NCBI GenBank assembly: GCA_964016885.1
Contig: CAXHJY010001015.1
Span: 1-64,000 of the forward strand
Direction: 5' to 3'
Length of the DNA: 64,000 bases
From: Eledone cirrhosa
Lineage: Eukaryota
The notes under the pieces were generated by a model. It searched no databases, was not told the DNA's origin, and worked only from the letters and a program-made list of their open reading frames with translations. Of this stretch, positions 1-64,000 are shown piece by piece. Positions within the stretch are counted from its first letter, which is position 1. Each line of letters starts with the position of its first letter. Position numbers and translations under genes: made by a program.

Positions 1-13202: not shown

Positions 13203-13622
13203 AGGGAGATAGAGAGAAAATGTGTGAGAAAGATTGTGGGATATATATATATAAGGAAGGAGAAATAGAGAGAGAGAGAGAGAGAGAGAGGGGGAGAGAG
13301 AGAGAGAGAACAACAAAAGCTACAGAGAGTTATTGAATCAACGCAATACATTCATTATCAACTAAGTAGCAAAATAACGTTTATTTAAGATGGACTTAAT
13401 GGATAATAAAAGAATACACACATGTAGAGACACACACATGTACAGATACACACACAGACACACATGCTCTCTCTCTCACGCACACACACATGTATAGACA
13501 CAAGCACACACTTGAACATACATACAAACGCACTCAAACACATAGACACACATACATACATAGATACATAAGTGTGTATAAATATCTATGTGCAAGTGTA
13601 AGTGCATTTATACACACATCTG

Positions 13623-14240
<618 letters not shown>

Positions 14241-15065
14241 CCATACACAGACATATATATATAAATATATTTATGTGTGTGTATACATATACAACAATAA
14301 CAATAAAGAAAAAGACACCATCAACCACCAACAAAAACAACAAATACAAAAGCCACAAAAAAATGTACAATATGGCTGCCAAAGGAGAAATGATGAAACG
14401 GCCATTTTGTGTATGGGATATATCAACAATCAGATGTTAACGAAAGAGCAGCTGCTGGTGTTGGTGAACTGGTTATTGGAAACGTGATTTTGCTCCAAAT
14501 TGATACGATAGCAAAGATTTTTCTCAGGCTGAATGGTCGTTAAGGACTTATATAGACATTAGAATAAGAGATTCGCTGCTATCTTTGCTCGGCCATAATG
14601 TTGTCGTCTTAATACATCCACGTCTTCGTCTTCTTTGTCGTCGGCTTCGTCGCCTTCTTCGTCTCCCTTTTCGTCTTCTTATTTTTAGCTACATCCACGA
14701 ACGGCTGTTTCGGACAAGATAGGGAGATATGAAAGTGAGGCTGGGGATGAGGCTGGATGGACGTTTGGTTTGGTGGTGATGGTGGTTGTGGTAGTGGTAG
14801 TGGTGGTGGTGGTGGTAGTGGTGCTTGTGGTGGTGGTGGTGTGGTTGTGGAGGCCGTTAGCTTGCTGGTGGCTAGTGATGAGGTCACTTAGTTGTGATGG
14901 TTGTTTAATAGATGCTGCTATTGGTGGTGATGGTGGTGGTGGTGGTTATATCTTGAATAAAGGTAACAATGTATACTGACACATATTTACGCACACAAAC
15001 ACTCTCTCACACACACATACACACACATCTATATGTGTCTGTGTATATATATATATATGTATATG

Positions 15066-15112
<47 letters not shown>

Positions 15113-15190
15113 GTATGGCAATATATACAATCTATCAGTTACAGTAATCGAGAAAGTGATTGTTGGTATGTTTCATTGTCCTTCTTGCCT

Positions 15191-15293
<103 letters not shown>

Positions 15294-15777
15294 CTATCTA
15301 TGTTTGCTTGGTTGTTTGTTTCTTTATCTTCTCTGTTCTCTCCTCTTCTCCCCTTCGCTGACACCACGGCGCCCACCACGACCACCACGATCACCACCAC
15401 CACCACCATCAAGACCACCACCACCCGCACTATCGCCCCTTCCTGACTTCTGACCTACGACATCCGACTGTTGACTTAATTAACTAAACCGATATCCGGC
15501 AGTAGTGGATAATTCGCGGCAGGCGTCCGGTCATGTGGGGTGTGGAGCACACTTGGTGGTGCCTCCTGGGTGTTTATTGCTGTATGTAGGGTGGATGTAA
15601 ATTTATGAATGCGGCGCTGGTGTATGCAGTATAGCTAACGTAGGCTTGTACCTGCTGAGTTGTGAATTGGAGGGTGGTGAGGACAGTGTAGTGGATGTGG
15701 CGTTGTGACTGCTAAATGACTGATGTGAAAGTTGTATTGTGAGGTGGTGAATGTGTTGTGGTGTGGGTAGCATATAT

Positions 15778-15819
<42 letters not shown>

Positions 15820-15884
15820 ACACATGTATTTATATAGACACACTAACACACCCTGCACACACACACACACGCACACACACATAC

Positions 15885-15949
<65 letters not shown>

Positions 15950-16305
15950 CCACTCTTAGTTGAAACCTTCTCTCATCATAACTCAATCCCAACTTATCTC
16001 CTACGTCCTATCAACTCCTTCTCAACTTGACCTTACGTGATGTTACATTAATGGCGATTACACGTGAGCCACCCAACCATTCACTCTCTCTCCCCTCTCT
16101 CTCATACTCTGTCCCCCCCTCATACTCTCATATGTTATCTTGCTCCATCTCCTCTTCTTTCCAACCCCTCCCCGCCTTTTTATTATCCATCATCATTATT
16201 TTCCTTCCCCTTCATTTCAATTACTCCCTTGTTTCTTCAGCCCTTTCTTTTACTCTGTTATGCGCACACACAATACACACACACATAATGTATATATACA
16301 TACAT

Positions 16306-16356
<51 letters not shown>

Positions 16357-16555
16357 CAGATCGGATGTTTAAGTCATCTGGTTTGCAGAAACACAACAAT
16401 ATCTCGGTAACATATATACTTATATTAATGTGCATTTATGTCTCGAATTGTATTTTTGATCCAGTTTGAATTTTTTATTCATATATATATATATATATGT
16501 ATATATATGTATTAATTCAAATATTAACAAAATAGATATTCTTGTGATCAATTAA

Positions 16556-16621
16556 ATTTTATTATACATATTTCAGAGGTACTTCAATCAGGTTCAGCAG
16601 TAAGTCCTCATCAGATGAAAT
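16556..16621 (-). ncRNA. hammerhead ribozyme motif (family D, inverted copy, partly mutated)
   Basis: Minus strand ATTTCAT-CTGATGA-GGACTTACTGCTGAACCTGATTGAAGTACCTCT-GAAA-TATGTATA-ATAAAAT. Confidence 0.7.
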
Positions 16622-16704
16622 AAAATGATACATGGCATATCCTGACATGTTAGATGGTTAAGATTTAACCATCTAACATGTCAGGGTATGTCATGTATCA
16701 TTTT

Positions 16705-16770
16705 ATTTTATCTGATGAGGACGTACTGTTGAACCTGATTCAAGTACCTCTGAAATATGTATAATAAAAT
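16705..16770 (+). ncRNA. type I hammerhead ribozyme motif (family D)
   Basis: ATTTTAT/ATAAAAT 7-bp stem I; CTGATGA 16712-16718; long stem II GGACGTACT..TGAA/TTCAAGTACCTCT; GAAA 16752-16755; self-complementary ATATGTAT stem III; predicted AUA cut after 16763. Confidence 0.82.
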
Positions 16771-16933
16771 TTAATTGATCACAAGAATATCTATTTTGTT
16801 AATATTTGAATTAATATTAATAACTCTGGAAAATATCTCACTGTAGAGTGCTTCCAATCTACTGTAAAACTCATTCTTTGATGTACTCATTGAATCTTCT
16901 TGTTTAACTCTTTAATATATATATATACTTGCA

Positions 16934-17052
<119 letters not shown>

Positions 17053-17369
17053 TTGCATTCACACACACACATATATATAAAGAGAGAGAGAGAGAGAAAG
17101 AGAGATACAGATACATATACAGAAAGATAGTGATAAATAGATAATGAGGGATATATAAAGAAAAATATGTATGTGTGTGTAAGTATGTGTGTGTGTGTGT
17201 GTGTGTGTATGAAGGACCGTTTATGTATATTGAATTGTCCGTCACAGTGAGAGTAGTAACAGAAGATAACCAAATCGGACATTGACACTACCACGTCACT
17301 TCCGATTTACTGATACATACTTCCTTCCTTCCTCTTTCCGTTCGATGTTCAGCGGTTTTCATTCACCTA

Positions 17370-18320
17370 ACCACCACCGCCAACAACACCATAAACAGTA
17401 ACATCACCGCCACCACCACCAACACCACCACCACCACCAACAACAACACCACCCCACCACCACCACCACCACAAACAGCAACATCACCACCACCACAACC
17501 ACCACTACCACCACTACCAACAACACCACCACCACCACCACCACCACCACTACCAACACCACCACCACCAACAACAACAACAACACCACCACCACCACCA
17601 CCATCACCACCATCACCACCATCACCAACACCACTACCACCACCACCAACACAACAACATCACTACCACCAAAACCACCACTACCACCACTATCACCAAC
17701 AACAACACCACCACCACCACCACCACCATCACCACCAACAACAACATCACCAACACCACTACCACCACCACCACCATCACCAACACAACAACATCACTAC
17801 CACCAATACCACCACCACTACCACCACTACCACCACCACCAACAACAACAACAACATCACTACCACCAAAACCACCACTACCACCACTATCACCAACAGC
17901 AACAACACCACCACCACCATCACCATCACCACCAACAACAACAACACCACCACCACCATCACCACCATCACCACCAACAACAACATCACCAACACCACTA
18001 CCACCACCACCACCATCACCAACACAGCAACATCACTACCACCAATACCACCACCACCACCACCACCACCAATACCACCACCACCACCACTACACCCAAC
18101 ATCATCTCAGCCAGCAACGCCATTACCACTATAACCATCAACCACCATTCCCGAACACCTCCTTCACGTCCAAAAAAAAAAGCCCCAGCACCAGCACCAG
18201 CACCGGCGCAGTAGCACTACCACCACTACTACCACCTCCACCCAACCACCATAACTAACACCTCCACCAGCACCACCACCACCACCACCACCATACCACC
18301 TCCACCACCACCAGCCATTA
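17370..18320. repeat. (ACC/AAC)n compound trinucleotide tract with internal higher-order duplications
   Basis: Seen directly. Confidence 0.92.
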
Positions 18321-18500
18321 CCAGACATACAATTACACAGTGTATCTGTTAAGTAGGAAGCGGGAAACGATCTCATGACCTTATTGTTTACATAATCGAT
18401 TGACAATTGAAAGTCAACTAATACACAAGTATCTGTAGTGAGTGTTGTGGTGTGTAGGGGCTACTGTGTGTGTGTATGTATGTATATGTACATGTACATG

Positions 18501-18568
<68 letters not shown>

Positions 18569-18647
18569 ATGCGTGAAAATGTATATGTATGTATATATAT
18601 GTATATATATATACACATACATGCATATATATATATATATATATACG

Positions 18648-18682
<35 letters not shown>

Positions 18683-18869
18683 ATGCATATATATGTACAT
18701 ATATACAAATATATATATATATGTGTGTGTATGTATATAATGCGTGAAAATGTATATGTATGTATATATATATATATATATATATATAAACATGCATATA
18801 TATGTACATATATACAAATATATATATATATGTGTGTGTGTATGTATATAATGCGTGAAAATGTATATG

Positions 18870-18906
<37 letters not shown>

Positions 18907-18908
<2 letters not shown>

Positions 18909-19236
18909 TGGCTGCCAACTCGTTTTCGAGTACGGCCACTACTTTATATCCATGTAGGAGAACCCCTACTGATGCGCTGAACGAGTGTGACTTTTTAGTC
19001 CAGCCAGCGACTTGAAAGCTCTGGTACAAACACTACACTTGTGACAATTATTGACACATAGTGCTGGGCCCATGGTACCATGTGACGACAAATGCAGAGA
19101 GATCTCCAGATATAAAGCAATGCCTGTGCCGTGAAGCTTTTATAGTGAGCAAAGGCACTGCACAAAGCCAGTCCCACTCTCTTAACCAAGATGATATTTA
19201 CCAAAAAGAAGAACAAGTCAACATCATTGGATGTTT
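18907..19236 (+). mobile_element. ~330-bp insertion in a (TA)n tract, with a degenerate HHR-like motif at 18966-19025
   Basis: Absent from the sister tandem units; CTA-CTGATG-CGCTG...CAGCG-ACTT-GAAA-GCT-C-TGG. Confidence 0.55.
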
Positions 19237-19290
19237 ATATATATATATATATATATATAAACATGCATATATATGTACATATATACAAAT

Positions 19291-19338
19291 TAGCCGTCGA
19301 AACGGCTTGAGCTCAGCCGTCGGGGTCTTACTGGTTCC
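19291..19338 (+). mobile_element. 48-bp family B insertion (HHR 3' half) with 11-bp TSD
   Basis: TATATACAAAT at 19280-19290 and 19339-19349; insert TAGCCGTC-GAAA-CGGCT tgagctc AGCCG-TC-GGGGTC.. Confidence 0.85.
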
Positions 19339-19499
19339 TATATACAAATATATATATATATATGTGTGTGTGTATGCGTTTGTGTATGTTTGTGTGTCTG
19401 TTACTATGTTTCCAAATGTGACCTTTCCACCACATGTCAATTGTTTACTTCTTTTCTTTCTTTGTTTGATTAATTGATTAGGCTGAAGCCACGAGAGCT

Positions 19500-19940
19500 G
19501 GTGGTGGTGGTGGTGGCCTTGTGTGGTGGTGATAGTGGTGTGGTAACGGCGGTGGTGGTGTAAAGTTGTTGACAACGGTGGTGGTGGTGTTGGTGGTGAG
19601 GGTCTTGATGGTAAGAGTGGTGGCGGTGTGTGTTAGTAGGGTGGGGTATTGACAGTAGTTGATGATGTTTTATGAGGATGGTATGCCAAGATAGATCAAC
19701 GGGGGGGGGGTTGTAGTGGCGATGGCTGTGGTGGTGGTGATGGTGGTGGCGCTGGTGGATGTAGAGGCGATGGTTGTGGTGGTGATGATTGTGGTGTTGG
19801 TGGTTGTAGTGGTGATGGTTGTATGGGTGATGATGGTGGCGTTGGTGGTTGTAGTGGCCTTAGTGTGGCTGGTGGTGTGCTATGGGTGCCATGGAAGGAA
19901 TGTGGATAAAAAGCAGGTAGGGTGTTGGTGGTGGTTACAC
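19500..19940. repeat. (GGT)n degenerate tract
   Basis: Seen directly. Confidence 0.9.
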
Positions 19941-20214
19941 AATTGGCTGAGATGGAGCAAATCATCACCGGATGTATTTGAATAGAAAGAACCCTGGGAA
20001 ATCTACCGTCTGTTTCCCTGTTTCCCGTCGCTTCATCACTTCCACCAATAATAATGACAACAACAATTATACTACTACTACTACTACTGCTACTGCTACT
20101 ACTACTACTACTACTACTACTAATAATAATAATAATAATACTAGTAGTAGTTGTAGTACTAGTAGTCGTAGTAGTAGTATTAATAGTAGTACCAATAGTA
20201 GTAGTACCAGTATT

Positions 20215-20360
20215 TTTCTTTCTATTTTATCTTACATTTCTTCTTCTATCTTCTGAAGAAGGACGAGTGTCCGAAAAGATAAGACTCTTTTCCTTCTATT
20301 TCAAGCGTTAAACTAGCAGCATGTACTCTATTGTTTATTTTCTTATTTCTGATTTCTTTT
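20215..20360 (+). mobile_element. HHR-bearing short element family A, copy 2
   Basis: Homology to 7790-8010 and 52275-52500. Confidence 0.7.
20249..20284 (+). ncRNA. hammerhead motif (family A), stem III mutated
   Basis: TCTT-CTGAAGA-A-GGAC gagt GTCC-GAAA-AGAT-AAGA. Confidence 0.65.
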
Positions 20361-20393
20361 TACACACACACACACACATACATCCACCCCACC

Positions 20394-20447
<54 letters not shown>

Positions 20448-21095
20448 GCGACTATCTACATATCGATGTATGTATATTGTTGTTTTGTAATTTAGTTATT
20501 TCATATCTGCTGCCATTCCAGGCACACAAAAGAACTAGTATGATATATATATATATGTGTATATATATTTATATTTATTTATCTATCTCTCTATCTCTCT
20601 CTCTCTATATATATATATATACCTATATTTATATATATGTATATATATATATATATATATACCTATATTTATATATAGGTATATATATATATAAATATAC
20701 CTATATTTATATATAGGGATATATACATATATATATACCTATATTTATATATAGGTATATATATAAATATACCTATATTTATATATAGGGATATATACAT
20801 ATATATATATATACCTATATGTATATATAGGTATATATATTACATGTATATATATATGTATATATAGGTATATATATTACATGTATATATATATATATAT
20901 ATATACATGTATATATATATATATACATGTATATATATATATACATACATGTATATATATGTATATATATATATACATGTATATATATATATATATACAT
21001 GTATATATATATATATATACAGGTATATATATATTTATATATATGTATATATATATATATATATATATACAGGTATATATAAATTTATATATATG

Positions 21096-21129
<34 letters not shown>

Positions 21130-21436
21130 CAGGTATATATATATTTATATATATGTATATATATATACAGGTATATATATATTTATATATATATATATAT
21201 ATATATATACAGGTATATATATATATATATATATATACATATATAATAAACATATATGTTTATGTAATGCATTGACACACACGTCCACCTCTAGTCTCAC
21301 ATGTTTTAATAAACATTAGTACCTTTTATAATTAACAGAAGAAATATATTTCAATATCATGTTATCATGTCATTCCCTGGTGCAGCAAGACACTTAATTG
21401 AATCAACACACAGTCACACACACATACACACACACA

Positions 21437-21529
<93 letters not shown>

Positions 21530-21861
21530 TTATATATATATATATAAGCACCATTTCATTGATTGCTATTTTGATGTGCGAAGTCACATATTGGAAATAA
21601 CGCCCCGTCCCACACACTGATATATATATATATATATATATACATATATATACGGATACGTATGTATAAAAACAATTTCGATTTTCACATAGCTGTCATC
21701 TGTGAGAATATCATGCGGCCATGTTTGTCACAGACATATCTACTACCGCCATCATGTATCACCGTGCATCTTAGATTTCTATATTGAGGTACTTTCTAGA
21801 TTAACTTACACACTTACATCACGTGACAGAAATATAGCTAATGTATAAATTCATCAATGTG

Positions 21862-21937
<76 letters not shown>

Positions 21938-22424
21938 CATATAATTATACACACACACGCATATATAAATGTATATACTTAAGAATGCAGTCACACTGCA
22001 TACATATGAAAATACTGTAAAATTGTATATACTGTATATATATATATTATATATATATATATATACGTCTACTGGAATTAGCCGTATTTTTCCTTTATGA
22101 AGAGTGGTAGTATGTAATAGACGAGAAATAATAAAGGAAACGGGTGGAAAACTGAACGGGTATGTATTACATGTCCTCCTGTTGGGTATAGGTGAGAGCT
22201 AATATCATTTCTGGTTGTATTCCACCCCTTCCCCACACCGGCTGCAAACTCTACCCCCTGTATATTCCATGTAACTGTCCAACGACCTCCATCAGCCATA
22301 CCTCTCCCTCATATTCCAAGTATTCTGACTGGTGGACGACACCGGCAGCTGTTTCATACACGGATCTGTAGTACAGAACTTACAGGAATTACAAAAAATA
22401 CATAATGGAAGTACACACACACAA

Positions 22425-22494
<70 letters not shown>

Positions 22495-22598
22495 ATGTGT
22501 ATATGTACGGGTATTTGCATGTATATATATATATATGTATATATATATGCATATATATGTATATATATATATATATGTATATAGATATATATGTATAC

Positions 22599-22630
<32 letters not shown>

Positions 22631-22963
22631 GTATATATGTATATATATATATATATGTGTGTGTGTTAGTGTGTGTCATAACTATTTATCTATCACCTTC
22701 CAGCTCTCTCTCTCTCTCTCTCTCTGTATATATATATATATATATATATATAACATTATTCTACACCCTGCTCCATTACTTTTAACCTTTGGTCCTTTGC
22801 TTGAAGTATCTCTTTTATCTTTCTTTCAGTCTTTCTCTCTTTCTTTCAAATTTCACATCAAGAAAGGACAGATTGTTTAGTTTATGTTTGCTTATCTTCT
22901 TCCTCTCCTCTCTCTATATACATACATCTATAACAACAACATCAACAACACCAACACACAGAC

Positions 22964-23017
<54 letters not shown>

Positions 23018-23054
23018 GTATATGCATGCATGCATGCATGCATGTGTGTTGGAT

Positions 23055-23382
23055 GGATCACCGTCTGTTACAACGATGAGCGTTGTAGATGTAAGGTCGG
23101 CTTGGAACAACCTACAACTCAAGTGCAAATGGTTGATCGTAGCCCTCCTCTAACACAATTCTCAGGGAGATTCAGTGTGGTGAAATATGCGACAAGGTTG
23201 GTCCTTAGAATTGCTGGTGCAACTCATATTTTGCTCATCTGAATGTAATGGAACGTGAGTTAAGAGATATAGGTACATATGAATACGCGCAAAAAACTTT
23301 ATAAAGTGTCTTTCTTAAGGTGACAATGTACTGCTTAGAATTGAACTCACAAAATTGAGTCAAATAATCTAAGTACTAGGTC
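23055..23382 (-). mobile_element. old tRNA-SINE copy (OR-like family)
   Basis: AAAGTGTCTTTCTTAAGG..GAATTGAACTCAC (reverse B box) and GGGAGATTCAGTGTG..GACAAGG body. Confidence 0.6.
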
Positions 23383-23393
23383 ATGGGTATTCA

Positions 23394-23429
<36 letters not shown>

Positions 23430-23984
23430 CGAGTCTATTGTAATGATCAAGCCGCCTCCCCCCTTCAAAGATGAAGCAGAGGCGGTGTTTCTGTGCGTAA
23501 TAGCCATGGCGAAAGAGGTTGTATGGTGGACGCGTCTGAAAGGACTGAGGTCGGGCACCTTTCTCTCTGGCCAACAACTGGTCCGTTTCTTCCGATATCA
23601 TTTCGGAAGAAGGATCAGGATGGAGAGAGAGGTGCTGCACCCCAGCCGTTTCTATGAAAGATGGGTGAAAGTGGCGAGAATGGCCCGTGTGAATGGGCCT
23701 TCACTCTACATCAGACTATAGGTGAGGAAGATGAAAGACCAAGGGAGCACCCCTTCTCTGTGCTCCTGAGGAGAAGGGTTGCACACTTTTTTCGGGGGTG
23801 TGTGCGACCCCCCAAGGCACCTCCTCTCTATTGAGGATTTTGTTAAAAATTTTATTTTTTGTTATATCTTATTTTATTTTTATATTTTGTTATTGCCTCC
23901 TCCTTATTGAGGACGCCTTTTTGTGTAAACTCCCCCCTTTGTACTTGTCCCACTTTTGATGCCCTAGTGGCAAATAAAAGAAAC
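23430..23984 (+). mobile_element. Tx1/L1-type LINE 3' end inserted in (TATC)n, longest copy
   Basis: ORF2-like C-terminus, structured 3' UTR, AATAAA, (TATC)n on both sides. Confidence 0.8.
23431..23721 (+). pseudogene. C-terminal fragment of a Tx1/L1-type ORF2 protein
   Basis: ..FLCVIAMAKEVVWWTRLKG..FFRYHFGRRIRMERE..F.ERW.. resembles the AK..(I/V)W..R and F...W pattern at the ORF2 end of Tx1-clade elements; open frame to TAG 23719-23721. Confidence 0.7.
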
Positions 23985-24051
23985 ATATCTATCTATCTAT
24001 CTATCTATCTGTCTGTCTCCCCTTCTCTCTCTCTCGCTCTCTCTCTCTCTC

Positions 24052-24110
<59 letters not shown>

Positions 24111-24367
24111 AGCACACATGTATCAATGCATATGGATCGCACATGTACAAACTCTGATAATCTCCGTATTTCTAATGACACACATTCATGTATTATACAC
24201 ACGCAAACACTCTTAGACATATTGGCACACACATACAGAGAAACTGTTATACACATTTTTTAAACGAGGACATATATTAGAATAAATACATACACACAAA
24301 AACATACTCATACATGCATGCATATATGCATACGTACATACATATATACATATTCACACATAGACAT

Positions 24368-24400
<33 letters not shown>

Positions 24401-24527
24401 ATATCTATATATATATAAGTGTATATATACAATCTCTAGCAAAACATATTTTTGCCCTCCGTTATGTCGCAAAATGGATATTCAAGATGACTTTTTCAAG
24501 TTTATAATTGCCATCTGGCAAATCAAT

Positions 24528-24603
<76 letters not shown>

Positions 24604-24706
24604 GGGGGAGTGAGAATGTTTCATCGGCAGTGGCTGTGATGAAAACAACATAAATAATAATAAAAAACACCAACACACACAAACATACACACACACACAC
24701 ACACAC

Positions 24707-24738
<32 letters not shown>

Positions 24739-25129
24739 GCCACATTTCTAAATGGAATCAACAGATATTTTAAGATAAGCAAAAACAAAACAATAAATAA
24801 ATATTACCAAACAAAAAACCTATTGAAAAAAAATGGTTAAACAAAAAAGAACAAGACAACAACAACAACAACAATAAAAACAAAACTATAACATTAAACA
24901 CCTATGTTGTATTTTTAAAATGGCGTCGTTGTACCAGTTCGAAATAACGTACTTAACTGACCGAAATGACCATAGGGGTACGTGTGTACTTGATTGGTAA
25001 AGCTGACTTGAAATAGCAGCCATATTTCCCCTCAACACACATACACCTTGTCGCTGTCATCTTTAAAGTACAAAGGATACATTGGTTGATAGTTAAAATT
25101 CCTGCTGATGGTTATAACCAATTATTGTT

Positions 25130-25330
25130 GAAGGCGGATAGAATGCTTTGGAACATCAGATAGAATGCTTTGGCGGATAGAATGGGGGCATAGAATGCTT
25201 TGGAACGTCGTATAGAATGCATTGGCGTGCTACTTCCAGCTCTCCTTTGTCTGAGTTCAAGATCCCACCGAGGTCAACTTTGTATTTCATTCATTTGAGG
25301 TGGATAAAAAAGTACCAGTCTAGTACTGTG
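25130..25330 (+). mobile_element. degenerate tRNA-SINE copy with internally repeated ATAGAATGC(TTTGG)
   Basis: TCTGAGTTCAAGATCCCACCGAGGTCAACTTTG..GATAAAAAAGTACCAG. Confidence 0.7.
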
Positions 25331-25892
25331 CCCGATTCTTCCTCTATATCTCTTTCTCATTTCCATTGTCTCACACTCAATACTTCTCTTGAAGAAATCT
25401 GCCGTGTTCAGACCTTGAGAGGAGATAGGCTCCGCCAGGCTTAAATCGCTCAGGAAAAGCTGGATGCCCCTATAGTCTCTAAACTATAGGGGCATACAGC
25501 AATTCCTATGAGTAAACTTCCTTGGATTGGAAAAAGATCTGCTGTGTTCAGATGCGGTTTAAAATACCGCAAAAAACGCTCTATGCCACAATGGTGCTAC
25601 TACGACTCCATCATTAGGTGCAGGATTAAAACATACCAAACCATACCATCGACGGTTATTTTATGAGACATCTCAGATACATTTGAATGTCTCGTATAAT
25701 TGTATGATCAGGTATCTGGGTTCTGAGAACAAATACTGCCGAGGTCACCTTTGTCTTTCACCCTCCCGACGTCGATAAACAAAGCACCATGTAATGAAGT
25801 ATTGTATGTACACATAAAAGCGCATATATATATATACAGTATATATATAAAGAGTATATATATATATATATAGAGAGAGATATATATATAAA

Positions 25893-25929
<37 letters not shown>

Positions 25930-25949
25930 ATATATATATATATATAAAG

Positions 25950-26019
<70 letters not shown>

Positions 26020-26152
26020 ATTTATATATATATATATATAAAGTATTTATATATATATATATATAAAGTATATATATATATATATATTTATATATGTAAG
26101 TATGTTTTGAAACAATGAGCGAGTTTGAAATTACAAATAAAAGCTTCCAACG

Positions 26153-26207
<55 letters not shown>

Positions 26208-26383
26208 GTATATATAAATATATATATAAAGTATATATATATATATGTATAAAAGTATACATACATATAGTTATATAAGTATTCATATATATATATATAT
26301 GTATATATATAAGTATTCACATATATATATATATGTATATATATAAGTATTCATACATATATATATATGTATATATATAAGTA

Positions 26384-26425
<42 letters not shown>

Positions 26426-26624
26426 TATTCATATATATATTTATGTATATATATAAGTATTCATATATATAAATGTATATATATATAAATATTCATTTAT
26501 ATATTATGTATATATATAAGTATTCATACATATAATTATGTATATATATAAGTATACGTATATATATGTATATAAGTATTCATATATACGTATATATATA
26601 AGCATATGTATATATAAGTATACA

Positions 26625-26679
<55 letters not shown>

Positions 26680-26708
26680 GTATCTATATATATATATATA
26701 TATATATA

Positions 26709-26794
<86 letters not shown>

Positions 26795-27223
26795 CTATGC
26801 ATACACACACACATATATATATATATAAATATATTTGTACATATATAAGTATACATAAATGAATTTATATATATTTGTATATATATAAGTATACATGTAT
26901 ATATTTATATATACATACATATATATGCATATATACACACATATATGTGTGTGTGCTGTCTGTGTTTTACCTGTTTTAATTCTCTATTCCTCCAGCTCTA
27001 CCCCCTATCCTCTGCCATTCATCCTACTCCACATTTCCATTCACACTAGTCAATCACCCACCTGCTCCCTCCCCTCGCTCGTTTAAGCTCCCGGCCCCAC
27101 TTTGATTTTTGTGCGGGTATTTCTTGAGCTTTGTATTGTATACACACAAACACCCCCATACCCGAGCATATGCATATACGTAGATATACACAGATATATG
27201 CACGTGCGTATCTATATATGCAC

Positions 27224-27306
<83 letters not shown>

Positions 27307-27479
27307 TATATACACACACATACATATATATATATATGTTAAAACAATGAAATAAAAAATCAAGTCATTATAAATATACTTCACTCCTTTACGATCTTTT
27401 ATAGGTGTTGATAATACATCGTAACTATACTTCGTTATCGATCTATGTAAGGTTAGTTACAAAATATCAGATAAGCAGA

Positions 27480-28502
<1,023 letters not shown>

Positions 28503-29081
28503 TATGGATACACAACTCGTGCACCCTATGAGCGCGTGTTTGTATCATCACCATTGAGCCGGTCACAGACGGTTGGAACCCATACCCCATCTTAAAACAC
28601 GTCTGTTGAAGTGATGTGACCTCTTTCTTTGGCTTCGAATACCCGACAGAATACGAACAAAACCCTACCCTTGTCCCCACTGAAACAACAACAATAATAA
28701 AAACTCCAATAATATCATAACCTACCACTATATATGTAAGCAAACATATTAACACAGAGTACACTAAGAAGAGCTCCGAAAACTCCGAGTAACCGTACGT
28801 ACATCTGCTCCGTGTTTTTACTGTTCTTCCTTCTGACTTCTAGTTCTCCTTACCGTTTAACTCTTTTACTATTTCACCTTTTCCAGCCATCCGGCTGAGG
28901 CCATGCTGGGGCACCGATATTTATTATGGGAAGCGACACAACCTATTTTAAGCCCCCACCATTTGATACTTATGCTGTCTCTACAATTTTAACCTAATTA
29001 GATTATCCTCTAAAAAATATTGCTTGTGGGGTTTCCCTTGACATTGGCCGTGTGCAACACTCTGAGGTCTTGGATTGTTAG

Positions 29082-29157
<76 letters not shown>

Positions 29158-29180
29158 ATTATCTCTCTCTATATATATAC

Positions 29181-29278
<98 letters not shown>

Positions 29279-29283
29279 TTATA

Positions 29284-29587
29284 CCCCAGCAAATTTTATG
29301 AAGGGTGGGTGAAAATAGCGAGAATGGCCCGTGTGAATGGGCCTTCTCTCTTTATCAGCCTGTAGGTGGAAAGGTGGAAGTTCAAAGGAGCACCCCCTCT
29401 CTGTGCTCCTAAGGAAAAGGGTTGTACACTTTTTCGGGGGTGTGTGTAACCCCCAAAACGCCTCCTCCCTATTGGGGACTGTATTGTTAATTTTATATTT
29501 GTTATTTGTTGTTTACTCGTTCCTTTATGTCACCCCCCCCCCCCCTTGTATTTGTCCCCTTCTCCTGTGCCCTCGTGGCAAATAAAT
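29284..29587 (+). mobile_element. Tx1-like LINE 3' end, copy 2
   Basis: Aligns with 23640-23980 (GATGGGTGAAA..GAGAATGGCCCGTGTGAATGGGCCTTC.., 3' UTR hairpins, CAAATAAA). Confidence 0.85.
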
Positions 29588-30047
29588 AGATAGATAAATA
29601 TATAGATAGATAAGTTTCTATCTACCTACCTACATATGTACCTACCTACCTATCTACGCCATAAAAATAACAACACATTTCTTCGTTTCTTCCCCACCAA
29701 CTCGGAGTTATTTGATGTATTATCATCATCATCATCATCATCATTACTATTATTGTTGTCTTTGGTATTGTTTTCTTTGATATTGTTGTGTCATTTTCTT
29801 CTTCCTACCGAAATAGAAACGGGGATTTTAAGAACCGTTTTCTGAAATCATTTAAACGCTATCAAAGCTAAACTTTTCATTTATTTAATTTTTATTTACA
29901 CATTCCCAAACATTCCATTAATATCTACAGTTTCTCCATGATCAGTTTAAGAATAATAATATCGATACAACAACAAAAATTACCAATAGTAATAATAATA
30001 ATAATAGTAATAATAATAATAATAATGGTTACAATGGTATTTAAATC

Positions 30048-30086
<39 letters not shown>

Positions 30087-30114
30087 ATAAATATATAAAA
30101 TATTTATATATATA

Positions 30115-30170
<56 letters not shown>

Positions 30171-30181
30171 TTATATATATG

Positions 30182-30230
<49 letters not shown>

Positions 30231-30799
30231 TATACATATAAGTATATATATATGTATATATATATATACATACATACATACACACACATATATATATATA
30301 TATATATTTATTATTTTTACAATATATTTTTATTATAATGTTTTGTAGCTAACTTATATATTTCTTACATTTACATCTTTTGATCATTTTCCTGTGTTGT
30401 TGTGTAGTTATTGTTGTTGTTATTATTGTTATTGTTGTTGTCATTATCGTTGTTATGTTATGTTATACTTTTTTCACTTGAATGTTGTGTTTCTCGTCAG
30501 TCAATATATGTGTGTTTATGTTCGCTAACTTGTTTTACGGTTTACGTTGTTTCCTATCAAATGCCTTCCTCTTTCTCTATTCATTTTTTCACCCTATCAC
30601 TTTCACTCTCTTTCTTACTCTCCTTTCTTACTATCCTTTCTTATTCATGTTACCAGCCCTCTCCCGCTCCGCCTCCAAATTTCTTGTATTTTGTTTTATT
30701 TTTTGCTTGTTTCTATTTGCTCTACAATTTTAAATACATTTGTTTATGCTTCTGATTACCTCTCACTTTTTTATATACGAGTATGTGCAGGGGGATATA

Positions 30800-30937
30800 T
30801 GTACATCGAAGTATAAATATACATATATGTATATATATACATAAATCTATATATACATGTATGTGTATCGATATATATATATGTATATCTATATGTATGT
30901 ATGTATATATATATATTTATATATATATATGTATATA

Positions 30938-30997
<60 letters not shown>

Positions 30998-31099
30998 TAT
31001 ATGTATATATATATATATAAGTATATATATATATGTACATATATGTATATATATATATATATGTCTATATATGTATATATATATGTATAAATATGTGTG

Positions 31100-31135
<36 letters not shown>

Positions 31136-31317
31136 TATATGTATATGTATGTATAGATATATGTATGTATATATATATGTAAATATATATATATATGTAA
31201 ATATATATATGTAAATATATATATGTATATATATATATGTATATATATGTGTATAAATGTATATATATATATGTATATATATATGTATATAGATATATGT
31301 GAGTATTTATATATATG

Positions 31318-31362
<45 letters not shown>

Positions 31363-31492
31363 GTAATATATATATATATGTATATATATATATGTATATA
31401 TATATATGTATATATATATATGTATATATATATATGTATATATATATATATGTATATATATGTATATATATATATATGTATATATATATATG

Positions 31493-31543
<51 letters not shown>

Positions 31544-32096
31544 GTATATATATATATATATATGTATATATATGTATATATATATATGTATATATATGTA
31601 TATATATGTATATGTATATATATATGTATATATACATGTATATATAGGTATATATATGTATATGTATATATATATGTATATATACATGTATATATATGTA
31701 TATATATATATGTATATATATATGTATATATATATGTATATATATATGTATATATATATATGTATATATATATGTATATATGTATATATATATATGTATA
31801 TATATATGTATATATATATGTATATATATATGTATATGTATATATATATATATCTATGTATATGTATATATATATGTGTATATATATGTATATATCTATA
31901 TATACATATGTGTATATATATGTATATATCTATATATACATATGTATATATATATGTATATATATATATATGTATATATATATGTATATATATATGTATA
32001 TATATATCTATATCTATATATATGTATATATATATATATGTATATATATATGTATATATATGTATATATATATATATATCTATATATATACATATG

Positions 32097-32129
<33 letters not shown>

Positions 32130-32700
32130 GTATATATACATATATGTATATATAGATATATGTATATACATATATATATATATATACATATATGTATATA
32201 TATATACATATATATACATATATGTATATATACCTATATGTATATATAGATATATGTATATACATATATATATATACATATATGTATATATATACATATA
32301 TATACATATATGTATATATACCTATATGTATATATATATGTATGTATATATATATGTATATATATATATATGTATATATATATATGTATATATATGTGTA
32401 TATATATGTATAGATATATGTATATATATGTATATATATATATGTATATATATATTTGTATATTTATATATATGTATATATATATGTATATATATATGTG
32501 TATATATATGTGTATATATATATATGTATATATATATATATGTGTGTATATATATATATATGTTTATATATCTATATATATATGTATGTATTTATATATA
32601 TATGTATATATCTATATCTATATATATATAAATGTATGTATTTATATATATATGTATATATCTATATATATATAAATGTATGTATTTATATATATATTTG

Positions 32701-32731
<31 letters not shown>

Positions 32732-32759
32732 TGTATTTATATATATATATATATGTATT

Positions 32760-32799
<40 letters not shown>

Positions 32800-32809
32800 T
32801 GTATGTATT

Positions 32810-32856
<47 letters not shown>

Positions 32857-32908
32857 TTATATATATATGTATATATATGTATGTATTTATATATATATGT
32901 ATATATAA

Positions 32909-32988
<80 letters not shown>

Positions 32989-33250
32989 TTATATATATAT
33001 GTATGTATATATATATATGTATGTGTGTGTATATGTATATATATATATACAAATATATATATATATATTTACATACACAAATATATATAAATATACACGC
33101 ACATACATATATGTAGATTTATTCATATTAAAAGATTGTATGTATATATATATATATGTATGTTTGTATGTATGTATGTATGTATGTATGTATGTATGTA
33201 TGTATGTATGTATGTATGTATGTATGTATATATGTATGTATGTATATATA
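30800..33250. repeat. ~2.4-kb (TA)n/(TATG) compound microsatellite
   Basis: Seen directly. Confidence 0.95.
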
Positions 33251-33859
33251 CACATATACAATGTATGTTCATTGAATGTGACCGTATGAAAAGTTATTCC
33301 AGTGGAGGAGGGAATCATTCCCAACGATATTTGAGCTGATTCTCTGCTTCAATATATTCCGTTGATAAAATCAATTTGGCTTCAATAGGTTTTAACAACT
33401 CTTAAACGTAGGTATCAATGCACACACATATTCACACACTTATCTGAACTTACACGTACACTCACATACAAGTTTCAGCTTTGTAATTTCTTTTTTGTTA
33501 TCAAAGCACACACACATACGCTCACACACTCACACATATACGCTCACACACACGCACACATATATATAAATAAATTGATACATGTTTACACAGATATAGA
33601 TATACTTATTTATACACGTGTATATATATATACAGGTTTATACACATATTGATTTACATGTTTGCATACATATATATATATATATATATATGTTTTTTCT
33701 TCTATAAAATGAAGCAGTTTATTTGAAATGAAATCGTAATCCCGATTTATTTACCATCACTTCACCGGAAATCATAATGCAACGAACATATCCGAGAAGT
33801 TATTCTAACATGCTGTATATATATATATATATATAAATATATATATAGAGAGAGAGAGA

Positions 33860-33939
<80 letters not shown>

Positions 33940-33988
33940 CGTTGCAAATTACTTCTTGTTATACACATATACAACCACAAAGTGTCGT

Positions 33989-34035
<47 letters not shown>

Positions 34036-34440
34036 TAATAATAATAATAATAATGTTGAATTAAAAAGATTGTAGCAGTTAAGGAATGTGTCTCCCATTC
34101 CATATGTAATTGGTACAGCTGGGAACCCACTGATCCGTTTCTGTAACGACATTGACAAATTACCTATAAAGATAGGCAGAGGCGCGTTCCAGAAAACGGA
34201 GGTGTCAACCACACTAAACATTACTAGGGCTTTCTCACAGCATTTGTACTCCTTTAATATTCTTTGTTAATTCTGACGTTATTCTCTATATGTTTTCTAT
34301 TGAACATCTCTGTATGAAAAAAATTGCACATTTCAGCACGTTAAACAAACTGCTTTGGCAACATTCAATAATTCTATACATGGGGTCAATCTTCAGTCAG
34401 TTAAGGTTTTGTTTATAGTATATATATACATATATATAAC

Positions 34441-34516
34441 GAAGGAAATGTGGTAAGGAACCATATGGACCATAACGCACCAAAGTACTCAATACTTAGG
34501 GTAGTAGAGTGGGTAA
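34441..34516 (-). mobile_element. family B 3' tail only
   Basis: Reverse complement of 283-357, flanked by (TA)n. Confidence 0.85.
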
Positions 34517-34520
34517 AAAC

Positions 34521-34616
<96 letters not shown>

Positions 34617-34868
34617 ATGTATATATTTATGCATATGATGTACATGAATAAATAAAGGCACGGTGGGGGCACAAGTCAACGGAGAAAAAGAGCGGGAAAA
34701 CCTACAGCCCGCACTCATCAGTCAACCTCTCGAAATCACTACAGTTTCTGTACACACACACACATATATATATAAACACATAAAAGATTTTACCATAGCA
34801 AAATATATTTGAAAAGTGATTAGAATGCTTATTTTGAAGTATGTATGTATATATATAAGTATATATAT

Positions 34869-34973
34869 ATATTGTTATACGTTGGAAGAGTCATGTTGCC
34901 AATATGAAACACACGCACCAGTGGTGCGTGTGTTTCTTATTGGCAACATGACCCTCCTAAAGTATAACAATAT
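34869..34973. mobile_element. 105-bp palindromic element (MITE-like)
   Basis: 52-bp arms around 34921, about 5 mismatches; right-arm motif TATTGGCAACATGACC recurs at ~8340. Confidence 0.75.
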
Positions 34974-35027
34974 CGGTTTCAACACACGTTTTCAGATAAA
35001 TAATCTTGCTAAACAAATTCAGAAACG

Positions 35028-35071
<44 letters not shown>

Positions 35072-35289
35072 GTGTGTGTATGCTTACGATTTCTTGTACA
35101 TTTTTACGTCAGTATGAGAATATAAATGAATCTAAGGCAACAATGTAAGTCATGACTATCAACACCATAATCAGCACCACCACCTCCGCCACTTATCTTC
35201 CCTCCCTCATTCATCCATCTTTACTCAGGTCTCGTAGTTAATTCAGGCTCAGTTTGACTTAAAGAATGCTGCCGACTCTCATCTACAAA

Positions 35290-35364
<75 letters not shown>

Positions 35365-35440
35365 TTATATATTTACACTCACACAAACATATATATACTT
35401 ACATGCATATATATATATGTATACATATGTATAATGAATG

Positions 35441-35527
<87 letters not shown>

Positions 35528-35809
35528 TATATATATATATATATATGTAAATATATATATATTATATATATAAATATATATATGTAAATATAAATATATA
35601 TATATATATATATAAATATATATATATGTAAATATATATATAAATATATATATATGTAAATATATATATAAATATATATATATGTAATATATATATATAT
35701 ATATATATATATGTGTATATATATGTAAATATATATATATATATGTATATATATGTAAATATATATATATATATATATGTAAATATATATATGTAAATAT
35801 ATATATATG

Positions 35810-35854
<45 letters not shown>

Positions 35855-36459
35855 CCATTTATTTACGCAAACACACACACAGACATATATATGTATATAC
35901 GTATATTATGTAAAAAAGGAGGGTCAATCACCAATGACCTTTGAAGGTCATGCCAAAATGATAAGATTGATATTCTTCATTCTGAACATCTGTGGGGTGA
36001 CATCGCCTTTAAGAAGAAAATGAATAAATAAATATCCTCTATACAGCGGAAATTCCAGTGGGAGGCAAGTGTAAGAACGTGGAGTAAGGATTGGGTAAAT
36101 ATTTTAGTGCAAAATCTATGGCTGACACACAAGTAATATAGACGGTTGTTCGGTGGAGTGGGTTATGTAACTTGTTTGTTCCGTGAAGCAAATAACGTTG
36201 TAGTAGTGACAGAAGCAACAGAGAGTGGACACAACATATCAATACTCCAGCTACTACCATTCAAGATAAAGGTTCTTTTTTATTAATTTCGTTTAAGATG
36301 TTTGTACACACACACAAACACACACAGACACACATTAAATTTGAGCCAATATAATTTCTTAACTCCAGAAACTATGCTTGTGGACAATATATGCGTAAAA
36401 CTGACTTATTTCATTTTTATATTTTATTTTCTTATTGGGTTTAATAATAGACAAATAAC

Positions 36460-36596
<137 letters not shown>

Positions 36597-36671
36597 GAGG
36601 AAGTTATATACCATTTCCTGTCAGCATGACTTGGCAAGCTATTTAGAACACTGGTTTAACCGCTTTACTTC

Positions 36672-36706
36672 CCTCTGAAGAAGAGATATTATCTCGAAAA
36701 TTAAGG
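36672..36706 (+). ncRNA. minimal hammerhead motif (family E)
   Basis: CCT-CTGAAGA-A-GAGAT att ATCTC-GAAA-AT-TA-AGG; AATT palindrome as stem III; stem I only 3 bp. Confidence 0.65.
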
Positions 36707-36958
36707 ACACTTAAATAAATCTAAGGTAAAAGACTAATTGTCAACAATATCTTTTGCATTTGCATTCTTTATTCTATGTCCATACCTGCATTGTTTAGGT
36801 TTATTATACATATACAAACGTTTATATATATATAAGTTTATCCCGAGTTCAATCGGGGGTAACTACAGTAATGTACTTTATACATAGAGTATAAAGATTT
36901 GATGATTTCTCCCGAATGAAACAGTTCTAGTCCTGTATAAGCCATTTCTATATTATAT

Positions 36959-37007
<49 letters not shown>

Positions 37008-37435
37008 CTGCTTTCATAAATTGTTGGCTTAGACTTTTAATTTGTGCTAATAATATATATGTATATACATATGTATATCTGAATGTATATGTAAATACGT
37101 ATCTGTCCGTCTGTCCGTCTGCATGTTTGTCTGTTTGCCCGTCTGTATATATCCATTATATGTATTGTCTACTGTAAGAGATATACTCTCGTGTCTCGAA
37201 TAATCGCCCCCTCCGCTTATTAAATTTTACTAATCTATCTCCGACGAAATTATATTTGAAGTGATAACATTCCTGCGATAATTAATCTTCTTTAGACATT
37301 AAAAAAAAAACATTATACATGACAAAAAAGTACAATACTAGAAAACCCATGCGTTATAAAATAAATAGGATGGGTTGGGGTCTCAATATGTAAACTAAAC
37401 GACTAATTCTGAGTTTTTAAAAAATCAACGAAGGC

Positions 37436-37911
37436 TTCTTTTCTTCGCCCACATGTTCTTGAGAGGGTCGTGGGCGCAGAGTCCTCAAACACTCCCTCCA
37501 ACGGGTCCTATCAGAAGTAACCGTCTCCAACCGATCCGGCTGGATACCCTAGTAAGACCAGCCAAGTTAATGGATGTTATCCAACCATCTTGCTCGGGGT
37601 CTACCCCTGGCTCTCCTACCTGTTGGTTTCGCCCGTAAAATCTGTCCAGTGGTTCTTTTCTGAGACATTCTAACCACATGTCCACAGTATCGGAGCTCTG
37701 ATTTCTCAATTCGGAGATTCTTTCCTGGGACATTCTAACCACATGCCCATAGTATAGTAGCTGTCATTCCTCAATTCGGAGATTCTTTCCTGAGACATTC
37801 TAACCACATGCCCATAGTAACGGAGCTATGATATCTCAATTCGGAGATTCTTTCCTGAGACATTCTAACCACATGCCCGTAGTATCGGAGCTGTGATCTC
37901 TCAATTCGGAG
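37436..37911 (-). mobile_element. RTE-clade LINE 3' fragment
   Basis: Minus strand LRIERSQLRYYGHVVRMSQER..QILRAKPTGRRARGRPRARWLDNI..DRTRWRECL. Confidence 0.85.
37653..37911. repeat. 4 x 65-bp tandem repeat at the 5' truncation end of the RTE copy
   Basis: Units start at 37653, 37718, 37783, 37848. Confidence 0.92.
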
Positions 37912-38327
37912 GCAACATAGAAAAATTACCGATTCTCCAGCACCCTCCTATTCCAACCTTTTTATTTATTCCATCCCAGCGCCGCTTATTCCACCCCCTC
38001 CTATTATTTGGGACCCAAGATTAACATGCTATGAGGTGGATATTGGATGAATGCAGTATCGAAACTGGGGATACACAACCTGTAGGGTTTGTTTAAATGA
38101 AATTTGGTCCTGGTGGGAGAGTTATATGTAATTGGTGTAAAGGGATCTGTTTGTTGTGAAAGAATGTCTTAGTGGGGACTGTGGAGTAGGGGTTGGGGAA
38201 TTCTATGGGTGTGGTAGATAGTCATATATAGTGAGATGACACTGCAACGTGTCAATATCTTTAAATTGTCTCCAGGGAACCAGCTAGGACGCCGCTATAA
38301 TGAGGCTTTCCAAGATGGCGTCTATTT

Positions 38328-38810
38328 TGGTTGTTGTTGTTGTTGATGTTGATGATGTGGTTGTTGTCGTTGGTGTTGTCAGTGATGTTGATCTTGTTGA
38401 TGGTGTTGATGATGTAGATGATGTTGTTGATGCCAGTGATGTTGATGATGTCGTTATTGATGTTGAAGATGATGTTGTTGTTGTTGTTGGTGGTGAAGTC
38501 AGTGATGCTGCTGATGATGATGTCAGTGATGATGTTGTTGATGAGGATGATGATGTTGTTGTTGTTGTTGATGTCAGTGACGTTTTTGTTGTTGATGATG
38601 ATTTTGTGCTTGTCTCTTCGCTCTAGTTACTATTGCTGCCATGATCCGGCTGCTGTTTCTTACGATGATGATGATGATGATGATGATAGTGATATTGATG
38701 ATGATGATGATCGATTATAACAGACCCACCGCTCCTCCTCCTGCTCCCAATAACCACCACCACCACCATCACCACCACCATCATCATCATCATCATCATC
38801 ATCATCATTG
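38328..38810. repeat. (GTT/GAT)n then (CAC/CAT)n tracts
   Basis: Seen directly. Confidence 0.9.
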
Positions 38811-39103
38811 TGTCCTTAATGGACAAAGATAATGCTCATTTCTCTCAAAGATAGAAACATATATAATTATGATTGGTGTTGTTGCTATTGTTGACTGCTG
38901 CTGCTGCTGCTGCTGCTGCTGTCTACAAGCATACAAGAAACACACAGACAGACAGACAAACATACACTTAGACAGACATACAGATGCTCAGAGAGACAGA
39001 CAGATAGACAAAGTCACAGACAGACAAATAGATATTCAGAGAGACAGACAGACAAAAAGATACTCAGAGAGACAAACAGACTGGCACTCAGACAGACAAA
39101 GAC

Positions 39104-39158
<55 letters not shown>

Positions 39159-39317
39159 GCAACAGCAGCAGCAGCAAAAGTGTTTAATAAAGAGAGACAA
39201 ACGAGAGAAACTGAAGTGAGGATGTGTTTTACAACAACAATACCCAGGAGGGTAATTTTACTTGTTTTGACAAATCGTCAACCTGTCATATCAGAAGGCT
39301 GTGTGTGTATGCGTGTG

Positions 39318-39349
<32 letters not shown>

Positions 39350-39436
39350 TGTGCGTGTTGTATATGTATGTGTACGAGTATGTGTGTGTAAATATCTATA
39401 TATGAAGGTATATGTGTGTGTTGTATAAGTATGTGT

Positions 39437-39485
<49 letters not shown>

Positions 39486-39925
39486 GATATATATATGAAA
39501 TGTGTGTGAGTGTGTGTATGTGCGTGTTCTATGTGTATAAGTGTGCGTATGTGTGTTTATATATATATGTGTGCCTCTGGGGTGGAAATTTTCGTTCTGT
39601 TTCAGACGTTTACTAGAGTCCTCTGTGGGTTAATGTTACAAAACCACCACCACCACCACCACCACATCTAGTAGCAGCAACCACATCACTTGGTATACTC
39701 CTCTCATACTAACCCCTTCTGCACCACACAACAACAGCAACAACAACAACAACAACTCCACTATCGCCACCACCACCCCCAGCACCGCCAGAACTACTAC
39801 CGTCAATCCAACATCAAAATCAACACGACTATTAACATCAGCATCACTACTATCATCACCACCACTATAACTCTGTCTATATCTATCTATCTATCTATAT
39901 GTATATAAGGAGAGAGAAAGATAGA

Positions 39926-39967
<42 letters not shown>

Positions 39968-40081
39968 AATATAATACGTATTATAAATACATACATATAC
40001 ACAGACATATACACACATTTACAAACACTCATACATACACAGACACATACGCAATCACACACATATATACGTATATATGTA

Positions 40082-40186
<105 letters not shown>

Positions 40187-40394
40187 GTAATAGATAACAA
40201 AAAAAAATAGACATAAGCGAATATAATAGTGTATATAGGCATATGTAGACATATATACATATATACATAGAGAGAGAGAGATTGATAGAGATATGTAGAT
40301 AAATAGACGTGTAGATATATAGAGATACACATATACGTATGTAGACATATAGAGATACACATATAGATATATAGACATATATACATACATACAG

Positions 40395-40635
40395 ATATCG
40401 CTCTGGTCTATAGACAAGAAGCCAGATCTCATTCGCTTGCCGTGCTGGGTACACTTCATCAAATCGGACCAAGGAAACAATGTTTCCATTGGTCTTTCCA
40501 ATCCTGATACTATCTACCGGTTGCAGCTCCTGGCAGAAGGAGCAACGTGATATAAAGTATCTTGTTCAAGGATACAACGTATCACCTAGTCCGAAAATTG
40601 AATTCGCAACGTCCCGATTAAGCCATGCACCTTCA
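40395..40635 (-). mobile_element. tRNA-SINE copy (head related to 9196-9470)
   Basis: GGAGCAACGTGATATAAAGTATCTTGTTCAAGGATACAACG..AATTGAATTCGCAAC. Confidence 0.65.
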
Positions 40636-40639
40636 TGCA

Positions 40640-41294
40640 TATAGATATATAGACATATAGATATATAGAGATATAGACATATAGATATATAGACATGTAG
40701 ATATATAGACATATAGGCATATAGATATATAGAGATATAGACATATAGAGATATAGACATATAGATATATAGATATATAGACATATAGACATATAGATAT
40801 ATTGACATATACATATATAGATATATAAATATATAGAGATATAGACATATAGATATATAGACATATAGATATATAGATATATAGACATATAGATATATAG
40901 ATATATAGACATATAGATATATAAATATATAGACATATAGATATATAGATATATAGAGATATAGACATATAGACATGTAGATATATAGACATATAGAGAT
41001 ATAGATATATAGAGATATAGACATATAGATATATAGATATATAGATATATAGACATATAGATATATAGAGATATAGATATATAGACATATAGATATATAG
41101 ATATATATACATATAGGCATATAGATATATAGATATATAGATATATAGACATATAGACATATAGATATATAGACATATAGATATATAGACATATAGATAT
41201 ATAGATATATAGATATATAGACATATAGGCATCTAGATATATAGATTTATAGACATATATATATATAGACATATAGATATATAGATATATAGAC

Positions 41295-41300
<6 letters not shown>
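40640..41300. repeat. (ATATAG/ACATATAG) compound satellite
   Basis: Seen directly. Confidence 0.92.
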
Positions 41301-41332
<32 letters not shown>

Positions 41333-41822
41333 GGCGTCTAATATTGCAGTGTAATCTGGCTTCCTTATTCCTAGTGTTGTATTCTTTATATTCATTGAAT
41401 GAAACAATCAATAGATTGACGGATTATAGGATTAATAGAATTTATATCACGAACTACACAGGCGAGAATAATTAGTAAGTATATAGACACGAGAATGAAT
41501 GCACCAAACGTACATAAAATACCTCACCACCACCACCAACACATACACCACCATCATCATCACTGCATACACCAATACAGACCAACACAGACACGTACTC
41601 AAATTAATATAGACCCACGCATCAATATAGATATATACTCCCCAATATAGATATTTACAGAGAGACACATATATATATACCAACATATTCACTCATATAT
41701 TCAAAAGATATGTAATTTACACTATTATATATACATATTACATACATAGATAAATATGTGCATACGTCAATGCACATAATTATGTATGTATTATGGATGT
41801 ATGTATGCAACATTCATGTAAA

Positions 41823-41886
<64 letters not shown>

Positions 41887-42009
41887 CATACATATATATA
41901 TATACATATATATCTATATATCTATACACATATATATATATATATATATATACACATACATATATATATATATATACATATATATATCTATATCTATACA
42001 CATATATAT

Positions 42010-42060
<51 letters not shown>

Positions 42061-42149
42061 TATATACATACATAAATATATAAATATATGCAAACATATA
42101 TGTATGTGTATATATATATATATATATATAAATACTCACACACACACAG

Positions 42150-42180
<31 letters not shown>

Positions 42181-42199
42181 CACACACACGCACGCACAT

Positions 42200-42253
<54 letters not shown>

Positions 42254-42482
42254 GAATATCGTCAGTATCTCCTCTCATCTAGCTAAATTAGCCTTCATCT
42301 GTGTTGTATGATTGTCTAATGTATCTATTATATATACACCATCACATTAATATTCACCCTACATTCAATACAGACCTTAAACAATACATTCTATAGCCAT
42401 TGTAATATAGACTTATTAAATTATTCTCATTGTCTATCTATCTAACTATCAGTCCATCCAACTATTTTCCTCTTTGTGTATG

Positions 42483-42572
<90 letters not shown>

Positions 42573-42727
42573 AAAATATCTACATCTCTCTCTCCGTGTA
42601 TATAGGGATATCTATGTGTATATAAATATATATACACGCGCACATATGTATATAGATATAATATAAGATATTTATATCTATATCTATCTATCTATCTATT
42701 TATCTCTCTCTCTCTATATATATATAT

Positions 42728-42770
<43 letters not shown>

Positions 42771-42796
42771 TTTACACATACACCAATTACTCTATA

Positions 42797-42854
<58 letters not shown>

Positions 42855-42860
42855 ATAAAG

Positions 42861-42920
<60 letters not shown>

Positions 42921-42956
42921 ATAAAGATATATATATATATATATATATTTGTATAA

Positions 42957-42996
<40 letters not shown>

Positions 42997-43087
42997 GAAA
43001 TACCTTTTCTAAAAGGTGACACAGATCGAATCAAGGCCTTTGCGATAGTGAAACAAACTTCTGAACTATTGGCTGTCTCTGAATCTG

Positions 43088-43169
<82 letters not shown>

Positions 43170-43170
43170 A

Positions 43171-43250
43171 TGTCACGTTTTTATTGTATATAAACTTCAC
43201 CCTTTTGTATTTGTCCTCTTCTTTTGCGCCCCTGTGGCTAATAAAGAAAC
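43171..43250 (+). mobile_element. Tx1-like LINE extreme 3' end, copy 3, between (TATC)n tracts
   Basis: TTGTATTTGTCC..CTTTTGCGCCCCTGTGGCTAATAAAGAAAC. Confidence 0.85.
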
Positions 43251-43343
43251 ATATCTATCTATCTGTCTGCCTTTATATCTGCCCCTCTCTCTCTCTCTCT
43301 GTCTGTCCATCTATATATCTATCTATGTGTATATATGTATGCA

Positions 43344-43393
<50 letters not shown>

Positions 43394-44803
43394 TGTGTGT
43401 AGATGCTTACTGGATGTCATTAACAACATATTATTCAAACATCAACTCCCCCCCCCACACACACACAAACTTACATACACATACACGACACAGAATTAGA
43501 TAAATAAACTTAATACATGCACAAACAACCACATACAAACATGCACGTACGCAAAGACACACACACACAGACACACAAAGTGAGAGAGAGAGAATGAGAG
43601 AGAGAGAGATAAACCTCTTCTCTATATACGTATTTCTGATGAACGCAAATCACAGGAACCTTTTTTTTTATCATTAAGACTGAGAATTTCAGCAGTATTT
43701 CACCTCAACCTTTTCTTTCCTCCACCACTTTATGTCAACACAAGAAATCAAATTTAAGTATGAAATGCACAATAAAAAATAAAAATATACCCAAAGAACG
43801 ACATAAATTTCTAGCGATCCATTCAGGCTCACCCTGGCCCTCAGCCCCATTCACCTCGCTATATAAGATACATAAAAACAGACGTATTACGAAACGTATT
43901 GTACATATAAGGGAAAGCATTTAGCTATAATCAGTAGAATTTAAGAAAATATTTAAAATGTATATAAGTATGTGTGTGTCAACATAAAATTTAATAACTA
44001 TTACATGAGAACGATATGGTGGATAAAGATATATAAAAGATAGATAAGTAAATAATAATAATAATAATGTTATTATTATTATCATTGTCTTCATTATTAT
44101 TGTTATTATTATTATATTAACTAAATAAACAAATGGAAGTTCATGTATTATTGAAAAGTGTCATTTTTGTCTTAAAACTTTACTCCTCCCCATAACATAC
44201 AGCCACACACACACATACACACACTCACACACACTCACACACACATACACACACTCACACACTACACGCACACACTTAAGCAAACAACACTGTAAGGTTT
44301 TCATTGCCTCAAATTGTGTAAACGCTTCTCATACAACGGAAGTTAACATGTCAGTTAAAATGGCGAATGACTGCCGCTCTTTTGTGTAACCTTTTCCTAT
44401 CTTCGCCGCCATTTTAAACTTGTTAAAGAAATACCCTCCTCTTTATTTCATCATTATTTCTTTACATTTCTTTATTGATTATTTGTATATTTTTGTTGGG
44501 GTTTTTTTAACTGTTTTATTTTTAGTAATGTTTTAGATATATTTTGCTTCTTATTTTAAGTTTAAAAAAATTGTATTGGTTTTAACTTCATTTATTTCTG
44601 TGCCTGCATCTCTGGCTCTGTTTTAATATCTCTCTTTCTCTTTCCCCTTAGCTTTTTTCACACATACATACACACACATTCAATCGTACACACACACACA
44701 CAGCCATTATATATATATATATATAAATACATATATATGTATATTTATATATACATATATATGTGTGTATATATATATATATATGTGTGTATATATATAT
44801 ATG

Positions 44804-44835
<32 letters not shown>

Positions 44836-44927
44836 TATACATATGTATAAATATATATATATGTATATATATATGTATATATATATATATACATATGTAT
44901 AAATATATATATATATATGTATATATG

Positions 44928-45025
<98 letters not shown>

Positions 45026-45531
45026 TACAAATGCACACATACATGTATATACATACTTATCTAAACACGCGAACATACATTCATGCCTGCATATGCATAT
45101 ATATATATATACACTGCATATATATATATATACACGCACACACACGCACACATATATATGTATATATAGTTCTTGTGTGTTTTCTTTGAGTGTCTGGCGC
45201 TGATATTTCACAATTGAGAGGATATCGAATCCAAACAAACGGGATCGATGGTTCACCCCACCTCATCCCACATCCCTTGCTCCTACAACTTCCTTGCTCC
45301 TCGGCCCACACCCTCTCTCTCTCTCTTTCTCCAAAACACACACCACCACGCACCTACCACACTACACATACATGGATTTCAATGTAGCCCTCTCCGCCTG
45401 TGTCTCTCTATCTCTCCCTCTTTGCACACTAACAAACACCCAGCTCCCCCACCACTATGCCACCCCTCACCACCCACTACACGTACATGGAGTACAATAC
45501 AGCTGCAGCCATGCATTCAAACAGAGATGCA

Positions 45532-45590
<59 letters not shown>

Positions 45591-45744
45591 TATATATATA
45601 TATATAGAGAGAGAGTGAGGACAAGATAGGTGTATATATATCTATATATATATACATTACATGTACATATATATGTATATATATATCTATCTATATATAT
45701 ATAGCATATATATATATATATCACACACACATATATATATATAT

Positions 45745-45789
<45 letters not shown>

Positions 45790-45790
45790 C

Positions 45791-45883
<93 letters not shown>

Positions 45884-45976
45884 TATATATATAAATAAAT
45901 ATATATATATATATATATACATATATATATGTATATTACATGTATATATATATATTACATGCATATATATATATAT

Positions 45977-46074
<98 letters not shown>

Positions 46075-46097
46075 TACATGTATATATATATATTACA

Positions 46098-46151
<54 letters not shown>

Positions 46152-46531
46152 GAGAGAAAGAGAGGGAGAGAGAGAGAGAACAGGAGATCTAGCTGCATGT
46201 TTGTTTAAAATCATCTCCTTATTATTGGGTCAATCTCATTAATGAATTTATTAAGACGTTAGAAAATGGCGTGAAAATCAACATGGAATTTCACACACAC
46301 ACTCAGACACATACATACCTACCTATACATACACACATATGCACATCTACACATAAACACCTGCACATACATACTTATTTACACACACTCACACATGCAC
46401 ACCTACCTACATACACACCTACACAGTCAGATACAACTCATAGACACACAGACGCACACATATATATATGTATATATATATAAACGTTCATTATATGAAT
46501 GCTCCTGTTTATAGGTATATACACATACGTG

Positions 46532-46583
<52 letters not shown>

Positions 46584-46807
46584 TATACACACACATATGT
46601 ATGTATATATATATATATATAGATATATATACATACATATGTATGTATATATATAGAGAGATATATACATACATATGTATGTATATATATAGATATATAT
46701 ATTGATATATATACATACATATGTATGTATATATATCTATATGTATATATATATACATATATATACATATGTATATATATATAGATATATATACATACAT
46801 ATGTATG

Positions 46808-46845
<38 letters not shown>

Positions 46846-46852
46846 TATACAT

Positions 46853-46883
<31 letters not shown>

Positions 46884-46920
46884 CATACATACATACATAT
46901 ATATATATACATACATACAT

Positions 46921-46951
<31 letters not shown>

Positions 46952-46990
46952 CATACATACATACATACATATATAGATATATATATATAT

Positions 46991-47078
<88 letters not shown>

Positions 47079-47334
47079 CAGTTTGTGTGTGTATGTGTAT
47101 AATCTTACACACGTTCATGTGTATACTATATACATATACACACACATACAGCTACACATCCATCTACCCTTTACACCCTACTACCTCTTCGTCATCATTT
47201 CCTCAAATACTGCAACAACAACAACAACTAAATGACCAACAACAACAACACTAGCACACAACTGTAATATCATCTACAATATCACCATTACAACTCCATT
47301 ACAACATCACAACAACCAGGTTTACTAAAATACC

Positions 47335-48230
47335 ACCAATACCAGCACCACTACCACCATTACAAGCACCACTACCAACACCACCACCACTACCAGCACC
47401 GCTACCACCACTACCACCACCACCACCACTACCAGCACCGCTACCACCACTACCACCACCAACACCACCACCACTACCAGCACCACTACCACCACTACCA
47501 CCAACACTACCATCACGACCACTACCACCACTACGACCACCAATATCAGCACCACTACCACCACTACCAGCACCACTACCAACACCACCACCACTACCAG
47601 CACCGCTACCACCACTACCACCAACACTACCACCACTACGACAGTCATTCTATATTGATTGTGTGGGAATCTTTCAATCTGTTCAAAAGATTAGTTGAAT
47701 GACAACTGTGATGTACTGAATGGTTTAGTGGTGGTGGTGGTGGTTGTGGTAGTGGTGGTGGTGGTGATGGTGGTGGTGGTGGTGTTGTTGTTGTTGGTGG
47801 TGGTAGTAGAGGCGCTGGTTGTAGTGGTGTTGGTGGTGATGGTGGCGGTGGTGTTGTTGGTGGTGCTAGTGGTGATGGAGTGTTGGTGGAGGTAAATGGT
47901 GACTGTAGTGGCGATGTTGGTGGTGATGGTGGTGACTGTGGTGGTGATAAGGTTGCTGGTAGTGATGATGATGATGGTGGTGGTGTGGTGGTGGAGGTGT
48001 TGCTATTGGAAGAGATCGTGATGGTAGAGGTGATCATGATGATAATGGTGATGATAATGGTGATGGTGATGATTGACTTGGGAGTGGTGGTAGTGATGGT
48101 ACTGATAGTGGTTGTTGCGACAATGATGATGACGATGATGATGATATTGATGACGATGAACGTGGTGATAGCATTATTGAAAATAATGGACCTTTTGATG
48201 ACGACGACGATGATGATTATGGTGATTATC
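47335..48230. repeat. (ACC/ACT)n tract and opposing (GGT/GAT)n tract around a short unique spacer
   Basis: Seen directly. Confidence 0.9.
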
Positions 48231-48369
48231 AAGATGGCGGCTGCTCTTATGTTTCCCCATCAATAAAATTGACCAGTTCTTGTCAACATCCAATAGTCCG
48301 GCTACTGACCAGGGCCACATCACCCTATTTGGTTCCGCTATTCACACGGCACTACAGACATATTTTCAC

Positions 48370-48451
<82 letters not shown>

Positions 48452-48556
48452 AATATAAAAAAATATAAATGTATATGTATTTACATACATACATACACAC
48501 ACACATACACACACACACATATATATATATATACACATATGTATGTATATATAGAT

Positions 48557-48621
<65 letters not shown>

Positions 48622-48726
48622 CATACATTTATAAGTATTCTAGTGTCATTTTCTCGTTCAATTTCTTATTGTTGTTGTTCTTGTTATTGGTGTAGTAGCA
48701 GTAGTAGTAGTAGTAACAGCAACATT

Positions 48727-48758
<32 letters not shown>

Positions 48759-49316
48759 TAGTTTCCCTGTCATTGTCGCGGCCATGTTGTAAATGTGGTT
48801 GTTATTTTTGTTGTTTTGCAACATTCAATTATAATCGCCATCATCATCATCATCATCATCACCACCATCACCACCATCATCACAATCATCATCATCTTTG
48901 CCATCATTATCATCCACATCATCATCATAATTATCACCATCATCATCATCGTTGTTTTTCTAATTGTTATTGTTGCTGTTGTTGTTGTATAGGTATTGTT
49001 GTCTGTATTTACCCCCTTTATGTTATATATGTTTTATTTTTCCTTCTCACGTCCCGAGGAGAGATGTTGAGATGTGAGACGGAAGACAGAGCTGGAGGAG
49101 GAGAGAAGAGAGACAGAAAGGGTGGGAAAGAAGAGGAGAGAGAGAGTGAAAGAGAAAGGGAGAGAGAGAGGAGGGAGAAAGACAGAGAGAGAGAGATGCA
49201 TTCATTGACAGTGATGTGCAGTATATTTTGTGCATGCTTCAATGCAGAGCGTTTTTGCAACTTATTTTGTTTCACTAGTTATACATGATTATATATATAT
49301 ATACGTGTATATATAT

Positions 49317-49367
<51 letters not shown>

Positions 49368-49739
49368 TATACATATATATATATAGCCAGTGTAGTATGA
49401 GAAAGAATGCACATGATATTAAAAAAACGACACACACACATATATATATACATACACACACACATACGCACACACACGTATATATATACGTATATATATA
49501 TATATATATATGTATGTGAATATGAACAAAAAGTACAACCGAAAAAAAAGAAGAAAAATGCCCAAATTAGAATATATATAAGCACAATGAATATAGTCAT
49601 CTGAGTATTTCTTCATGTCACTCATTGTACACACACATATATACATATGTATTCATTAAACGCACACACACACACATGTATATATAAATATATATCTGCA
49701 TATATATATATATATATATGTGCATATATATATATATGC

Positions 49740-49770
<31 letters not shown>

Positions 49771-49801
49771 TAAATATATATATATACATATATAAATCTA
49801 T

Positions 49802-49843
<42 letters not shown>

Positions 49844-50306
49844 GTATAAATATATACACTCACCAATTCTATATCAGTAGATATAGATGTCAATTATTTG
49901 TCAATTATTTGTTGTGTACATTTTTTTCTCCCAGTAATAGATTTCCCCGATTTCCATATCATTTCCCATCATCTTAACCATCACCATCATTATTCTCATC
50001 ACCACCATTATCATCATCATCATCATGAACATAAGCTTTTTTTTTTCATGTGTTTCATCTAAACAATTATTAATATGTCTATTGTTGCCTATCGAGAAGT
50101 ACTATTGTTGTTTGTGGTGGCCATGGCTCCTTTGATGGTGATGATGACGTTGATGATGATGTTGAAGATAATGACAACGAGGATGATGACGATAATGACG
50201 ATGATGATGACGATATTAACTTCAAATATGCTGCGCTGTTAATAAATTGGATAAAAGCTGTTAATTTATTGAGTGAGTGAGAAAAATGTAAGAGCAATCA
50301 AACACA

Positions 50307-50349
<43 letters not shown>

Positions 50350-50420
50350 ACAAACACACACGCACACACACACATTCATATGTGGAGAAATAGAATAGTA
50401 GAAAGGTGATTGCATGAATA

Positions 50421-50458
<38 letters not shown>

Positions 50459-50569
50459 ATGTGTATACGTATATAAGATGTGTGTGTGTGTGTGGTTAAA
50501 TAGGTAGCGGTAGACGGACAGATAAAGAGAAAGACAGATTGATACGGATGTGTGTGTGTACACACACAC

Positions 50570-50622
<53 letters not shown>

Positions 50623-50624
50623 TA

Positions 50625-50659
<35 letters not shown>

Positions 50660-50869
50660 TTATATCTATACACACACATTTTAATAAATAATATGTAGCG
50701 TATCCAGTTACACATATACCTTGGTTCTCGCGATAACACACAAGAATTTAGATTCAACAATCGTCAGCCTATTTCATAGCGTAGTTTTTGAAGAAATAAA
50801 ACAAAGATGGCTACCAAACTGGTGTTGTTTGACGTCACCATCTTTTCTTTCTGTTTCAATGAAAAGTGT

Positions 50870-51005
50870 TTTCTGATTTAGGCACAAGGCCAACAAACCC
50901 CTTACGTATGAACCTCGGCGGGTTTGAACTCCGAACGTAAGACGTCATAACCCTATGCCGCAAAGCATATTATCCAACGCTCTACTGATACTATCAAATC
51001 ACGGT
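50870..51005 (-). mobile_element. internally deleted tRNA-SINE copy
   Basis: TTTCTGATTTAGGCACAAGGCC..AACCTCGGCGGGTTTGAACTCCGAACGTAAG..CGCTCTAC. Confidence 0.75.
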
Positions 51006-51537
51006 CCTTCAGTGAAAATTAATAGCAAAACTGTTATTTTCTTTCTTTCTACAAAACTTCGTTTAGCTTTGTTTTGTTATATAAATGCTATTCTAAATTA
51101 TCGAGGCTGGTTGTTAAAAGTCCCCAATATGTGAAAAGTAATCTCCCCTTTTCTTGAACTAGAGGGTAAGCCTTAACGAAACCCTTTCTTAGGGATGTTG
51201 TATTGTAGGTTAACAAGATACACGAATAGTTGTTTTGAGATCTAGGTCTGGGTCTCTGGTGAGACGTCAGCATGTTGGGATGACTGGTCGATAAGATAGC
51301 CGATGGAAAAGATGGTTAACCATTTAGCTAGTTGACGGAATGGCTAGCTAGCTAAGCTACAGAAGCGGAATGGATTGGTTGCATGGAGAAAAGAGTAGAC
51401 AAAGGGATATATATAGGGAATGGATAAATAGATGGGTGTGTCTGAGGAGATGGCGGTATCGTCAGAATTGGTAAATATATCCGCTAGAAGATTATGTCCT
51501 GCGATAAAAACCCAGTTAAGCCAGGAACCATTTTGTC

Positions 51538-51571
<34 letters not shown>

Positions 51572-51580
51572 ATGTGTGTG

Positions 51581-51634
<54 letters not shown>

Positions 51635-51762
51635 TATATACGTATATATATGTATATATAAATTGTTTGGCAATAAAAAAAGTCAATATGATAGAAATGA
51701 CATGTTAATATGTGCAAGAAGATTACACTGTTATGTTTGAGGAAGTGATCGGACAGTGTATT

Positions 51763-51825
<63 letters not shown>

Positions 51826-51953
51826 CACGTGTGTCGATGGAATGGTAATGGTGGTGGTGGTGGTAGGACACAATACGATAATTGTATCGGGATTATCTGA
51901 CGGAGATAATAAAGAAAACAAATGTACATATATATGTATATATATATATATGT

Positions 51954-51987
<34 letters not shown>

Positions 51988-51992
51988 GTATA

Positions 51993-52065
<73 letters not shown>

Positions 52066-52167
52066 TATTTGTATGAGTATGTATGTATGTATATAAATAT
52101 GGCTACATAGGAAGACAAGGAAGAACAATAACGAGAATAAATATTAATACAGACATATATTTAACTG

Positions 52168-52267
<100 letters not shown>

Positions 52268-52274
52268 TGTATGA

Positions 52275-52500
52275 TTAAAATAAACGTAAACAGTAAAGCA
52301 AACAACTCAGTATAATGGCAAAATATATTAGCTTAACGCTTGATTTAGTACGAAAAGAGTCTTACGTTTCGGACATTAGTGCTTCATCTGAAGGTAGAAT
52401 AAGAAGTAAAAGACGAAATAGTATGATCAGAATGTGAAGAGGAAGAAAAGGAATATGAATGTTTGAGAAAAATACCCGTTTGTATTCAGTCATTTTGAAG
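52275..52500 (-). mobile_element. HHR-bearing short element family A, copy 3 (core mutated, motif at 52360-52394)
   Basis: Minus strand CCTT-CAGATGA-A-GCAC taat GTCC-GAAA-CGT-AAGAC..TCAAGCGTTAAG. Confidence 0.7.
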
Positions 52501-53108
52501 GGCCCTTTAGAACGTCGAATATAAGGTTTTATGATATTCATTCCTGCTCGAAAATTACGACGTGGTAAAATTGGCCTTTCAGCCATTTGAAGTCGATAAA
52601 CAAAGTACTGTAGTACTGTGCAGTGCTGTAGTTAAACCTTCGTTTATATGTAATTCTCACCTATTTTTCATTATTCCTTTTCCTTCATTGGAAGGAATTG
52701 ACTGTGTTTAAACCGGAAGGGGAGAATGGGTCCTTCAGGTTTACAAAATGCCCCAAGAACACACCATTTGACACTACGGGGCCACTACGACTCAATCAAG
52801 AGTTACGGGTCAATACATATTTATCAACAGTGTATTACACTGTGTGTTTATTCATCTCTCACTATGTGTATGTGTGTGTATGTGAGAGTACTGTTTTCTC
52901 TAAATACAGGCCTGAAGGTACAAATTAGCAGATATATTTCCAAATGTACTCATTTCCAGAACCAACACAAACAAAACATGTATAACATATACAGAAATCT
53001 ACTTCAACGACATACGGTTTGTTCACCAACTTCAGACAATGAGTTGGGACGCTTGGGAGGTTGGCCTCCATTATGTTTTGGTTAGGGTGTCTTTCTTGTT
53101 TATATGTG

Positions 53109-53173
<65 letters not shown>

Positions 53174-53264
53174 GCGCACACACACACATATATATATATA
53201 GGTGTGTATACATAAATATATATCTGTATATACTTATATACATATATGTATGTATGTATGTATG

Positions 53265-53327
<63 letters not shown>

Positions 53328-53465
53328 TTTTTTTTTTAAATTATATATATTCGTTTTTTTTCTATTTTATATATATATATATATATATAGTGCGTTAAGA
53401 CTGTTTTGGTTTAGGGTGCAATGCTGTCATATCAAGCAACTGTGGTGAGATGTCTTGTATGTGTG

Positions 53466-53512
<47 letters not shown>

Positions 53513-53982
53513 TGATGTGGTGTGAGGTGAGTAGAAGGCTTTGGTAATTGCTTAAAACGAGTTTCGTTTTCGCCCTCGGCATAATAATAGACACTATAGT
53601 GTACTGTAGTGTATTTGTTATTGGCACGACTGGGGTACATAAGGGGTACATACGAGATTTATACGTACGAGGATACTTTAGTTTCTATTAGTAAACATAG
53701 AGACGGCACTAGCTACGAGCCAGAAGACAATGGATTTAGACACATATATATGCTTGGTGTGTGTGTATGTTATATATATGTATATATATGTACTCACAAG
53801 TAGATGTTCTCGTAAGGAGTGTATATATATATACGTACGTTGTTATTAGTAAATATATAGAAGGCAGTAGCTAGGAGGAAGATGACAAAATATGTTTATT
53901 AGCATTATATATATATATTTATATATATATATAATATATATATATTTATATATATATATAATATATATATATTTATATATAT

Positions 53983-54069
<87 letters not shown>

Positions 54070-54192
54070 GTATGTAGAGTCGTAAAACAAACACATTCCC
54101 AATGATAATAAACATGTAAGGTAACAGTCACTATATCAATATACCCCACCTCCTCCTCTCTCTCTGTCTCTCTCTCTTTCTCTCACTTTCTC

Positions 54193-54245
<53 letters not shown>

Positions 54246-54381
54246 ACCACTCTTTCTCTCTCCCTACTCTCTTCTCTATATATATATATATATAATATTG
54301 AGCACCTTTGGCATACGCTACTTGGCAAATAACTATATGTATCACCTATCCCTCCTTTTTTTCTCTTTCTCGATACGTAAA

Positions 54382-54441
<60 letters not shown>

Positions 54442-55060
54442 ATGCATGTGTATGTTTATGTATATGTGTGTGTAGGTCTGTATGTATGTATGTTGTGTAT
54501 GTATGTATGTACGTATGTATGTACGTATGTACGTATGTATGTACGTATGTATGTACGTATGTATGTATGTATGTATGTATGTATGTATGAATGTATGTAT
54601 GTACGTATGTATGTATGTACGTATGTATGTATGTATGTACGTATGTATGTACGTATGTATGTAAGTATGCGTTTATGTATGTATATATGTGTGTATATAC
54701 ATGTACGGATGTATATGTGTGTGTGTGTGTATCTAGTTACGTAGACTGGAAAAGGCACCGGAAATGCTCCAAGATATTGTTATGTGTGAAAGTGAATGGA
54801 AAGGATTAGTAGGAGTCTGAGGAGGAGGAGGAAGTGGTGTTGAATTCTCCCCACCCTCCTCCCCTGCCAACCCCGACTTCTCCAGAGAAACAACACTTAA
54901 GGTTTCATTAACTGAACCTGACACCACATGGGGTCTCTCTCAATCTGATGTCGCTACGAAGAGGAAAAGAACTCACACACTGGCTAACAACAACAACAAC
55001 AACAACAACAACAATAATAATTGTTATAATAAGATAATGATAAAATAATAATAATAATAA

Positions 55061-55830
55061 TTGTTTCTACTTTTGGCACAAGGCCAGCAAATAACCAGTG
55101 TATTACTGGTACTTTATTTTATCGACCCCGTAAGGATGAAAGGCAAAGTTAACCTCGGCGGGATTTGAACTCAGAATGGCCAAATAATAATAATAATAAT
55201 AATTGTTTCTACTTTTGGCACAAGACCGGCAATTATTCCAGTGAATTACTGGTACTTTATTTTATCGACCTCGTCAGGAGGAAAGGCAAAAGATGATTTC
55301 TACTATAGGCACAAGGCTAGTAATTTTGGGGGAGGGGAAAGTCCATTAAATCGACTCCAGTGTATTACTGGTACTTTATTTTATCGACCTCGTAAGGATG
55401 AAAGACAAAGTTAACCTCGGCGGGATTTGAACTCAGATCATAAAGACCACGTAAGGATGAAAGGCAGAAGATGATTTCTACTACAGGCACAAGGCCAGCA
55501 ATTATCCCAGTGTATTACTGGTACTTTATTTTATCGACCCCTTCAAGGATGAAAGGCAAAGTTAACCTCGGCGGAATTTGAACTCAGACGATAAAGTCTG
55601 AATAATAATAATGGTTTCTGATTTAGGAACAAGGCCAATCATTTTGGGGAGGGAAGAGGAAAGTCGAATAAATCAATGCCAGTGCGTTACTCGTTCTTTA
55701 TTTTATCGACCCCGTTATGGATGAAAAGCAAAGCTAACCTTGGTGGGATTTGAACTCAGAACGTAAAGTGCCGTAACTATGTACCGAAAAGCATGTCGTC
55801 TGACGCTCTACCTATACTGCCAATCCACTG
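55061..55830 (-). mobile_element. head-to-tail cluster of five copies or partial copies of the abundant (OK-like) tRNA-SINE
   Basis: GGCACAAGGCC..ACTGGTACTTTATTTTATCGACC..AGGATGAAAGGCAAAG..GATTTGAACTCAG starting at about 55061, 55202, 55292, 55471, 55611. Confidence 0.9.
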
Positions 55831-55869
55831 ATTGTGATAATGATTTAATAAGGTATGATTCTGTCTAAT

Positions 55870-56010
55870 GATGATTTAAAGCTTTATGTGATAAATAAGA
55901 ATCACTTGGAAAGTCTTGAACATGAAGTTCGCTTTTTCTCAAATGATATTGGAATGGAATTCGGCCTCGAAAAGTACGCCATTTTGATAATAAAATGGAG
56001 GAAGATTTGA
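55870..56010 (+). pseudogene. non-LTR retrotransposon RT fragment (R4/Dong-like)
   Basis: Translates DDLKLYVINKNHLESLEHEVRFFSNDIGMEFGLEKYAILIIK: catalytic DD plus DIGMEFGLEK motif. Confidence 0.8.
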
Positions 56011-56044
56011 AAGAACGTTGTGGGGAAAGGGTAAGGTGGGAGTA

Positions 56045-56428
56045 AAAGGTAGAGGGGCGGACGCCATGCTTTGCAGCATAGTTACGTCCCTTTACGGTCT
56101 GATTTCAAATCCCGCCGAGGTTAACTTTCATCCTTTCGGGGTCGATAAAATAAAGTACCAGTAACTCACTGGGATAATTGCTGGCCTTGTACCAAAAGTA
56201 AAAACAATCGTTATTACTATTCATCATAGGGCGATGGAGCATCGGACACCATGCTTTGCAGCATAGAGTTACGTCCCTTTATAATCTGAGTTCAAATCCC
56301 GCAGAGGTTAACTTTGCCTTTCATCCTTTCGGGGTCGATAAAATAAAGTACCAGTAATGCACTGGGGTCAATTTAATCGACCCCTACCCCAAATTACAGG
56401 CCTTGTGCCTATATAAGAAACCATTATT
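56045..56428 (+). mobile_element. two tandem copies of the same tRNA-SINE
   Basis: TTCAAATCCCGC.GAGGTTAACTTT..CATCCTTTCGGGGTCGATAAAATAAAGTACCAG twice. Confidence 0.9.
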
Positions 56429-56762
56429 ACTATTCATCATTATCATCATGATCATCATTTTCTTCTTCTTCTTCTTCTTCTTCTTCTTCTTCTTCTTCTT
56501 CTTCTTCTTGATAAAAGACTAGAAGTAAAAAAAAAAGTGGAAAGGAGAAAGAAAGAAAAAAATAGAAAACAAAAGAAGACAGAAGAAAAAGAAGAAGTAG
56601 AAGAAGAAGCTTTAATGTCGAGAATGTGAAGAAGCTACTCGGCTAATCGATGAGTATCGAATACCTTCAAGATAATCACAAACTGTAATCCCGTTATGAC
56701 AGACAAAGCGGAAATAGAAAAAAAAAGAAAAACAAAAGAAAAAAAATCCGATCTAACTACTG

Positions 56763-56793
<31 letters not shown>

Positions 56794-56851
56794 CATACAT
56801 AAAATATATATTTACATATGTATATTTACATATATATATATATAAAATATA

Positions 56852-56900
<49 letters not shown>

Positions 56901-57005
56901 GTACATAATATATATATTTATATATAAGCATATATATATGTACATAATATATATATTTATATATAAGCATATATATATGTACATAATATATATATTTATA
57001 TATAA

Positions 57006-57047
<42 letters not shown>

Positions 57048-57097
57048 GTATGTTTATCTGTATATATCTATATATACATACATCCTTACACACACAC

Positions 57098-57165
<68 letters not shown>

Positions 57166-57395
57166 CCTTATATACACCCAAGCCTACAGTCGGTTATCGG
57201 CCAGAGTTACTGATACGCTGCAATATTCTCAATCAATCTATAAAGATCGACCAGAGATGGTATTAAATAGATAAATAGGTAACGTACAATCCCACCACCC
57301 CCACATTGCCATCTACCCCCTCCCCATCTCTCTTACTATTTATCTCCTCTCTCTCTTTCTATCTATCTATATCTATCTATCTATGTATCTATCTG

Positions 57396-57463
<68 letters not shown>

Positions 57464-57465
57464 AA

Positions 57466-57667
57466 CTCTTCGTACTCCTGGAGATGAGGGTTGCACATTT
57501 TTTTTCGGGGGTATGTGTTACCCATATAAACTGTCTCCCTCTATTGGGGAAAATCGACTAACTTTTTAAATTCCATCTGTGATAACATTTTACACGTTTT
57601 TATTGTATGTAAACTTCCCCCTTTGTATTTGTCCCCTTCTTTTGTGCCCCTGTGGCTAATAAAGAAA
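57466..57667 (+). mobile_element. Tx1-like LINE 3' UTR, copy 4, between (TATC)n tracts
   Basis: GGGTTGCACA..TTCGGGGGT hairpin, CTATTGGGG, 3' end with AATAAAGAAA. Confidence 0.85.
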
Positions 57668-57946
57668 TATATCTATCTATCTGCCTATCTGTGTAATTGT
57701 CTGTCTGTCTGTCTGTCTCTTTATCATGCACCGTCTATCTCTCTTTACGTTCTCTCTTGTCGCTTAGCAACAGATTCGTGGAATCTGAGCTGAAAGAAAT
57801 TGCCGATAATGTTTGGGAGGTGGTTAGGTGAAGGTAAGGTAGGGTGATGTGAAAGGGGTGGAAGGAGTGGTGGTGTATCAATAGCGAAATCCCAGATATC
57901 TATACACACGGAATGGACGATAAACACACGTATATATATATGCATA

Positions 57947-58825
<879 letters not shown>

Positions 58826-59153
58826 CATTTGTATGTTATGATGAGAGGTTGAAAACATTCTCAATAGATGATTCTATATCCATTATATCTTGTTGTTATT
58901 GTTCTTACTGTTGTTGTTGTTGTTGCTAAACGTCTTTTCCTTCCGATCAGTTAGTTGCTATAAGTATGTGATTGACTTTTTCCTTAATCGAAGGTTGCGA
59001 GGTTGTTTTATACTGTACGTAATCTAGAGCTGGCTGTGTCAGTCTATTTAACTACTAACGTCGTATATATACTTAGCTAAACGTATCTGATATTTGTATA
59101 TATATATATATATATATACGCACACACATATCTATCTACCTATATATATATAA

Positions 59154-59187
<34 letters not shown>

Positions 59188-59295
59188 ATGTATGAATATA
59201 TATATATATGTATAAATATATATATAAATGTATAAATATATATATGTGTATATATGTATATATGTGTATAAATACATATCTATGTATATATATAT

Positions 59296-59410
<115 letters not shown>

Positions 59411-59686
59411 TGTCTGTCTGTGTGCCACTGAGTGTATATGGATTTATATATAGTCGTTACATCCACTAACATATCTAGTTATAGATGATTTATACTTATA
59501 TATATTTATGTATGCATCTGTGTATGTATGTATGTATATATGTATGTATATATGTACATACACCTATATAGCGCTTTATGTAAATGTATTTACCTACTAA
59601 TATTTGATGTATACTTAGCTAAATGTATATGTACATATAAATACACACATATATAAATACAATATATATACATACATAGATATACA

Positions 59687-59717
<31 letters not shown>

Positions 59718-59945
59718 TGATATATATTGATATATATATGTATGTGTTTATAAATAAAGATATATATATACATAAAATATATATATATATGTTTATATAT
59801 ATATTGATATTTATATATATATATATATATATAAACCTGTACATTCATAAAACAAAAATACATCTAGGTAAAATATATATACATACCTAAAGAAAGAGAT
59901 CAATGACATTTGTGTATAATGCTTATTAACTATTGATATAGTAAT

Positions 59946-60066
<121 letters not shown>

Positions 60067-60278
60067 ACTATATGTATATATATATATGTATATAACTATA
60101 TGTATATATATGTATATGTATATATATGTTTATATTTATATGTAACTATATGTATATATATATATATATATAACTATATGTATATATGTATATATATATA
60201 TGTATGTATATATATGTATATAACTATATGTATATATATATATGTATATACACATATATGTATATATATGTGTATATT

Positions 60279-60345
<67 letters not shown>

Positions 60346-60451
60346 GTATATGTATATATGTTTATATTTACATGCGTATACTTATCAATATAAAGGAACT
60401 AATATATTGGTAGATAGATATGTATATTTATATAAGTAATTATATCTATAT

Positions 60452-60525
<74 letters not shown>

Positions 60526-60855
60526 TTGATCTCTTAATGTCATAAATCTATTTGATCATTTGATCAATCACTCAGCCATTTTTCACCGGATTGATACATA
60601 TATCCACACACACACACACACACACACGCACAAACACACACACATTTATATACACGCACATACATATATTTACATACAGCCACACATACACACATACATA
60701 CATGTTTACATACCCACTCACATACATACATACATTCAGGCTTGCATACATAGATATATATATATATATACATACGTACAAACATACTTGTATACATACA
60801 TACAAACCTTTACTCAAATTTATTTAGATCCGAATTTCCCCCCCCCCCATATATA

Positions 60856-60964
<109 letters not shown>

Positions 60965-61149
60965 GTATATTATAAGCATACTTACGCATATATAAATACA
61001 GAGAGAGAGAGACAAAACACACACGTGGTTGTGCAGTTGGTAGTGATAATAGTTGTGATGCCGATGGTATTGATGGAGAGGCGTTGCTGGGTACCTTCTT
61101 AAAGTCTTTGATATTATTGATACCAGTCATTGTTACGTGTTGTTCATAA

Positions 61150-61500
61150 TAATATAGGCTCCAGTCCACAACTTTGGGCGAGGGGTATGTCGATGAAACG
61201 ACACCAGTGCATTGCTGGTACTTTATTTTATCAACCCCCGTAAGGATGAAAGGCAAAGTTAACCTGGGCAGGATTTGAACTTAGAGTGCAAAGGGCCGTG
61301 ACTCTATGCCGTGAAGCAGCGTGTCCGACGCTCTACCGATTCTGCCAATACACCACCCTACTTTTTTAGGCACAAGTCCAACGATGTTTTGGGGAGGGGA
61401 ATAGTCAATTAAATCGACCCAGTGCATTACTGGTACTTTATTCCATCGACGCCGCAAGGATGAATGGTAAAGGTAACCTCGATGGTATTCGAACTCAGTT
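61150..61500 (-). mobile_element. two tandem tRNA-SINE copies
   Basis: Same core as the 55-56 kb cluster. Confidence 0.85.
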
Positions 61501-61930
61501 GATCATAGTAATACCTTTTGTTTTTAACTACAGTGCTTGTGATGATTCTAGCTATGGTTATCAATACTTATGGCTCTATCTGTGATCATATTCAATGAGA
61601 TGATGATGTGTTTGTATTTATAGTGATTGTATAGGTTTGTTGTTATGGTGACAATCTATTTTTTAGAATGTGTGTTGGGGATTGGGGTTGGGGGAGGGGG
61701 GTCTATATATTTTGTGGTTGTTTGCTTTTGGTGTATTTTCTGGTTCCTATCCTTGATGTTCTGTGATTCTTGTGAGTTGCAATGTCTCTGTTCTGAAGAC
61801 TTTTTTTTTTTAGGAGAATATATACTTCTTCTGATGTGGAACAATTCTATTGCTATATTGGTCAAACATAGATGCTGACTTATACATCAAAATACTCATC
61901 ATCATCATCATCATCATCATCATATATATA

Positions 61931-61969
<39 letters not shown>

Positions 61970-62088
61970 TACATACCTGTATATATATATATAATACTAT
62001 ATATATATATATTTATATATATATATTATATGATGATGATGTATTATACATGTATACATACTTATATATATATATATATATACTTATG

Positions 62089-62130
<42 letters not shown>

Positions 62131-62307
62131 CATGCATGCGTGTATGTGTGGGTTATGATGATATTTTAGCTCATCCGCATCATCGTCATCCCCAGCACCA
62201 CCACATTCACCACCACCTCCACTATTATTATTATTATTGTTGTTGTTGTTGCTGTTGTGTTTTTTTGTTGTTGTTTTTAACATTATTGCTTTTGTTGTTG
62301 GTGTTGT

Positions 62308-62373
62308 TGTTATCGTCGCAGATTATTGCAAGGTTTTCTGACCAGGATCTTGCAATAATCTGTGACGATAACA
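62308..62373 (+). other. 30-bp stem-loop (pre-miRNA-like)
   Basis: Fully paired on the + strand with 4 G-U wobbles, 6-nt loop. Confidence 0.6.
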
Positions 62374-62462
62374 TAACTTTGCCTTTCATCCTTACGGGGT
62401 CGATCAAATAAAGTACCAGTAACATACTGGGTAATTGCTGGCCTTGTGCCAAAAGTAGAAAC

Positions 62463-62514
<52 letters not shown>

Positions 62515-62705
62515 GCGGTGGATTGGCAGTATCGGTAGAGGGTCGGACGCCATGCTTTGACTCATAGAGTTACGGCCCTTGCCATTCTAAGTTCAAATCC
62601 CGCCGAAGTTAACTTTGCCTTTCATCCTTACGGGGTCGATAAAATAAAGTACCAGTAATGTACTGGGTAATTTGCTGGCCTTGTGCCAAAAGTAGAAACA
62701 ATTAT
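62374..62705 (+). mobile_element. 5'-truncated (62374-62467) and full-length (62512-62705) tRNA-SINE copies
   Basis: Head AGGGCGGTGGATTGGCAGTATCGGTAGAG, B-box GTTCAAATCC, core CCTTTCATCCTTACGGGGTCGAT. Confidence 0.9.
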
Positions 62706-62764
62706 ATATATATATATATATATATATGTCTCTCTCTCACTCTCCACCCTCTATGTCTTCATTT

Positions 62765-62849
62765 AATCATCATCAACAGCAGCAATACCATCAACATCAT
62801 CATCATCATAATTACCATCACCAACACCACTACTATGGCAATCATCATC

Positions 62850-62881
<32 letters not shown>

Positions 62882-63785
62882 CATTATCATTATCATAATC
62901 ACCATCACCATCAGTATCATAACCATCATCGTCATCATCGTCATCATCGTCAACATCATCATCATCATCATCATCATCACCATCATCATCATCATTATCA
63001 TTATCATTATCATAATCACCATCACCATCAGTATCATAACCATCATCGTCATCATCGTCATCATCGTCAACATCATCATCATCATACTCATTAAATACAT
63101 TACTATCATCCGTCCAAACCGTCCACCATCATCACAAACATCCCTGTCATTCTTCCAGCATTACCAGTCATCACTATCTTCACCACCACCACCACCACCT
63201 TTACCCACCATCACCACCACATCTACCACCACCAACATCACCACGACAAGCACCACCACTGCTACATTCATTATCACTGCCACCACCTGTACCATCTCCA
63301 CCATCAATCCCACCGTCATCACCACCACCACCACCACCACCGCCACCTATACGCCCCCCCCCCCACACTTCCATCCGTCACACCCACCTCCACATTATCC
63401 ACCCCACACCAACACCTCCACACCGAAACCTCCTCAGCCCCACACCACCACCACCACCACCTCAACCCCCACACACCGCCACCCCTACCTCCACCTCTAC
63501 ACCACCCACGCCACATCTACTTCTAACCCCAACCCCCACACCATCACACCCTCCACCCCCCACAACTACCCCCCCCCCCCCCCCGCCACTTCCACCACCT
63601 CCAGCCCCACACCACCACCACCACCTCAACCCCACACACCGCCACCCCTACCTCCACCTCTACACCACCATCTACTTCTAACCCCAACCCCCACACCACC
63701 ACACCCTCCACCCCCCACAACTACACCCCCCCGCCACTTCCACCACCTCCAGCCCCACCACCACCACCTCCACCTCCACCACAGT
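62765..63785. repeat. (CAT)n then (CAC/CCA)n tracts with ~105-150-bp internal duplications
   Basis: Seen directly. Confidence 0.9.
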
Positions 63786-64000
63786 AATCCCCTATCATGT
63801 TGATATCGACATAAAACACAAAGAAATCCGGTCGGAATTTATAAAGAAAATCAAACAATAAACAAACAAACACAGTTGCCCCCCCCCCCCCTATCGTCTC
63901 TCCTTTCGTCGAAATAAAAAATGCTTCTGAGATAAACAGGGGATGATCTACACACAAATCTGTATATATATATATATATTCATGTGTGTGTGTGTATACA

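Follow-up and report, generated by a model that had tools for sequence, protein, structure and literature searches.

A half-hammerhead insert in Eledone cirrhosa as a likely run-off product of a Hydra-clade Penelope-like retrotransposon

The insert and its target site

In the window, that is, the whole 64,000-nucleotide stretch of Eledone cirrhosa DNA analysed here, two identical copies of TATATACAAAT enclose 48 bp with a C at position 19321 (Table 1). An earlier note on this DNA had described the segment as a 48-bp half-ribozyme insertion with an 11-bp target-site duplication (TSD) and with the empty site preserved next to it. On re-reading, its coordinates and letters proved exact, and a single TATATACAAAT indeed stands in each of two sister tandem units, with the same 5' and 3' context as in the filled unit. 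TATATACAAAT occurs nine times in the window (six plus, three minus), the long flank being common to four only. The unit with the insert is itself genuine, the third of the tandem series, and its TA run is also split by an unrelated 332-bp element, suggesting that both insertions took place later than the tandem duplication.

A 31-mer from the insert has 21,806 exact matches in its own 3.0-Gb genome, against none for the reversed control, and the 18-mer at the 3' end of the insert has 44,784. The stretch derived from the element measures 54 bp (19288-19341, 100% identical to the family copy L031) and not 48 bp, because the three nucleotides at each junction, AAT and TAT, belong to both target and element; the left target copy ends after AAT, which corresponds to element positions -51 to -49. 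The 14-mer GCCGTCGAAACGGC, which forms a hairpin in the predicted fold of the isolated 48-mer, gave three matches with at most three mismatches compared to 0.11 expected, a number reached in none of 100 shuffles, and the fold of the isolated 48-mer is itself not unusual (z = -0.15). As a single copy, the 48-bp insert is unremarkable, one arm in a Penelope-like element (PLE) family with more than 44,000 ends; what makes it of interest is the family.

Table 1. Coordinates of the insert, its target site and other features in the window; element positions are counted from the short priming site S
Feature	Position	Strand	Remark
Second, more diverged family copy	164..359		Head-to-head pair: short arm minus, long arm plus from initiator A (221)
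Empty site, tandem unit 1	18700..18710	+	
Empty site, tandem unit 2	18809..18819	+	
Unrelated young 332-bp element with fixed ends, in TA run of tandem unit 3	18901..19232	-	Eight loci match full length, 91.6-97.9%
Left target-duplication copy, 11 bp	19280..19290	+	19288-19290 (AAT) also matches element: 5' junction microhomology
Hydra-clade PLE arm, 48 bp, type I hammerhead 3' half (assigned on motifs)	19291..19338	+	Element -48 to -1 from short priming site S
Helix II 3' strand (TAGCCG) and C11.1	19291..19298	+	
G12 A13 A14, helix III (A15.1-U16.1 plus 5 bp), near-palindromic loop	19299..19320	+	
Predicted scissile bond GUC/G	19321..19322	+	In other copies, 5'-end hotspot and A/U-rich insert site
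Helix I 3' strand GGGGT	19322..19326	+	Partner ACCCC absent here, present in full copies
Right target copy	19339..19352	+	19339-19349 duplicated (11 bp); first TAT matches element at S
Third family copy, in (TA)n; tail-only arm with its end at long priming site L	34437..34518	-	

Several further features of the window were recorded. Loci of the 332-bp element sit in TA runs. A small inverted repeat forms the 5' end of the element, and a C2H2-like CxxC..H...H peptide, reminiscent of a LINE ORF at its 3' end, closes one of the minus frames; the element is possibly a non-autonomous LINE derivative. At 16520-16800, a head-to-head palindrome of another family has the same architecture, with one hammerhead core per arm (16614 minus, 16712 plus). 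Further hammerhead-like cores lie at 6417 (+), 7906 (-), 20253 (+) and 36675 (+), those at 7906 and 20253 being alike and resembling minimal PLE hammerheads. When the whole window was searched against Rfam, the best 150 of 664 hits were all miRNA models driven by microsatellites.

The source element and its hammerhead

As assigned on motifs, the insert is a fragment of an abundant Hydra-clade Penelope-like retrotransposon. It had been attributed to a ribozyme family that moves by itself, a view that we abandon, as the ribozyme is the end of a protein-coding element whose RT/GIY-YIG ORF is collinear with the flanks. The ORF of copy L031 (~710 aa) contains QFD and YRDD reverse transcriptase (RT) motifs as well as, at its C terminus, a GIY-YIG, of which the IY..AYIG block is kept across 11 homologues; at E<=1e-20, 1,747 homologues of ~700 aa were found. 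Searches with this ORF gave no Pfam family at E<=0.1 and no match to PDB sequences, and its assignment to EN+ PLEs thus rests on motifs. Here DKG is changed to DKT (SDKTGNLY), the linker carries CxCX5C (CNCPDRSIC), CxxC (CNLC) and CxH (CKH) stand around the conserved E and N, and CCHH is absent, with one Cys only inside the GIY-YIG core; at the RWK position L031 has RWR, and its homologues have RWK, RWR or RWT. In the accessible text of PMC8557442, DKT, CxCX5C, CxxC and CxH without CCHH form the diagnostic set of Hydra-clade PLEs. Likeness to the published Hydra proteins was judged by eye, from motif blocks shared with the supplement text of the same paper.

The family also shows the traits of EN+ PLEs at the DNA level, namely pLTRs made from partial tandems, an inverted 5'-truncated copy and a one-sided tail, and TA runs lie on both sides in nearly all of 110 inverted events. 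The element is ~3.5 kb long with a 1.3-kb 3' UTR and has a permuted order: ribozyme, site S, 80-nt tail, site L, 5' UTR and ORF. Its copies terminate on target TA either at S, where the insert ends, or at L, ~80 nt beyond. In 25 of the 30 ORF-start loci (scored by eye; two groups are single arrays), L continues into the 5' UTR and ATG, so that the sequence of the insert is also the 5' end of the element mRNA. Other PLE ORFs adjoin family copies (L050:2081-3859 (-), L048:1112-2707 (+) and L041:512-1234 (+)); one of them is a CCHH-type GIY-YIG with an RVT_1 match, and the others are Hydra-type families.

The helices that the earlier note had read from the insert (helix II 3' strand, GAAA, 6-bp helix III, GUC and GGGG) agree with 36 distinct full copies, from which the missing 5' half was recovered with its predicted CCCC and CGGCTA strands. 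The core was predicted less well: CTGANGA is found in none of the 36 copies, position 8 being A in all of them, while position 3 is U in 27 and C, giving a C3.A8 mismatch, in 7. A full copy consists of helix I (ACCCC/GGGGT), a (U/C)UGA(U/G)AA core, G10.1-C11.1, an internal loop, helix II (CGGCTA/TAGCCG) with a loop II of 37-40 nt, GAAA, a helix III of 6 bp and its palindromic loop, and the GUC site. The helix order is type I, with G10.1-C11.1, A15.1-U16.1 and NUH, and 91.6% of 308 cells are paired in 14 chosen copies. Covariation amounts to three double changes, all in helix II and from two distant copies only. Under a constraint that omitted the outer helix I extension, the hammerhead fold of main-family copies reached ~-20 kcal/mol, weaker than the MFE of ~-29 to -30, and an Rfam search with a full copy (L134:1600-1950) gave no hammerhead family at E<=10. 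U3-A8 is a known variant of PLE hammerheads, according to the accessible part of PMC4209133. Judged by its sequence, the full motif is a candidate type I hammerhead, with a U3-A8 core in 27 of the 36 copies, for which self-cleavage is predicted. A distant subfamily (L007:1788-1907 (-), L084:2073-2193 (-)) has the same ribozyme plan, with A8 and TTAGT kept and a longer helix II with compensatory changes.

Priming sites, 5' ends and the putative RNA start

One S arm and one L arm stand head to head in 106 of the 110 inverted events, and a second tally found S plus L pairs in 69 of 71. Among 50 inverted events with an interrupted target, the TSD is 14 bp in 14, 13 bp in 2, 12 bp in 2 and 30 bp in 1, with no call in the remaining 31; five further events have TSDs of 13, 14, 14, 14 and 14 bp. 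In one-armed events the TSD is mostly unreadable (no call in 15 of 18). Arm pairing and TSD lengths agree with the staggered-cut, target-primed insertion that the earlier note had proposed from this single locus. The 11 bp of the window does not represent the stagger of the family, for which the mode is 14 bp. We infer that 19339-19352 is the 14-bp stretch expected from this usual stagger, and it has TATA at its start and at its end. For Poseidon PAc in vitro, the accessible text of PMC11167929 describes that both strands are cut and extended and that reverse transcription starts at two internal sites bounding the tail.

Self-priming by fold-back, with an antisense template, has been hypothesised for rotifer PLEs; it could also give rise to the inverted arms, and the insert would then be a broken remnant. 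Palindromes at inverted junctions are read in this way in the accessible part of PMC3846280, and many pivots in the present family are short palindromes. However, fold-back leaves unaccounted for the S and L ends of the 106 paired events, the 14-bp duplication with TA at both ends and the untemplated bases between the arms, and we consider it highly unlikely.

The 5' ends of the arms were then tallied by hand, as were all tallies of listed rows, on the first 100 matches in genome order: 87 of these arms extend no further than -62, the interval from -63 to -86 contains no end, and 13 arms go beyond it. In this first end count, part of the -62 peak is artefactual, owing to the alignment of palindromic pivots, and in a stricter count of 141 arms most 5' ends are ragged, spread over -42 to -62. 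With no listed arm ending between -63 and -86, the 5' ends are non-random, as had been anticipated, but they pile up at the 3' edge of the 37-40-nt loop II rather than at the stem II apex, where the earlier note had placed the truncation. The 5' edge coincides with TYAGT, in which A is position -58 and which we take to be an initiator-like word. In the main subfamilies, the TATA-like TATTTAAA lies 29 nt above A(-58); it is weaker in one subfamily and absent in a distant one, and two distant-subfamily copies keep TTAGT though the rest of the loop differs.

A purine stands directly before A(-58), where the element has a pyrimidine, in 4,039 matches (85 G and 15 A among the 100 listed), whereas the control two bases upstream gave 1,795 matches (6 G, 59 A and 35 C among the 100 listed), an excess of G before A(-58) with Fisher p = 2e-23. 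The number of arms reaching -60 is 1,795. Among 43 G arms in 40 loci, the G is untemplated in 21, 6 belong to pairs with G on both arms, and in 16 the G could derive from the partner arm. One one-armed event (L305) shows a 15-bp duplication followed by G and then by A(-58). For L1, an untemplated 5' G has been taken as a mark of the cap (PMC9341517, accessible text). An extra G at the edge is what one would expect from a capped start of the RNA, and not from stalling at the stem II apex. As read from these DNA scars, the element RNA probably starts at A(-58) inside loop II of its own hammerhead, and we infer that most insertions are run-off products of such an RNA.

If RT copied a longer template and stalled at structured RNA, either helix II or the small GAAA hairpin, the 5' ends might also cluster. 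In favour of this, the top of the helix II 3' strand is where the arm in the window begins (-48 to -51), ends from -42 to -57 are numerous, and the 48-mer fold contains the GCCGTCGAAACGGC hairpin. However, RT would reach helix II at its base (~-42), and most arms nevertheless continue past the full strand to stop within the unpaired loop. The one-sided edge, with its empty interval from -63 to -86 among the listed arms, likewise argues against a stall, and an extra G at one position only, or on both arms of pairs, is left unaccounted for. We regard stalling as unlikely.

The RNA 5' end could instead be made by splicing or trans-splicing, with TTTTCATTYAG just before -56, which we take to resemble a pyrimidine tract plus YAG, as a 3' splice acceptor. 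In D. virilis Penelope, the end of an intron maps next to helix I (PMC4209133, accessible part). Against this, 43 junctions show neither a constant leader nor an upstream exon ahead of AGTCC, the distant subfamily loses the pyrimidine tract and keeps TTAGT, and many arms extend to -59 or -60; the chance that splicing defines the 5' end appears very slight indeed. The preferred reading remains a start of transcription at A(-58).

Two side observations concern the same region. In L073, L105, L111, L345, L358 and L361, long T runs stand directly 5' of the initiator A, and we interpret them as A tails that the cDNA end received once run-off had occurred. Units of 257 and 273 bp, each made of the element 5' end and the first codons, form tandem arrays at L122-L123 (C1:27009719-27010006) and L144-L149 (C3:214146558-214147955). 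Each unit of L122-L123 restarts at the initiator, and both loci look like retrozyme-style arrays born from a PLE by template jumps.

Cut-site scars, proposed mechanism and known systems

The predicted cut site GUC/G corresponds to element position -17. Breaks at the 5' end that are preceded by A number 195 at -17, compared to 46 at -16 and 44 at -20, a thin control of two neighbours whose counts are inflated by subfamily-specific microhomologies. A hand count gave ~21 arms at -17 and 0-4 at each of -15 to -25, from 100 rows, most of which had been set aside because they showed helix III switches or were longer arms with indels. Furthermore, 4 of the 30 ORF-start loci begin at ~-17.

Length variants between -27 and -15 were also inspected (100 of 101). 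In 18 rows (17 events) they are non-duplicated inserts of 5-30 nt exactly at GUC/G; the others are one 2-nt insert at GUC/G, one non-duplicated insert in loop III, and duplications or G-run changes. With the 42-nt insert of L213 added, the GUC/G set holds 18 events. A complete ribozyme 5' half is present in 17 of these 18 tailed events but in only 3 of 40 control variants, which are part of roughly 80 other rows (2 of 28 duplications and 1 of 12 G-run changes; p = 2e-9 against the 28 duplications), and the C before the cut is kept in 18 of 18. The inserts contain 189 A, 68 T, 26 G and 9 C (65% A) and start with T in 9 of 18, resembling what we take to be U-then-mixed-A RNA tails. The exception, L268, has one insert in identical form on each arm, which looks like inheritance from a parent copy. 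Only three loci had pure poly(A) following helix III, two of them at the cut site and one not (L212). Together, these scars in genomic DNA suggest that full-length ribozymes are likely cut in vivo at GUC/G. G-run expansions were also considered as cleavage marks and rejected, with a full ribozyme in 1 of 12. Separately, a recurrent 21-bp duplication from GAAA to GUC (for example L348, L351 and L358) makes up about a fifth of the listed variants and is likely due to slippage between two GCCGTCG copies.

Alternatively, the GUC/G inserts might be DNA-level products, arising when RT or repair adds untemplated bases during a pause at a G-run, or the family might be a non-coding retrozyme. Untemplated A/T runs are found at -58 junctions too, and G-run length variants are common at GUC/G, as a DNA-level origin would have it. 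The need for a full 5' half, set against both control classes, and the invariant C before the cut argue against such an origin, and the GUC/G inserts are A-rich on the sense strand whereas the additions at -58 are T-rich on it. Flanks collinear with the RT/EN ORF speak against a retrozyme, and we consider this pair of explanations quite unlikely. A non-LTR retrozyme, consisting of non-coding tandem monomers with a complete hammerhead in each, was rejected for this half-motif from an ORF-bearing family. We thus retain cleavage in vivo at GUC/G as the likely origin of the inserts.

A C3.A8 mismatched core occurs in 4 of 17 tailed full copies, and two subfamilies show much the same -17 rate per copy (~0.46% and ~0.38%, hand estimate), indicating that the U3-A8 pair does not visibly gate cutting. 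A core-dependent rate found no support either: by hand tally, -17 ends are no less frequent in the subfamily where C3.A8 cores abound. Trans cleavage, or cleavage within dimers, might account for the tailed C3.A8 copies and for the similar rates.

Overall, we think it likely that the insert is a run-off cDNA from the capped 5' end of a Hydra-clade PLE RNA, with the start probably in loop II. According to the proposed mechanism, the GIY-YIG nuclease would nick TA-rich DNA on both strands ~14 nt apart, and the two nicked 3' ends would prime at S and L. With both sites near the RNA 5' end, RT would run off after ~58 or ~138 nt, often adding a base opposite the cap, and the two cDNAs would usually be joined head to head. 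In the window, only the S arm would have survived, and pairing of the other 14-nt overhang with the cDNA likely took place at AAT; such annealing would trim 3 nt of target and ~7 nt of cDNA and thereby produce the 11-bp duplication. As an alternative for this locus, the nick spacing may have been shorter and RT may have stopped prematurely. Transcripts starting in loop II would hold half a ribozyme and would therefore not be cut in cis, while read-through transcripts would hold the whole ribozyme and likely be cut at GUC/G in vivo. The 5' cleavage product would likely be tailed, and RT would jump from the 3' product onto the tail.

We hold it moderately probable that a Pol II start hidden in loop II keeps the mRNA safe with half a ribozyme, that read-through RNA is cut, and that the genome is a fossil record of each RNA state. 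If true, this record would comprise tens of thousands of cap-marked run-off cDNAs, copies initiated at the cut site, and uridylated or adenylated cleavage products re-joined by template jumping. It would also provide in vivo evidence for PLE hammerhead cleavage and account for pLTR inversions and tails by priming at two sites and on two strands. The family offers position-exact, internally controlled cleavage scars, a testable start inside the ribozyme and a measured 14-bp stagger.

Inverted arms, tails, the (TA)n bias, U3-A8 and pLTR promoters are already published, as the accessible parts of PMC8557442, PMC4209133, PMC2377424 and PMC3846280 document. The literature searched, which was open-access and lacked most subscription papers, yielded no loop II start site, cap-marked run-off arms or tailed cut-site scars, and the papers found do not show in vivo cutting of PLE hammerheads.

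As far as the accessible text of Craig et al. 2021 (PMC8557442) goes, Hydra-clade PLEs share with the present family the C-terminal GIY-YIG, DKT, CxCX5C, CxxC, CxH and lack of CCHH, as well as (TA)n targets, a type I hammerhead near the 3' end, an inverted 5'-truncated arm and a one-sided tail. They differ in having RWK where the L031 ORF has RWR and in size (generally <3 kb, compared to ~3.5 kb with a 1.3-kb 3' UTR); for PLEs, tails of 30-40 nt are described (~80 nt here). The four Hydra hammerhead rows in File S2 have CUGANGA cores and loops II of 4-9 nt, in contrast to U3-A8 and 37-40 nt.

The Schistosoma Cercyon hammerheads (Cervera and de la Pena 2014, PMC4209133, accessible part) have in common with those described here the U3-A8 covariation, G10.1-C11.1, a short helix I, motif pairs on opposite strands and a palindromic loop III. 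They are minimal motifs without a stable helix III, whereas a 6-bp helix III is present here; the same text states that in vivo evidence is absent. As in the present family, the internal promoter of Penelope lies in a pLTR that arises from tandem copies (Schostak et al. 2008, PMC2377424), and rotifer pLTRs, likewise made by tandem copies, contain TATA/Inr-like motifs (PMC3846280). Unlike here, the accessible parts of these two papers describe neither a start inside ribozyme loop II nor a link to run-off insertions. Metazoan non-LTR retrozymes (bioRxiv 10.64898/2026.07.22.740005, accessible part) also have type I hammerheads and are related to PLEs, and short tandem 5'-end arrays like theirs occur here as well (L122-123, L144-149). 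The present family differs from them in its RT/EN ORF and in an insert that is a single half-motif.

In the accessible text of Frangieh et al. 2024 (PMC11167929), Poseidon PAc from Anolis resembles the family in its two internal RT starts bounding the tail downstream of the hammerhead, in the cutting and extension of both strands and in its AT-rich target. It belongs to another clade, and its hammerhead overlaps the ORF start. The priming site of PAc is not homologous to the cut DNA, whereas S and L share TA(T) with the target; its authors report no RNA reads ending at the hammerhead site, which genomic scars mark here. In its workings the family resembles PAc, and on its motifs it is filed as a Hydra-clade PLE.
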